Below, piece after piece: positions 1-64,000 of a stretch of DNA of 64,000 bases. The notes beneath the pieces were generated by a model. It ran no database searches. It was not told the DNA's origin and worked only from the letters and a program-made list of their open reading frames with translations. Both the position numbers and the translations under genes were made by a program. Each line of letters starts with the position of its first letter. Position 1 is the stretch's first letter. The stretch is from the NCBI GenBank assembly GCA_035379625.1, contig DAOSVM010000003.1, forward strand, positions 334 to 64,333, given 5' to 3'. Source of the stretch: Ignavibacteriales bacterium (lineage in GTDB: Bacteria; Bacteroidota; Ignavibacteria; Ignavibacteriales; DAOSCP01).

Positions 1-2052
1 GCGATTGGTTTTGGATATAATTTTTGGAAAATTTCCAATCCAAATATCGATAAACAAAACTTTTATACAGTAGGATTTTCATATAGACCTTTAAAATTTT
101 TCGCATTTGACTATGGTTTTTCTAAATCTCTTAAGTCAAATAAAGAATTAAATTATGGAGCAATAGGAATTAGACCTTTTTCAACAGATATCTTAACTTT
201 ATTTGCTGATGGAAGTATTATAAAAGATCGAAAAGATTGGTCATATGGGATATCATCAAATTTTATTGATGGGATTAAACTAATTGCATCTTTCAATTCT
301 AATCATTTTATCAATTTAGGAATTGCACTGGAATTAAATAATTTTGGTATATCTACATCATATAAATCAAATTCTGATAATTATAATAAATTAACAACTT
401 TTCGTATTGGCAGCTTCCATGCTAATTCAATATTAAACAAAATTGAAGAAAAATATTCAAATAACTTTGTTAAATATGATTTCAACAATACAATAAAGTA
501 CCAAAAATACATATTGTTTGATAATTCTTATACATTGCTTAATCTATTAAATGAATTTGAAAAAATCAAAAATGATCCTACAATAAAAGGAATTCTTATA
601 AACACATCCGGGCTACAGGCAAACCGAGAATTTTTGTGGGAATTGCGTGAAAAACTGTTAGAATTAAGAGAAAACGGAAAGAAAATTTTAGTTTACATTG
701 ATAACGCTAATATTGATATTTACTATTTTGCTACCGGTGCTGATAAAATAATTATGGATCCGCAGGGAATGTTATCAATAACTGGATTTGCAGCTGGAAG
801 AAGTTACTACAAAAATATGTTGGATAAAATTGGGCTTGGAATAGACGAATTGAGATTCTTTAAATACAAGTCTGCTGTTGAAAATTATTCAAGGGATAAA
901 CAATCCGAAGCTGATAGTATACAACGATACAGAATGATTGAAGTTTTTTATAATGTTTACAAAAGTGATATTACTAAAGCACGCAACTTTAAACCTGAGC
1001 AATGGGATAGTCTAGTAAATAAGTACATTTATTATTTACCAAGTTTCGCTTTAGAAAATAATCTTGTTGATAAAATTGCTCGCTGGAGCGAAATTGAAGA
1101 TGAAAAAGAACTTTTCAACGGTAAACCACAGTTTAAAAATATAAGTATCAGTCAGAACACTACTACTTGGGGAAAGAAAAAGAAAATTGCAATAGTTTAT
1201 GCTATCGGTGCTTGTTCAATGGATGATGGAATTACAGCAAGAAATCTTGTCAATGATATCAAAGCTGTGATGACAGATGATAATATTGATGCAGTGATTT
1301 TAAGAGTAGATTCACCTGGCGGGGATCCTTTAGCTTCTGACCTAATAGCCGAGGTAATTAGAAAATATAAACACAAAAAACCAGTTATCATTTCTCAAGG
1401 AACAGTTGCTGCATCAGGTGGTTATTGGCTTTCTATGTATGGCACAAAAATTGTTGCATCTCCGTTAACTATAACAGGTTCAATTGGCGTAATTAGTGCT
1501 TGGATTTATGACAATGGGTTAAAAGAAAAATTAGGTATTACTACTAGCAAAATGAAAATTGGTAAATTCGCTGATATGAATTTCCCATTTACTTTACCAA
1601 TTTTACCAATTGGAATTCCTGATAGGGCTTTAACAATAGAAGAAAGACAACAGATGGAAACTGGAATTAAAATAATGTATAAAGATTTTGTAACAAAAGT
1701 TGCAAACGGAAGAGATTTAGATTTTAATTATGTTGAACCTATCGCTCAAGGAAGAATATGGATGGGCGAGGACGCTAAAAATATAAAATTAGTTGATGAA
1801 ATCGGCGGGCTTGAAAAATCTATCAAAATCGCTAAAGAATTAGCAAATATTTCATCAAATGAAGAAGTAACTATAATCGAAATGCCAAAAGAGCGACTAT
1901 TTAATATTGATATTATGTCGTTTATTGGATTCAAATCATATAATAATTTGGAAAAATATTTTTTATTATCTAAATTAGTACAAGAGATTAATAACAAACC
2001 TAGTACCATTTTACCATTAGACTTATATTTTGATTATATATTATCAAATTAA
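1..2052 (+). CDS. sppA: Signal peptide peptidase SppA, 67K (tandem S49) type, 5'-truncated by the window edge, with an extra beta-strand-rich N-terminal extension
   Basis: Frame +1 is open from nt 1 to the stop at 2050-2052, and the other two + frames hit stops within about 70 nt. The ORF track starts only at an internal TTG (514). There are two ClpP/crotonase-like S49 halves; the second has VDSPGG and the catalytic-Ser context QGTVAASGGYW. Confidence 0.8.
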   Translation, partial: AIGFGYNFWKISNPNIDKQNFYTVGFSYRPLKFFAFDYGFSKSLKSNKELNYGAIGIRPFSTDILTLFADGSIIKDRKDWSYGISSNFIDGIKLIASFNSNHFINLGIALELNNFGISTSYKSNSDNYNKLTTFRIGSFHANSILNKIEEKYSNNFVKYDFNNTIKYQKYILFDNSYTLLNLLNEFEKIKNDPTIKGILINTSGLQANREFLWELREKLLELRENGKKILVYIDNANIDIYYFATGADKIIMDPQGMLSITGFAAGRSYYKNMLDKIGLGIDELRFFKYKSAVENYSRDKQSEADSIQRYRMIEVFYNVYKSDITKARNFKPEQWDSLVNKYIYYLPSFALENNLVDKIARWSEIEDEKELFNGKPQFKNISISQNTTTWGKKKKIAIVYAIGACSMDDGITARNLVNDIKAVMTDDNIDAVILRVDSPGGDPLASDLIAEVIRKYKHKKPVIISQGTVAASGGYWLSMYGTKIVASPLTITGSIGVISAWIYDNGLKEKLGITTSKMKIGKFADMNFPFTLPILPIGIPDRALTIEERQQMETGIKIMYKDFVTKVANGRDLDFNYVEPIAQGRIWMGEDAKNIKLVDEIGGLEKSIKIAKELANISSNEEVTIIEMPKERLFNIDIMSFIGFKSYNNLEKYFLLSKLVQEINNKPSTILPLDLYFDYILSN

Positions 2053-2061
2053 GAGGATTAT

Positions 2062-2598
2062 TTGCTAAGAATAATCTTAAATAAATTTGTTATTTTATTT
2101 TTATTCGCAAATTTAAGTGCTAGTCCATTACAAACTTTCGATGAAGCTGAAATAAAAGCAGCCATATTTCAAAAAATACTATATTATATAAATTGGCCGC
2201 CATCAGCTTTTGAGCAACAAAATAATTTTGTTATCGGCATTGCTGGTAATGATTTAGTTAGTAAACTATTATTGCAAAATCTTAATAATACCGTAATAAA
2301 CGGTTATAAAGTGATCGTTAAACCTGTTGATAACCATGATAATTTAGCGAACTACCATGTAATTTATTTAACTAATTTAAACAAAAACATTGCTAAGAAA
2401 ATTGCTATTACTGCTTCTTATCATCCTGTTCTTTTAGTAGCTAATGAAATGCAAACATATGATTTGAATTTTCATATTATTTTATACACACTTGAAAATA
2501 AAGTAAAATTCAAGGTTAATCCTGACGCTGCTAAGAGTGTGAATTTAGTTATAAGTTCTAAAATTATACAGTTATCGAGAAAATTCGAGGAAAATTGA
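2062..2598 (+). CDS. YfiR-like periplasmic protein (DUF4154 family)
   Basis: N-terminal signal peptide and a size and sequence pattern typical of DUF4154/YfiR. Its TGA overlaps the ATG of the downstream sensor kinase (TGATG), the usual YfiR-plus-sensor arrangement. Confidence 0.6.
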   Translation: MLRIILNKFVILFLFANLSASPLQTFDEAEIKAAIFQKILYYINWPPSAFEQQNNFVIGIAGNDLVSKLLLQNLNNTVINGYKVIVKPVDNHDNLANYHVIYLTNLNKNIAKKIAITASYHPVLLVANEMQTYDLNFHIILYTLENKVKFKVNPDAAKSVNLVISSKIIQLSRKFEEN

Positions 2599-3701
2599 TG
2601 CCTTTGCTGAAATTGAAATCCATTAAATCAAAATTTATTTTTATTGTATTGTTAATTACATTACTACCTTTATTATTAGGTTATATCACATTATTTTTTA
2701 AAGATATCAATAGTATCAAAGAAAATACAATAAAATCAGCAATTTCGACTTTAGATCTTGTATGTGAAAATCTTGTTGCTCCACTAGACTTCGATGATAA
2801 AGCTGAGGCTACTAGACAATTAAAAATTGCAACTAGATTAGATTTTATTTCCGGTATTAGAGTATACGATAAGAATAATGAATTGTTTGCTAAATACGGC
2901 AATGAATTCTCACTAAAATTCAATAATTCTAAAGATAATGTTTTATTAAATAATAAAATTTACATTTTAAGACCAATTAAATACGAGAACAAACATTTAG
3001 GACATTTAATAGCCGAAATAGAACTCAACTCTCTATACGCTGAAATTAGGAATTACATAATCTTTTCACTCATTATTATAATAATTATTATTGGTATTGT
3101 TGTCCTTATTTCATTAAAAGCACAAGAATATTTCTTAAGACCAATTTACTTCCTAAATTCTACTTTCAGTAAAATAAGTCAAAGTGGAGATTATAAATTA
3201 AGAATAACAAAACCATCCTCTGATGAATTTGGCATTCTCTATGATGGTGTTAATAATATGTTAGAACAAATTTCTAAAAGAGATTCTGAAAAGAATAAAA
3301 TACTTAAAGAACTTCTTGACAGTGAAAAATATAACCGTACACTATTTGAAACAATTCCAATAGGGCTTGCTGTTATAGATTTTAATGGTAATTTAATTGA
3401 CATAAATCATGAATTTTCTAATATTTTTGGCTATTCATCAACCGAAATAAGTGAATTAAATTTATGGGTTCTACTTAATTTACCAACATCTGAACAGGAA
3501 AGAATTATCCAAGATCTTAAAAAATTTAGCACAATAGACGTTACAGAATATCCTGTTTATGCGCAAAACGGTACACCTAAAATCATACGATTTGGAACTA
3601 CACTTACTAATATTGGTGACAACGAATATATATTAGCTTATTGTGAAGATATAACTCAACAAAAAGAAGCCGAATTAGCTGTTAATAAAAAATCAAGATA
3701 G
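2598..3701 (+). CDS. Sensor histidine kinase, N-terminal fragment (TM - extracytoplasmic domain - TM - HAMP - PAS); reading frame is broken at 3687-3701
   Basis: Two hydrophobic segments flank an extracytoplasmic domain of about 140 aa, followed by a HAMP-like linker and a PAS domain (NRTLFETIPIGLAVIDFNGNLIDINHEF). It ends inside an inter-PAS linker with no kinase core. Confidence 0.75.
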   Translation: MPLLKLKSIKSKFIFIVLLITLLPLLLGYITLFFKDINSIKENTIKSAISTLDLVCENLVAPLDFDDKAEATRQLKIATRLDFISGIRVYDKNNELFAKYGNEFSLKFNNSKDNVLLNNKIYILRPIKYENKHLGHLIAEIELNSLYAEIRNYIIFSLIIIIIIIGIVVLISLKAQEYFLRPIYFLNSTFSKISQSGDYKLRITKPSSDEFGILYDGVNNMLEQISKRDSEKNKILKELLDSEKYNRTLFETIPIGLAVIDFNGNLIDINHEFSNIFGYSSTEISELNLWVLLNLPTSEQERIIQDLKKFSTIDVTEYPVYAQNGTPKIIRFGTTLTNIGDNEYILAYCEDITQQKEAELAVNKKSR

Positions 3702-3885
3702 ATATGAAGCTTTAATAAAAAATACTTCTGATGTAATTTTAGTTTGTGATGCCTACGGTACTATTACATACGCAAGTCCTTCAACAACTACAAACCTTGG
3801 TTTAGAAATTAAAAATGTTTTACAGACAAAAATTCATTCAATAATAAATAAAATTATATCTCCAAATAACACTTTAGATGAGATA

Positions 3886-5703
3886 TTGTCAAATACTAAC
3901 ATAAATGAAACTCAAATATTTCAATTTATTTTTGAAGTTGAAAATTCTAAACCAAAGTATTTTGAAGCTATTTGCACCAATTTATTAAAAAATAGTGCTG
4001 TTAATAGATATATTTTCAATATACGTGATATTACTGAAAGAATACTTAAAGAAATTGAAAAACAACTTAAAACTAAAGAACAAATTTATCAATCTGAAGC
4101 AAGATTCCGTGTAATCTCAGAAAATGTCCCTGATGTAGTAACTATTGTTGACTTGAATTATAATATTTTGTACATTACTCCTTCAGCACAAAACTTGTTT
4201 GGAATTTCGCCTAATCGTTTAATTAACTCTGATATAAAAATCTTATTTGAAGAAAATAACTTAACTCAGTTCATCACTCAATTTGAGGAAGTGCAAACTA
4301 ATTTTGAACATAAAACAAGTGAATATAAGCTCAAAAAACTTGATAAAAACAATTTAAGTTTTACCGCTGAAATTACAACAGGTTTAATAGTTGACGATGA
4401 AAGTGCCAGAGTTGTTGTAACTATAAGAGATATTGAACAGAAAAAATTAGCTGAAGAAAAATTAAAAGAATCTGAAGAAAGATTTCGATTTTTAGCAGAA
4501 ACTACTGGTGATGCCCTTTATAGATATAGATATGACACATTGAAATACGATTATCTTAGCCCAGCCATAAGTATCCTTACTGGTTATACATTCGATGAAT
4601 TAAATTATATAGGTTTTGAAAACATAATTTTAGAAGTTGAATATCCAGAACAGGAATTTCCAAATGTTTTTATGCCAGAACTCAACGAAACAAATACAAG
4701 ACTAATAGCTCAGTATAAAATAAAGACTAAAAATGGCGATGAAAAATGGTTAGAAGATCACGCGTTTATATGGAAAGAAAACGAAAATATTGTTGGAACT
4801 GTTGGTATTTTACAAGATATAACGCAAAGAAAAATTCTTGAACAAAAATTGAAAGAGAGGAATACAGAACTCGAAAGAACACTTGAAGAATTAAAACAAA
4901 TGCAATCTCAATTAATTGTTACTGAAAAATTAGCTTCAATTGGTCAGCTAACAGCAGGAGTAGCGCATGAAATAAATAATCCATTAGGATTTGTTTCTAG
5001 TAACTTGAACCGATTTGAAGAATATTTTTATGATTTATATGATGTATACAAAAAATGGGCAGAATTACGCGAAATATTAAGAAGTATTGCAGAATTTACA
5101 ACTGCTATAGATAATATTGAAAAATTTGAGAAAAAAGTCGATGTTGAATATATTTATAACGATTTTTCACACTTGATGCAGAATAGCAAAACTGGCATTC
5201 AGAGAATTAAATCGATTGTTGAGTCACTTAGAGGTTTTTCATACTTAGGTTCCGCAAGTGTATCTTTAGCAAACATAAATCAAGCAATTGATGAAACTAT
5301 TGTTATGGTATGGAACGAATTAAAATACAAAGCAATTATTGAAAAAGATTATTCTGAAATACCAGAAATTGTTTGCAATATTGGCGAAATTAAACAAGTA
5401 TTCGTTATTTTACTGATAAACGCATCTCATGCAATTGAAAGTAATGGAATTATAAATATAAAAACTTATAATGATAATAAATACATATATGTTGAAATAT
5501 CCGATAATGGAATTGGAATACCTGAAGAAAATTTACATAAAATATTTGATCCTTTTTTTACCACAAAGCCTGTTGGTAAAGGTTCAGGATTAGGTTTATG
5601 GATATCAGCAACGATTATTTCTAAACATAATGGAGAAATTAGTGTAAAAAGCCAAAAAGGTGTAGGTACAACTTTTTTAATTAAATTACCAATTAATGTT
5701 TAA
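3886..5703 (+). CDS. PAS/PAC sensor histidine kinase, C-terminal fragment (PAS x3, HisKA, HATPase_c); this frame is actually open from 3679
   Basis: H-box AGVAHEINNPL, N-box LLINASHAI, G1 DNGIGIP, G2 GKGSGLGL. The frame is open upstream of the TTG at 3886 and there encodes a canonical PAS start (RYEALIKNTSDVILVCDAYGTITYASP). Confidence 0.85.
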   Translation: MSNTNINETQIFQFIFEVENSKPKYFEAICTNLLKNSAVNRYIFNIRDITERILKEIEKQLKTKEQIYQSEARFRVISENVPDVVTIVDLNYNILYITPSAQNLFGISPNRLINSDIKILFEENNLTQFITQFEEVQTNFEHKTSEYKLKKLDKNNLSFTAEITTGLIVDDESARVVVTIRDIEQKKLAEEKLKESEERFRFLAETTGDALYRYRYDTLKYDYLSPAISILTGYTFDELNYIGFENIILEVEYPEQEFPNVFMPELNETNTRLIAQYKIKTKNGDEKWLEDHAFIWKENENIVGTVGILQDITQRKILEQKLKERNTELERTLEELKQMQSQLIVTEKLASIGQLTAGVAHEINNPLGFVSSNLNRFEEYFYDLYDVYKKWAELREILRSIAEFTTAIDNIEKFEKKVDVEYIYNDFSHLMQNSKTGIQRIKSIVESLRGFSYLGSASVSLANINQAIDETIVMVWNELKYKAIIEKDYSEIPEIVCNIGEIKQVFVILLINASHAIESNGIINIKTYNDNKYIYVEISDNGIGIPEENLHKIFDPFFTTKPVGKGSGLGLWISATIISKHNGEISVKSQKGVGTTFLIKLPINV

Positions 5704-5710
5704 GGTGTGA

Positions 5711-6874
5711 ATGGAAAATACTAACTTAAAATTGCTTATTGTAGATGATGAACAACCAATATTATCTGCTCTAAAAAGCCTTCTTAGAAAAGAGAATTAT
5801 GATATTTATACTGTAGACAATCCGAAAGAAGCTATCAAATTATTATTTACCGATAAATTTGATATTGTCATTTCTGATATGAGAATGCCAGAAATCAATG
5901 GAATCGCTCTTTTAGAAAAAGCTGCAGATTTTAACCCAAATTCATATCGTATTATTTTGAGTGGTTATGAAGATAGAAATATTGTTTTTGGCGCTATTGC
6001 TTCCGGATATGCTCATGCTTATATGATGAAACCCTGGGAAGATCAATTTTTGAAAGATGTACTTTCTCGCTCAGCAAAAATTGTAGAGAATGTAGTAAAA
6101 GTTGACAACAAAATTCTTCTTTCAAAGCTTAATTCTTTACCTACAGAATCAAAGTTTTCTGAGTACATTAGTAATATTATCAATGATGAAGATATTTCTA
6201 TAGATAAATTATCTGAAATGATTGTAAAATCTCCGGCTATTCTTTCCAAACTTCTACATTTATCAAACTCTGTTTATATAGGCTCAATTGGAAGAATTAC
6301 TACTGCTAAAGAAGCCATACATTTCCTAGGTATTAATTATGTTGTTACTCTTTTAAATAGTTTTGAGTTTATTAATAGCTTTTATAATACATTACCCCCG
6401 ATAATTAAGTTTTTCTTAGATTCATGGTTAGAAATATCTTCTAAGAGAGCAAAGATAGTAGAGATGATTATACAATCTAATGAAAGTTCTACCAAAAATG
6501 AACGCGATCTTTCAGTTATAGTTGCAATGTTTTGGGATCTTGCTATACTAATTGAAGCCTGTTTATTCCCAGATCATTTCATTAAGATTTTAGATAATAA
6601 TTATAAAGTTACCAGGGAAAATGCTTTAAAAAAATTTGGTGATAACTTTTATTTTCTTGGAACATTACTCTTGGAAATTTGGAATTTCCCATATATTATT
6701 ATTGAACATATAAATAATTTAATTACTAGTAATTTTATTAGTAATATTGAGCAAGCAGTATTATTAAGTGACTGCATTGTCACAAATTCTGAAATTCCAT
6801 TAAATTTATCTTCTGAAATAAAAGAAAAATTACTATATTGGAAATCAAAAACAAATTTTAATGAAGCCATATGA
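5711..6874 (+). CDS. Response regulator, receiver domain fused to an HDOD domain
   Basis: REC motifs (LIVDDE, IVISDMRMPEING, KPW). The C-terminal half has an HDOD-like pattern (LPTESKF..., KSPAILSKLLHLSNSVYIG, KEAIHFLGINYV). Confidence 0.8.
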   Translation: MENTNLKLLIVDDEQPILSALKSLLRKENYDIYTVDNPKEAIKLLFTDKFDIVISDMRMPEINGIALLEKAADFNPNSYRIILSGYEDRNIVFGAIASGYAHAYMMKPWEDQFLKDVLSRSAKIVENVVKVDNKILLSKLNSLPTESKFSEYISNIINDEDISIDKLSEMIVKSPAILSKLLHLSNSVYIGSIGRITTAKEAIHFLGINYVVTLLNSFEFINSFYNTLPPIIKFFLDSWLEISSKRAKIVEMIIQSNESSTKNERDLSVIVAMFWDLAILIEACLFPDHFIKILDNNYKVTRENALKKFGDNFYFLGTLLLEIWNFPYIIIEHINNLITSNFISNIEQAVLLSDCIVTNSEIPLNLSSEIKEKLLYWKSKTNFNEAI

Positions 6875-8115
6875 ATGTAAATTTTGTACCTAATAAAAAA
6901 GTTCTTTATATAGATGACGAAGTGCATTTATTACATGCTTTTAAAGCGTTAATGAGAAAACAAGATGTAGAAGTATTTATATTAGAAGATTCTACAAAAT
7001 TTCAAGAAGAAATTGAGAAAAACGGTCCATTTGCAGTAATTTTATGTGATCAAAGAATGCCTGGCATTAAGGGTGTAGAAATATTAGAAAACCTTGCTAC
7101 TACTCATCCCGATACTATAAAAATACTCATTACCGGATTTTCTGATTACAACGATACTTTAAGAGCCATTAATAGTGGAGGTATATCCCGCTATATACAA
7201 AAACCTTGGAATGATGCTGACTTAAAAAATACAATATTAGAAGCAGTAAATAATTATAACCTACTACAAGAAAATAAATACCTTATAGATGAGCTAAAAA
7301 AGAATAATATTTTACTTACCGATCTTATTGATGGTGCGTTGGTTAAAACTGTTAAGCTTTTAAGCGATGTCTCAGGTTTCTCTAATCCTGAAGCAGCAGC
7401 ACAAACTAACCGAGTAAAAAAACTTGGAATGGCAATCCTTGCAACTTATAAAGATTTATCATTTGATACAAAATGGCATATAACTTGTGCATTTGAATTG
7501 TTCAATCTTGGTATTGCTTTATTACCAGCTTGGTTGCAAGTTGCTTTGGCAAAAGGTGGATTAGCTACTTTAAGTCGTTTTCCTGCTGCAAAAAATCATA
7601 ATATACTTGCGGCTAATTTACTTGAAACAATTCCGCAATTTTCTCCTGTTGCTGAAATTATAAAACTATATACAAAAAATTTTGATGGAACAGGTGAGCC
7701 TGAAGATATCAACATATCAGGTGATAATATACCATTTGGTGCTAGATTATTAAATATTGTTATTGAATATGACAGATTAGCAAATGAAAACTTCAAAGGA
7801 GAAGCTGTTCTCCGTGATATGATGCAAAGACCAAATAGACATGATATTAGAATCATAGAGCATATTCTTCAACATTTAAGACCTCAACCTCAGGATAAAT
7901 CTATTATCACACCATCTGAAGAGCCAATTAATTTAACTATTTCACAATTGTTGCCAGGTATGATATTAGCAAACGATATAGTTTCTGAAAATGGAACGAA
8001 ACTTTTAAGTGCTAATACCATTATTAGTGATCTTGAATTGAACTTCCTGAGAATTTGGAGTAGTGCACGAAACGAAAAAATTAAAGAACCTATAACAGTT
8101 CTTTATAAAAAATAA
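6871..8115 (+). CDS. Response regulator, receiver domain fused to a degenerate (probably inactive) HD-GYP-like domain
   Basis: REC motifs (YIDDE, VILCDQRMPGIKG, KPW). The C-terminal region aligns by eye to HD-GYP (FDGTGEP...IPFGARLLNIVIEYDRL) but lacks the HD and HHE metal ligands. Its ATGA start overlaps the upstream gene. Confidence 0.75.
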   Translation: MNVNFVPNKKVLYIDDEVHLLHAFKALMRKQDVEVFILEDSTKFQEEIEKNGPFAVILCDQRMPGIKGVEILENLATTHPDTIKILITGFSDYNDTLRAINSGGISRYIQKPWNDADLKNTILEAVNNYNLLQENKYLIDELKKNNILLTDLIDGALVKTVKLLSDVSGFSNPEAAAQTNRVKKLGMAILATYKDLSFDTKWHITCAFELFNLGIALLPAWLQVALAKGGLATLSRFPAAKNHNILAANLLETIPQFSPVAEIIKLYTKNFDGTGEPEDINISGDNIPFGARLLNIVIEYDRLANENFKGEAVLRDMMQRPNRHDIRIIEHILQHLRPQPQDKSIITPSEEPINLTISQLLPGMILANDIVSENGTKLLSANTIISDLELNFLRIWSSARNEKIKEPITVLYKK

Positions 8116-10059
8116 TTATATTGTTCCTAAAATGCTTAAAGCTTGATCTATACCAAAATGCGTACCAGTTATCACGAGTGTATCTTTAGGTAAAATTATT
8201 TCATCCCCACCAGGATTAGAAATAGTTTTACCATCTCTAATTATTGCTATTATTGTTGTTCCAGTCTGTGCTCTTAAATTTAATTCTGATAATTTTTTAT
8301 TAACATTAGGATTGTCATCTGTTAAATAAATTGTTTCTGTTGCTCCTTGAGCTAATATACTTTCAACAATTGAATTTATATTAATTTTACTTTCTTTTTC
8401 TCTGAGGAATAAATATCCTTCGTTTCTAAATAAAGCCACTTGTTTCATAATAATATTCAATGGGATATGATATTTTTCTAAAACCTTACTAAATACCTGT
8501 AAAGATGTTTCATATTCTTCTGGTATAACAACATCAGCACCAAGTTTTAACAATATTTGCACCTCAGATACAAACTTTGTTCTTACTATTGAGTATATAT
8601 TTTGATTTATTTTTCTTACAACTTTAAGTATTTGCTTTATTGCACCGTAATCAGATATTGCCATTACAACAACCTTAGAGTTTTTAATCCCAACTGATAA
8701 TAAAATTTCTTCTCTGGTTGCATCACCAAAAACTATATTCTCAACGTTTTTATATTTTTGAACTGTATCAGGATTCAATTCAAGAATTACATACTTAATA
8801 CCAGTTTCTCTTAAAACTCTTGCTAAATTTTGCCCTGTTATCCCGTAACCGATAATTATTACATGATCTCTTAGAATAATATTTTGATTTTTTTCTGTTT
8901 TTTCTGGCAAAATTTTTATATTTTTTTTACTTAAATTTGAAATTAAAAAAGGAGTGATCATCATCGAAATTACTGTTGAACTCATTATTATATTATATTG
9001 ATATTGGGATAAAATATTATAAATATCACTATATTGTAAAATTAAGAAAGAAAACTCACCAATTTGCCCTAGCAATAAGCCAGAAATGAATGCAACCCTT
9101 GAAGGGAAACCGTATAATCTCACTATAGCATATACTACAATAAATTTTAATATTATTATGGTAATCGTAACCAGACAAATGGTAATGATATGTGATATAA
9201 AAAAATTAATTTCAAATAACAAACCAATTGCGACAAAGAAGAAGATATTTAAAATGCTTTTAAATGGTAGTAAATCGGCTATAATTTGATAATTATAATC
9301 AGAATCACTTAAAATTATTCCTGTTATCAAAGCTCCAACAGCTAAACTAAAACCGATGTAATGAGTTATAGTTGAGATAAAAAGTATTAAAAAGAAAATG
9401 CCTAAAGTAAATATTTCACTTGATTTAAACCCTGCAATAAGATGAACTATTTTGGGGACTATAAATTTTGCTGCGACAAAAATTCCAGCAATAATCAAAA
9501 ATGAAATTAATATTTTAATTGCTAAACCTGATGTACTATATTCTATATTATTTGTACCTAAAAATGGTAAAACCATCAAAACTGGAAGAACAAGTAAATC
9601 TTGTAAAATACTAATACTAAAAGAAATATTCCCTTGTGGTGTATCAATTTCATTTGTACTAATTAAATGATTCATTATAATAGCTGTGCTAGACATTACT
9701 AATGTAAATCCTATAAATAGACTGTTTTTTAAATTGTAGATAATAAAATACGATAAAATTGTAACTATAATAACTGTTATGACAAACTGACCTGTACCTA
9801 AAATTGTTACATACTTACCAAATTCTTTTAGTTTATTTATCGATAATTCTAATCCTATGAAAAACATCAGAATTGTTATACCTATTTCAGCTAATACCTG
9901 AATTGTTTCTTCATTGTGAATAACACCCAAGCCATTTCTCCCAAGTATTATTCCCAAAATAATGAAGCCTACAATACTAGGAACTTTAACTTTTTTAGTA
10001 AAATACAAAACTGGAATAGCAAATAGAAATAACAAAGATATTTGTGTAAATATTTGCAT
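8116..10059 (-). CDS. Monovalent cation:proton antiporter-2 (CPA2, Kef-type) with C-terminal RCK (TrkA-N/TrkA-C) domains
   Basis: Membrane domain with about 12 TM segments, then a Rossmann motif (VIIIGYGITGQNLA) and a TrkA-C-like tail. Confidence 0.85.
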   Translation of the reverse strand: MQIFTQISLLFLFAIPVLYFTKKVKVPSIVGFIILGIILGRNGLGVIHNEETIQVLAEIGITILMFFIGLELSINKLKEFGKYVTILGTGQFVITVIIVTILSYFIIYNLKNSLFIGFTLVMSSTAIIMNHLISTNEIDTPQGNISFSISILQDLLVLPVLMVLPFLGTNNIEYSTSGLAIKILISFLIIAGIFVAAKFIVPKIVHLIAGFKSSEIFTLGIFFLILFISTITHYIGFSLAVGALITGIILSDSDYNYQIIADLLPFKSILNIFFFVAIGLLFEINFFISHIITICLVTITIIILKFIVVYAIVRLYGFPSRVAFISGLLLGQIGEFSFLILQYSDIYNILSQYQYNIIMSSTVISMMITPFLISNLSKKNIKILPEKTEKNQNIILRDHVIIIGYGITGQNLARVLRETGIKYVILELNPDTVQKYKNVENIVFGDATREEILLSVGIKNSKVVVMAISDYGAIKQILKVVRKINQNIYSIVRTKFVSEVQILLKLGADVVIPEEYETSLQVFSKVLEKYHIPLNIIMKQVALFRNEGYLFLREKESKININSIVESILAQGATETIYLTDDNPNVNKKLSELNLRAQTGTTIIAIIRDGKTISNPGGDEIILPKDTLVITGTHFGIDQALSILGTI

Positions 10060-10097
10060 TTTTTATATTATATTTGAAGTTAATTTTGGTTTTTTAA

Positions 10098-11684
10098 ATG
10101 TATAGAAATTATTTTATTTTATCAAGGTATATAAAAGAACTAAATAAACTTTTAGTCGGCTCAAAAATATTAAATGCTTTTTCTTTTAAAAAAGATATAT
10201 TAAATATTACCTTAATCAAATCGTCTCAATTTTTCACGTTGGAATTTTCAGTTAATTCAGGTTTCCCATATATAAGAATAATAGATAACGAAATTAAACC
10301 TAAGAACTTTGTTAAAGTTTTTGAAGAATTACAAAACACCATTATTAACAATATCACTATATCTAACAGTGACAGAATTATTAAATTTGAAATAAATAAT
10401 TACAACTTATTTTTTACTATTCGTGGTAAATATACTAATGTCTATTTATTATCTTCTTCATTTACAAGCTTCAAGAAAGAAGAAGATGATTTTTTATTTC
10501 AATTTCATAAAGAACTTCTAAACCATAATTTTGTAAACGATTTAAGCTTTAAAATACCAACTGAGAATAATCTTAATAATGATGAATTAGTAAACTTAAT
10601 CAGATTTAAATATTCTTTTATTTCAAAAGATATTTTAAATTTTACAAAACATATTTATAACGAAATCTCTCTAACAAATATATTAAAAGTTATAGAGAAA
10701 ATTTATTCATCTAATCTAGTAATTATCAAAAATAGAAGTAGCGTAATTTATACTATCAAAGATTTTGCATTAGTTGAAGGTCAAATTTATGAATTCAATA
10801 ATGTTAAGGATGCAATTAATTATTTTGTTAAAGAAACCTATTTACAAAATGATTTCAATATTTTATATAAAAATGTTGATAAATTTATTAAAAATGAATT
10901 AAGTAAAATATCTAATTTGCTTAATAAACTAAAATCATTATTGGAGACTCCATCAAAAGAAGATTATTATAGACAAATTGCTAATTTATTGCTTATTAAC
11001 TTACATAAAATTCAAAAAGGAAAAGAAGAAATAGAATTAGAAAATATTTATGATAACTCCACTATCAAAATAAAATTAAACCCAAAATATACCCCCAAAG
11101 ATAATGTTGATTATTATTTCAAAAAACAAAAAGAAGAAAAAAAATTAAGAGAAGTTACTAAAGAAAAATTATTAAAATTGACTAAAGAATATGAAAGTTT
11201 ACAAAATAATTTACAAAAACTTGAAAAAATTAGTAATTATGAATTATTAAAAGATTTTGCAAAACAATTTAATATAAGAACTGTTAAAGTTGAAAATAAT
11301 AAGCCTAATAAAACTGATAAGTTTAGACATTTTATTATAAACAATCGATATCATTTATACTTAGGAAAGGATAATGAAACAAACGATTTATTAACAATTA
11401 AATATGCAAGGCCAAATGATATTTGGTTACACGTAAAAGATGCACCAAGTGCTCACGGAATATTAAGAAAAGATAGTTTAAAGGAAAATATCCCTTTAAA
11501 AGTTCTTGAAAAAGCTGCGTCTATTATAGCTTACAATAGCAAGCAAAAAGGAAGTACATTAGTACCAGTTATTTGCACAAGTAAGAAATATATATCAAAA
11601 AATAAACATATGGAACCTGGACAAGTAAAAGTACTCAAAGAAGAAATAGTCTTGCTTGTTAAACCTTCGTTAGATGTCAATTAA
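10098..11684 (+). CDS. NFACT-family / RqcH-like (fibronectin-binding protein A-like) protein with DUF814 domain
   Basis: The C-terminal DUF814/NFACT-R signature (NRYHLYLGKDNETNDLLT...DIWLHVKDAPSAHGIL) is preceded by a coiled-coil region. Confidence 0.7.
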   Translation: MYRNYFILSRYIKELNKLLVGSKILNAFSFKKDILNITLIKSSQFFTLEFSVNSGFPYIRIIDNEIKPKNFVKVFEELQNTIINNITISNSDRIIKFEINNYNLFFTIRGKYTNVYLLSSSFTSFKKEEDDFLFQFHKELLNHNFVNDLSFKIPTENNLNNDELVNLIRFKYSFISKDILNFTKHIYNEISLTNILKVIEKIYSSNLVIIKNRSSVIYTIKDFALVEGQIYEFNNVKDAINYFVKETYLQNDFNILYKNVDKFIKNELSKISNLLNKLKSLLETPSKEDYYRQIANLLLINLHKIQKGKEEIELENIYDNSTIKIKLNPKYTPKDNVDYYFKKQKEEKKLREVTKEKLLKLTKEYESLQNNLQKLEKISNYELLKDFAKQFNIRTVKVENNKPNKTDKFRHFIINNRYHLYLGKDNETNDLLTIKYARPNDIWLHVKDAPSAHGILRKDSLKENIPLKVLEKAASIIAYNSKQKGSTLVPVICTSKKYISKNKHMEPGQVKVLKEEIVLLVKPSLDVN

Positions 11685-13258
11685 TCTTTAGGAGTTAATA
11701 CGATAACAGGTACTATCATTTCTTCCATTGAAATTCCACCGTGTAAGAAAGTATCTTTATATTGATTTAAGTATTTATGATAATCAGTTACAAAAACAAA
11801 ATAATAATCTTCTTTAGCAATTATAAAATTAGTAGTTAAGCCAAATCTTGGTAATTTATAGTCATTTGGATTCATCAAAAATATTCCTTGCTTTGCATCT
11901 ACCTTTAACCCTTTGCCAAATTTGAATCTTAGATTAGGAGTAGCTGTTTTGTCATCCATAATTTTAGCCCCCCTTAAAGCTCTAATACTGCCATGGTCCG
12001 TTGTTATAACAACTTTTGTGTTTTTCATCTGTGATATAGTTTTCAACACAGATAACAATGATGAATGAGTAAACCAACTATTGGTTAACGATCGGAAAGC
12101 TGCCTCATCTAAAGCAATTTCTTTAATAACTTGTGAATCATGTCTACTATGGACAATCATATCTAGAAAATTGTATACAACTGCAACTAAATGAGAATTT
12201 TGATATGACATTATATTATTTTCAAAATTTCTTCCATATTCTGGATCAATAATTTTAATATACTTTAACTCATTTCTAAGTCTAATTCTTTTTCTATCTA
12301 ATAGCAATTGTAAAAATTCTTTTTCGTGTTTATTTTTACTTTTTTCATCAGTTTCGGAATCGTCATCCCATAAATTAGGATAGTATTTTTGTATTTCAGC
12401 AGGAAACAGGCCACTAAAAAGGGAATTTCTGGCATATTCAGTTGCTGTAGGTAAAATCGTAAAATAATCTGTTCTTTCGATATTAAAATAATCGATCAAA
12501 TGTTTTTGCATCACTAACCATTGATCGAGTCGCAAACAATCTATTACAATAAAAAAAACAGTTTGAGCTTCATTCAATAAAGGGAATACAAATTTATTAA
12601 CTATTTCTGTTGTTAAAATCGGTGTATTTTCATCATTTAAATTATTTATCCACTTTTTATAATTATTTTCTATAAATTTGGAAAATTCCTTATTACATTC
12701 ACGTTTTAAATTGTTTAATGTATCTCTTAATTCGCTAGTTCCATTTTTATCAAATTCTAAATCCCAATAAATAAGTTTATTATTAATTGATACCCAATCT
12801 TGCCAAGTTAGTTGAGATTGTAGTACCATATTTATTTCTCTAAAATCTTGCAGATAATCTTTTGCAAGATATTCGCTTGATATTTTTTTCTTTTCCAATA
12901 TTTTTTTGATAACAAGTAAAACTTGGCTTGGGTTTACAGGTTTTATTAAATAATCGGTAATTTTACTACCAATTGCTTCTTCCATCAAATTTTCTTCTTC
13001 GCTTTTAGTTATCATAACAACAGGAATATCAGGATTTATTTCTTTTATTTCTGAGAGTGTTTGCAAACCCGTAAGACCAGCCATCATTTCATCTAAAAAA
13101 ATTAAATCATAATGATTGGACCTCACAAGTTCAATTGCATCTTCTCCGTTTGTAACACTTTCTATTTCATAACCTTTATCTTTTATAAACATAATATGAG
13201 ATTTTAGCATTTCAATTTCATCATCTACCCAAAGTATTCTTTTCATAAATACCCTCAA
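11681..13258 (-). CDS. PorX-like response regulator: receiver domain fused to a PglZ/alkaline-phosphatase-like domain
   Basis: REC motifs (ILWVDDE, LIFLDEMMAGLTG, KPV). The C-terminal PglZ-like region includes VITTDHGS. At about 520 aa the architecture matches the PorX family. Confidence 0.75.
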   Translation of the reverse strand: MRVFMKRILWVDDEIEMLKSHIMFIKDKGYEIESVTNGEDAIELVRSNHYDLIFLDEMMAGLTGLQTLSEIKEINPDIPVVMITKSEEENLMEEAIGSKITDYLIKPVNPSQVLLVIKKILEKKKISSEYLAKDYLQDFREINMVLQSQLTWQDWVSINNKLIYWDLEFDKNGTSELRDTLNNLKRECNKEFSKFIENNYKKWINNLNDENTPILTTEIVNKFVFPLLNEAQTVFFIVIDCLRLDQWLVMQKHLIDYFNIERTDYFTILPTATEYARNSLFSGLFPAEIQKYYPNLWDDDSETDEKSKNKHEKEFLQLLLDRKRIRLRNELKYIKIIDPEYGRNFENNIMSYQNSHLVAVVYNFLDMIVHSRHDSQVIKEIALDEAAFRSLTNSWFTHSSLLSVLKTISQMKNTKVVITTDHGSIRALRGAKIMDDKTATPNLRFKFGKGLKVDAKQGIFLMNPNDYKLPRFGLTTNFIIAKEDYYFVFVTDYHKYLNQYKDTFLHGGISMEEMIVPVIVLTPKD

Positions 13259-13384
13259 AAAATTAATTTTGTTATTGTAACTATTTTTCAGGACAAAAAC
13301 AATATTAAATAGACTTTATAATATAATTTTTTTTCATTTATTTTTTTTGTAATTTTATATTACTACTATATCTTTAGGGGGCTT

Positions 13385-15046
13385 ATGGAACATTATTTAT
13401 CTTCGGGGTTAATATTAATAATTTTTATTATTTCTTCTCTGTTAATGTTTTTGAGAAAAATTCCTGCATTACTTGCATTACCAATTATGGCAATACTAAT
13501 GCCATTATGTGTAGGTATACAAATTTCTGATGTTTTCAATTTTGTTATAGGCCAAGGTTCTTTGAAATTGAATGAAGCTTACACTATAGCAATATTTGGT
13601 GGTATATTAAGTATATTATTACAGAAAACTGGTGTAGCGGAAAGTTTTATAAAAAAAGGAGCAGAATTGTCAGGAGATAATCCTTTTTTGATAAGTGTAC
13701 TTATGTTATTACTTATTGCCTTACTTTTTACAACAATAGGTGGATTAGGTGCTATTATCATGGTAGCCACTATAGTACTTCCTATTATGATATCTGTGGG
13801 GATTAGTCCATTAGCTACAGCAGGGATTTTTTTATTTGGATTAAGTATTGGTGGTATTTTAAATCCTACGAACTGGGCTTTATATACAGGAACTTTAAAA
13901 TTACAATTACAAGAAATTACTCCTTTTGCTGTTCAAATGTTTTTAATAGCATTTTTTATTTCTTTGGTATATATTGTACTGCAATTAAAATTTGATGGAG
14001 CAAATATAAAACTAAAAAAAATTATATTTTCTTTAATATCACTTTTCGCCATAATTTTTGTTTTGTACATAATATTCACACAATTACCAATTGAAACACA
14101 AAAGGTTATAGAAACTTTTTTAAAGAAAATTTGGATTTATACTAAACTTATTTTAATTGTATTCATTATATTTGCTTTTGTTTATAACATTTATCGTTTA
14201 TTTACGCATAAATCGGAAGAAATTCACTGGTTATCTTATTTTACTCCAATAATCCCATTATTATTCATTTTACTTTTTAATATTCATCCAATTGGTGCTT
14301 TCACAATAGGAATTTTTTATTGTTTTATCTCTACTTACAAGAAAAATCATCTCAACCTTTTAATAAAAAGTATGTTTGAAGGGAGTGCATCTGTCATGCC
14401 CGCAGTAATATTAATGTTGGGAATTGGTATGTTGTTAGTTTCAATTATGGGACCAGATACTAGTGTTATTAAACTTAAAGTTCAAACAGATAATTCTGGT
14501 AATGCTGTAGTATATCTTAGAGAAAAGAATAATTTTAAAATCCAAAATATAAATGATTTAATAATTAAATTCGAAAATAATAATGGAGCCAAAATAAAAT
14601 ATAATTTATCGAGTAATCTAGATAAATTATATATTGCTTCATCGCAACCTAACAAAGATTTAACAATAGAAATAAGAAATTGGAGAGTTCTTGCGATTTT
14701 ACAACCAATATTTTCTAAAATTGTTCCGCAAAATGGTTTTTCTTATTTTCTAATTTTCACATTATTAGCGCCATTATCTCTATATAGAGGTCCATTAAAT
14801 GTATGGGGGATGGGTTATCCTGTTGCCACAATATTTTTATCAAGCGGTATGCCAGCTATCGCTATAATGGCATTATTAATTTCTGTAGGACAAATTCAAG
14901 GGATAAGCGATCCTACAAATACACAGAATGTGTGGCTAGCAAATGAATTACAAATTGACGTTCAAAAAATTTTATGGAATACATTGCCTTTTACTTGGAT
15001 TATGGCTATATTTGGATTGTTGATTGCTAGTATACAAATTTATTAG
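13385..15046 (+). CDS. Polytopic membrane permease (ion-transporter-superfamily-like) with a soluble insertion of about 80 aa
   Basis: At least 10 hydrophobic segments. The N-terminal region resembles GntP/CitMHS/DcuC-type carriers. The substrate cannot be assigned from sequence. Confidence 0.5.
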   Translation: MEHYLSSGLILIIFIISSLLMFLRKIPALLALPIMAILMPLCVGIQISDVFNFVIGQGSLKLNEAYTIAIFGGILSILLQKTGVAESFIKKGAELSGDNPFLISVLMLLLIALLFTTIGGLGAIIMVATIVLPIMISVGISPLATAGIFLFGLSIGGILNPTNWALYTGTLKLQLQEITPFAVQMFLIAFFISLVYIVLQLKFDGANIKLKKIIFSLISLFAIIFVLYIIFTQLPIETQKVIETFLKKIWIYTKLILIVFIIFAFVYNIYRLFTHKSEEIHWLSYFTPIIPLLFILLFNIHPIGAFTIGIFYCFISTYKKNHLNLLIKSMFEGSASVMPAVILMLGIGMLLVSIMGPDTSVIKLKVQTDNSGNAVVYLREKNNFKIQNINDLIIKFENNNGAKIKYNLSSNLDKLYIASSQPNKDLTIEIRNWRVLAILQPIFSKIVPQNGFSYFLIFTLLAPLSLYRGPLNVWGMGYPVATIFLSSGMPAIAIMALLISVGQIQGISDPTNTQNVWLANELQIDVQKILWNTLPFTWIMAIFGLLIASIQIY

Positions 15047-15058
15047 TTGGAGAACATA

Positions 15059-16021
15059 ATGAAAGAAAAGTTAATTTATGTTGCAGGTCACAGTGGAATG
15101 GTAGGCTCTGCCGTTGTAAGAAAACTTAAAGATGCTGGTTACAATAATTTATTAGCCATTCCCCACAGTAAATTAGACCTAACTGATCAATTTGCTGTTA
15201 GAGAATTTTTTAAGAAGAATAAACCTGATATCGTTATTGTAGCTGCTGCAAGAGTTGGAGGTATTTTAGCGAACAATACTTATCGTTCTGAGTTTCTTTA
15301 TGAAAATTTAATGATTGAAACCAATATAATTAATTCTGCATTTCGCACAAAAGTTGAAAAATTAATTTTTTTGGGCAGTTCGTGCATTTATCCTAAATTA
15401 GCTGCTCAACCACTAAAAGAAGAATATCTCCTTTCAGGTTATTTAGAACCTACAAATGAACCATATGCAATTGCTAAAATAGCTGGAATTAAATATTGTG
15501 AAGCCTTATACCAACAACACAAAGCAAATTTTTATTCTTTAATGCCAACAAATTTATATGGGCCAAACGATAATTTCAATTTAGATACATCTCATGTATT
15601 ACCTGCTTTAATAAGGAAATTTCATTCTGCGAAAATAGGTGAATATTCAAAAGTTATTGTATGGGGAACTGGTAATCCACTTCGTGAATTTCTTTATGTA
15701 GATGATTTAGCAGAAGCTATTGTATTCTGTATGGAGAACGTTAATGCTGAAGATATATATTCAAGGAATATATCACATTTAAATGTTGGAACAGGTACAG
15801 ATATAAGTATTCGTGAATTAGCTTATTTAGTCGCAGATGTCCTTGATTATAAAGGGCATATTGAATTTGATAATACAAAACCTGACGGTACACCACGTAA
15901 ATTGCTTGATGTTTCTAGAATAAATAAATTAGGTTGGAAGCATAAAACCGATTTAAGAACTGGTATTGAAATGACTTATAATTGGTTTGTTGAGAACTAT
16001 AATAATTTAACTAAATTATAA
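15059..16021 (+). CDS. fcl: GDP-L-fucose synthase (GDP-4-keto-6-deoxy-D-mannose 3,5-epimerase/4-reductase)
   Basis: NAD(P) motif VAGHSGMVGSA, the SSCIYP and YAIAK catalytic motifs, and typical length. The ATG at 15059 is preferred over the TTG at 15047. Confidence 0.9.
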   Translation: MKEKLIYVAGHSGMVGSAVVRKLKDAGYNNLLAIPHSKLDLTDQFAVREFFKKNKPDIVIVAAARVGGILANNTYRSEFLYENLMIETNIINSAFRTKVEKLIFLGSSCIYPKLAAQPLKEEYLLSGYLEPTNEPYAIAKIAGIKYCEALYQQHKANFYSLMPTNLYGPNDNFNLDTSHVLPALIRKFHSAKIGEYSKVIVWGTGNPLREFLYVDDLAEAIVFCMENVNAEDIYSRNISHLNVGTGTDISIRELAYLVADVLDYKGHIEFDNTKPDGTPRKLLDVSRINKLGWKHKTDLRTGIEMTYNWFVENYNNLTKL

Positions 16022-16394
16022 AATTTATTTTATTGTTTTTACACCAATTTACTAATATAGTTTTATATTCCAATTTTCTAAATTCTTCCCAGTCTTCTAA
16101 AACATTATATTTTTTTAGAATGCTGGGAATATTTTTTTTATTACCATTTAATTTAATTTCATTTCGAATTATATTTTCTGTAGTTTCATCAAGATAACGT
16201 AGGAATTTTTCAAATATTAAATTTTCATTCAAATCTGTTCTATCGGGTAATGTAATGTAATGTTCGGGATGACTTAAAAATTCATTGGATTTTCCTTTTA
16301 CTATATGATAAGTTTTTAAGTTTAAATAGAGGGGTTGCTCACTATGATTTATAAGAGTATCTGTTAGGTAAGATATTTCAATTTGAGTTTTCAT
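16011..16394 (-). CDS. Hypothetical protein
   Basis: 127-aa ORF with coding-like composition next to a very AT-rich upstream region. No family recognised. Confidence 0.5.
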   Translation of the reverse strand: MKTQIEISYLTDTLINHSEQPLYLNLKTYHIVKGKSNEFLSHPEHYITLPDRTDLNENLIFEKFLRYLDETTENIIRNEIKLNGNKKNIPSILKKYNVLEDWEEFRKLEYKTILVNWCKNNKINFII

Positions 16395-16715
16395 AGTTTC
16401 ACCTATTATTTTATTTTATAATAAATTATTATTAGTTTATATTATATTTTTTTATTATAAATATTTTATTTATATTTAATATTTATATATAAAATCACCT
16501 AATAATAAATCAAATTATGAGTTACTAATAATAACTCTTTTTTTTAATAGTAATTGTGTAAATAACCATTTATATTTTTTTAAAGTAATTATCTTTTCTT
16601 TTTAGTTGATTTAATAATTAAATTTTAATATTATTTCTGTTAGCATATGTAATAAATAGGGTTGTTGTAAAATATATGTTGGGAACATTTTGATGAAAGG
16701 TTATGAATACAAAAT

Positions 16716-16737
16716 CATGCTTATACTGTCCGAGCTA
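16716..16737. repeat. Solo terminal-repeat copy of the TAGCTCAGAC...TAAGCTTA element family
   Basis: catgcttatactgtccgagcta matches the right terminal repeat of copy A (24103-24124) at 19 of 22 positions. As in copies A and B, an A-run and a terminator hairpin follow it. Confidence 0.7.
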
Positions 16738-16744
16738 AATAGAA

Positions 16745-16773
16745 ATAAAAAAAGCTGCCTTTTTAAGACAGCC
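16745..16773 (-). terminator. Rho-independent terminator of queD
   Basis: On the minus strand there is a 7-bp stem, GCUGUCU/AGGCAGC (one G-U pair), with loop UAAAA and a following U8 run, immediately after the queD stop codon. Confidence 0.7.
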
Positions 16774-16779
16774 TATTTT

Positions 16780-17193
16780 TTATAGTATTTCTTCTTGTTC
16801 TGCATAAGTATTATCTGTTTCTTTAACTTTAACTTTTATTTTTCTTATATGATTTGGTAATTGATGGCTTTTTATATAATTAATAAAAAACAAGACTAAA
16901 TTTTCAGCAGTTGGATAATCATCCATTATAAAAATTTTCATATTCATTTTTTTGAAGAATTCTATAAATTCGGTATCATCTTTGTGGAAAGCACAAGCGT
17001 GATCAAGCTGGTTTATTAATGGTTTTATAATTTCATTAAATATGTAATAATCTAGTACCATACCATGTTGTAATACATCCCCTTCCAATTCCAGCTCCAT
17101 AGAGTAGGAATGTCCGTGTATATTAGCACATTTATCTTTGTGAAACGAAAGCCTATGCCCCATTTCCCATTTAAAAGATTTAGCAATTTTCAT
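16780..17193 (-). CDS. queD: 6-carboxy-5,6,7,8-tetrahydropterin synthase
   Basis: PTPS/QueD fold motifs (GHRLSFHKDKCANIHGHSYS) and typical length (137 aa). Confidence 0.9.
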   Translation of the reverse strand: MKIAKSFKWEMGHRLSFHKDKCANIHGHSYSMELELEGDVLQHGMVLDYYIFNEIIKPLINQLDHACAFHKDDTEFIEFFKKMNMKIFIMDDYPTAENLVLFFINYIKSHQLPNHIRKIKVKVKETDNTYAEQEEIL

Positions 17194-17202
17194 ATTAAAA
17201 CC

Positions 17203-18549
17203 TTAATAAATTTTTTCAATTTTTATATTTTTAAAGTAATGATATAATATTTCATCGAACTTGTATCCTAATTCAGCCATCAAAGCTGCACCAATTTGGC
17301 ACATTCCAACACCATGCCCCCAACCTGCACCTTTTATTACAAATTCTTCTGGGATTTGAGAATCATGTTTTTTCTTCTTCAATACAACAAAAGCTGAACT
17401 GTATAAATGTGTTGGGGATAATGCTTTTCTGATTAATAATTCTTTCCCTATTGTTAAAGTTTTTTGGGTACCGACAATTTTTAATTTTATAATTCGACCC
17501 GATTTGCCTCTTTCAAGTGGGATTAAATCAATAATTTGCCCAAAATCTATATCAATTTTTTTATGAATTAAGTTTGACAATTCATTCTGAGAATATTTAA
17601 CTTCCCATCTAAAAAAATCAGGAGTAGTATTTTTATCATATTCTTGTAAAACTTGAGAAAGAACATTTTCGTCGTTAGTATTACAAAAAGCTGGTGGATT
17701 TGATAATATCCATTTTTCAGCATTATCTTCTTTTGTTAAATCTAAATCATATTCATCAGGAATATGTTTCCAATCAACAATAGATAACAAATAATCTTTT
17801 TTTACAGGTTCCCAAACATGTTCAAAATTTTCGGATATACCACCGCAAGATTTGGAAAATCGAGCGTCACAGATTTCACCATTACTAGTAATGACAATAC
17901 CAGCAGTATTTCTGACAGCTTTTTGAGCTGCATCGGTATAAATTTTAGCAATACCTTGATATCGTTGGCAATGATCATCAGCACATACATCAAAAAGTTC
18001 GTGATCTTCTCTATCCCACCATTTTATTAAAGTATCATCAGTTTGATATGTTGTTACATAATTTTCTTTTTTTTCTTTAAGTTTTTTATTTTTTTCCAAT
18101 TGAGCTAGTAGCCAACTTCTTGAAACAATAGCATGTGCTTTTAATAAATCTATTGAACTTGTAGCCCTCATCTCAGAACAAATTACACTTTCTAAATAGT
18201 GTTCAACGCCAATTATATTGATAGCGTGTAAGATATCGCCATCTTTTAATATTTTTAATTGACCTTGGAAACTTTGCTTTTCTTTTTCTTCCCAATGAAA
18301 ACCAATTCCTATAACTACATCTCTTAACACAAAAGAATTTTGGTTAAAATCTTTTGGTGTGAAAATTATTTCATCTGGACTTGTTAACATAGTATTTTCA
18401 GATTCAATAACAATTACTTTATTTTGAATACTTGCTTCAAACTTGCCTTTTATTGATTGATTAGTATTATTAATATAAAATTCTCCATAAAGTTCGAATT
18501 TTACTTTTTCCCCCTGTAAAATTCCTACTGAAATTAATGGCTGCTCCAT
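17203..18549 (-). CDS. SpoIID/LytB domain protein (peptidoglycan amidase enhancer family)
   Basis: Family motifs are present: KAHAIVSRSW, CADDHCQRYQG, FSKSCGG, GHGVGMCQIGA. Confidence 0.85.
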   Translation of the reverse strand: MEQPLISVGILQGEKVKFELYGEFYINNTNQSIKGKFEASIQNKVIVIESENTMLTSPDEIIFTPKDFNQNSFVLRDVVIGIGFHWEEKEKQSFQGQLKILKDGDILHAINIIGVEHYLESVICSEMRATSSIDLLKAHAIVSRSWLLAQLEKNKKLKEKKENYVTTYQTDDTLIKWWDREDHELFDVCADDHCQRYQGIAKIYTDAAQKAVRNTAGIVITSNGEICDARFSKSCGGISENFEHVWEPVKKDYLLSIVDWKHIPDEYDLDLTKEDNAEKWILSNPPAFCNTNDENVLSQVLQEYDKNTTPDFFRWEVKYSQNELSNLIHKKIDIDFGQIIDLIPLERGKSGRIIKLKIVGTQKTLTIGKELLIRKALSPTHLYSSAFVVLKKKKHDSQIPEEFVIKGAGWGHGVGMCQIGAALMAELGYKFDEILYHYFKNIKIEKIY

Positions 18550-18590
18550 CTGTCCCCCTATTTTTCATTTTTTTTTTGTAAATTATAATT

Positions 18591-20018
18591 ATGCTTTTAA
18601 AATTAAAAAAAAAATTCATCATTTTATATTTATTTTTTTATTTTATAATCCCTTTGAATTTTGTCTATTCAAAAGACAAAACAGCACTAGAAGATTCGTT
18701 AAATAATTATATTATCAACTTTAATCATTTTGACTATATCAAAAGAATAATAAATGAGCAAAATAATGGATTTTTAAATAATTACTTTATGCTTGATAGT
18801 TTAAATTATGAAATCAAAGATTCAACAGTTTATATCGTTCCACTCTACGGATATATTAAGAATAAACTTTATAGAATAAAATCTATTGAGACATTTGGGA
18901 ATAAGCTTACAACTCTAAGTACAATATCTCATATTATCAATATAAACGAGAATGACATTTTAAATTATAATAAAATTTCAAATATTAGTCATAAATTCAA
19001 ACAATACGAATTTATTATATTAAATTCTTATCAGGTTATTTTGGATACAAGCGGAAACGCGTATTTAAAACTTTTTTTACAAGAAAAGAGAAGCACTTTT
19101 TTTGATGGTATAATTGGTTTTACAAAAAATAATGATATTACTGAATTATATGGTAAGGTACAACTTTCTATAAATAACTTATTTGGCACCGCTAGGAAAC
19201 TTGGACTTTTATGGCAAAAACCTAAAAAAAACTATTCTGAAATCAATATTTCATATTATGAGCCTTGGATTTTAAATAACTCTTTATCAGCCCAATTAAG
19301 GTTTAAGCAATATAAGCACGACACATTATTTATTCAAACAGGTTATAGCTTAGATATTTTTTATTCAATTGATGATAAATCGTACATATCCTATGGAATA
19401 AGTGCAATCTACAATAATTCATCCCAAAAATTTAATAATAATTATCCAAATTCATCTGAATTAAGTTATAATTTTTCTTATAGTTATAATTCGTTAGACG
19501 ACAATTTTACACCTACAAATGGGTTTTATAATAAGATAGAAATCTCAAATATTTTAAAGAATAATAAGGATTTTAGTAAAAAATTTAATCAATATGAAAT
19601 AACATCTACTTTTAGGATTATAAACAACCTTCACGATAACTTATTTTTATATAATGCATTACATTTTTATTACAAAACTGGTAATAATATAACGTTAGAT
19701 AATTTATATAAAGTTGGTGGATTTAACACAATTAGAGGTTATGACGAATATCAATTTTTTGGAAATTATATTTTTTATTGTAATAATGAATTTCGTATAT
19801 ATACAGCTAATAAATCGTCATTTTTTCTTTTCTACGATTATGGAGTAATTAGAAATATAAAAGTTGATTATAATTTAGGAAATAATTATGTTAGAGGATA
19901 CGGTATAGGCACAATTTTTGAAACAAAAAATGGTAAATTCTCCCTTAGTTTTGCATTTAATAAAAACTTTAATTTTAATGAGTTAAAAATTCATTTTGGT
20001 TTTTTATCGCTATTTTAA
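18591..20018 (+). CDS. Omp85/BamA-superfamily outer-membrane beta-barrel protein (short form)
   Basis: Signal peptide, a beta-barrel pattern rich in aromatic residues, the Omp85 motif VGGFNTIRGYDEYQF, and a C-terminal aromatic residue. Confidence 0.7.
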   Translation: MLLKLKKKFIILYLFFYFIIPLNFVYSKDKTALEDSLNNYIINFNHFDYIKRIINEQNNGFLNNYFMLDSLNYEIKDSTVYIVPLYGYIKNKLYRIKSIETFGNKLTTLSTISHIININENDILNYNKISNISHKFKQYEFIILNSYQVILDTSGNAYLKLFLQEKRSTFFDGIIGFTKNNDITELYGKVQLSINNLFGTARKLGLLWQKPKKNYSEINISYYEPWILNNSLSAQLRFKQYKHDTLFIQTGYSLDIFYSIDDKSYISYGISAIYNNSSQKFNNNYPNSSELSYNFSYSYNSLDDNFTPTNGFYNKIEISNILKNNKDFSKKFNQYEITSTFRIINNLHDNLFLYNALHFYYKTGNNITLDNLYKVGGFNTIRGYDEYQFFGNYIFYCNNEFRIYTANKSSFFLFYDYGVIRNIKVDYNLGNNYVRGYGIGTIFETKNGKFSLSFAFNKNFNFNELKIHFGFLSLF

Positions 20019-20055
20019 TTATATTATATATATAAACATAAAATATTGAGACACA

Positions 20056-21462
20056 ATGAGTATTGATAAAAAGAATATTAATTTTAAAGATTTTACAAAA
20101 TCACATGAATATAATTATAAAGAAGAAGAGAAGAAAAAAATAAGGTTAATAATTGTTTCAGGCTCGTTAGCTTTGGTATCTTTTTTATTAATTGTATTTA
20201 CCTTACCGTATACTGTTTTATCTTGGAATGGCTTATTTGTTTATACAACAGTAATTGCCTTGACAGTATTTCTTTTAATCTTACTTTTAAGATATTTTGG
20301 TATATTAATTTTATCATATATAAATGTTGTTAAATATACATATGCTGAAGTACCTAATTTTTTCCCATTTGTATCCATTATTGTTCCTGCGTACAACGAA
20401 GGAGTAACAATATTTGATTCTGTAAATTCATTACTCAACATAGATTATCCTAATTTTGAAGTAATAATTGTAAATGACGGTTCTACTGATGATACTGCTG
20501 AACAGGCTCAGAAATTAGTCGGTTTACATAAAGGTAAATATAATAATTTAATACGCGTTAGTCTTATTAATAAGAAAAACGGTGGTAAATCAAAAGCATT
20601 AAATACAGGGATACAATATTCGAAAGCTGAATTTGTTGTCTGTATGGATGGTGATTCGATTTTGTCACCAGAAACTTTAAAATTAGGGATAAGGCATTTT
20701 ACAAATCCTGAAATAGGTGCCGTTGCTGGGAATGTAAAAGTTATTAATCGTCATAAACTTATCACAAAATTGCAGGCTCTTGAATATATCGAAGGGCTTA
20801 ATATGGCCAGAAACGCACAAAGTTTTTTACAAACAGTTAATATTATTCCTGGTCCAATTGGTATTTTCAGGAAAAAAGCCATCATATCAGCTGGTTGGTA
20901 TGATAGTGATACTTTTGCAGAGGATGCAGATTTAACATTAAAAATTGTTGAAGCAGGATGGAAAGTTACATATGAACCAATGGCTATTTCATATACAGAA
21001 GCTCCTGAGAAATTATATAACCTATTAAAACAGAGATATCGTTGGACACGTGGGATTTTACAAGCACTACGTAAGCACAAACATAGCCTTTTCTCACCTA
21101 CAAAAAATTTACCAAATTTTTTTGTTTTATGGTCAATGTTTTATGAAGCATTAATTTGGCCTACTATGAATCTTATTGCAAACATTTTTTTTATAGTTGT
21201 TGCTTTATTTTTTGGAATGTCAAATTTAATATTTTATTGGTGGGTTACAATTACTATTTTAGATGTTGTTACAGCATTATTTTGTGTAGCTGTTGAAGCA
21301 GAGGAATTTAACTTAGTTTTTTATGCTATAATATACAGATTGTTCTTTATAATGATTATCGATGTAACAAAAGTAATGGCTACAATTGAAGAATTTATTG
21401 GTTTGGGTATGAATTGGGGAAAATTGGAGCGAGTTGGTTTACTAAAGCCACAAACTCAATAA
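20056..21462 (+). CDS. Membrane-embedded family-2 glycosyltransferase (PgaC/IcaA/NodC-like processive synthase)
   Basis: GT2 motifs VNDGSTDDT and DGDS, the ED motif (AEDADL) and QRYRWTRG (QxxRW), flanked by N- and C-terminal TM segments. Confidence 0.85.
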   Translation: MSIDKKNINFKDFTKSHEYNYKEEEKKKIRLIIVSGSLALVSFLLIVFTLPYTVLSWNGLFVYTTVIALTVFLLILLLRYFGILILSYINVVKYTYAEVPNFFPFVSIIVPAYNEGVTIFDSVNSLLNIDYPNFEVIIVNDGSTDDTAEQAQKLVGLHKGKYNNLIRVSLINKKNGGKSKALNTGIQYSKAEFVVCMDGDSILSPETLKLGIRHFTNPEIGAVAGNVKVINRHKLITKLQALEYIEGLNMARNAQSFLQTVNIIPGPIGIFRKKAIISAGWYDSDTFAEDADLTLKIVEAGWKVTYEPMAISYTEAPEKLYNLLKQRYRWTRGILQALRKHKHSLFSPTKNLPNFFVLWSMFYEALIWPTMNLIANIFFIVVALFFGMSNLIFYWWVTITILDVVTALFCVAVEAEEFNLVFYAIIYRLFFIMIIDVTKVMATIEEFIGLGMNWGKLERVGLLKPQTQ

Positions 21463-22542
21463 TTATTCTGCATTTGCCAACTGCCCACAAGCAGCTTTTA
21501 TTCTATTACCTTGAGTATTTCGAATAAAAACTGTTACATTTCGATTTCTTAATTGATTAGCAAAATGTTCTATTCTATCCATTGGAGTAGGCTTAAGTTT
21601 TGCTGAAATTGAGTTTTCATCTTTTATCATATGAGATATACTATTAAAAGGAATAATATTTATTTTTGATGGTATTTTCGCTGCTAATTTTGATAATGCT
21701 TCAATATCTTCATCTCTATCATTAATCCCTTCAAACATTGTATATTCGTAAGTAATTCTTTGATTTGTTACATTATAATAATATTTAAGTGCTTCTATTA
21801 CCTTTTCAAGTGGATATTTTTTGTTGATTGGCATTATTTGAGTTCTAATATCGTTAAAACAAGAATGAAGGGATAAAGCCAATTTCACTCTAATCCCTAA
21901 ATCAGCTAATAATTTTATTTTTTCAGGTATCCCTGATGTTGATATTGTTATATGATGTCTACTTAGTTTTTTTGCCATATCATGTGTAAATATTTGAAGG
22001 GATTTAATGGTAGCTTCAAAATTTATCAAAGGCTCGCCCATTCCCATATATACAATATTTGTAATTTGTTTCTGAAGATTTCTTTGTGTAATAAAGTACT
22101 GATCTACAATTTCACCAGCTGAAAGATTACGTATATATCCCATCTGACCAGTAGCACAAAACTTACAATCTAAAGGGCAGCCTACTTGAGTTGAAAGGCA
22201 TAATGTCGTTCTGTTTCTACTTTCATCAGGGATTATAACACTTTCTATTTTTTTCCCATCAAGTGTTTGATAAACAATTTTTTTTGTATATTCGACATCA
22301 TCAAATAATTCTTTTATTGGGCTTAAAGTATCTAGAATTGTATTCTCCTGTAAATATTTTCTCAAGTCTTTAGGTAAGTTATCCATAACATCGTAATTAT
22401 CAACATTATGATTATATATCCAATTGAAAAGTTGTTTAGCTCGATACTTGGGTTGATTAATTGATAAAAAAAACTCTTCAAGTTCTGCTAATGTAAGCCC
22501 TTTTAGTATCATAATTCTTACTTTTTTTATTTTAGTATGCAA
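21463..22542 (-). CDS. rlmN: 23S rRNA/tRNA adenine-C2 methyltransferase RlmN (radical SAM)
   Basis: Radical-SAM cluster CPLDCKFCATG, the C-terminal GQLA catalytic Cys context, and typical length. The true start may be the internal MILKGLT. Confidence 0.9.
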   Translation of the reverse strand: MHTKIKKVRIMILKGLTLAELEEFFLSINQPKYRAKQLFNWIYNHNVDNYDVMDNLPKDLRKYLQENTILDTLSPIKELFDDVEYTKKIVYQTLDGKKIESVIIPDESRNRTTLCLSTQVGCPLDCKFCATGQMGYIRNLSAGEIVDQYFITQRNLQKQITNIVYMGMGEPLINFEATIKSLQIFTHDMAKKLSRHHITISTSGIPEKIKLLADLGIRVKLALSLHSCFNDIRTQIMPINKKYPLEKVIEALKYYYNVTNQRITYEYTMFEGINDRDEDIEALSKLAAKIPSKINIIPFNSISHMIKDENSISAKLKPTPMDRIEHFANQLRNRNVTVFIRNTQGNRIKAACGQLANAE

Positions 22543-22627
22543 ATTTAAGCAATATAATGTAATTAAAAAACAATTTTGAACTAAAAAAAGTTTAAATTAT
22601 GTTTTTTATTAAAATAATGAGGTACAA

Positions 22628-23089
22628 ATGTACTGGGTTTTTAAAAGTGAACCTTCCGTTTTTTCGATTGATGATTTACTAAATTCATCAAATCAAACTA
22701 CTTTTTGGGATGGTGTAAGAAACTATCAAGCTCGTAACTTTTTAAGAGATAACATTAAACTTGATGATCTGGTATTATTTTATCACAGTAATGCTAAAGA
22801 ATATACAGGAATTGTTGGTTTGTGCAAGGTTGTAAAAGAAGGTTATCCAGATCCTTCACAATTTAATCCTCAAAGTAAATATTATGATCCAACTTCGAAA
22901 ATCGATAATCCAACTTGGTATTGCGTAGATATTAAATTTCTTGAAAAATTTCCTAAGGTATTAACTCTTGACGAAATTAAAAATAATCAAATACTTTCAA
23001 ATATGAAAATTGCACAAAAGGGGAATAGGCTTTCCATTACACCTGTAACAAAAGAAGAGTTTGAAGAAATAATGAAAATAATTAGATAA
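22628..23089 (+). CDS. EVE (PUA-like) domain protein
   Basis: N-terminal YWVFKSEP...WDGVRNYQARNFLRD is characteristic of EVE/thymocyte nuclear protein 1-like domains. Confidence 0.85.
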   Translation: MYWVFKSEPSVFSIDDLLNSSNQTTFWDGVRNYQARNFLRDNIKLDDLVLFYHSNAKEYTGIVGLCKVVKEGYPDPSQFNPQSKYYDPTSKIDNPTWYCVDIKFLEKFPKVLTLDEIKNNQILSNMKIAQKGNRLSITPVTKEEFEEIMKIIR

Positions 23090-23132
23090 TAAAATATTTT
23101 GTAACCAAAATTAAATTATTCCATCATACTGT

Positions 23133-23546
23133 ATGAAAAAACAAATAAATATCAAGGGTAAAAATATGCAAGTCGAACATTTAACAAAACAAACGTTTCT
23201 TGAAAAAGTTTTCGATTACGAAAACAATAAAGAATGGAAATATCAAGGTAAAGTACCAGCAATTATTGATTTCTGGGCTGAATGGTGTGGTCCATGTAGA
23301 ATGGTAGGTCCAGTTTTGGAAGAATTACAAAAAGAATATGGTGACAAGATTCAAGTTTACAAAGTTAACACAGAAGAAGAACAAGAATTAGCAGCTGTAT
23401 TTGGGATTAGGAGTATTCCATCATTATTATTCGTTCCTGTAGACGACAGGCCACAAATGGCTGTAGGAGCATTACCAAAAGAGACATTTTATGAAATTAT
23501 CAACGATGTTTTAAAAGTTCCAAGACCAATTATAGTAACACCATAA
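23133..23546 (+). CDS. trxA: Thioredoxin
   Basis: WCGPC active site in a thioredoxin fold. The start could be the internal ATG at 23166. Confidence 0.9.
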   Translation: MKKQINIKGKNMQVEHLTKQTFLEKVFDYENNKEWKYQGKVPAIIDFWAEWCGPCRMVGPVLEELQKEYGDKIQVYKVNTEEEQELAAVFGIRSIPSLLFVPVDDRPQMAVGALPKETFYEIINDVLKVPRPIIVTP

Positions 23547-23554
23547 TTTTGAAG

Positions 23555-23582
23555 GCTCTCTTAAAAGGAGAGCTTTTTTTTT
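23555..23582 (+). terminator. Rho-independent terminator of trxA
   Basis: GCTCTC/GAGAGC stem, an A-rich loop and then T9. Confidence 0.8.
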
Positions 23583-23588
23583 ATTTAT

Positions 23589-24124
23589 TAGCTCAGACGG
23601 TGTAAGCTTAAAGCTCGTGCGCACGAAGGCGCACGGGCAGGCTAACGCCAAAAATATGGTAGATTAATTAAAGCATATCTTACATAATATCAACGACATA
23701 CAACATTTATGCATCTACCTAAATAACTATTTATTAAAAATTTTCCAAAGTAATACCAAACTTTAATAATATTAAAATATTTTCGGGATTACAATATAAT
23801 TGTATTTTCGATATATTCACTTGTTCTAAAAATATATTTGTATTTGCAATATAATTGTATATATGATATATCGGCAATTATCAATAATATATTTGTAAAT
23901 ACAATATAATTGTTTTACGATATAATAGAAAATGCAATTATATTACAAAAATAATTGTATCAATTTTAAGCTGCCACGCATTTAAGAAAAATTAGAATAT
24001 TAAGGCCTCAAAGCACCGCTATTTGTAAGGTGTCTAAGAGAAGAGTTTTGCGGGCCGTTCCGGCCCGCTGCCCCTTGCGGCATGACGAATGCCGCAAGGG
24101 GCTAAGCTTATACTGTCTGAGCTA
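23589..24124. repeat. Copy A of a composite intergenic element (22-nt terminal inverted repeats, three GC-rich hairpins, 55-bp phased AT repeats); MITE/BIME/inverton-like, unclassified
   Basis: Terminal inverted repeats are TAGCTCAGACGGTGTAAGCTTA (23589-23610) and the reverse complement of 24103-24124. Hairpins lie at 23613-23638, 24050-24068 and 24070-24102. A second copy is at 48787-49525. There is no credible ORF. Confidence 0.85.
23791..23913. repeat. Three 55-bp-phased repeats, each carrying the palindrome (A/G)CAAT-ATA-ATTGT
   Basis: The palindrome starts at 23791, 23846 and 23901, exactly 55 bp apart. TATATTTG (TAnnTTTG-like) lies at 23833-23840 and 23888-23895, also 55 bp apart. Confidence 0.8.
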
Positions 24125-24143
24125 TATATTTTATTTAATTTTT

Positions 24144-24182
24144 AAAATAAAAAAAGGCAAGCTCGCTTTTTGCTCGCCTGCC
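24144..24182 (-). terminator. Rho-independent terminator of sdhB
   Basis: On the minus strand the stem is GGCAGGC/GCUUGCC (one G-U pair), followed by a U-rich run, about 30 nt after the sdhB stop. Confidence 0.65.
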
Positions 24183-24210
24183 TTAATGATGTACTTTAAT
24201 TACTTCCTAA

Positions 24211-24984
24211 TTATAACTCAACATTATTTGAGCTAAGTTTAGCTTTAATGTATTCACGATTTAATCTAGCAATATGTGAAACTGGAATTCCTTTTGGACA
24301 TTCGGCTTCACAGGCATAAGTATTTGAGCAGTAACCAAAGCCTTCAGCATCCATAGTTTTAACCATCTTTTCAACTCTTTCTTTTCTTTCAACTTGACCT
24401 TGTGGTAAAAGAGCTAATTGGGAAACTTTGGCACTTACAAAAAGCATAGCCGAAGCATTAGGACATGTAGCAACGCATGCACCACAACCAATACAAGCTG
24501 CTGCTTCAAAAGCTTCCAAAGCTGTATCTTTATGAATTGGAATATTATTAGCATCACGTGCAGAGCCAGTATTCACAGAAACATAACCACCAGCTTGCAT
24601 AATTCTATCAAAAGCGGAACGATCAACTACCAAATCTTTGATAATTGGGAATGGTTTAGCTCTCCATGGCTCAATAACAATAGTATCGCCATCATTGAAA
24701 TGTCTCATATGTAACTGGCATGTTGTAATACCTTGTAAAGGACCATGAGCTCTACCATTGATAAACATACCACAGCTACCACAAATACCTTCACGGCAAT
24801 CGTGCTCGAAGGCAATAGGATCTTCACCATTTTTTTGTAACTGTTCGTTAAGAACATCTAACATTTCAAGAAAAGAAGCATCTGTTGAAATGCCAGTTAC
24901 TTTATATTCTTTAAATTCGCCTTTTTTGCTATTTCTTGGCTGACGCCATATCTTTAGTGTTAATGATAATTTCTTGCTAGCCAT
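24211..24984 (-). CDS. sdhB: Succinate dehydrogenase/fumarate reductase iron-sulfur subunit
   Basis: 2Fe-2S ([10 protein letters not shown]), 4Fe-4S ([12 protein letters not shown]) and 3Fe-4S ([12 protein letters not shown]) cysteine clusters. Confidence 0.95.
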
Positions 24985-26897
24985 TATTTGTAACTCCTTT
25001 GACTTAATTGAATATTTTCAAATACTAAAGGTTCTTTGTTTAATTCCCAATCGCCAACCTTTTTGAATTCCCAAGCAGCAACGTAAGAGAAATTTTCATC
25101 GTCTCTTAAAGCTTCGTTTTCTGGAGTTTGATATTCTTCTCTAAAGTGACCACCACAAGATTCATTTCTATGCAATGCATCAATAGCCATAAGCTCGCCA
25201 AGTTCTAAGAAATCTGCAACTCTTGAAGCTCTTTCCAATGAATTGTTCAAGTCATTAGCAGCTCCCACAACTTTAACATCTTTCCAGTATTCTTCTCTTA
25301 AAGCTCTAATTTCTGTAATTGCTTCTTGTAAACCTTTAGCATTACGAGACATACCAACTTTATCCCACATAATTTTTCCAAGTTTTCTATGGAATTCTTC
25401 AACAGTAGTTTTACCTTGAATTGACATTAGCTTGGTAACCATATCTTCAACATTTTTCTTTGCTTTAACGAATTCTTCGTGTTCAGTAGAGACGTTAGCT
25501 GGTTTATGAGTAGCAAGGAAATCAGCTATAGTATAAGGTAACACAAAATAACCATCAGCCAAACCTTGCATTAATGCACTAGCCCCTAATCTATTAGCAC
25601 CATGATCTGAGAAGTTTGCTTCACCTGCGACAAATAAACCTGGAATTGTGGACATTAAATTATAATCAACCCATAAACCGCCCATAGTATAATGAACTGC
25701 TGGGTAAATTTTCATTGGAACTTCATAAGGATCTTCACCAGTAATCATTTTGTACATATCAAATAAATTACCATATGCTTCTTCAATAGCTTTTCTTCCT
25801 TTTCTTTTTATTGCATCTGCAAAATCAAGATAAACGGCTAAGCCTGTTTCATTTACGCCACGCCCTTCATCGCAAACGAATTTTGCATTACGAGAAGCAA
25901 CGTCTCTTGGTACTAAATTACCAAATGAAGGATATTTTCTTTCAAGGTAATAATCTCTTTCATCTTCTGGGATATCATTAGGATGTCTTTTATCGCCAGC
26001 TTTTTTAGGAACCCAAACTCTACCATCATTTCTTAAAGATTCACTCATCAATGTTAATTTAGATTGTTCTTCACCATGTTGTGGAATACAAGTTGGATGA
26101 ATTTGGGTAAAACAAGGGTTAGCAAAAGCAGCGCCTTTTTTATGTGCTCTCCAAATTGCTGTAGCATTACTGTGTTTTGCATTTGTTGAGAGGTAAAATA
26201 CGTTACCATATCCTCCTGTTGCCAAAATTACAGCATGAGCGGAATATGTTTCTAAATCACCTGTAACTAAATTTCTACAGATAATTCCTCTTGCATAGCC
26301 ATCAATAACTACTAAATCTACCATTTCTCTACGGTTGAACATTTGAACTGTTCCTTTAGCAATCTGCCTATTTAATGCGCTATAAGCACCTAAAAGTAAT
26401 TGTTGACCTGTTTGCCCTTTCGCATAAAAAGTTCTCGCTACTTGCGCACCGCCAAATGATCTATTATCTAACATACCACCATATTCTCTAGCAAATGGTA
26501 CACCTTGCGCAACACATTGATCTATAATATTAGCACTTACTTCAGCTAAACGATAAACATTAGCTTCTCTTGCTCTGTAATCACCACCTTTGATTGTATC
26601 ATAAAATAATCTATATACAGAATCACCATCACCTATATAAGCTTTTGCAGCATTGATACCACCTTGAGCAGCAATAGAATGGGCTCTTCTAGGACTATCA
26701 TGGAAAGTAAAACATTTTACATTATATCCTAACTCCCCTAAAGTTGCTGCTGCTGATGCACCAGCTAAACCACTACCAACTACAATAATATCGAATTTTC
26801 TTCGGTTAGCTGGATTTACTAATTTCATATTAAATTTATGATTACTCCATTTCTCTCGAATATTTCCAGCTGGAATTTTTGAATCTAGTTTTAACAT
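24984..26897 (-). CDS. sdhA: Succinate dehydrogenase/fumarate reductase flavoprotein subunit
   Basis: FAD dinucleotide fold [12 protein letters not shown], the covalent-FAD His context ([14 protein letters not shown]), HYTMGG, and typical length (637 aa). Confidence 0.95.
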
Positions 26898-27565
26898 TAT
26901 TTACCTCCTCTTAACAAAAAATATAATGGTAAAGATGCAAATCCACCAGCTACAACTATAGCATATAATCTACCGATAAATTTAATTGCTGGTGTATATT
27001 TTTTATGGTTCAATCCTAAAGTTTGGAAAGCGCTTTGGAAACCATGATATAAGTGAAAACCTAAAATAATTGAAGCTATAAAATACAAGCTACCATAAAT
27101 TGGGTCTGATAATACGCTAACTGTAATATCATATGTACCAACTTGTTCCATAGCAACTGCTCCAAACTTAAATTCATACCATAGATTCCTTAAATGTACT
27201 ACCAAAAAGATAAATATTATACTAGCTGAAATCCACATAGTTCTTGACGCAAATGTACTCCCTGGATCTGTTCTCTTGTAATGATATCCTTCAGGTCTTG
27301 CGCCCCAGTTATGTAGAGTTACTCTTAAACCGTCATAAATATGTAAACCAAAACCTAAAACAAGAACTATTTCCATAATTTTTATAAAAGGTGCTAATGG
27401 GCCTTCAAGTGTTTTTACCCATGTTTCGAAAGCTTCTTTCCCACCATATAACATTAAATTACCTGTTAGGTGGACAACAAGAAAAACGATTAAGAACAAT
27501 CCTGTTAGGGCCATTAAAATTTTTTTCCCAACAGAATAATTCAATGCTCTTGTAAACCAACTCAT
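26897..27565 (-). CDS. sdhC: Succinate dehydrogenase/fumarate reductase cytochrome b membrane anchor (single-subunit, 5-TM type)
   Basis: Five hydrophobic helices with conserved His residues. It is translationally coupled (1-nt overlaps) to sdhA and sdhB, and AAGGAG lies upstream of the ATG. Confidence 0.85.
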
Positions 27566-27613
27566 TAAACATCTCCTTGAATTTATTTATTAATTTCCGA
27601 AATAATTTTTTAT

Positions 27614-27664
27614 TACTCTGGCGGTGTAAACCTAACGCACAACCAAAGGTTTTGCGTTTTTTTT
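27614..27664. repeat. Diverged solo end of the same element family (terminal-repeat-like sequence plus hairpin plus T-run) in the sdhC upstream region
   Basis: tactctggcggtgtaaacctaa matches the left terminal repeat of copy A at 18 of 23 positions (one gap, hand alignment). The hairpin AACGCA-C-AACC-AAA-GGTT-T-TGCGTT follows, then T8. Confidence 0.5.
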
Positions 27665-27938
27665 ACAATTCTTGCAGAATAAATTAAATAAACTATTAAT
27701 AAAATTATACAAACACGCTTATTATATTTAAGAAATGTAGCATAATTCCCAAAACATATTCTCCACTAAATATCAAAATTATGCATAAAAGATCATAAAT
27801 ATTTAGTATATTTTAAAACACCAACTTTTTATATAGCAAAAATATCAAATGGATTATAAATATAAATACTTCATACTAATTTAATAATATTATTCCAAAT
27901 ATTTAAAAAATACTAATACCACTCAACAAGGTCCTATA

Positions 27939-28625
27939 TTATTTCCCTTTTCTTAATAAGAAATATATAACAATCAATAATACACTGCCACTAAGGTAAT
28001 ATAACCATTTCGGTGTTTCTTTCAACTTAAATGGTTTAATGGTAGCAACTAAATATTTACCAGTACCTATTTCTGAATGTTTAAAAACCCAAGTAACTCT
28101 ATTTTTATACAATTCATTTGCATTGTGAGTAATAACAATTCCCGGCAAATAAACTACAACTTTAAATGTTAATGTAGAATCTGGAATAGTAAACAAAGCA
28201 TTCAATGGTGGGACAAACTCTCTAAAAACTTTCTGCCCTTCAGCACCATCTTTATAACTAATTCTAAAAACAGATAATGGTGGCACTTCTGAAAGCTTAT
28301 TAACATCCTTAAATTTGAACATTATTTGAGTATGGATAGTATTATCAACAGAATCGGAAAATGTATTAGCACTAAATTCACTTAAGTGTTCTGAAACATA
28401 TAACTTTTTTAATGTATCAGGATTGAATTGGTAAAATTTCGAAATAAATAAACTATCATTAACTCTTCTTGACTTTGTTGAATCATAAAAAGTATTCTTC
28501 CTTTTCATCCAATAATGAATAAAAAATTTACCTTCCCCATCTTTATTAAATTCAAACTCTTGATAATAATCGATACATCCGCTAATTAAAACTATTACAA
28601 AGAACAATAAGAATTTTTTTTTCAT
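27939..28625 (-). CDS. Hypothetical lipoprotein with C-terminal TM anchor
   Basis: Lipobox (LISGC) and a C-terminal hydrophobic helix. It is the last gene of the 35285-27939 operon. Confidence 0.6.
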   Translation of the reverse strand: MKKKFLLFFVIVLISGCIDYYQEFEFNKDGEGKFFIHYWMKRKNTFYDSTKSRRVNDSLFISKFYQFNPDTLKKLYVSEHLSEFSANTFSDSVDNTIHTQIMFKFKDVNKLSEVPPLSVFRISYKDGAEGQKVFREFVPPLNALFTIPDSTLTFKVVVYLPGIVITHNANELYKNRVTWVFKHSEIGTGKYLVATIKPFKLKETPKWLYYLSGSVLLIVIYFLLRKGK

Positions 28626-28665
28626 ACCTTACTCAATTTTTTTAATAAGCAAAAATACAAATTTT

Positions 28666-30582
28666 TTAAAATTTAAAGAAATTTTTTAATATTGGATATA
28701 ACTTTTCCTTAGTCACAGGTTTAGGCATAAATTCATTAAATCCAGCCTTTAAAAATTTCTCTTTGTCACCAGGCATTAAAAAAGCAGTAGCTCCTACAAT
28801 TAAAGAATTTTCATATCCCTTAGTATTTCGAATAATCTTCATTGCATCAATTCCATTATACTCACCTTCCAAATTAATATCAAGAACAATAAAATCATAT
28901 TTAAAGGATTTAATCATTGGTAGTGCTTCTTCAAAACTTGTACTAAAATCAACCTTCTTTAATTCATTAAACTGACTTTTAAATAAAATTTGTGAATCAA
29001 CCTGATCTTCTATATAAATACAACACAATTCTTCATACTTTTTACTTATTACATCTATTTCTTTTATTGCTTCTGAAACAGTTGTTTTTTTATCTTCTTC
29101 TTCATATGTTAATTCATTAACATTAGTTTTATTATTCTCTTTCAATTCAATATTTTCTTGTGGTTTATATTCCAAAGGTATCATTATACCAAATTCATTT
29201 TCATTATTTAAATATTCAACTCCTAAAAATTCCATAAGCTTTGGCAAAACAGAAACTTGCAATTTAGATATTCCCAATTCTTTCCTTAACTTATCATCTT
29301 TCTTAACAAAGATACTATCCAAAATTGAGATAAATTTTTTTGAAGCTTTTGAAAAATCATCTTTTAACGTAACTAAAAAATTCCCATCATGTTTATATGC
29401 TGAGAAAAACAATATTTGTTTTTTGAAGGGAACAACACTTATATTTAAGAAATATTTTATCAATGATATCAGTTTTTCACTATCTGATTCAATCAAAATA
29501 TTGGTTGCCATTTTTGAAAAATTAATATCAACTTCATATTTTAAGGATAAATTCGTAATCTCTTGCTCTATTTCTGGATATATATCAAGGAATTTAAACT
29601 TTGAAAGCATCACTTGACCATCATTTTCGAGAAGTGAAATAAATTCAGCAAAAGTTAACAAGATTTTATGTAAATATTGTGAATTTTGCTCAATAATCTC
29701 ATAATTTTCTCTTTGCTCATCCGAAGGATTTTGTATTGTTTCGTAAAGTTCACGAGAAAAGCCTAAAATTGCATTTATTGGAGTATTTATATCGTGTAAT
29801 ACATTCCCCAAAAAATCTATATCAACAACTTTTTTTTGAGTTTCCATTGTTTTGTAATATAATTCTAATGGAATGCAATGCAATAATATCAAATTTGATG
29901 TTAATTGGTTATTCGATTTATATGATTTATAAATCCTATATTTTATTTTAACCTTTCTATCTAATTTAATATTGGAATATTGGATTTCACTAACATCATT
30001 AATATCATTTTTAATAAAATTTTCAATAAACTCTTTATCATTTATTTCAAAATAATTAAATATCTGCCCATATAATATATCTTCTTTACTCATATTCAAC
30101 TGTTCGCTAAAGCTCTCGCTAACATTTTGTATAAAACCAAGCTCATCAATCAAGAATATAAAATCTTTACTAAGTTGTAAAAAATTTTCAATAAAAGTTG
30201 GCGAATAATCATCGATAGACTCTTTAATATTTGGGATTACTGAATTATTCCTATTAAACTCAAATATTAAAACCTGAGAATATTCTGGATCGTCCACAAC
30301 AAATATCTTTACTTCAAAATTAAATTTTTTATTAATTTTTATATTCAAATAATTTATATTAACAACTTTTAATTCTTTACTTTCTCTTACTTCATTTATT
30401 GCTGTTCTTAAATTTTCTTTTGTGCTATTGTCAAGTAAATCGAATAGTAATAGGAATTCATCTTCAATATTAAAAAGCTCTTTTGCTTTTTCATTAAAAA
30501 ATAAAATAATACCCGAAATATCTGTTATTAGAATGGCATTGTTACCTAAATTTACCAGATTCTTATATAAATTGCTATCCAT
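28666..30582 (-). CDS. Hybrid PAS - HisKA - degenerate HATPase - receiver protein (probable pseudokinase)
   Basis: H-box-like LHDINTPINAILGFSREL and a C-terminal REC domain (FIVLDINLEG, MPKP). The ATPase region has no recognisable G1 (DxGxG) or G2 (GxGLG) box. Confidence 0.7.
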   Translation of the reverse strand: MDSNLYKNLVNLGNNAILITDISGIILFFNEKAKELFNIEDEFLLLFDLLDNSTKENLRTAINEVRESKELKVVNINYLNIKINKKFNFEVKIFVVDDPEYSQVLIFEFNRNNSVIPNIKESIDDYSPTFIENFLQLSKDFIFLIDELGFIQNVSESFSEQLNMSKEDILYGQIFNYFEINDKEFIENFIKNDINDVSEIQYSNIKLDRKVKIKYRIYKSYKSNNQLTSNLILLHCIPLELYYKTMETQKKVVDIDFLGNVLHDINTPINAILGFSRELYETIQNPSDEQRENYEIIEQNSQYLHKILLTFAEFISLLENDGQVMLSKFKFLDIYPEIEQEITNLSLKYEVDINFSKMATNILIESDSEKLISLIKYFLNISVVPFKKQILFFSAYKHDGNFLVTLKDDFSKASKKFISILDSIFVKKDDKLRKELGISKLQVSVLPKLMEFLGVEYLNNENEFGIMIPLEYKPQENIELKENNKTNVNELTYEEEDKKTTVSEAIKEIDVISKKYEELCCIYIEDQVDSQILFKSQFNELKKVDFSTSFEEALPMIKSFKYDFIVLDINLEGEYNGIDAMKIIRNTKGYENSLIVGATAFLMPGDKEKFLKAGFNEFMPKPVTKEKLYPILKNFFKF

Positions 30583-31533
30583 TTACTTCACCAATATTTC
30601 TATTTCGGTTGAATAATCGGAGTAAACTTTTTCAGAAGTTGAATAAGCGGTAATTCTATAATATATTTTTTTATTTTTAATAATAATTTTATCATCAAAT
30701 TCTAATAAACTACCATCATAAATAACGTTGTAATGAGAGCCCTCGTACTTTTTTTCGACTCTGTAATTAATTGTTTGTCCAACATTAGTCCAAGTAAGTT
30801 TATTACTATTGCTTAAAGTATCATATTTAACAGCCAATACTGGGGTCGGTGGAGTTGAGTTCCACGAAACTGGTTTTGCACTTACTTCGTTACTCCATAG
30901 CGATGAACCATTAACACTTACCGCTCGAATTCTGAAAATGTAATTTTCGTTAAATGTAAGGTTAGAAATTATGGCAACTTCTTGATTTGCATTAACAATT
31001 ATAGAATCTTTGTATTTTGAACTTGACTGTGGCTTCCAAGCTAAAATAAAGAATAATTCATCATCTGTGTTATCCCACCATGTTAATCTAACTTGGTTAA
31101 TTCCATTTGCTGCCGCAAATAAATTTGAAGGTGCTGGTACTTTACTCCATTTTAAGGTACTTACTTCAGAAGTAAATTGTGAGAATGTTGTATCTTTATA
31201 AGATCTGATTTTATAATAATGAGTAATTGAAGGCTTGCTGGTAGAATCTACGTAATAAGTAATATTAGAAGGCAATTTAATTAGTAATTGGTATCCTTGA
31301 TTTTCAATTTTTCTCCATACTTCATAACCTGTTACATTAGCAGAAGGTGCAACCCAACTAACCAAATATTTATTCATTGAAATTTGTTCTATCGATATAC
31401 TTTTAGGCATTATCTCTGAATTAACAGCTGTATTTCTATTTACAGGCTCGCTATCAACGAAAAATTCTGCGCAACCTGTAAATAACAATAATATTAAACT
31501 AATCGTTCTTAAAAGGTATATTAATTTCTTCAT
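30583..31533 (-). CDS. Lipoprotein with three fibronectin type III-like repeats
   Basis: Lipobox (LFTGC) and three repeats of about 90 aa with the W...Y..Y.V.A pattern typical of Fn3. Confidence 0.65.
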   Translation of the reverse strand: MKKLIYLLRTISLILLLFTGCAEFFVDSEPVNRNTAVNSEIMPKSISIEQISMNKYLVSWVAPSANVTGYEVWRKIENQGYQLLIKLPSNITYYVDSTSKPSITHYYKIRSYKDTTFSQFTSEVSTLKWSKVPAPSNLFAAANGINQVRLTWWDNTDDELFFILAWKPQSSSKYKDSIIVNANQEVAIISNLTFNENYIFRIRAVSVNGSSLWSNEVSAKPVSWNSTPPTPVLAVKYDTLSNSNKLTWTNVGQTINYRVEKKYEGSHYNVIYDGSLLEFDDKIIIKNKKIYYRITAYSTSEKVYSDYSTEIEILVK

Positions 31534-33115
31534 TAGCCTTTAAATTTTTAATTGTTATTGTATAAAATTCTTCATTTCTTTCAATTATAATTCTTTCATC
31601 TTTTTTACTAAAATTCACTTTTGCAACATTTTTTGGTATTAAATAATTAATATATAAATTTTCTATCAAATTATTACTATTATTTTTTATATTGATTATT
31701 TTACTTCGTTTATCATTTTTAATTGTAACACTAAAACTATAGTAACTTTGTAATTTTTCCAAAAACTGAGTATAAAGGATAAATTTATTATTTTTCAATA
31801 ATTTTTCTAAAAAAGATTTTACTACAGCTGGCTCTATATAAAATGATGGATAGTTAAAATTATCATTTAAATACAAATTATATGGTATACCTAAAATATT
31901 GTTTATTTTTATATCGTAATTGAATTTTGACAATATCGTGTCTTGAGAAATATCTGGGTTAAAGTAATTTGCAATAGTATTATTTGTTTTACCTAAATAT
32001 TTAATACTTTTACTAATATTACCAATAATATTTTTCTGTGGGTTATAATCTGTAATAACTAAATCAGTTTTCAAAGCTTCTAAACTTTTCTGCCAATCGT
32101 CATCAAGTGAATTACCCATAAATTTAAATATTATATTACGGTTTTTTGTCTTAGAATTATAATCATTCCAAAATTGATTAAATTTATTTATAAATTGCTC
32201 TTTTTTATACCATTCGATATCAGATTCAAATAATACAGGGATAATATTAAATTCACTATTTTTTATATATGGTTTATAATTCTTAAACTGCTCAGTTACA
32301 ATAAAATTTATTGGTACTTTTTTTAATGTATCTATCAAATCTTCGATAGGTTTAGTTACATTTTCAATTGTACAATTTATAAAAATAGGAGTTTTCTTAT
32401 CTTTATCAAATATTTTCCCAGCTATAGGAATATTTAAGTAATAATATATAAAGTTTTTAATTACATTAGCAAAAGCATTTGTAATTTCAAAATTTACCGG
32501 TAATGAATTAAAGCTAATAGATGAATATAATATATTATTTTGATATCCAATTATCGTTTTTCCTTGATCTTTATTATAAAGTATAATATTTTCGATATTA
32601 AAAGTTTCCAAAGAATCTTTGATAACAAAAAAATCTTTTAATCCAATAGGCAAATCAAAAGAATACTTTGTTACGTTGCTAAAATAACCATCTCCAGATT
32701 TCAAAAATCCATTACTCTCAAAACCGCAAAAATCAGCAGTTACATCGACTATTTTATCTTTACTTTTTTTAAAAATACTTCCTAAAACGATAAAAGGATA
32801 ATCATTATTCTTTAAATTTAAGATAAATTTATAATCTTCATCGTTCATTACTGTTTTATCGGGCAAGATAAATAATTTATAATTTCTTATCGTATCGTTA
32901 TCTGAAAGATTATTTAAATAAAGAAAATCATATTGAATATCATTTGAAATAAGCAGTAACTCCATTTTTTGGAAAGAATCATTAGCATCATTTAACAATT
33001 CATTAGATAAATATTTATCCAATGTTTTAAATAATGCAACTTTAGATTGCATTTGTGGGTATGCAATTGTTGTGATAATAAGTGTTATAATTAAAATAAT
33101 TCTTTTCATACTCAA
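31499..33115 (-). CDS. Hypothetical exported protein, paralogue of the upstream 620-aa protein
   Basis: Signal peptide, and segments shared with 33112-34974 (YKLFILPD...; SLEALKTDLVITDY versus TLEALYELNLKYLITDS). Confidence 0.6.
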   Translation of the reverse strand: MSMKRIILIITLIITTIAYPQMQSKVALFKTLDKYLSNELLNDANDSFQKMELLLISNDIQYDFLYLNNLSDNDTIRNYKLFILPDKTVMNDEDYKFILNLKNNDYPFIVLGSIFKKSKDKIVDVTADFCGFESNGFLKSGDGYFSNVTKYSFDLPIGLKDFFVIKDSLETFNIENIILYNKDQGKTIIGYQNNILYSSISFNSLPVNFEITNAFANVIKNFIYYYLNIPIAGKIFDKDKKTPIFINCTIENVTKPIEDLIDTLKKVPINFIVTEQFKNYKPYIKNSEFNIIPVLFESDIEWYKKEQFINKFNQFWNDYNSKTKNRNIIFKFMGNSLDDDWQKSLEALKTDLVITDYNPQKNIIGNISKSIKYLGKTNNTIANYFNPDISQDTILSKFNYDIKINNILGIPYNLYLNDNFNYPSFYIEPAVVKSFLEKLLKNNKFILYTQFLEKLQSYYSFSVTIKNDKRSKIINIKNNSNNLIENLYINYLIPKNVAKVNFSKKDERIIIERNEEFYTITIKNLKANEEINIPFKND

Positions 33116-34974
33116 TTCACTATATCTATGTAATAAAATAATGACGTATTATTAGCAAGTTTATTAATTCTTAGTAAAATTTTATTCCCCATTACTTTAA
33201 TTTGAGGCAGTTTTTGCCCAATTATATCGGTTGAAATTTCAATTTTTTTAGCTATTTGATTTAAATCTACATAAACATCAAAATTATAAGCATCAAATTC
33301 ACTTGAATTTGAAATAATCAAAAAACATCTGTTTTCAGTTATTTTTTCAACTTTTGAATTTAGTTGAGTTCTAACAACCCACCAATTATATAGTTGTGAA
33401 AGATTTGTAACCCAAATACTATTTCTTTTCCAATAATCGAATAATTGTGGTATTACGTTGTAATATTCATTTTTTAATTGGTAGCTTGTATGATTTTTAA
33501 GTAAGAACAAACCACCTTCAAAAATAATTCTATCTACATCTTCTTCGTAGGTATAAAGTTGAAATTCTGGATCGTATAAATTATAGTTTTTTATAATTTC
33601 ATAATCATCGCGTGCAGTTTTTGTAAAAACTAAAATAGGCGTTTTCTTAAAATACACCGCAAATGGTAACGAACGATCCGTCAATGAATCAGTGATAAGG
33701 TATTTCAAGTTTAATTCATATAATGCTTCAAGTGTTTTATTATTAAATTTGCCTTTTTCAATAGAAATACCATTGATTTCTATACCATATTTATTTTTAA
33801 TCAAATCTTTAATATTTTTGATTATTTCATATTGTTTTGAATAACTATAAGGTTTATATTTTTTTTCATTGTTATCAAATTCATAACCTATATCCACAAC
33901 TGGCACAATATTACCGATATTTAATAATTGGGCAACCTGTTTTGGATATTTATTTAAAACATATTGATTTACCAAAAAAGTTGGTGAAAAATTATTAGCT
34001 TTACAAAAATTATAAATATTATAAAAGTTGCTTAAACTGTCATCTAATTTTATAGTTTGAATAGCTGCTGCTTGATAATTTTGTGGCCAATCTTTAACAT
34101 AAAATATTGGATAGTAACTTAACCAATTTAAGGAATTTTTAAATAGTTTTTCAAATTGTCCGTAATCCTCACTTTCTCCGATAACATTGGTTATTTCAAA
34201 CCCAAACCATACAAATCTTCCATTTCCATAATAACCATAGATGATACCCGCATTTTTTTTAATTCCTTCCTCGACAAGTCCATCATCATATCTGTAATTA
34301 TACCAAGTACTAGCTTGATTTACACGTGGTTCAACCACTTCTAGACAAACAGGATTGTCAACTATAGAAAGTTTTAATGGATATCCAGCTGGTATACCAG
34401 CCGTTAATGGAGTATTCCCTCTCAATGTATGTAATTTGTTTTTAGATTTTTCAGGTGTTATTTCGTGTGTATAATTTGAACCTAGAACCGTCATAACAAA
34501 ATCCCACCCACGCCATTCTTTCTTTTCATTCATTGTACAAACAGCGCCAGTAGCCCAAATTGAACCTCCATTTTCGACATATTTTCTTAATTCAAACATT
34601 TCTGCATCACTCACAGCTTTAACGCCAGGTAAAATAATCAATTTATATTTTGATAACTCTCCTTTTTCAACATCTGAATCATAAATTATCTTTGGTTTAA
34701 CTTTATTATAGGATAAATATCTTTTCCAAGTTTCTATATTAACTTCCAGCCATTTTGTATAGTTTGTATCATTTTGTGATGAATATTTAGAGTAAAGAAT
34801 AGCTACTTGAGTTGGCTTTTCGTTAAAGAGATTTAATATTGAAAAATCATTTATTCCAAAAGCGCCATAAATAGCGTGTAATGTTTTTAAGAAAAAATAT
34901 ATAGAAAAAACACTTAGTATTCCACCTGTTAAAATAATCGTTAAATAATTAACTCTACTTCTTTTTATCGCCAT
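33112..34974 (-). CDS. Hypothetical membrane-anchored protein; N-terminal GATase1-like module and C-terminal deacetylase-like module (tentative)
   Basis: N-terminal TM segment. LIILPGVKAVSDAEMFELRKYVENGGSIWATG resembles Glyco_hydro_42M/GATase1-fold modules. The C-terminal half resembles the polysaccharide deacetylase fold, but the CE4 motifs are not intact. Confidence 0.55.
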   Translation of the reverse strand: MAIKRSRVNYLTIILTGGILSVFSIYFFLKTLHAIYGAFGINDFSILNLFNEKPTQVAILYSKYSSQNDTNYTKWLEVNIETWKRYLSYNKVKPKIIYDSDVEKGELSKYKLIILPGVKAVSDAEMFELRKYVENGGSIWATGAVCTMNEKKEWRGWDFVMTVLGSNYTHEITPEKSKNKLHTLRGNTPLTAGIPAGYPLKLSIVDNPVCLEVVEPRVNQASTWYNYRYDDGLVEEGIKKNAGIIYGYYGNGRFVWFGFEITNVIGESEDYGQFEKLFKNSLNWLSYYPIFYVKDWPQNYQAAAIQTIKLDDSLSNFYNIYNFCKANNFSPTFLVNQYVLNKYPKQVAQLLNIGNIVPVVDIGYEFDNNEKKYKPYSYSKQYEIIKNIKDLIKNKYGIEINGISIEKGKFNNKTLEALYELNLKYLITDSLTDRSLPFAVYFKKTPILVFTKTARDDYEIIKNYNLYDPEFQLYTYEEDVDRIIFEGGLFLLKNHTSYQLKNEYYNVIPQLFDYWKRNSIWVTNLSQLYNWWVVRTQLNSKVEKITENRCFLIISNSSEFDAYNFDVYVDLNQIAKKIEISTDIIGQKLPQIKVMGNKILLRINKLANNTSLFYYIDIVN

Positions 34975-35285
34975 CTTAGCATATCACCCTTTCTTTCTTG
35001 CTCTTGTTGCTGCGACTCTTGTTTCTCTTCTTTTTGAATGTTAACTTGTTCAAAGCTTTTTGATATTTTTGGTTGTGGAATATTTGCAACAACAGGTTCC
35101 GGCGCTTTTTCTTTTACAACATTAGAGGTAACAACTTCTGCTTCATATGTTTTTGGTGCTTGCGCCTTAGCTTGAGCAGCTTTCTTTTCTCGTACTTTAA
35201 ACATCGTATAAGATCCAATAGCCAAAACAAATGTTGATATTGTAGATACCAAAATAATCATAGATAATATAGGAATAAGTTCCAT
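34965..35285 (-). CDS. Small single-pass membrane protein with a Q/E/K-rich tail
   Basis: N-terminal TM helix. It is the first gene of the operon and overlaps the next gene by 10 nt. Confidence 0.5.
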   Translation of the reverse strand: MELIPILSMIILVSTISTFVLAIGSYTMFKVREKKAAQAKAQAPKTYEAEVVTSNVVKEKAPEPVVANIPQPKISKSFEQVNIQKEEKQESQQQEQERKGDMLRWR

Positions 35286-35406
35286 ATTGGCCTCTATTTT
35301 AATCTCTCGTTAAAATAATTTTAAATTTTTGTTATTTAAAATATATATAATTTTTATATTTTATTTTTATATATTGCTTACTAAATTTAAAAAAAATAGG
35401 TTTATT

Positions 35407-36165
35407 ATGAAAATAGGTTTATTGCAATATAATCCAGTATTTGAAAATATTGAAAATAATATAAAAAATCTTTCCAATATTATCGAAAAAAAATTTGATA
35501 GTCATAAATTATTAATATTCCCTGAATTAACTCTAACCGGCTATACAATGAATCTTGATAAATTCAGGGATGAGACAGAAAAACAACAATATTTTTTTCA
35601 AAATATATCTTACAAATTTCATACCAATATATTTGCTGGTGTATTAGAATCTTACGAACATAAGTTTTATAATTCATTATATCATTTTGATGAATATGGT
35701 AATTTAATTACAAAATACCAAAAAATTCATCCGTTTTCATATGCTAATGAGCATATGTATTACATGCCAGGAAATACACCTGTTATAACAGAAGTAGAAG
35801 ACATAACTTTTGGTTTATCAATTTGTTACGATTTACGTTTCCCAGAACTATATAGATTATATGCAAAAGAAAGGATTTATGCATTAGTTAATATTGCAAA
35901 TTGGCCAGATAAAAGAATTGAACACTATTTATCTTTAAGTAAAGCAAGAGCTATTGAGAATTTATCTTATATGATTAGCGTTAATAGAATTGGTGATGAT
36001 CCTTATAATCATTACAACGGTAACAGTGGCGTTTTTGAACCATCTGGTAATGACCTAGGGCATATTAAAGACGATGAGAATTTATTAACCTTTGAGATTT
36101 TTAGTGAAACCGTTGAAAATGTCAGAACAAGGTTCAGATTTTTAGATGATATTAAACTTATTTAA
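35407..36165 (+). CDS. Carbon-nitrogen hydrolase (nitrilase superfamily) protein
   Basis: E-K-C catalytic triad contexts FPELTLTGY, YQKIHPF and LSICYDLRFPE. The ATG at 35407 is preferred over the upstream TTG at 35329. Confidence 0.85.
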   Translation: MKIGLLQYNPVFENIENNIKNLSNIIEKKFDSHKLLIFPELTLTGYTMNLDKFRDETEKQQYFFQNISYKFHTNIFAGVLESYEHKFYNSLYHFDEYGNLITKYQKIHPFSYANEHMYYMPGNTPVITEVEDITFGLSICYDLRFPELYRLYAKERIYALVNIANWPDKRIEHYLSLSKARAIENLSYMISVNRIGDDPYNHYNGNSGVFEPSGNDLGHIKDDENLLTFEIFSETVENVRTRFRFLDDIKLI

Positions 36166-36167
36166 TT

Positions 36168-37148
36168 ATGTTTACAATTAAAGATTTTTATTTTGACAAA
36201 TATAATGGTCTAAGTATATCTAACAAAAATTTAAAGCTTAATTTACTCTTTCAAGGGCTAACAATCTTAGATCTATATATCAGTGTTAACAATTCTTTTA
36301 TAAATCTAATTGAAGGCTATAAAAATGTAGAAGAATTTGAAACGTTCTCTGGTGCACGCTCTTGCCTAATGGCTCCTTATTCTAATAAAATTCGCAATTT
36401 TTCTTATACATTTAATGCAAAAGAATATAAATTTAATAATTTTATTGATGATAATCTTAAACATCATGGGCTGATTAAATTCAAAAAGTTTGAATTAAAA
36501 TCTTATAAAGAAGTTGCAAATGGGATTGAACTAATATTTTCAACAATTCTGAATGAAAATGAATTTGAATTTTATCCTTTCAAAACATATATTGATGTTA
36601 TTTTATATATCGATAATAGCTCGTTAAATTTTGAAATTGTAGCGCAAAATACTAATAATTTCGATATACCATTTGGTGCAGGATGGCATCCATATTTTAA
36701 GCTCATATCCCGAATTGATGACTGTTATTTAAAAATTCCGTCGAAAACCATTGTAGAACTAGATAATGATTTCTGCCCTTTAGAAAATTATAAAAAAATT
36801 TTAGAGAAAAATGACCCATTATATTTCGTTGATACATACAAGCTGATTGGAGATCAAAAAATTAATGTTTGCTTTACAGATTTAATTGTTGATAAGAATA
36901 ATTTTGCACATACCATTTTTTTTGATAAACAAAATAATTTATATTTAAATATTTATCAAAACAAAGGTGTTATATACATTTTTACAGGTGATGGGCTCAA
37001 ATATAGAGAAAGAGAAAGTATTGCTATTGAACCAGTTGAATTTATTACGGATTCATTCAATAGAAAAGAATTATATAAAGATTTGTTAATAAAACCTAAC
37101 AAAAAAAAATCATTTATATTTGGATTAAAATGGTCTAACTATGAATAA
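36168..37148 (+). CDS. Aldose 1-epimerase (galactose mutarotase-like) family protein
   Basis: Family motifs HHGLIKF and GAGWHPYF; typical length. Confidence 0.75.
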   Translation: MFTIKDFYFDKYNGLSISNKNLKLNLLFQGLTILDLYISVNNSFINLIEGYKNVEEFETFSGARSCLMAPYSNKIRNFSYTFNAKEYKFNNFIDDNLKHHGLIKFKKFELKSYKEVANGIELIFSTILNENEFEFYPFKTYIDVILYIDNSSLNFEIVAQNTNNFDIPFGAGWHPYFKLISRIDDCYLKIPSKTIVELDNDFCPLENYKKILEKNDPLYFVDTYKLIGDQKINVCFTDLIVDKNNFAHTIFFDKQNNLYLNIYQNKGVIYIFTGDGLKYRERESIAIEPVEFITDSFNRKELYKDLLIKPNKKKSFIFGLKWSNYE

Positions 37149-38091
37149 ATTTTTACAAAGAAGATTAATTATTATAAAATCTCTCATTTTATTAAACTTA
37201 GCAGATGAATTAAAAAAACAAATTAAATCTCTTAAAAAATTTAAGACTAAAGAAGATATAAGTTATATTATCTCTTTGCTTGATGAAGGTAAATATGAAT
37301 CTGTAATTACAGAAATTGATAAAAAAATAATAACAAATGGGAAAAGTGATTTATTTGAAGATACTACTATTAAGACTTTAAATTATTATCTCAAATTATT
37401 GCGCAAAAAACTTTTAAAGACACGAAAAAGACGAGAAAACATAGAAAGGAAACTTTTAGATTTTGGATTATTATACAATCTTGAAGTAGGTGGAATAATT
37501 GAGAGAATTTTATATCTAAGAAGAGAATTATTAAAGTATGAACTTGATCAAGATCCAGAGAATGATGAGTTAAAAGATGAATATAATGATGCATTTGAAG
37601 ATTTTGAGAAATACCACGCTGAAATTGAAGAAATGAAGAAGAAAAATTTACTAAACGATAATGAATTAAAAGATTTAAAAAGTAAATTCAGAAAGGCTAC
37701 TAAATTATGCCACCCAGATATGGTTGATGAAAGTATGAAAGAAACCGCTGAGCAAATCTTTACACAATTAAAATCTGCATACGAAAATAATGACTTAAAA
37801 GAAGTTTCAAGAATCTTAGAATTATTAGAAACACAAGATATCCTATTACCAAAAAGCGAAAATATTTCTGATAAAGATAAATTGGTTGCTGAGATTAAAA
37901 AAACTCTGTTTGAAATTAAACAAGAAGAAGATAATATTAGCGGACTTTTACAATCTGAGACTTATAAACTCATAAAAAATACAAAAGATATTAACGAATA
38001 TATAAAAAACACAAAAAAACAAATGCAAATTGAGCTTGAATCATTGGAAGAAATTTATAAAGAAAAGGAATTATTTTATTCTAAAAGGTGA
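37141..38091 (+). CDS. J-domain-containing coiled-coil protein
   Basis: HPD motif in a J-domain context (KFRKATKLCHPDMV...AYE), flanked by charged coiled-coil regions. Confidence 0.65.
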   Translation: MNKFLQRRLIIIKSLILLNLADELKKQIKSLKKFKTKEDISYIISLLDEGKYESVITEIDKKIITNGKSDLFEDTTIKTLNYYLKLLRKKLLKTRKRRENIERKLLDFGLLYNLEVGGIIERILYLRRELLKYELDQDPENDELKDEYNDAFEDFEKYHAEIEEMKKKNLLNDNELKDLKSKFRKATKLCHPDMVDESMKETAEQIFTQLKSAYENNDLKEVSRILELLETQDILLPKSENISDKDKLVAEIKKTLFEIKQEEDNISGLLQSETYKLIKNTKDINEYIKNTKKQMQIELESLEEIYKEKELFYSKR

Positions 38092-38094
38092 TAA

Positions 38095-38634
38095 ATGTTA
38101 ATATTAGGAATTGATCCAGGTACAAATAAATTTGGCTATGGTATTATCGAATTAATAAACAATAAACCAAAACTGATAATCTCAGGCGTTAGAGATTTTA
38201 GAAAAATTAAATATTTACCGACAATTTTAGATGAAATTTATAAAACTATTAAGGAACTATCGAATAATTATAAAATTGATATTATGTCAATAGAAAATGC
38301 ATTTTACCATTTAAATGTTGACGCAGTTATGAAAATAGGTTATGCCAGAGGTGCAGCGATGCTTTCGGCGATACATTCGAATATACAAATAGCTGAATAT
38401 TCACCTAGAGAAGTTAAAAAATCTATTACTGGTAATGGTGCAGCAACTAAACAACAAGTGCAATATATGGTTAAACAATTATTAGGTATCCAAAAAGAAT
38501 TGAAATTAGATGAAAGTGATGCTCTAGCTATCGCTATATGCCACTCACTTCGGAATTCCACACATATTACATCGAATAAAAAATCCGATTGGAAAAATTT
38601 CATCCAAAATAACCCTGGGAAAGTAATATTATGA
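38095..38634 (+). CDS. ruvC: Crossover junction endodeoxyribonuclease RuvC
   Basis: LGIDPGT N-terminus, the catalytic acidic residues (IENAF, DESDALAIA) and typical length. Confidence 0.9.
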   Translation: MLILGIDPGTNKFGYGIIELINNKPKLIISGVRDFRKIKYLPTILDEIYKTIKELSNNYKIDIMSIENAFYHLNVDAVMKIGYARGAAMLSAIHSNIQIAEYSPREVKKSITGNGAATKQQVQYMVKQLLGIQKELKLDESDALAIAICHSLRNSTHITSNKKSDWKNFIQNNPGKVIL

Positions 38635-39221
38635 TAGCATCTTTAAGAGGGAGAATTATTTACAAAACTCCTTTATATTTGATTTTAGATGTAAATGGCA
38701 TTGGTTATAAAGTTTTTACTTCAATAACTACCTCTGAAAAGTTAAAAGAAAATGAGGAAATATTTCTTTATACATATTTAGTTGTAAAAGAAGACGCTCT
38801 TGATTTGTACGGTTTTGAAAATATTGATGAAAGAAATATTTTCGAATTATTATTAAAAGTAAATGGTGTAGGCCCAAGACTTGCAATAAATATACTTTCA
38901 AGGATTAGTACTATCGAACTAATTAAGGCAATTCAAAATAAAAACAATAGTTTAATAAAATCTATCCACGGCGTAGGGGCTAAAACTGCAGATAAAATTA
39001 TAATTGAATTATATGACAAAATAAAACAAATTGATATAGTCGGTCCCTCCCAATCACTAAATACTTTCACACATAAAACAGATGCAGTACAAGCATTAGT
39101 AGTATTAGGATACTCTGAAAAGAATGTTGAAAAAGTAGTCGATGAAATTATTTCTCAAAATCCAGATGCTACAACTGAAGAAATTTTAAAGGCATCATTA
39201 AAATTTTTGACAAAAAGATAA
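38631..39221 (+). CDS. ruvA: Holliday junction branch migration protein RuvA
   Basis: MIASLRG N-terminus and helix-hairpin-helix motifs (VNGVGPRLA, IHGVGAKTA). It overlaps ruvC by 4 nt. Confidence 0.9.
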   Translation: MIASLRGRIIYKTPLYLILDVNGIGYKVFTSITTSEKLKENEEIFLYTYLVVKEDALDLYGFENIDERNIFELLLKVNGVGPRLAINILSRISTIELIKAIQNKNNSLIKSIHGVGAKTADKIIIELYDKIKQIDIVGPSQSLNTFTHKTDAVQALVVLGYSEKNVEKVVDEIISQNPDATTEEILKASLKFLTKR

Positions 39222-39283
39222 AAATATAATTGTATTATAAATATTTTTATTGTAATTTATAGTTAACAATTTATAGGTATAAT

Positions 39284-40831
39284 ATGAAAGTAAAAGCTTT
39301 CAAAAATGAACCCATTAAAGATTTTTCCCTCAAAAAAAATTATGAATTTCAAAAAGAAGCATTAAGACTCGTACAAAAAAAATTGGGCAAAACATATCCT
39401 CTCATAATAGGTGGGAAAAGTGTAAAAAGTAATAACACATTTAATTCCATAAACCCTTCCAATAAATCAGAAGTTGTAGCAACCTTTTATAAAGCAACAA
39501 AAGAACAAGCTATCAAAGCAATAGAAACCGCACATAAAACATTTAAGAGTTGGGCACTTACAAAACCAGAGGAAAGAGCTGAAATTTTATTTAAAGCTGC
39601 TCAAATTATTAGGGATAGAAGATTTGAGATAAATGCTTGGATGATAAAAGAAGTTGGTAAAAATTTTACAGAAGCTGATGCTGATACTGCTGAAGCTATA
39701 GATTTTCTTGAATTTTATGGGCGAGAAATGTTAAGATATGCTCAAAAACAACCTATTACACCTATTAAAGGCGAAAATAATGAATTATTCTACATTCCTC
39801 TTGGCGTAGTAGGAGTAATTCCACCTTGGAATTTCCCATTTGCTATTTTAGCTGGAATGACATCTGCAGCAATAGTTACAGGTAATACAGTAGTTTTGAA
39901 ACCTGCATCCGATAGCCCTATGATGGGTAAATTATTTTATGATGTAATGGCAGAAGCTGGCCTACCTGAAGGCGTTTTAAACTTCATTCCTGGATCTGGT
40001 GAAGAAGTTGGTGATACAATTGTTGAACATCCACTTACAAGGATGATTGCTTTTACCGGATCACTGCAAGTAGGTATTTCAATCTATGAAAAAGCAAGTA
40101 AATTAAATGAAGGCCAAATATGGCTAAAAAGAGTAATTGCTGAGTTAGGCGGCAAAGATGCAATCATTGTCGATGATGAAGCTGATATAGATTCAGCAGT
40201 AAAAGGCGTTATAACTTCTGCTTATGGTTTCCAAGGACAAAAATGTTCAGCTTGCTCTAGAGCAATCGTTGTTAATAAAGTTTATGATAAATTTAAGAAA
40301 AAATTACTTGAAGAAATGCAAAAAATACAAGTTGGTCCAGCTGAAGAAAATTATATTATGGGGCCTGTTGTATCAGAAAAAGCAATGAAAACAATATTAA
40401 ATTATATTGAAATTGGGAAACAAGAAAATAAATTGATTTTTGGTGGTGAAGTAATAAATAAAAATGGTTTCTATTTACAACCTACAATTTTTGAAAATGT
40501 AAAACCAAATGATACAATAGCACAAGAAGAAATTTTTGGCCCTGTCTTAGCTCTCATAAAAGCAAAAGATTTCAAGGAAGCCATTGAAATAGCTAACAAT
40601 ACAAAATATGGATTAACTGGTGCAGTATATTCAAATAACCAAGAAAAATTAGATTTTGCAAGAATACATTTCCATTGCGGTAATCTATACTTCAACAGAA
40701 AATGTACTGGTGCTTTAGTTGGAGGTCATCCATTTGGAGGATTTAATCTAAGTGGAACAGATTCAAAAGCTGGTGGAAGAGATTACTTGCTTTTATTCTT
40801 GCAAGCAAAAGTTGTAAGTCAAAAAATATAA
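39284..40831 (+). CDS. pruA: L-glutamate gamma-semialdehyde (1-pyrroline-5-carboxylate) dehydrogenase
   Basis: Aldehyde dehydrogenase motifs (ELGGKD, FQGQKCSACSR). At 515 aa its architecture matches the RocA/PruA type. Confidence 0.85.
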   Translation: MKVKAFKNEPIKDFSLKKNYEFQKEALRLVQKKLGKTYPLIIGGKSVKSNNTFNSINPSNKSEVVATFYKATKEQAIKAIETAHKTFKSWALTKPEERAEILFKAAQIIRDRRFEINAWMIKEVGKNFTEADADTAEAIDFLEFYGREMLRYAQKQPITPIKGENNELFYIPLGVVGVIPPWNFPFAILAGMTSAAIVTGNTVVLKPASDSPMMGKLFYDVMAEAGLPEGVLNFIPGSGEEVGDTIVEHPLTRMIAFTGSLQVGISIYEKASKLNEGQIWLKRVIAELGGKDAIIVDDEADIDSAVKGVITSAYGFQGQKCSACSRAIVVNKVYDKFKKKLLEEMQKIQVGPAEENYIMGPVVSEKAMKTILNYIEIGKQENKLIFGGEVINKNGFYLQPTIFENVKPNDTIAQEEIFGPVLALIKAKDFKEAIEIANNTKYGLTGAVYSNNQEKLDFARIHFHCGNLYFNRKCTGALVGGHPFGGFNLSGTDSKAGGRDYLLLFLQAKVVSQKI

Positions 40832-40847
40832 ATAGGAGAATTATCCA

Positions 40848-41306
40848 ATGAGCAATGGTCGTTCAGCACAAGAAAGAGTTGACAGAATTGTTAAAGTGTT
40901 ACCACAAATTTTTACCGGGGCTTTAATAAAAGCAAAAAAAGGCTCTAAAATAACAGTTGATGTTACTAATCAACAATTTAGAGCATTAAATACTTTAATG
41001 AACTTGCCAGAACTTACTGTTAATGAACTTGCCGATAAAATGGATATTGCACAAAGTACTGCTTCACAAATGGTTGAAAGGCTTTTTGAAGCTGGCTTAA
41101 TAGAAAGAATTCCTGATGAATTCGATAGAAGAAAAGCACATTTAATATTAACTAAAAAGGGTATTAAAGTAACCTATGAAAGATTAGACGCTATTAAAAA
41201 AAGTTACGAAAGATTATTATCATTCATGGATGAGGAGACACAAGAAAAATTTGAAAATGCTGTTCTTAAACTTTTTGACGAATATATAAATAGCAATAAT
41301 GGATAA
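40848..41306 (+). CDS. MarR-family transcriptional regulator
   Basis: Winged-HTH pattern (LTVNELADKMDIAQSTASQMVERLFEAGLIERIPDEFDRRK). Confidence 0.85.
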   Translation: MSNGRSAQERVDRIVKVLPQIFTGALIKAKKGSKITVDVTNQQFRALNTLMNLPELTVNELADKMDIAQSTASQMVERLFEAGLIERIPDEFDRRKAHLILTKKGIKVTYERLDAIKKSYERLLSFMDEETQEKFENAVLKLFDEYINSNNG

Positions 41307-41332
41307 AAAAAAGGCAAAACTGCCTTTTTTTT
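41304..41332. terminator. Weak bidirectional terminator between marR-like gene and SDR gene
   Basis: A8 - AGGCA AAAC TGCCT - T8 between convergent genes. The stem is only 5 bp. Confidence 0.45.
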
Positions 41333-42143
41333 ATAGTACTGATGTATTAGCAAAACTTATTGCGTCTTCACCACCATCTACTTGAATAACTCCACCATTT
41401 ATCCACATAGCTTCTGGTTTGGAAAGTATTGAAACTGCGTTTGCTATATCTTCAGGTACAGTTAATCTACCCATTGGATTTTTAGTTAAAGCTATTTCAA
41501 TTATTTTATTATTCCCACGTATTTTCCTTAATGCTGGTGTATCTGTAACTCCAGCCATTAAAGCATTTACAGAAATTTTTCTATTTCCTAATTCTAATGC
41601 TAATTGTCTTACATATGCTTCTAAGGCAGCTTTTGCAGCTGAAACAGCACCATAAAACGGGAATGCAACTCTTGAACCAAAACTTGTAAGAGCGAAAATT
41701 CTACTATTTTCAGGCATTAAGTTATTATGGACTAAATCTTGTGTCCAATAAACTAATGAATTAGCCATTACATCTAATGTCATCTCGATATGTCTATGAG
41801 TAATAAATTCAGAATTCTTATCTTTACCAATAAAAGGCAATAATGAACCAAATGCCAACGAATGCAAAAGTACTCTTACAAGGGGTTGGCCATTTGTAAT
41901 TTTAATAATTTCTTCAATAACGTGTTCTCTTTTTTTATGATCAGCAGCATTAACATTAAAAAAATAAGCCTCATTCCCATCATTTCTAATATCAGTAATA
42001 ATTTTTTCTACATTTGGCATAGTTGCAGAACGATCTAAATGCACCCCAATAATATTGTAGCCATCTTTGCTTAATTTTCTGGCTGTTGCTCCGCCAAATC
42101 CAGAAGATGCTCCTAATATAAGTGCATAATATTTTTGTGCCAT
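41331..42143 (-). CDS. Short-chain dehydrogenase/reductase family oxidoreductase
   Basis: Rossmann motif GASSGFGGATA and an SDR catalytic YxxxK-like region (YGAVSAAKAAL). Confidence 0.75.
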   Translation of the reverse strand: MAQKYYALILGASSGFGGATARKLSKDGYNIIGVHLDRSATMPNVEKIITDIRNDGNEAYFFNVNAADHKKREHVIEEIIKITNGQPLVRVLLHSLAFGSLLPFIGKDKNSEFITHRHIEMTLDVMANSLVYWTQDLVHNNLMPENSRIFALTSFGSRVAFPFYGAVSAAKAALEAYVRQLALELGNRKISVNALMAGVTDTPALRKIRGNNKIIEIALTKNPMGRLTVPEDIANAVSILSKPEAMWINGGVIQVDGGEDAISFANTSVL

Positions 42144-42248
42144 TATATACCTACTTTTATTTTACAATATTGCAAAAGTAAGAATAAATACATTTATTTT
42201 AAAGTTAATTTTAATTAAAGATATTATCAATAATGAAATAAAATTCAT

Positions 42249-43187
42249 TTATTTTGATTCTATCCATCTTTCAGCATCGATGGCCGCCATACAACCAGAT
42301 CCAGCAGCTGTAATAGCTTGTCTATATTTTTTATCTGCAACATCCCCTGCTGCAAATACGCCTTCTATATTTGTTTTTGTAGTTCCAGGTTCTACAATTA
42401 AATAACCTGTTTCATCCATATCTAATTGCCCAACAAACAAATCAGTATTTGGTTTGTGACCTATAGCAAAGAATAAACCATCTGTTGGGAAATCAGTTTC
42501 TTCACCTGTTTGTAAGTTTTTAATTACAACAGATTTTAATCTTTTAATTCCATTTTCTGTTACACCTTTTGCTTCGGTTATGGTACTATTTAATATAAAT
42601 TTAATTTTAGGATTATTCTTAGCTTTATCTACCATAATTTTACTTGCTCTAAATTCATCTCTTCTGTGTACAATATAGACTTCTGATGCAAATTTTGAAA
42701 GAAATGTCGCCTCTTCCATTGCGCTATCACCACCACCAACCACAACTACTCTTTGATTTCTAAAAAAGAAACCATCGCAAGTTGCGCAAGCAGAAATTCC
42801 GAATCCCATATATTCATTAACACCAGGAACATCAAGTAATTTTGCACTCGCACCAGTTGCAATAATAATTGCTTCAGCATAATATTCGCTTTTGGTAGTT
42901 TTTATATAAAATGGATGTTGTTTAAAATCTACTTTTTCTACTGTTTCAGAAAGTATTTCAGTTCCAAAACGTTGAGCTTGTTTTTTGGTAATATCCATTA
43001 ATTCAGGGCCCATTATCCCATTTTCAAAACCTGGAAAGTTTTCCACTTCAGTTGTAATGGTTAATTGCCCACCTGGTTGATCACCTTCAAACAAAACTGG
43101 ATTTAAATTTGCTCTACTTGTGTATATAGCTGCTGTAAGTCCTGCTGGGCCTGAACCTATTATAGCGACTTTTACATTTCTTGCCAT
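42249..43187 (-). CDS. trxB: Thioredoxin-disulfide reductase
   Basis: FAD motif GSGPAG, redox-active CATCDG, NADPH motif GGGDSA; 312 aa. Confidence 0.95.
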
Positions 43188-43278
43188 TTTATTACCTCAT
43201 TTATTATTATTTGAATTATATATGATACAATTTTCTTTATAAAGTTACTTATATAACATTTCAGCCGTTAAATAAAAT

Positions 43279-44199
43279 TCAATATTTCAAAAAATTTGTA
43301 TTTCTTTTCATCCCTTTTAATTTAGCTCGTAAAATTGGGCTTTCTTTAAAGTTATTCTTGAATTCTTTATTTGTCATATTTTCAAAATAATCGTAATCTA
43401 TATTCGGACTAATTAAATGCTCCTTAAAATCTTCTATTTTTGTGTCGTCAGAAAATTTATTATTCCATGGGCAAACATCCTGGCAAATATCGCAACCAAA
43501 TGCCCAATTCTCCATTTTAATTTTAAATTTTTCATTAATTTCATCTGATTTATTTTCTATTGTTAAAAAAGATATACATTTATTTGAGTCTATAACATAT
43601 GGCTGAACAATTGCATTGGTAGGACATGCATCAATACACTTCGAACAAGTTCCACAATGATCGTCTATTTTTAATGGATTATAATCTATTTTTTCATTAA
43701 TAAAAATTGTAGCTATAAAGAAAAAGCTCCCTTTTTTAGGATTAATTATATTCGAATTTTTCCCCATCCAACCTAAACCACTTCGCTCTGCCCATACTTT
43801 ATCCATTACTGGTCCTGTATCAACATTATAGTAATATTTCAATTCTGGTCTCAATTCCTTTAATTTTGATAACAAAATTTCCAATTTATTCCAAATTACT
43901 AAATGATAATCCTTACCTAATGCATATTTTGAAATTTTAGGTTTTTCAGGTTGGTATTCTACTTTTTGGTAGTAGTTCATTCCTAATGAAATGATTGTTT
44001 TGCAGTCATCTAGAATTAACTTTGGATCTTCCCTCTTATCAATATTTTTCTGCATATATTGCATTGTTGCATTATAACCATTTTCAAGCCAATTTGTTAA
44101 TCTTTCAATTTCAAGTGACAATTTCTCATATCCATTAAATCCTACTAAATCGAAACCTAAATCATATGCATATTTTTTTATAATTTCGGATGTTAACAT
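43279..44199 (-). CDS. queG: tRNA epoxyqueuosine(34) reductase
   Basis: Two 4Fe-4S motifs (CGTCSKCIDACP, CDICQDVCPWN) in the QueG arrangement. Confidence 0.85.
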   Translation of the reverse strand: MLTSEIIKKYAYDLGFDLVGFNGYEKLSLEIERLTNWLENGYNATMQYMQKNIDKREDPKLILDDCKTIISLGMNYYQKVEYQPEKPKISKYALGKDYHLVIWNKLEILLSKLKELRPELKYYYNVDTGPVMDKVWAERSGLGWMGKNSNIINPKKGSFFFIATIFINEKIDYNPLKIDDHCGTCSKCIDACPTNAIVQPYVIDSNKCISFLTIENKSDEINEKFKIKMENWAFGCDICQDVCPWNNKFSDDTKIEDFKEHLISPNIDYDYFENMTNKEFKNNFKESPILRAKLKGMKRNTNFLKY

Positions 44200-44200
44200 T

Positions 44201-44533
44201 TCACCAATTGAAAGATTTTTTTATAATTTTTGCATAAATATAGCCATTTTCAATTTTAATTTCATAAGAATTTATCCCTTTTCCACCATCTTGTCGCTTG
44301 CCTGTTTCTAAATTGAATTCCCAACCATGTGCTGGACATATAACACTTTTATTTTCAATAAAGCCGTCACAAAGAATAGAACGATGTTGGTGTGGGCATA
44401 CGTTGTCAACAACATAAAATTTATCGTTTATTCTAAAAACTGCAACTTCAATATCTAAATCATCAAGATAAAATTTTTGACCCTTAAAATCTTTTATATT
44501 TTCAACTGGGCAAATTTTTATATAGTTTTCCAT
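44201..44533 (-). CDS. Rieske [2Fe-2S] domain protein (NirD-like small subunit)
   Basis: CPHQ...CPAHG Rieske ligands; 110 aa. Confidence 0.8.
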   Translation of the reverse strand: MENYIKICPVENIKDFKGQKFYLDDLDIEVAVFRINDKFYVVDNVCPHQHRSILCDGFIENKSVICPAHGWEFNLETGKRQDGGKGINSYEIKIENGYIYAKIIKKSFNW

Positions 44534-44659
44534 AATATTTATTTTTTTTATTGAAATATACGTTTTTTTATGGTATTTTTCTCATAAATAATATTATTAA
44601 TTGACGCTATATTATTTGGCACACTAATTGATTAATAATCAACAAATTAAGGATAATTT

Positions 44660-45529
44660 ATGAAGGGAATCATTCTAGCAGGTGGAGCCGGTACGAGATT
44701 GTACCCAATTACAAAATTATATAGCAAACAATTAACTATTATTTATGATAAGCCATTAATTTATTATCCATTGTCAATATTAATGTTGGCAGGGATAAAG
44801 GATATTTTAATAATTTCGAATGCTGAAACCATTCCTCATTATAAAACTTTATTTGGCGATGGAAATGATTTAGGATTAAATATAAATTATGCTGTTCAAG
44901 CTGCACCAAATGGCATTGCTGAAGCTTTTATAATAGGCGAAAATTTTATTGGAAAAGATAAAGTTACTTTAATCCTTGGTGATAATATTTTTTATGGAAA
45001 ATTAAATTTTATTTATAATGCGGTACAAAACCATAAGGAAGGTGGTATAGTCTTTGGTTATCCTGTATCAGATCCCGAGCGTTACGGTGTCGTTGAATTT
45101 GATAAAAATGGGAATGTTCTATCAATTGAAGAAAAACCCAAACAACCTAAATCGAATTATGCTGTACCTGGACTATATATATATGATAATGAAGTTGTAG
45201 AAATAGCAAAAAATTTAAAACCATCAGCCCGTGGAGAATTAGAAATCACTGATGTAAATAAAGAATATTTACAAAAGGGGAAATTAAAAGTTGAATTGAT
45301 TGGCCGTGGTGTTGCTTGGCTTGATACTGGTACACCCGAATCTTTATTGGAAGCCTCTTTGTTTTTCCAAACAATCGAAAAAAGGCAAGGTATGAAGGTT
45401 GCCTGCTTGGAAGAAATAGCTCTAAAAAATGATTTTATTACAAAAGAACAATTTACAAAATTATTAGAAAAAATGCCAAAATCTTATTATAGAGAGTACT
45501 TAGAAAAGATAATAAAAATGGAGTATTAA
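44660..45529 (+). CDS. rfbA: Glucose-1-phosphate thymidylyltransferase
   Basis: [19 protein letters not shown]-terminus, [19 protein letters not shown]; 289 aa. Confidence 0.95.
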
Positions 45530-45530
45530 A

Positions 45531-47156
45531 ATGGAAAATTACACAACCTTTGTTGATAAAGCTTATGATAGTTATTCAAAAAAAGACTTTCATAAAGCTA
45601 TAGAACTAATCAACGAAGCTGAAAAACTTTTACCTAAAGATGCATCTATTACTGAAGGTGCTAGCATCTACAATTTCCGTGGTTTCTGTTATTTATCGTT
45701 AAATGAAATTGAAAAAGCAAAAGCTGAGTTCGAAGAAGCTTTAAACCTAAATCCCACCTCTCCACAAGCTTGTGTCGGTTTAGGTGAAGTTTTTTATTTA
45801 AATCGTAATGATGTTGAAGCAAAAAGAATGTATGAATACGCTTTAAATTACGATCCACAAAATCCACTAGCTCTTGCTGGTCTTAAAAAAGTTAATGCTG
45901 AATTAGGCCTTAATCCAGAAGATAATTCCTTGATAGATAATAAAAATCAAGATTTAATTGATAGCTTAGTTGAAGAAGCATATCAATTATTTAATAAACG
46001 TAAATTTGAAGAAGCACTAATTAAACTTGCTGAAGTTGAAAAATTATATAAAGTCAGAACTGCAGAGGTTGAAAACTTCAAAGGTATTATTTATTTAGCA
46101 TTAAATGACAAAAATAAAGCAAAATTGTCTTTTGAAGTTGCTCTTCAATTAAATCCTAAATCTTCCCAAGCTTGCGCTGGCTTAGGTGAAATTTTCTACT
46201 TAGAAAACAAAGATGAAGAAGCTAAAAAAATGTTCGAATGGGCTGTCTTCCATAATCCTCAAAATCCTATGGCTGTAAATGGATTAGCAAAAGTAAATAA
46301 AGCCCTTGGCAAACCTATTTATGATAACTCTCTTCAAGGTGATGAAATAAAGAAAAAATTAAACTTTGAAGTATTATTCGCTGATGCATATCAGGCTTTC
46401 CAAGATAAAAACTTCAATACTGCATTAGAAAGAATTGAAGAGTTTGAAAAAGCCGTTCGTGTTGCTGCATTAAATTTCAAAGGTTTTAATTATTTAGCAT
46501 TAAATGATATTGAAAGCGCTAAAAAATGTTTTGAAGAAGCTCTCGAACTAGATGAGACATCCTCTCAAGCTTGTGCTGGCTTAGGTGAAATTTTCTACTT
46601 ACAAAAAGATGATGTATCTGCAAAAAAAATGTATGAATTTGCAGTAGCATATAACCCGGAAAATAAATTTGCCATTGAAGGTTTAGCTAAAGTAAACAAA
46701 AGCTTAAATTTACCCAAGGAACATAACAATTTAATAGTTGAAGATATTTTAAGCGATGAAAAATTAGCTGCTATGATTACTCAAGCATATGAAGCTTTCG
46801 ATAAGAAAGATTACAAAGAAGCCTTACAAATTTTAAATGATTTTGAAAATAAAGCAATTGATTTATCAGTATCTGCTGATGTAAGTATTAAAAATTTTAA
46901 AGGCTATATATATTTAGGTTTAGGTGAAACAGAAAAAGCAAAAGAACAATTTGAAAGTGCTTTGGAACTTGACCCTGAATCTTCCCAAGCTTGTGCTGGT
47001 TTAGGAGAATGTCTGTATATTGCTGGTGACGACCAAGCAGCTAAAAAAATGTTTGAGTGGAGCATAAAACATAACCCTGGTAATGAAGTTGCTTACGCTG
47101 GTTTGCATAAGGTAAATAAAAATTTAGGATTGCCTATAAACCATAAAAGTTTCTAA
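45531..47156 (+). CDS. TPR-repeat protein built from four tandem modules of about 135 aa
   Basis: The block SSQACAGLGE(I/V)FYL...AKKM(F/Y)E(W/F)A...NP.N...GL.KVNK.LGLP recurs four times. Repetition is also visible at the DNA level around 45770, 46165, 46565 and 46985. Confidence 0.8.
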   Translation: MENYTTFVDKAYDSYSKKDFHKAIELINEAEKLLPKDASITEGASIYNFRGFCYLSLNEIEKAKAEFEEALNLNPTSPQACVGLGEVFYLNRNDVEAKRMYEYALNYDPQNPLALAGLKKVNAELGLNPEDNSLIDNKNQDLIDSLVEEAYQLFNKRKFEEALIKLAEVEKLYKVRTAEVENFKGIIYLALNDKNKAKLSFEVALQLNPKSSQACAGLGEIFYLENKDEEAKKMFEWAVFHNPQNPMAVNGLAKVNKALGKPIYDNSLQGDEIKKKLNFEVLFADAYQAFQDKNFNTALERIEEFEKAVRVAALNFKGFNYLALNDIESAKKCFEEALELDETSSQACAGLGEIFYLQKDDVSAKKMYEFAVAYNPENKFAIEGLAKVNKSLNLPKEHNNLIVEDILSDEKLAAMITQAYEAFDKKDYKEALQILNDFENKAIDLSVSADVSIKNFKGYIYLGLGETEKAKEQFESALELDPESSQACAGLGECLYIAGDDQAAKKMFEWSIKHNPGNEVAYAGLHKVNKNLGLPINHKSF

Positions 47157-47187
47157 TTTTATCAAATATAAAATTAATCAATATTAA

Positions 47188-47218
47188 AGCTGTCATTTAC
47201 GACAGCTTTTTATTTTTT
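47188..47218 (+). terminator. Rho-independent terminator of the TPR gene
   Basis: AGCTGTC/GACAGCT 7-bp stem, loop ATTTAC, then a T-rich run. Confidence 0.8.
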
Positions 47219-47267
47219 AAATTTTTTATTATTAATGATTTTTTAAAAATTAAATTTTAGGAGATCT

Positions 47268-48746
47268 ATGAATATCTTAAGAAAAAAAACAATAGAACAA
47301 TCAATAGCCGAAACAGAAGGTAAACATCAGTTAAAAAAAGTATTAGGCCCATGGGCGTTAATTAGTTTTGGTATTGGTTGTATAATTGGTACTGGTATTT
47401 TTGTTTTAACAGGTATCGCTGCTCACGATAAAGCTGGCCCTGCTCTTATTTTATCCTTTGTTCTTGCTGGTATTGTAACAATAATTTCTGCTCTTTGCTA
47501 TGCAGAGTTTGCATCAATGGTACCTGTTGCTGGTTCAACCTACTCATATTCTTATATTACTTTAGGGGAATTATTCGCATGGATTATCGGTTGGGATTTA
47601 ATTTTAGAATACACTGTTGCAGCAGCTGCTGTAGCTCACGGATGGTCTCATTATTTACAAAACTTACTAGCATTATTCAAAATCAATTTCCCATCTTTCT
47701 TAAGTAAAGCCCCTTTCGACTTGGATATTAATACCGGCCAAATGATTTTTACTGGTTCTTATTTCGACCTTCTTTCAGTTTTGATCATTACTACTCTTAG
47801 TATTATTCTTATTCGTGGAATGAAAGAATCCTCTAAATTAAACAATATTATGGTTATTGTTAAATTAGCTATTATTTTGCTTGTTATTTTTGTTGGCGCT
47901 TTTTACATAGATTTTAATAATTATTTCCCGTTCGCTCCTTTCGGATATGGCGGTATTTCTATTTTTGGAAAAACAATTTGGGGCAGTGTCGATGGCGCTG
48001 GCCAGCCCGTCGGAGTTATCGCAGGCGCTGCAATAGCTTTTTTCGCATACATCGGTTTTGATGCCGTTTCCACTAGCGCCGAAGAAACCAAAAATCCTGC
48101 GCGTGATCTCCCCTTCGGAATTATCGGATCATTACTCATAAGTACAATTTTATACATCGCTGTTACTGCTGTTTTAACAGGTATGGTAAAATACAACCAA
48201 ATCGATTTAGATGCCCCTATTGCTAAAGCTTTCGAAGCTCACGGCTTACACGGTATACAATTTATTATCGATATTGGCGCTCTTACAGGTATAACATCAG
48301 TAATTTTAGTCTTATTAATTGGGCAAACAAGAATATTTTTCGCTATGTCTCGTGATGGCTTATTACCCAAAAAACTTTTCAGCGAAGTTCATCCTAAATT
48401 CAAAACACCTTATAAATCAACAATATTAACAGGTTTAATTGTATCAATTTTAGCAGGATTTATACCTTTAAGAATTTTATCTGAACTAGTTAACATTGGC
48501 ACACTATTAGCCTTCGTAATAATTTCTGTAGCAATAATTGTATTAAGATATAAACTACCCAATATTCATAGACCTTTCAAAGTACCTTTTGGTATAACTC
48601 TACCTATATTAGGCGTCCTTTTCAATCTAATTTTAATGTTCTCATTACCAGTAGATAATTGGTTAAGACTTTTTGTATGGCTAGCAATAGGCTTAATCAT
48701 CTATTTCCTTTATGGTAGAAACCACAGCATTCTTAATAAACAATAA
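47268..48746 (+). CDS. APC-family amino acid permease (cationic amino acid transporter-like)
   Basis: About 12-14 TM segments and the signature FFAYIGFDAVSTSAEETKNPARDLP. AGGAG lies upstream of the ATG. Confidence 0.9.
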   Translation: MNILRKKTIEQSIAETEGKHQLKKVLGPWALISFGIGCIIGTGIFVLTGIAAHDKAGPALILSFVLAGIVTIISALCYAEFASMVPVAGSTYSYSYITLGELFAWIIGWDLILEYTVAAAAVAHGWSHYLQNLLALFKINFPSFLSKAPFDLDINTGQMIFTGSYFDLLSVLIITTLSIILIRGMKESSKLNNIMVIVKLAIILLVIFVGAFYIDFNNYFPFAPFGYGGISIFGKTIWGSVDGAGQPVGVIAGAAIAFFAYIGFDAVSTSAEETKNPARDLPFGIIGSLLISTILYIAVTAVLTGMVKYNQIDLDAPIAKAFEAHGLHGIQFIIDIGALTGITSVILVLLIGQTRIFFAMSRDGLLPKKLFSEVHPKFKTPYKSTILTGLIVSILAGFIPLRILSELVNIGTLLAFVIISVAIIVLRYKLPNIHRPFKVPFGITLPILGVLFNLILMFSLPVDNWLRLFVWLAIGLIIYFLYGRNHSILNKQ

Positions 48747-48754
48747 ATATTATT

Positions 48755-48780
48755 GCTCTCTTTCGAAGGGAGCTTTTTTT
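48755..48780 (+). terminator. Rho-independent terminator of the permease gene
   Basis: GCTCTCTT/AAGGGAGC stem (one G-U pair) followed by T7. It resembles the trxA terminator. Confidence 0.75.
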
Positions 48781-48786
48781 ATATAT

Positions 48787-49525
48787 TAGCTCAGACAGTA
48801 TAAGCTTAAGCCCCTTGCAGCTTGAAGAAAGCCGCAAGGGGCAGCGGGCCGGAACGGCCCGCTAAAATGATAAACCCTAACATAAGCAACACCTCAGATA
48901 CTCAGAAAGTTAAACCTAATATGTTATCGACTAAATAAAAATACAATTTTAAGATTACACAAATTCCAAAATTATTACTACAAAAAAGCAAACTCAAATT
49001 TACCATCTTCATAAACGTGCTTACCACTCCCCCGGGCAAAAAAATTGCTTCCGAAATGATAAAAATTATTTTTTTATTTTTATTTGCTGCTAAATTGTTA
49101 TTTCTGCTCTTTTTATAATTTTATTGTAATTAGAATTGTATCGTAAATACAATATCTTTGCCAATAATATATCGTATATACAATAATATAGTAAGAGCAA
49201 ATATATTTTTTGAAATTGCAATTATATCGTATATACAATAATATCGTGGATACAAATATTTTTTAAAGAACTACCAATATATCGTATTCGCAATTATTTT
49301 GTATGGCCTATTATATTGCAATAACGATATTTATTTACTCCCTTTTTACGTAAGCTAATTTTTCATAGAAAAATATTAAAACAACATTTAGTTATTTATT
49401 TAAATGTAAAAATATAAAACATATTGTTCAAATCTATTGAAAGGTCTTGGTGAAAATATTTTTGGGCGTCAGCCCGCCCGTGCGCCGCTCGGCGCACGGG
49501 CTTTATGCTTACACCGTCTGAGCTA
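48787..49525. repeat. Copy B of the composite intergenic element, interior inverted relative to copy A
   Basis: Terminal inverted repeats are TAGCTCAGACAGTATAAGCTTA (48787-48808) and the reverse complement of 49504-49525. Hairpins lie at 48810-48842, 48844-48862 and 49476-49501. The module order is the mirror image of copy A. Confidence 0.85.
49139..49296. repeat. Phased repeats with core TATCGTATATACAATA (three copies at exact 55-bp spacing plus one out of phase)
   Basis: ATCGTA(T/A)A... cores start at 49171, 49226 and 49281, 55 bp apart. A further one-mismatch copy starts at 49140. Confidence 0.8.
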
Positions 49526-49542
49526 ATAAAGAGTACTTTTTT

Positions 49543-49579
49543 AAAAATAAAAAAAGCAAGCTCGCTTACGCTCGCCTGC
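49543..49579 (-). terminator. Rho-independent terminator of the RND pump gene
   Basis: On the minus strand the stem is GCAGGC/GCUUGC (one G-U pair), followed by a U-rich run. By hand alignment it matches the sdhB terminator module at about 41 of 47 positions. Confidence 0.6.
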
Positions 49580-49600
49580 TTTTCAATTAACACTTACATT

Positions 49601-52600
49601 TTATTTGAAATACCTTGCCCTAATTTTATCAACTGTATTGTAAACAATCGGAACAATAACTAATGTTAAAAATAATGAACTAGTCAATCCACCAACCAAA
49701 ACCATTCCTAAGCCTGATTTTGCCTCACTACCTGCTGATGTAGATAAAGCTATTGGTAACATGCCAAAAACTAAAGAGAAAGTAGTCATCAAAATTGGTC
49801 TTAATCTTGTTTTACCTGCTTCAAGCAAAGCATCAAATGTTGGCATATTATGTTCAATTTTCATTTGGTTTGTTCTATCAACAAGTAATATTGCGTTTTT
49901 AGCCACTAATCCTACAAGAGTAATAATGCCAATCATCGAATATATACCTATACTCTTCATAGAAAGAGCTAATGCCAAAAATGCACCAACAGCCGCCAAT
50001 GGTATTGAAAATAGCACAACAAATGGATAAATATATGAATTATATAAAGCAACCATAATTAAATACACAAACAAAATTCCGCCTGCCAATGCGTATAGTA
50101 AACTACGCATAGAATCAGCTAGATTTTTTTGCTCACCTGTAAATTCATATGTAATATCACCAGGGAATTGAATTTGTTTAACTCTCTTAATTATTTCTTG
50201 AGCAACAACACCGCTTGATTTCCCAAAAACATTTGAACTAATAGTCACTGATGCAATTCTATCATATCTTTCCAATTTTGATGGACCAGTAGTAATCCAA
50301 ATATTGGCCACTTGTTGCAATTCAACCGGTTTCCCAAGTTGATTTATAATTGTAAATCTTTTAATATCTTCAGGTTTAAATTTATCGAAATTATCTAGTG
50401 CTATCTTTAAATTATAATCCGTACCATTGATTGTGTATTTTGCTTCATCATCACCAGTTAAAGCAATTCTTAAATTTTGAGATATTTCACCAATTGTAAG
50501 TTTATATTGCGCTAGTTTATCTCTTTGAATATCGATATTCAATTCTGGATTTCCATCCTCAGTAGATAAACGTACATCACTTGTACCTTCAACCTGCTGT
50601 GCAATATCAACAATTTTTTTAGCAGCTTCTAACACTTGTGAATAATTTGTCCCCTTAACTAATATCTCAATTGGTGACCTATTAGATGTACCAAACAAAC
50701 CAACTGGCGCTACTCTTACTTTAATACCAGGGAAAACAGCCAATTTTAGCTTTATATCTTGAGCCAAATCATCAGAAGATTGTGATCTTTCTTTTTTATC
50801 AACTAATGAAACCAGAACTTCAGCCGTATTAGTCTTGGAAAAAGTCAACAATGCTCCGCCACTTGCTCCAACATTTGTAATAATTTTATTTACTTCTGGA
50901 ATTTTGCGCAATTCGTTTTCAATTATTTGGACTTGTCTATTTGTCTCTTCTATTGTAACACCTGGTTGTAATTCAACTGTAACAATAATTTCCCCTCTAT
51001 CAACAGGTGGGAAAAATTCAAATCCAATAAACCCTAATGGAAATAACATAAACGATGCCAATGTAATAATAACCACAAATGTTGCAACTTTTTTGGGGCT
51101 CCTTAATGCCCAGGATAAAATTTTTTGATATAAAACTTCAAAACGTTTAAATTGATTTTCAAACCAAATTGCAAATCTTCCTAAAAAACTTTTGGCATCA
51201 AAATGCTCAAGTTTAGAAAATCGTGATGCTAAAGTAGGTGTAACAGTAAAGGAAACAAATAAACTCATCAAAGTCGAAAAAACAACTACTAAAGCATAGT
51301 GTCTTAAGCAGTTTCCTATAATATCGGTAATTAGTGCCAATGGTACAAAAACTACTACATCTACAAGTGTTATAGATAAAGCTGCAAAACCTATTTCGTT
51401 TCTACCTTTTAACGCTGCCTCACGTTGATCTTCCCCCATCTCTAAATGTCTATGTATATTTTCAAGAACTACAATTGAATCATCCACCAAAATACCAATT
51501 ACCAAAGACATTGCTAATAATGTAATGTTATTCAATGTAAAATCGAATAAATACATTAAGAAAAATGTTGAAATTAATGAAGTAGGAATTGATACCAACA
51601 CAATAAAAGAATTTCTAATACTATGTAAAAAGAAAAACATAACTATAGCTACAAGAATAACAGCCATAAATAAATCAAATTTAACAGCATTAGCAGAATC
51701 AATAATAAAAGTAGATGCATCTTGAGCAATTGTAAATTTTAATCCAACGTTTTTATACTCTTCTTCAAGCTTTATAATTTCCTTTTTAATTTCATTACTG
51801 ACCTCTACCGTATTCCCATCAGATTGTTTAACAACCAGCATACCAATTGCTGTATTTCCATTTAACCTATAAACATTTGATAAATCAATACTTCCGTCAG
51901 ATACATCAGCAATATCCTTTATTTTAATATCACCACCTTGTTTTGATTTACCAATTATTTGTTCTTTTATAGTATTAATATTATCAAATTTCCCTGCAAC
52001 TCTTACAACATATTGATTATCATAGCCTTTTATATTTCCTGTTGGGAAATCCAAGTTCTGATTTTTAATAATCTGCGTAACATTGAAAAGATTTAAATTA
52101 TATGCTTTTAACTTATCTGCATTTACATTTATTTTTATTTCTCTTTCATTGGCACCAATAAGAGAAACTAAACCAACTCCTTTTAGTTTAGTAAATCTTG
52201 GTTGAATTTTATCTTTAATAAACTGCGTAAATTCTTTTTCATCCAAATTAGAATTTAAAGTCAATCTTAAAACAGGAATCTCATCAAACGATATTTTAGA
52301 TATTACCGGTTGTTTTGCAGTTGAAGGAAGTTCATTCAATATTTGGTTAATTTTTCTCTGTGCTTCCTGGAGTGATTTATCTATATCTGCATCCATATCA
52401 AATTCCACAACAACTAAAGAAAAACCCTCCGATGATGTTGAACGTATTGCAGAAATTTTTTCTATTCCAGTTATAGCATCCTCAATAACTTTTGTAACCG
52501 AATTTTCAACCGAGTTTGGGGAACCACCCGGATAAACTGTTTGTATTGTTATTACCGGTGCTGTTAACTTCGGTAATAAATCATAATTTAGTTGTAGATA

Positions 52601-52684
52601 TCCATAAATACCCAATACCGATAAAACTGAAAATATAACTACAACTATTGTTGGCCTTTTTATTGAAAGTTCTGTTATTGTCAT
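49601..52684 (-). CDS. RND-family multidrug efflux permease (HAE1, AcrB-like)
   Basis: 1027 aa with 12-TM topology and two large periplasmic loops; AcrB-type N-terminus (ELSIKRPT). Confidence 0.95.
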   Translation of the reverse strand: MTITELSIKRPTIVVVIFSVLSVLGIYGYLQLNYDLLPKLTAPVITIQTVYPGGSPNSVENSVTKVIEDAITGIEKISAIRSTSSEGFSLVVVEFDMDADIDKSLQEAQRKINQILNELPSTAKQPVISKISFDEIPVLRLTLNSNLDEKEFTQFIKDKIQPRFTKLKGVGLVSLIGANEREIKINVNADKLKAYNLNLFNVTQIIKNQNLDFPTGNIKGYDNQYVVRVAGKFDNINTIKEQIIGKSKQGGDIKIKDIADVSDGSIDLSNVYRLNGNTAIGMLVVKQSDGNTVEVSNEIKKEIIKLEEEYKNVGLKFTIAQDASTFIIDSANAVKFDLFMAVILVAIVMFFFLHSIRNSFIVLVSIPTSLISTFFLMYLFDFTLNNITLLAMSLVIGILVDDSIVVLENIHRHLEMGEDQREAALKGRNEIGFAALSITLVDVVVFVPLALITDIIGNCLRHYALVVVFSTLMSLFVSFTVTPTLASRFSKLEHFDAKSFLGRFAIWFENQFKRFEVLYQKILSWALRSPKKVATFVVIITLASFMLFPLGFIGFEFFPPVDRGEIIVTVELQPGVTIEETNRQVQIIENELRKIPEVNKIITNVGASGGALLTFSKTNTAEVLVSLVDKKERSQSSDDLAQDIKLKLAVFPGIKVRVAPVGLFGTSNRSPIEILVKGTNYSQVLEAAKKIVDIAQQVEGTSDVRLSTEDGNPELNIDIQRDKLAQYKLTIGEISQNLRIALTGDDEAKYTINGTDYNLKIALDNFDKFKPEDIKRFTIINQLGKPVELQQVANIWITTGPSKLERYDRIASVTISSNVFGKSSGVVAQEIIKRVKQIQFPGDITYEFTGEQKNLADSMRSLLYALAGGILFVYLIMVALYNSYIYPFVVLFSIPLAAVGAFLALALSMKSIGIYSMIGIITLVGLVAKNAILLVDRTNQMKIEHNMPTFDALLEAGKTRLRPILMTTFSLVFGMLPIALSTSAGSEAKSGLGMVLVGGLTSSLFLTLVIVPIVYNTVDKIRARYFK

Positions 52685-52698
52685 TGTTATTCATTCCC

Positions 52699-53763
52699 TT
52701 AATTTTTTTCTTCAGTGGCTTTTACTTTAGTACCATCGGTTACATTTAATTTACCTTTTATTACAACTTTATCTCCCATATTTAGCCCACTGATAACCTC
52801 AACAAATTTTCCCAAATCTTGCCCAACCTTTATATTTTTTAATCTAACATAATCACCATCTACAATATATACATAAGGATTTTTTACACTTCCCAAAATT
52901 GCATCTCTTGGTATAACCAATATATTACTTTTTGCACTAAAATCAAAATTTAAAGTAAATAGCATCCCAGCCTTAAATCTGTTACTGCTGTTGGAAATAA
53001 TTAACTCAACAGGAAATGTGTGTGCTTCATCCCCTTTCGGTGCAATATATCTTATTGTACCATAGAATTTCTCATTAGGATAAACATCTGTTGTTAACTC
53101 AATTTTTTGTCCTACTTTTAACTTAAAAACATCATTTTCTGATACATTAACCCTTACTCTCAAATTAGAAACATCTGTTAAAGTAGCAACTACATTCCCT
53201 ACATTTAAAAATGATCCTAAATCAACAAATTTACTTGTTATATAACCAGAAAATGGAGCTATAATTTTTGTATCGTTATATTGTTTTTTTGTTGAAATAT
53301 ATTGATTTTTTGCATTTTCATAATTTAATCTTGCAACTTCATATTGAGTTTCTGAAATACTTTTACTCTTGTATAATTCTTCGTTCCTTTTCAAATCTTT
53401 TTCAGCTTTTTCATATAAAAATTTTGCATTTTCAAAAGCTGCTTTTTTTATTTCATCATCTACTTCCAATAATACACCTCCAGCCTTAACATATGTACCT
53501 TCTTGAAAATTTATTTTTTTTACCTTTCCAGAAATTTCAGATGCAATATTTACCTCTTTATCAGCATAAGCTGTAGCGACCAATTTAATATTCTCGCTTA
53601 CATTTCCTGTGCTTACAAATGTATAAGAAACTGGAACATAACTTAACATTGTTAGTTTGCTTGCTTTCTGGTTTATAATTCGTTTGTTGTTAATTAGTAT
53701 TAAGAGTATAACAGCAAAAACTACTATACCAACAATTATTAATTTTCTTTTTGTTGTATTCAT
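52699..53763 (-). CDS. RND efflux periplasmic adaptor (membrane fusion protein)
   Basis: N-terminal anchor followed by lipoyl, coiled-coil hairpin and beta-barrel segments. It sits between the TolC-like and RND genes. Confidence 0.9.
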   Translation of the reverse strand: MNTTKRKLIIVGIVVFAVILLILINNKRIINQKASKLTMLSYVPVSYTFVSTGNVSENIKLVATAYADKEVNIASEISGKVKKINFQEGTYVKAGGVLLEVDDEIKKAAFENAKFLYEKAEKDLKRNEELYKSKSISETQYEVARLNYENAKNQYISTKKQYNDTKIIAPFSGYITSKFVDLGSFLNVGNVVATLTDVSNLRVRVNVSENDVFKLKVGQKIELTTDVYPNEKFYGTIRYIAPKGDEAHTFPVELIISNSSNRFKAGMLFTLNFDFSAKSNILVIPRDAILGSVKNPYVYIVDGDYVRLKNIKVGQDLGKFVEVISGLNMGDKVVIKGKLNVTDGTKVKATEEKN

Positions 53764-53775
53764 TATAACACCTTC

Positions 53776-55083
53776 TTATTTGCTAATTGATTTTAAATAT
53801 TTTGCTTTTGCTATTTCATAATCAACAATAGATAATGTATAATTTATATTAGCTTGTAATACTGTTGTTTCTGCGTCTATCAACTCTGAGTTATTAACCA
53901 GCCCATTCTTATATTTTTCTTTCGTTATTTTATAATTAAGTTCAGCTTGTTCCAAAGTTTCTGAGCTAATATTTATTTTTTCAAACATTTTCTCTAGGTT
54001 TAAATAATTTTGAGTTACTTCTAAATTTATCTGGTCTTTCAAAATTTCATAACTCTGTTTAATTTGTTCAAGTTGAAATTCTGCTTGTTCTGTTTGGTAT
54101 TTCGGCAGCATCCAATTCCACAAATCGAAGGATAATGTTATTCCTAAATCCCAACTACTTTTGAATTCCTTTTTTTGTGGTATATATCTTTGATTTGGAT
54201 TTGAATAAATAAAATCAGCAAAGAAAAATATCTGCGGATACCAACCCGCTTTGGATAGAGTAATAGCAGAATTTGCTGCTTTTATTCTCATTTCAGTGGA
54301 AAGTAATTCTTCCCTATTCATTAAAGCATTGCTAATTCCATCATCAAGCTTAGAAGTATGCTTTTCTAAAAATTCTGGTTTATCTTTTAAAGTAATTTTA
54401 GTATTAAGTGGCAAACCAATCAAACTGTTTAAAAACAATAATGCTGTTTGTATACCATTTTCTGCATCAATCATAAGTAATTTTGTATTTGAAAGCTGAA
54501 CTTTAACTTTCATAACATCATTATCTGTAGCCAATCCATTTTTATAAAAATTTTCCACATCATTTAAATGAGCTTCTACCATAGTAATATTTTGTTGAAT
54601 ATTTTCTTTTAATTTTAATGCTCTATAATAATTCCAATACGCTGTTCTAATATTCAAAATTAATTCTTTCTCATCCTTTTTAAATTCCAATATAGAAGCA
54701 TTTTTATTGTATTCAGCAATTTCCGTTGCTGATGATAACCTAAAACCAGTAAATATTGGCTGGTTAAGTGTAATTTTAGTTGAATAATTATCCAAAATAG
54801 GGCTAAATGCTTTTGCGATACTCGAAGCTGCAGGTCCAAAATTTGGCGCCCCAACATCACTTAAACGAGTATAACCAGCAGTAAATTTCAAAGTCGGATA
54901 TTCTGCTACTTCTGTTTCTTTATATTTAGCCTCTACAGATTTAACTTTGTAATCACTAATTTTTAAACTTTTACTATTCTCAAGACCTATTTTTATACAT
55001 TCTTCAAGGCTTAAACTTTTGACTTCTTGAGAATAAATATTATTACTTAATAAGATTAGTATCCCAATTATAATTTTTTTCAT
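53776..55083 (-). CDS. TolC-family outer membrane efflux protein
   Basis: Signal peptide, a two-fold internal repeat and a typical TolC N-terminus (LSLEECIKIGLENS). Confidence 0.9.
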   Translation of the reverse strand: MKKIIIGILILLSNNIYSQEVKSLSLEECIKIGLENSKSLKISDYKVKSVEAKYKETEVAEYPTLKFTAGYTRLSDVGAPNFGPAASSIAKAFSPILDNYSTKITLNQPIFTGFRLSSATEIAEYNKNASILEFKKDEKELILNIRTAYWNYYRALKLKENIQQNITMVEAHLNDVENFYKNGLATDNDVMKVKVQLSNTKLLMIDAENGIQTALLFLNSLIGLPLNTKITLKDKPEFLEKHTSKLDDGISNALMNREELLSTEMRIKAANSAITLSKAGWYPQIFFFADFIYSNPNQRYIPQKKEFKSSWDLGITLSFDLWNWMLPKYQTEQAEFQLEQIKQSYEILKDQINLEVTQNYLNLEKMFEKINISSETLEQAELNYKITKEKYKNGLVNNSELIDAETTVLQANINYTLSIVDYEIAKAKYLKSISK

Positions 55084-55574
55084 ATTTCCACCAATATTTT
55101 TATTAATATATCAATCACTTTCGAAGTTATCTCTGAAATCACTTCATAAGCTTCAACAATTTTTTTCCTATCTTCTTTATCTAATAACTCCAAATAATAA
55201 CAGTGTTTCTGAATAAATTCCTTTTTCTTTTTTTCTAAAATTTCAATTCCATCATTTGTTATACGTACAATTGTTTTTCGCCTATCATATTGATCAATAA
55301 TTAAATCAATATAACCAGACTTTAACAATTTAGATAAGTGCTGAGAAACTGTGCTTTGTGCTAGTTTTAATATATTTTTTAACTCATTAACTGTACATTC
55401 GCCAACATCTCTTACTACATTCAACAATTGATAATGCTGCATCGAAAGTTTATCATCGCTTTCGAAATTAACATCACGATTAGCTAAAAAAATTGCCCTC
55501 ATCATATTTGGGATACTTTCAACAATTTTCTCAGCAGCCTCTATGGTTTCTTGTTCAAAATTTATATTTTTCAT
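55080..55574 (-). CDS. MarR-family transcriptional regulator, first gene of the efflux operon
   Basis: Winged-HTH pattern (CTVNELKNILKLAQSTVSQHLSKLLKSGYIDLIIDQYDRRK). It overlaps the tolC-like gene by 4 nt, and GGAG lies 7 nt upstream of the ATG. Confidence 0.85.
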   Translation of the reverse strand: MKNINFEQETIEAAEKIVESIPNMMRAIFLANRDVNFESDDKLSMQHYQLLNVVRDVGECTVNELKNILKLAQSTVSQHLSKLLKSGYIDLIIDQYDRRKTIVRITNDGIEILEKKKKEFIQKHCYYLELLDKEDRKKIVEAYEVISEITSKVIDILIKILVEI

Positions 55575-55596
55575 CTTAGCTCCAAATTATTTTACA

Positions 55597-55639
55597 TATA
55601 TACAATATTATTTACAATAAATTATATTTATATACGATA
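55597..55639. promoter_or_regulatory. Candidate operator pair in the marR promoter region: TATATACAATA and TATATACGATA, 32 bp apart
   Basis: Two copies of TATATAC(A/G)ATA lie 25-65 nt upstream of the marR ATG. The same 11-mers form the core of the copy-B phased repeats. Confidence 0.3.
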
Positions 55640-55646
55640 CCGGTTT

Positions 55647-55755
55647 GCGGCTTGCTGCTTTTTGTATTAACTTCTATAACAGCAAAACTGCATTGTAATT
55701 TTAAGATATTTTTTAGAAATATCAAAATATTTTTTCAATAATTGCAGCAAGCCGC
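55647..55755. repeat. Perfect 12-bp GC-rich inverted repeat (GCGGCTTGCTGC / GCAGCAAGCCGC) enclosing 85 bp of AT-rich DNA
   Basis: 55647-55658 is the exact reverse complement of 55744-55755. Confidence 0.7.
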
Positions 55756-55759
55756 TGTT

Positions 55760-56237
55760 AGCTTTTTGGTTTGGTGTTTTTATGTAGTTCATAAGGCTGA
55801 CACCAAGACAGGGTTGGGCAAAAGAGGTGTTTTCTTTCAAGATATATGTCGTTTTTTGTTTGGAGAAAATTTGTTATGTACCGTCGGAAAGTTTGTAATC
55901 AGTCTCTGAATTTAATCTTTTACTGGGTTTTCGGGAGCATTGGTTTTGTCTGTCCGTCAAGTTTTGTAATGATTCTGGGGTTATTTCCCAACCGAGAAAA
56001 TTTGTCATTTTTTTTGCCGAAGTGGCATTGACGTCAAATTGAATTGACGAGTACTTAACAATTTGTTCAACCTCAAAATTACAGAAAAATCGACAAGCCT
56101 TTTTCACTTCAAACTTCTCGGGCAAACTACCTTCCAACCGGATTTAATACAAATTTTTTCACCTTATCGGACATGAACAAATTTTAGGAGTATGACTTTC
56201 CAAACAACAACTTCCCTAAAACACCAAACTTGAAGCT
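55760..56237. other. 478-bp non-coding element bounded by long-range inverted repeats (candidate structured RNA or non-autonomous mobile element)
   Basis: GTTTGGTGTTTT (55769-55780) pairs perfectly with AAAACACCAAAC (56218-56229), and there is an outer AGCTT/AAGCT pair. GC is coding-like, but there is no convincing ORF and stops occur in all frames. Confidence 0.4.
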
Positions 56238-56255
56238 AAAAATATACAAAAAAAA

Positions 56256-57245
56256 TTATCGCTTGTCAAATTTTAAATTATAATATAAAAGAAAAATAAA
56301 ATAACAAAGCAATACAATTATATTATAAATATTATTATAAATTATTTCATAGATTTGATAAGTCATATCTTGTGGCATTGCAATACTTATGAACCAATAT
56401 GTATTTTCTAATTTCACAGGTATATAATGGTATACAAATTCTTTAATTTTTGTAGGATTTTCAGAAATATTTGTTGAAAATTCCCTGCCATTATTGATAA
56501 ACAATTCATACTTTTTTAATGTCTTGTTTAACTCATACAAACTAACACCTATAAAATCTTTATTCGGATAAGCTGCTATAATACCTTGTTGTGTTATTAT
56601 AAAAGAATAAATATTACTTTTGTCGTCATGTATTTTATCAATCATATTTTGAAGATAATCAAGGCTTAAGTCAACACCTGCAACACCTAAAAATTCGTTA
56701 TTTATAATAATCGGATAACAAAAACTTACAACTGTTATATCTTTTCCAGCTATTTTATATGTTATTGGTTTTGTTATAAAGGATTTTCTTGTATTTTTGG
56801 GAATATTATAATAGTCACCTCTTTCATCTTTCCTATCAAAATCTACACATGGTTCAAAATAATATTCATTTTTACCTCTATTCCAATAAGGGATAAATCT
56901 TCCGGTGTTATCATGCCCTAATTGATTAATGAATAATTTATCTTTATTATCAAATTTATTTGGTTCCCATACTGTCCAAATGCCAAATAACTCTGGCCCA
57001 TTTATCAATATTTCTTTCATTATTACAGTTACAAATTCTCTGTTTGTTTTATTCTGTTCTTTCATAATTTTTAATATATTTTGAAACCGTTTGGCAGTAT
57101 TCTCTGCTTTTATAAAATTAAAAGAAATATCATAACCAATTTTATAATAATTAGTTATATTATTTTGTTCTATACGAATTACGTACAAATTACCAAAGAC
57201 AATCAACAAAAAAAATATTAATGATATGACTAAATAATTTTTCAT
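56256..57245 (-). CDS. Cache-type extracytoplasmic sensor domain protein with two TM segments and no output domain
   Basis: TM1, then a Cache-like domain of about 270 aa, then TM2. The ORF ends 6 residues after TM2 (NLKFDKR). Confidence 0.65.
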   Translation of the reverse strand: MKNYLVISLIFFLLIVFGNLYVIRIEQNNITNYYKIGYDISFNFIKAENTAKRFQNILKIMKEQNKTNREFVTVIMKEILINGPELFGIWTVWEPNKFDNKDKLFINQLGHDNTGRFIPYWNRGKNEYYFEPCVDFDRKDERGDYYNIPKNTRKSFITKPITYKIAGKDITVVSFCYPIIINNEFLGVAGVDLSLDYLQNMIDKIHDDKSNIYSFIITQQGIIAAYPNKDFIGVSLYELNKTLKKYELFINNGREFSTNISENPTKIKEFVYHYIPVKLENTYWFISIAMPQDMTYQIYEIIYNNIYNIIVLLCYFIFLLYYNLKFDKR

Positions 57246-57289
57246 TATTATGTTCTTACGATTAACTTGAACTTTTTACCTTATAAGCT

Positions 57290-59335
57290 ATGTTATTTTT
57301 TATAAAAAAACAACTAAAAATGAATAAACTTTTTAACTCCTCTTCTAAATATTTAAGATCTCATGCAAATGATTTAGTTAATTGGCACCTTTGGAATAAA
57401 ACAACCTTAGAACTAGCAAAAATTCAAGACAAACCTATTTTCCTTAGTATTGGTTATAATGCATGTCACTGGTGTCACGTAATGCAACAAGAAGCTTTCA
57501 ATAACCCTGAAATTGCAAATTTCCTTAATAACTTCTTTATCTCTATCAAAGTAGATAAAGAACAACGTCCTGATATTGACCATGTCTATATGGAATATGT
57601 TGTAAGTACAACTGGTTCTGGTGGTTGGCCATTGAATGTTTTTTTGACTCCTAATTTAATACCTTTTTATGGCGGTACATATTTCCCTGCTACCAATAAA
57701 TTTGGAAGAATTTCATTCCTTGAATTGTTAAATAAAATTTATAATGCTTATCTACTCCATCGTAATGAAATTGAAGAAAAAAACAATATATTTTTTCAAA
57801 TTACAACTGTAGAAAATAAATCAATTGGCCAAAATTTCGATGAATTTGATTTTGACTATGCTAACTATTTAATACTTCAAAATAGTGATAAAATTGATGG
57901 TGGCATAGGTAATAATATTAAATTTCCTCATTACCCATTATTACAATATTTATTCAAATACTATTATTTTACAAAAAACGAAAACATCAAAGATTTTTTA
58001 ATTGTTACTTTAAATTCCATGATACAAGGAGGTTTTTACGATCTGATTGATGGTGGTTTTCATAGATATTCTACAAATAAAGATTGGTCTATTCCGCATT
58101 TCGAAAAAATGCTATATGACAATACAGAAATGATTAATCTTTATACTAATGCATTTAAAATTTTCGGCATACAAGATTATAAAGAAGTTGCTATCGATAC
58201 AGCTAATTTTATATTAACTCAATTAAAATCGTCTAAAACACTTTTCTATACTTCAATTGATGCTGATTACAACCACATCGAAGGCGATTATTATATTTTT
58301 TCGGAAAAAGATTTTCAAAATGCACTAGCACCTAGACTATTACAACATTTTGAAGAATTTTTTAATTTAATTGAATTCGAAAATAGATTTATCATCACAA
58401 AATCACTTTACTTCCCCAATAAAACTAATCCACGTTATCAAATAGCTAAAGAAATTATAATTAGTTTGAAAAAATATAGAGAAAAATTCAAAAACAAACA
58501 TATAATAGACGATAAAATTATTGCAAGCAATAACTTAAATTTAGCAAATGCTTTATTAAATCTTTATAAAATAACACAAGATAAAAATTATTATAATTTA
58601 TCGCATCAAATATTAAATACAATTTTGCGTAAAGGATTTGATAATGAGATTCTTTTACACCAAATAAATCATAAGTCTATCGATAAAATCTATGCATTTT
58701 TAGATGATTATAACGCACTAGTTTCACTTTTAATTTCTTTTTACGAATTAACAGCAAATATAAATTATCTATTAAAGGCTAAATATTTTATGGATTTTGT
58801 AATAAAAAATTATTTTGATAATAAAAATTTCATTCTACATTATACCAATAAATTTTTTAATGATTTACCTATAAATCCTGAAATTTATCAGGATACTCCT
58901 ATCAAATCACCTGTTAGCCATTTTCTTGAAAATATTTACTATCTTTCTATTGCTTTTGAAAATCAAGATTACGAAAATATTTTTAACACTCTCATAAAGA
59001 ATAACTTTAGTACTTACAAGATGTACCCTATTCATTACGCTGGAATGCTCGATATAGCTTTTACCTCATTAAAACATAAAAATGAAATAGTAATTTCTTT
59101 CCCAAAAGAAGTTGACATAAATTTGTTATTGAAATTTCATAAAAAATTTTTACCACAAGCTATAATTTTCCCTTGCAAATCGAACGAACAAATAGAAATA
59201 CCAATACTATCCGATAAACTATCAATACAAAATAAAATTACTTATTATTATTGCGAAAATTTTTCTTGCCAAGCCCCTTTATTTGATGAGAATCAAATTT
59301 TCGATTTATTAGGATATTATAATTTGGCACATTAA
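57290..59335 (+). CDS. Thioredoxin-domain protein of the YyaL/DUF255 family (N-terminal Trx-like fold plus (alpha/alpha)6 barrel)
   Basis: The N-terminus matches DUF255 (PIFLSIGYNACHWCHVM...SIKVDKEQRPDID); about 670 aa. The start is probably the internal ATG at 57320. Confidence 0.85.
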   Translation: MLFFIKKQLKMNKLFNSSSKYLRSHANDLVNWHLWNKTTLELAKIQDKPIFLSIGYNACHWCHVMQQEAFNNPEIANFLNNFFISIKVDKEQRPDIDHVYMEYVVSTTGSGGWPLNVFLTPNLIPFYGGTYFPATNKFGRISFLELLNKIYNAYLLHRNEIEEKNNIFFQITTVENKSIGQNFDEFDFDYANYLILQNSDKIDGGIGNNIKFPHYPLLQYLFKYYYFTKNENIKDFLIVTLNSMIQGGFYDLIDGGFHRYSTNKDWSIPHFEKMLYDNTEMINLYTNAFKIFGIQDYKEVAIDTANFILTQLKSSKTLFYTSIDADYNHIEGDYYIFSEKDFQNALAPRLLQHFEEFFNLIEFENRFIITKSLYFPNKTNPRYQIAKEIIISLKKYREKFKNKHIIDDKIIASNNLNLANALLNLYKITQDKNYYNLSHQILNTILRKGFDNEILLHQINHKSIDKIYAFLDDYNALVSLLISFYELTANINYLLKAKYFMDFVIKNYFDNKNFILHYTNKFFNDLPINPEIYQDTPIKSPVSHFLENIYYLSIAFENQDYENIFNTLIKNNFSTYKMYPIHYAGMLDIAFTSLKHKNEIVISFPKEVDINLLLKFHKKFLPQAIIFPCKSNEQIEIPILSDKLSIQNKITYYYCENFSCQAPLFDENQIFDLLGYYNLAH

Positions 59336-59375
59336 TTGATTATTCATAAATATAATATAATTTATAATACTTATT

Positions 59376-59990
59376 ATGAAATCAGCTCTTTTTTACTTAA
59401 ATCTTTTTGCAATTTTTTTTATCGTTCAATTATCTAATTTTGTTACAAAATTAAATGAGCAAACTGGTGATATTAATTTTTCTATTTTTTTCGCATTAGC
59501 GGTTACTAATTTTCTTTTAGGATTTATATTATCACCACAATCTAACCTCGAAAAAACCATTAAATTTCTTACTATCTTATTATTTTCTTCAGTACTAATT
59601 ACAATCCCCGTAGGTTACAATTACATCATTTTTGTCCCACAACGAGAAATTAAGATTTATCTTACAATTAATATGGTCTTTAAAAATATATTATTATTTG
59701 CTTTTGCATACTCAGGTTTGATTATAACAGAATTAAAAAAATTAAAACTAAAAAATTACGAATTAACAAATGAACTTGATAAAATAAATTCCGAAACTAT
59801 GCAAAATATTAAAAAAGCGGAACTACATCTTTATGAAGCTAAATTACAAGCTAATGAAATGTTAGAAAATGCAAAGTTGGAATTAAACAATCTTAAAAAT
59901 GGGAAAAAACATATAGAAAATGAAATAAAAGAATTTATAAAAACACAATGGGAAATTATTAAAAATTTCGAAAAGAGTAATTCAAAATGA
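59376..59990 (+). CDS. Hypothetical membrane protein with C-terminal coiled coil
   Basis: Four hydrophobic segments and a charged coiled-coil tail. It overlaps the downstream protease gene by 4 nt. Confidence 0.5.
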   Translation: MKSALFYLNLFAIFFIVQLSNFVTKLNEQTGDINFSIFFALAVTNFLLGFILSPQSNLEKTIKFLTILLFSSVLITIPVGYNYIIFVPQREIKIYLTINMVFKNILLFAFAYSGLIITELKKLKLKNYELTNELDKINSETMQNIKKAELHLYEAKLQANEMLENAKLELNNLKNGKKHIENEIKEFIKTQWEIIKNFEKSNSK

Positions 59991-61060
59991 ATAAATTTTT
60001 ATTTTATATTTTACTAACTTTTCAAATCTTTGCTTTCAATTTTTCCTCACGAAAAACAGAAATTACAGAAGTTGTTAAAAAAGTTAGCCCTGCTGTTGTA
60101 GGCATAACAGTATATCAAACACAAAAATATGTGGACCCTTTTTTCAGTTTTTGGGATGATGACCCTTTTTTTAAACAATTTTTCGGCGATAGAAGTTATA
60201 CTCGTGAAATACAAAGTCTTGGCAGTGGTTTTATAATTAGTGAAGATGGCTATATTGTTACTAATGATCACGTAGCAGGAAATGGCAATAAAATAATTGT
60301 AACTTTAACCAATGGAGAATCTTATAATGCAAAAATTATAGGTACCGATTATACATCCGATATTTGTTTACTCAAAATTGATGTTGATTATAAATTACCT
60401 TTTATTTCTTTAGGTGATTCTAAAGATATTATTATTGGTGAATGGGTTGTTGCTTTAGGAAATCCATTTGGACTTTTCAACATTAATGACCAACCAACTG
60501 TTTCGGTTGGTGTTGTTAGTGCAAAAAATTTGGTTTTAGATCCTTCACAACAAAGATATTATACTGGAATGATTCAAACTGATGCAGCAATAAATGGTGG
60601 AAATAGTGGCGGACCTTTAGTAAATATTAATGGTGAAGTAATTGGAATTAATACAATAATTTATTCCGCCGGAAGTGGCGGGAATATCGGAATTGGATTT
60701 GCTGTTCCAATAAATAAAGTAAAAAAATACATAGAAAAATTTAAAAAAGGTGAAAAAATTAATCGTAATTTTTGGACCGGCTTATCGGTTCAAAATTTAA
60801 ACGATAATATAATTCAAACATTAAAATTAAAATCACGAAAAGGCGTTATTGTTGATGAAGTAGCTAATAATTCACCCGCTTATTATGCTGGTATCAACAT
60901 TGGTGATATAATTACACAAGTTAATGATTATAAAATTTCTAACACTAACCAATTAGTTAGCGTTTTTTATGAATTTGAAGTTAATGATGTTGTAAATGTT
61001 CGTCTAATCAGAAACAATGAGACAATTGAAACTAAAATGAAATTATTAAAAAAAGATTAA
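59987..61060 (+). CDS. HtrA/DegS-like trypsin-family serine protease with one PDZ domain
   Basis: Catalytic triad contexts TNDHV, DICLLKI and GNSGGPLVN, plus a C-terminal PDZ domain. Confidence 0.9.
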   Translation: MNKFLFYILLTFQIFAFNFSSRKTEITEVVKKVSPAVVGITVYQTQKYVDPFFSFWDDDPFFKQFFGDRSYTREIQSLGSGFIISEDGYIVTNDHVAGNGNKIIVTLTNGESYNAKIIGTDYTSDICLLKIDVDYKLPFISLGDSKDIIIGEWVVALGNPFGLFNINDQPTVSVGVVSAKNLVLDPSQQRYYTGMIQTDAAINGGNSGGPLVNINGEVIGINTIIYSAGSGGNIGIGFAVPINKVKKYIEKFKKGEKINRNFWTGLSVQNLNDNIIQTLKLKSRKGVIVDEVANNSPAYYAGINIGDIITQVNDYKISNTNQLVSVFYEFEVNDVVNVRLIRNNETIETKMKLLKKD

Positions 61061-62157
61061 ACAATTTCTTTTGGAAAGAATAAACTAACTTTAGTACCAA
61101 CCCCTTCCTTGCTTATTAAAATAATTCTACCTTTTAACATTTCAACTAATTCTTTAACTATTATTAACCCAAAACCAGTACCCTTTTCTCCCTTTGTCCC
61201 TCTTGTAGTTTTAATAATGGATGGATCAAATAAATGCTTTTGCTGTTCTTCTGATATTCCAATTCCCCTATCCTGGATTACAATTTCTATTTCATCTTTC
61301 ATATTAAACAGAGAAATATAAATATTAGAGTGTGGTAATGAAAATTTTATAGCATTATTCAGTAAATTAACCAAAATTGTTGTTAAGATAGTCTCGTCAG
61401 TTTTAATTTGAGCCTTCGAAATTGATGAAAATAAAATATTTATATTTTTTTCATCAGCGTGTTTAGAATTTATATCGATAACATTATTTATTAGATCAAA
61501 AACTTCAATTTTTTCAAAAGTCGCAGACATATTTTTATTTGAAGCTTTAACCCAATTAAGCAAATTATTTACATAGTATATAAAAGAATTTGCAACTTGT
61601 GAAAGTAAAGTTATTTTTTTAATTGAAATTTCACTACAATTTTCTTTCACATCATCAATTAGTTCATCATCTAAAAGCAAAAATGAATTTAAATGGTTTT
61701 TTATATCGTGGCTTATAATTGATATTAATCTATTTTTTAACTGAATTTCATGTTTCAATTCTTGAATTTTTTCTAATGATAGGATTTTATCTAACACATA
61801 TGCATCATGTAAATCTTTATATTTGTTTGTAATTGTATCCGTTATTTTTATAAAATTTAATAAGAATAAACTTTTATCCACAATATACCTACTAAATATT
61901 AGAACATTTTTCCCACTACGGCTTGTAAAATAGTTTGAGTCGTACATATCACCATTTTTAATATTCTCAAGCCATGTTTTAAATAGCTCAGGATTTTTGA
62001 TGTAATCTAGTACATTTTCTTGACGTATTTTTTCTAAATAAATATCATTCGCTTTAACTACCCTAAAGTCTGAGTTACATAAACAGCTTGGGAAAGATAG
62101 TTCATTTAAACTAATTAAATTTTCAATATTTGCTAAATTTTCAAAACTCATTCTCAT
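61057..62157 (-). CDS. Cytoplasmic sensor histidine kinase
   Basis: H-box ISHDIKNHLNS, N-box LLNNAIKFS, G1 DRGIGIS, G2 GTGFGLIIV. No TM segments. Confidence 0.85.
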   Translation of the reverse strand: MRMSFENLANIENLISLNELSFPSCLCNSDFRVVKANDIYLEKIRQENVLDYIKNPELFKTWLENIKNGDMYDSNYFTSRSGKNVLIFSRYIVDKSLFLLNFIKITDTITNKYKDLHDAYVLDKILSLEKIQELKHEIQLKNRLISIISHDIKNHLNSFLLLDDELIDDVKENCSEISIKKITLLSQVANSFIYYVNNLLNWVKASNKNMSATFEKIEVFDLINNVIDINSKHADEKNINILFSSISKAQIKTDETILTTILVNLLNNAIKFSLPHSNIYISLFNMKDEIEIVIQDRGIGISEEQQKHLFDPSIIKTTRGTKGEKGTGFGLIIVKELVEMLKGRIILISKEGVGTKVSLFFPKEIV

Positions 62158-62352
62158 AACGGTAAATAATTTTAAAATCTGAATTTGAATTTGTTTAATG
62201 ATTGTGAAAAAATCAAGACTTTATATATTAATTTAATATTAATTATATTAATATCAAATTAATTTTTACAATGATAGAATACATTTTATTATAATACAAT
62301 AAAAATATTATTTAGCTGTATTAATCTTTTTGTTAATTGATTATTAAAATTA

Positions 62353-63999
62353 TTAAACCAATACTTTAGGCGTGTAGTTTATAATTTGGTGATCATAAAC
62401 ATTAATCTGTAATTTGTCATAAATCTCATCAATAAAAGTAGGTCCATATTTAGATACAAAATATATCCAACTAATGTATCTTTCTTGGAGTGTAGCTTCT
62501 GGATATAATGAGTTGTGTAATCTTTTAGCTTGCTCTATTAGGATAGAATTTTTTCTTAATTGAGCTTCATTAATTTTTTTCTTTAAAATATTAATTGAAT
62601 GAGCAATATTTTCATATGTTTTATTAAAATTATTTATTAAATTTTGATCAAAATCTTTAGTATCATTTTTCAACCTTTCAAAATCTAGACTAAAATTATT
62701 AAACAACTCATCAACTGCTTCTATTAAATTATTATCAACATTTTGTGAGTTAATTTTGTTGATAAAATCATTGTAATCAATAAATATGTCAATTAATTCA
62801 ATACCCAATTTTTCCAATCTTTTTTCATTTGATTTTTCAACGATAGTAGCACTAGCTCTTGGGTATATTATTGGTTTTACAAGATTAAAATTATCGTATA
62901 TACTAAAAATTTGAGCGAAATAAGCTATCTCGGAAGGACCACCAACATAGAAAACTGTAGGGAAAATGTAATCCTGACAAATTGGCCTTAAAACAACATT
63001 TGGACTAAAATTATAAGGTTCGTTATTTATCATTTCTATTAGTTCATCTGATGTAAGAACCTTATTTATTGATTTAATAATAAATTCTCCATTTCTTTCA
63101 GATGGTTCTATAAGATATCTTGAATTATCATTGGAAAAAAATAAATTAACTGGCCTGATTTTAATTTGAGCATGATAATTTTTCTCCAAATCTGCACTAA
63201 TAGAAACTAATTTTACTGAATGTTCAATATAATTGTTAATTTCATCAATGAAAATTGGCTTTAAATACTCTTTTACATCTTTTTCTATGGTATCAAAAAT
63301 AATTAGTCCATAACGATCGAAAAATTCAAATAACAATTCCTTAAATGCTTGACTAAAAGTTTTATTATTACAATAAATTTTTCTTAGTTTTTCTATTAAA
63401 TTAGATTTGAAACTTGAAATAGGTAAATTATTGTCTAATTGCGTAAGAAATGTTTCAATATTTTTATTTATTTTTAATTTACCAACACTCCCTCTATTTG
63501 TAAATTTCTCAACATCATCGTAAGTAATTTGTTTTAACTCATAATCTTTATCTAATAAATAAACATTTCTAATTTCATCAAAATCGTGATCTTCGACTTC
63601 CATCCAAAAAACCGGCACAAAACGATATTCATCAAATTTATGATTAAGTATATTACATAATTTAATGGTTGTAATAATTTTATAAATGTTGTAAAGAGGG
63701 CCACCAATTATTCCAGCTTGTTGGCCAGTAACAATTGCAAATGTTGTTTTTTCTTTTAAAAGCTCAATATTTTTTTTTGTAATTGTAGATGCTGGGTAAT
63801 CTTTATATTGCTTATTGAGTATTTCAACTAATTTTTCTCTATTATGGTAATTTGAGTTCATTATCTCTTGCATTGTTGCGAAAAGATCTTCTGCCTCACG
63901 AAAGTTTTTGTGATAATATTCTTTTACTTCATCAAAGTTATTAATATAATTTAAAAATAATTTAGAAAAATCTTCAAATTTTGAAAAATCAATATTCAT
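62353..63999 (-). CDS. bshC: Bacillithiol biosynthesis cysteine-adding enzyme BshC
   Basis: Characteristic VTGQQAGIIGGPLYNIYK motif and a length of about 548 aa. The start codon is at 63997-63999, just inside the window. Confidence 0.85.
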   Translation of the reverse strand: MNIDFSKFEDFSKLFLNYINNFDEVKEYYHKNFREAEDLFATMQEIMNSNYHNREKLVEILNKQYKDYPASTITKKNIELLKEKTTFAIVTGQQAGIIGGPLYNIYKIITTIKLCNILNHKFDEYRFVPVFWMEVEDHDFDEIRNVYLLDKDYELKQITYDDVEKFTNRGSVGKLKINKNIETFLTQLDNNLPISSFKSNLIEKLRKIYCNNKTFSQAFKELLFEFFDRYGLIIFDTIEKDVKEYLKPIFIDEINNYIEHSVKLVSISADLEKNYHAQIKIRPVNLFFSNDNSRYLIEPSERNGEFIIKSINKVLTSDELIEMINNEPYNFSPNVVLRPICQDYIFPTVFYVGGPSEIAYFAQIFSIYDNFNLVKPIIYPRASATIVEKSNEKRLEKLGIELIDIFIDYNDFINKINSQNVDNNLIEAVDELFNNFSLDFERLKNDTKDFDQNLINNFNKTYENIAHSINILKKKINEAQLRKNSILIEQAKRLHNSLYPEATLQERYISWIYFVSKYGPTFIDEIYDKLQINVYDHQIINYTPKVLV

Positions 64000-64000
64000 T

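Follow-up and report, generated by a model that had tools for sequence, protein, structure and literature searches.

Locus and extent of the element

In the window, which is the whole stretch of 64,000 nucleotides of an Ignavibacteriales genome that was analysed, a gap of 681 bp (55575-56255) separates marR (55080-55574, minus strand) from a dCache gene (56256-57245, minus strand). This gap holds an element that an earlier note on this DNA had described as a non-coding unit of 478 bp in a spacer that, for once, is not AT-rich. The composition bears this out, with a G+C content of 0.32-0.38 across the element versus 0.21-0.30 around it, and of 0.361 in its 474-nt non-coding part (the payload) versus 0.279 in the whole window. 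All of the sequence features listed at that time are present at the coordinates then given, including the palindrome TTGACGTCAA and the hairpin CGTCAA/TTGACG at 56032-56049 and the direct repeats, which were recovered as D1-D3. The boundaries have to be corrected: the discrete unit spans 55641-56239 and takes in the neighbouring 12-bp inverted repeat GCGGCTTGCTGC/GCAGCAAGCCGC (55647-55658 / 55744-55755), formerly taken as a separate feature. This unit is probably one cassette, complete but gene-less, from a gene-capture system of integron type such as occurs in Bacteroidota/Ignavibacteriota (Table 1). In the sense direction it is read as 5'-TTAGCTTCAAG...payload...AGCTAAC-A-GCGGCTTGCTGC...loop...GCAGCAAGCCGC-AAACC-G-3'.

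Table 1. Features of the probable cassette and its surroundings (positions in the window; an arrow gives the direction of reading).
Feature	Position	Strand	Remarks
Complete cassette	55641..56239	-	599 bp; from limits of the 99% copies and exact absence from the G001 site
Payload, non-coding	55766..56239	-	474 nt; reads 56239->55766
Conserved core of payload (sense 5' half)	56239->56028	-	higher A-versus-C identity
attC-like recombination hairpin	55641..55765	-	125 nt; reads 55765->55641
R'' AGCTAAC	55765->55759	-	followed by a 1-nt spacer
L'' GCGGCTTGCTGC	55755->55744	-	followed by an 85-nt loop
L' GCAGCAAGCCGC	55658->55647	-	followed by the 5-nt spacer AAACC; crossover G at 55641
Left terminal arm AGCTT...GTTTGGTGTTTT	55760..55780	.	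overlaps the attC-like R''
Right terminal arm AAAACACCAAAC...AAGCT	56218..56237	.	within the first 22 sense nt of the cassette: R'-derived TTAGCT plus 12-bp extension
Resident marR promoter-like site, TTGACA-17-TATATT	56241..56269	-	11/12, best of the region; conserved in G001
Original marR upstream region	55575..55640	-	begins GTATCGTATATAAATATAAT; from alignment to the empty site of G001
Sigma-70-like motif in attC loop, TTGATA-16-TAAAAT	55698..55725	-	10/12; faces marR
Sub-threshold Na+ riboswitch match (RF03071)	55812..55870	+	cmscan 28.3 bits; gathering score 40.5

Copies and variants in other contexts

Using blastn, copies that are 98.8-99.8% identical and have the same limits were found at the loci L071, L072, L082 and L083, and a partial copy was found at L067. 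In these copies the limits correspond to 55638/55641 and 56239, and the flanks in L071, L072, L082 and L083 are unrelated. The near-identical copies occupy at least four other contexts on metagenome contigs, with at least four different upstream neighbours, and downstream of the copies in L071 and L072 there is a gene for a Na+/H+ exchanger. Variants of about 90% identity (L024, L063 and L078) and of about 75% identity (L011, L013, L015 and L046) belong to MAGs of Bacteroidales, Bacteroidia and Ignavibacterium. In the payload, the A and C variants are 80-85% identical in the 5' half and 60-66% identical in the 3' half.

In every case, homology ends on both sides at the integron crossover G|TT, the left flank diverging exactly at ...AAC|GG and the right flank exactly at GCTAA|C, which is G|TT on the sense strand. 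The right-hand neighbours of the copies are other, diverse hairpins of like architecture. With these limits and its presence in different arrays, the cassette behaves as a mobile unit. In the window's own genome, a DNA search, which also covered 40 relatives, found it as a single copy; in G001, of the same genus, only a shortened piece was found, at an unrelated locus. A distant blastn search of a plasmid collection gave no match to the cassette, and the sole match in viral contigs is 19 nt long and attributable to chance.

The attC-like hairpin and the recombinase

The 3' part of the cassette carries the boxes of an attC site, AGCTAAC...GCGGCTTGCTGC/GCAGCAAGCCGC...G|TT (with AGC following in other copies), and corresponds to the attC pattern of R'' RYYYAAC and R' GTTRRRY over some 57-141+ nt, apart from the second position of R'', which is G and not the Y of the consensus. 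Of the hairpin cells, 81% are paired versus 19-53% in slid controls, and the covariance model R1 gives the hairpin 117 bits. The canonical fine structure of attC, in which both arms have an unpaired central spacer and the bottom strand has extrahelical bases, is not found here: in every site examined the spacers measure 1 nt in the 5' arm and 5 nt (xAACC) in the 3' arm, and a C.A mismatch recurs in 7 of the 11 sites. The fine structure of these hairpins is a variant attC architecture. In the hairpin alignment, the loops align poorly when the raw alignment is given to RNAalifold, and the 3' arm was set by the search pattern, so that covariation there could not appear.

With R1 and a scan for the architecture, same-strand arrays of like sites were found directly 3' of ORF stops at six loci (L020, L022, L016, L012, L013 and L035), and the genes of these arrays run in the same direction as the sense strand of the sites. 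An architecture-based finder, which works on known sites, returned zero intact sites of this architecture in the window's genome, where the site of the cassette stands solo, outside any co-oriented array.

Integron integrases were searched for with TIGR02249. Nothing exceeds the cut-off in the window's genome (best stretch 83 versus 265 bits), and none of 12 site-bearing genomes has a match above it. At L035, the sole array of which the head was examined, the adjacent recombinase (378 aa) scores 208 versus the cut-off of 265 bits, and about 40 residues are missing relative to 2a3v (chain residues 181-242), at the IntI-specific insert of VchIntIA. By these two marks, the sub-cut-off score and the missing IntI-specific insert, the enzyme of this array is not a canonical IntI. 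As a candidate attI site, GAG|TTATGGGC was seen, by eye and at L035 only, about 150 nt past the recombinase gene; after it come an ORF and then three attC-like sites that share its GTTATGG box. A tblastn search with this recombinase against all element-bearing loci found nothing nearby.

Complementary ends and a proposed route of movement

The ends of the 478-bp unit had been described as complementary, and this complementarity is confirmed: GTTTGGTGTTTT (55769-55780) pairs with AAAACACCAAAC (56218-56229), the pairing is extended by AGCTT (55760-55764) with AAGCT (56233-56237), and further inside GGTTGGG (55812-55818) pairs with CCCAACC (55987-55993). The pairing had been explained as the closing helix of an RNA or as 20-bp terminal inverted repeats; instead, it prolongs outwards the R''/R' stem of the attC-like site that belongs to the cassette itself. 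The terminal helix is retained in diverged copies with a single compensatory change from T-A to G-C, the AGCTT/AAGCT of the window standing as AGCTG/CAGCT in the C variants L011, L013 and L046. When an alignment of three variants was folded and compared with column shuffles, z values of -4.35 (minus strand) and -3.07 (plus strand) were obtained, and the single sequence gave -2.2 (minus) and -3.0 (plus). The retained terminal helix and the folding energy of the alignment show that the pairing of the ends exceeds chance. The self-complementarity of the payload is significant, and neither strand exceeds the other in its pairing signal.

The cassette consists of the payload and the hairpin of about 125 nt. 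In the mechanism proposed here, such a unit would move as a circle, opened by a tyrosine recombinase at the G|TT of the R' box. The terminal complementarity derives from the first bases of the cassette, TTAGCT, formerly part of its own R' box, and from the bases at and before R'', with a further 12 bp of pairing beyond. In the excised circle these parts would join into a single long stem, at the centre of which the crossover point would lie.

Insertion at the marR promoter

The same-genus genome G001 (contig G001:C4) has the identical gene order DUF255-Cache-marR-OEP, and the cassette is absent from it. When the flanks of the window are joined without 55641-56239, they align seamlessly to G001, and there is no target duplication. 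The cassette circle was placed in the dCache-marR spacer at a secondary site, TATATTT|GTATCG, which is not an att site. The target TTT|GTA departs from a secondary site of the GTT type. Synteny in relatives had been named in the earlier note as the mark of an RNA gene, and at this locus the relative has an empty site. The idea that the Cache gene had been cut short by the cassette was rejected, because the orthologue in G001 is equally short (a 356-aa frame) and the empty site is seamless.

The 5' end of the cassette lies 1 nt past the -10 box of the promoter-like site of marR, and the original upstream region of marR was moved 599 bp away from this box. The insertion also splits a palindrome, TATATTT...AAATATA, of which GTATCGTATATAAATATAAT is the right half. 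Because of this position, transcripts of the marR-OEP-HlyD-AcrB operon are now expected to come from a cassette leader of about 0.66 kb, from a promoter of the cassette, or from both. A candidate for the latter is the sigma-70-like motif in the attC loop, which may promote the downstream gene; its hexamers and their spacing of 16-17 nt are kept in five diverged sites, among them the attC loops of G001 (L010), L011, L013 and L018, while the sequence of the spacer varies. The genome has no other such site and no integron integrase, and therefore the cassette is now stranded.

By analogy with promoter cassettes that have no gene, as in the integrons of Vibrio and Treponema, the cassette may act as a cis-regulatory module. 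The promoter and insulator roles that it could have are putative and are drawn from consensus motifs; the self-complementary payload may insulate, or it may aid the folding of the site.

Nature of the payload

Tentatively, the payload may be regarded as a conserved self-folding nucleic acid of about 470 nt that was spread between classes at 99% identity by an integron-like system, either as a mobile structured regulatory RNA or as a single-stranded DNA structure that boosts its own capture. In the latter case, it would be a "selfish" cassette, which could settle elsewhere than in integrons and rewire the promoters of its hosts, in this instance that of the marR-RND efflux operon.

Unlikely, and yet the best-surviving of the other explanations, is a large structured non-coding RNA of about 470 nt as real cargo, acting in trans or as a cis leader, with the terminal helix closing the RNA. 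The folding z values are negative on both strands, for the single sequence as well as for the alignment, each of the three variants retains the long-range helices, several pairs are compensatory, and in the poorly conserved half of the payload the conserved islands match pairing partners. In addition, the G+C content of the cassette exceeds that of the host, and a strong promoter-like site adjoins the sense 5' end in the window's genome. However, Rfam matches are absent on either strand in any variant: with permissive E-values, the region of the window and the B and C variants gave chance-level matches only. The G.U asymmetry test for the functional strand found no asymmetry, and 27-35 predicted pairs are broken in at least one of the three variants, the 10 compensatory pairs being set against 35 broken ones; with only three independent variants, the power to detect covariation is low. 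The higher G+C content also counts against the RNA, because it is accounted for by a foreign origin, the other host contigs having a G+C content of 31-41%.

A selfish DNA structure, which by its self-complementarity and the 12-bp extension of the R-box stem would stabilise the single-stranded circle or join the flanking sites and so raise its own excision and integration while the host gains nothing, is still less probable. It would fit the equally good pairing on both strands and the stem extension, which adjoins the crossover boxes and covaries with them, as well as the unusually wide spread of the cassette at 99% identity across contexts and lineages and its arrival in an integron-free genome. 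This explanation is purely inferential, and we know of no precedent for it. Moreover, the interior of the payload (about 400 nt) far exceeds what is needed to stabilise a stem, and a core of 210 nt is the most conserved part, which suggests a sequence-specific function.

That the payload is the decayed remnant of a cassette gene, now in neutral drift, is improbable. As described before, the longest ORFs have 87 and 61 aa and no Pfam family, and among the gene-less cassettes of Vibrio some are genes that were truncated (PMC11014356). Pfam gave no match for four ORFs, and the 87-aa ORF returned only itself from 5.8 billion proteins. In a six-frame comparison of 13 copies no frame is conserved: homopolymer indels shift the frame between the 99% copies, the 75% variants hold in-frame stops, and in the best-conserved micro-ORF the substitutions are not biased towards third positions. 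A conserved pairing signal would also not be expected from a decayed gene. With frame, Pfam family and homologue all not found, a protein-coding payload was rejected.

A MITE or another transposase-dependent element with 20-bp terminal inverted repeats has very little probability left and was rejected. The cassette resembles bacterial MITEs such as Correia, RUP and ERIC in being small (about 0.5 kb), non-coding and intergenic, with a long-stem fold and terminal inverted repeats, but it is single-copy, contrary to the multiple copies by which a MITE was to be recognised, it lacks a target-site duplication, the mobile unit takes in the 125-nt hairpin beyond the supposed repeats, and each copy ends at the attC-type crossover G|TT beside another attC-like site. 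Least probable of all is a Na+ riboswitch (DUF1646 motif) at 55812-55870: the match (E 0.0016, conserved core GGUUGGG...CUUUCAAGAU) and the downstream exchanger gene in L071 and L072 speak for it, but the score lies under the gathering score, the match runs opposite to both the cassette and the exchanger gene, with no plus-strand gene after it to control, and the B and C variants have neither the conserved core nor a match; throughout the genome, RF03071 has sub-threshold matches only, as in 12 of 14 control genomes, and this reading was also rejected.

The earlier interpretation as an RNA or a mobile remnant holds in part. The element is non-autonomously mobile and non-coding and has paired ends; it is neither a decayed transposon or MITE nor a vertically inherited RNA gene.

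Relation to known systems and significance

Gene-less cassettes whose sense strand shows promoter activity are known from the superintegrons of Vibrionaceae (Blanco et al. 2024, PMC11014356), and ORF-less cassettes from oral metagenomes and Treponema are mentioned in PMC8618304 with reference to Tansirichaiya et al. 2019. The present cassette resembles these in its attC-type bounds, its lack of a conserved ORF, its occurrence in arrays upstream of co-oriented genes and its motif that points downstream. In contrast to those of Vibrionaceae and Treponema, its hosts are Bacteroidota and Ignavibacteriota, its payload, of 474 nt, is long and self-complementary and has been conserved between lineages, and its promoter-like motif lies in the attC loop and not in the payload.

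Ignavibacteriae, Chlorobi and Bacteroidetes are among the groups with known integrons, and a CALIN that has just one attC can be genuine (Neron et al. 2022, PMC9024848). The sites described here share with attC sites and such CALINs (Cury 2016; PMC9024848) the form of imperfect palindromes of about 125-135 nt with ...YTAAC / GTTR... boxes and the G|TT crossover, the position directly 3' of ORFs, the diverse sequence with uniform architecture and the solo site in an integrase-free genome. They differ from these in the asymmetric spacers (1 versus 5 nt) and the recurrent C.A mismatch, and the array of L035 differs from integrons in that its recombinase is co-oriented with the cassettes and has no IntI-specific insert. 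Nothing here amounts to a new type of system; both cassettes without a gene and stranded attC sites have been described before.

The insertion at marR also has parallels. The class 1 integrase reportedly inserts cassettes at secondary (non-att) sites, as the groups of Hall/Recchia and of de la Cruz/Francia described in the 1990s. The event described here is like these insertions in that a whole cassette was inserted, its ends lie at the canonical crossover, there is no target duplication and the cassette is immobile afterwards; it differs in its target, TTT|GTA and not GNT/GTT, and in being inferred from natural genomes. Insertions of IS or other elements in promoter regions of the marR/acrR type change efflux expression. 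Here, too, foreign DNA has come between a promoter and a marR-RND operon, but the foreign DNA is an integron-type cassette, and the case has been read from genome sequences only.

The findings indicate that cassettes of a poorly described integron-like system of the Bacteroidota type cross between Bacteroidales-type and Ignavibacteriales genomes and land outside integrons. The locus provides a natural secondary-site insertion of a gene-less cassette, of which the empty site is preserved in a sister species. As a conserved non-coding cassette, it offers possible roles as promoter, insulator, RNA or DNA structure that can be separated by reporter and recombination assays. With the cassette placed 1 nt past the -10 box of an efflux operon, it also marks a route whereby integron traffic could alter resident regulation.

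Limits and copies of the element

The gap between marR and the dCache gene (681 bp, 55575-56255) holds an element with a G+C content of 0.32-0.38, versus 0.21-0.30 in its surroundings. All pairings and repeats listed in the earlier note were recovered at their given positions when checked against the sequence, but the limits proposed there left out the adjacent inverted repeat, which is an essential part of the unit.

Copies were sought in genome and metagenome contigs, first with exact patterns and then with blastn. Four loci on other contigs (L071, L072, L082 and L083) carry blastn copies that are 98.8-99.8% identical over 55638/55641-56239, and L067 is a partial near-identical copy at a contig end. 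The payload is also present as variants of 90% identity in L024 (Bacteroidales Bact_19), L063 and L078, and variants of about 75% identity were found in L011, L013, L015 and L046; below, A denotes the element in the window and its near-identical copies, B the 90% variants and C the 75% variants. None of the copies or variants found shares the flanks of the window. Divergence of the flanks places the left limit after ...AAC and the right limit after GCTAA, and both coincide with the integron crossover, G/TT, on the sense strand (crossover at the slash). Past the right limit, each contig has another hairpin of the same design, which differs from contig to contig. Several contigs end inside the element, as expected for a sequence common to genomes of one community.

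The genes around the copies are co-oriented with the sense strand and encode GmrSD-type nucleases, DNA methylases, an HNH nuclease, an NB-ARC/NACHT protein and a type I specificity subunit, as well as ferritin, peroxiredoxin and a Na+/H+ exchanger. Three of the four array contexts have a restriction-modification-type module after the cassette that contains a DNA methylase, as its first gene in L082 and L083 and in second place in L071. These methylase and nuclease neighbours in three independent contexts indicate that the cassette travels in defence-gene arrays. In L083, the methylase is followed by the HNH nuclease and the NB-ARC/NACHT protein, and the cassette of L071 is preceded by two GmrSD-type genes. 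L071 and L072 have one Na+/H+ exchanger gene of the backbone in common, which abuts the cassette directly in L072 and is separated from it by a methylase module of about 4.8 kb in L071. This difference looks like the gain or loss of a cassette at the distal attC.

Coordinates of the element, its neighbours and related features
Feature	Location	Strand	Remark
Cassette	55641-56239	minus (sense)	599 bp
Payload	55766-56239	minus (sense)	
attC-like hairpin	55641-55765	minus (sense)	
marR	55080-55574	minus	first gene of marR-OEP-HlyD-AcrB-type operon
dCache gene	56256-57245	minus	329 aa
Inverted repeat	55647 / 55744		GCGGCTTGCTGC / GCAGCAAGCCGC, perfect, 12 bp, then TGTTAGC
Long-range helix	56229-56219/55779-55769		kept in all variants
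Long-range helix	56160-56149/55874-55863		kept in all variants
Long-range helix	56142-56129/55892-55880		kept in all variants
Micro-ORF	56127-56174	minus	15 codons
TTGACA-17-TATATT	56269-56241	minus	11/12
Promoter motif with split palindrome	56241-56269 / 55621-55640	minus	TATATTT-N11-AAATATA
Decayed copy in G001	L010/L023 (G001:C17), about 5243-7345		site 5971-6126; 2-kb stretch without ORF >66 aa
N6_N4 DNA methylase modules	L071 4845-6377; L082 773-2164; L083 9162-10028		directly downstream of cassette
Candidate integron-like platform	L035 (G050:C33) 57-8410		

Empty site and solo status

G001, the one same-genus genome compared, has the gene order of the window (DUF255-Cache-marR-OEP) with an empty site. 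After removal of 55641-56239, the window flanks align to G001 with no gap and no duplicated base. The junction ...TTGACA-N17-TATATT-T GTATCGTATATAAATATAAT... is continuous in G001 and is interrupted in the window between the final T and GTATCGTATATAAATATAAT. The inserted DNA corresponds precisely to a single cassette opened at G/TT (5'-TTAGCTTCAAG......GCCGCAAACCG-3'). In both species, the dCache protein lacks an output domain (329 aa in the window, a 356-aa frame at G001:C4:67705-68652). The protein is short with and without the cassette, so its shortness is ancestral and not a truncation caused by the insertion.

At a locus unrelated to that of the window, G001 also has a decayed copy, reduced to the hairpin and about 90 nt of payload. 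In the genome of the window, no second copy of the cassette was found, no second hairpin site was detected apart from one marginal 21-bit match, the architecture search gave no intact site, and no protein reached the cut-off of the integron-integrase model TIGR02249.

The attC-like hairpin and its arrays

Scanning the TTGCAGCAARCCRCTGTTAGC pattern in one genome per species resulted in 13 loci, of which 12, many at contig ends, belong to Bacteroidales, Bacteroidia, Chitinophagaceae, Flavobacterium and Ignavibacteriales/Ignavibacterium; the remaining one, in Actinomycetota, was rejected as a chance match. The aligned loci have a common architecture: a ...CTAAC box, a short spacer, a 12-bp stem, a loop of 85-110 nt, the complementary stem and a GTTAGC box. 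The stem is often longer and its sequence differs between subfamilies, and the DNA outside the boxes is unrelated from locus to locus. With R1, the covariance model of the hairpin, further same-strand hairpins were found 0.5-4.4 kb apart in L020, L022, L016, L012 and L013, located a few bases past an ORF stop and a few bases ahead of the next start. The direction of these ORFs identifies the minus strand as the sense strand of the window site, which reads R'' AGCTAAC - A - L'' ... L' - AAACC - G/TT. This hairpin and array layout is that of integron attC sites and cassette arrays. Unlike in integron attC sites, the spacers are asymmetric (1 nt versus 5 nt), and this asymmetry recurs in unrelated sites of the same arrays. 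A C.A mismatch within the 12-bp L stem is seen in 7 of 11 sites (GCGGCTTGCTGC versus GCAGCAAACCGC; alignment A2, columns 32/162) and may be conserved in the role of the extrahelical bases of canonical attC. A 627-bp contig of Flavobacterium odoriferum (L021) has attC-like site halves at both ends (R1 matches 1-57 and 574-627), which fits a single cassette assembled alone.

L035 belongs to the MAG that also contains L024. It carries a co-oriented pair of tyrosine recombinase genes (318 aa and 378 aa), then GAG/TTATGGGC about 150 nt past the recombinase, and then co-oriented ORFs parted by three hairpins. These hairpins are ~133 nt long and have the architecture of the window site, with CCATAAC/GTTATGG boxes. 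The products of the cassettes are MORN-repeat and Por_Secre_tail (T9SS-sorted) proteins. Against TIGR02249 (cut-off 265), the 378-aa recombinase reaches 208 bits, and compared to VchIntIA (PDB 2a3v) it misses about 40 residues at the IntI-specific insert. This region looks like an integron-like platform, and integrons are on record in Ignavibacteriae, Chlorobi and Bacteroidetes (PMC9024848, PMC8618304). The cassette would have been moved by a recombinase of an integron-type system.

The payload and its paired ends

The payload is non-coding, as no reading frame is conserved across its variants. Among the 99% copies, single-base homopolymer indels shift the 87-aa frame, and C variants contain in-frame stops. 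The Pfam search of the payload ORFs gave no match, and the protein search found no homologue of the 87-aa ORF beyond itself. A 15-codon micro-ORF (MSDKVKKFVLNPVGR, then a stop) retains both frame and stop in the 75% variants, with TTG in place of ATG; it is not regarded as coding because its five substitutions lack third-position bias.

The earlier note had considered a large structured RNA, and the Rfam search gave no credible match to a known RNA in any payload variant. A Na+ riboswitch-like match (28.3 bits versus a gathering score of 40.5) was discarded because of its antisense position and unconserved core. The sense 5' half of the payload (56239 to 56028) is 100% identical between A and B and 80-85% between A and C, versus 78% and 60-66%, respectively, in the 3' half. 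Folding of the single sequence beats shuffles on both strands (z = -2.2 and -3.0), and folding of the three-variant alignment beats column-shuffled alignments (z = -4.35 minus, -3.07 plus). The pairs common to the predictions for both strands are nearly all Watson-Crick and the frequency of G.U pairs does not differ between the strands, so that these data cannot separate RNA from DNA-level structure. Covariation among the three variants is only suggestive, with 10 compensatory pairs versus 35 broken ones.

The paired ends had been read as either the closing helix of an RNA or terminal inverted repeats. Their AGCT(T)/(A)AGCT segment reflects pairing of the R boxes; a cassette opens with the 3' bases of its own R' box. 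Read in sense orientation, the cassette begins TTAGCT-TCAA-GTTTGGTGTTTT, and the sequence up to and including R'' is AAAACACCAAAC-CAAAA-AGCTAAC. The 12-bp terminal helix prolongs the R-box stem on the payload side; in C variants it is kept over 10 bp and the eighth R-box pair is changed from T-A to G-C on both sides. Because the helix extends this stem, the excised circle would have its crossover point midway along a long and almost uninterrupted stem.

Promoter context

TTGACA-17-TATATT is the best sigma-70-like match in the region and is conserved in G001 upstream of marR; the cassette starts 1 nt past its -10 hexamer, TATATT. The cassette also splits a palindrome, TATATTT-N11-AAATATA, that overlaps this motif. 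The promoter/palindrome pair upstream of marR is conserved between the window species and G001; the palindrome is a plausible candidate MarR operator. A second sigma-70-like match, TTGATA-16-TAAAAT, is located within the attC loop and directed towards marR. Four diverged relatives keep, in their loops, the hexamers (-35 TTGAAA or TTGAAG, -10 TAAATT) and their spacing of 16-17 nt, with variable spacer sequence; G001 was matched by script, and L011, L013 and L018 by eye from the loop alignment/L011 sequence. In Vibrio, most of the gene-less cassettes that were assayed are documented to function as sense-strand promoters (PMC11014356).

What occupies the marR promoter region of this Ignavibacteriales chromosome is a gene-less cassette from a system of the integron type, a solo copy that was recently inserted there at a non-att site. 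At this position, the cassette may have a regulatory function and may affect the efflux operon.
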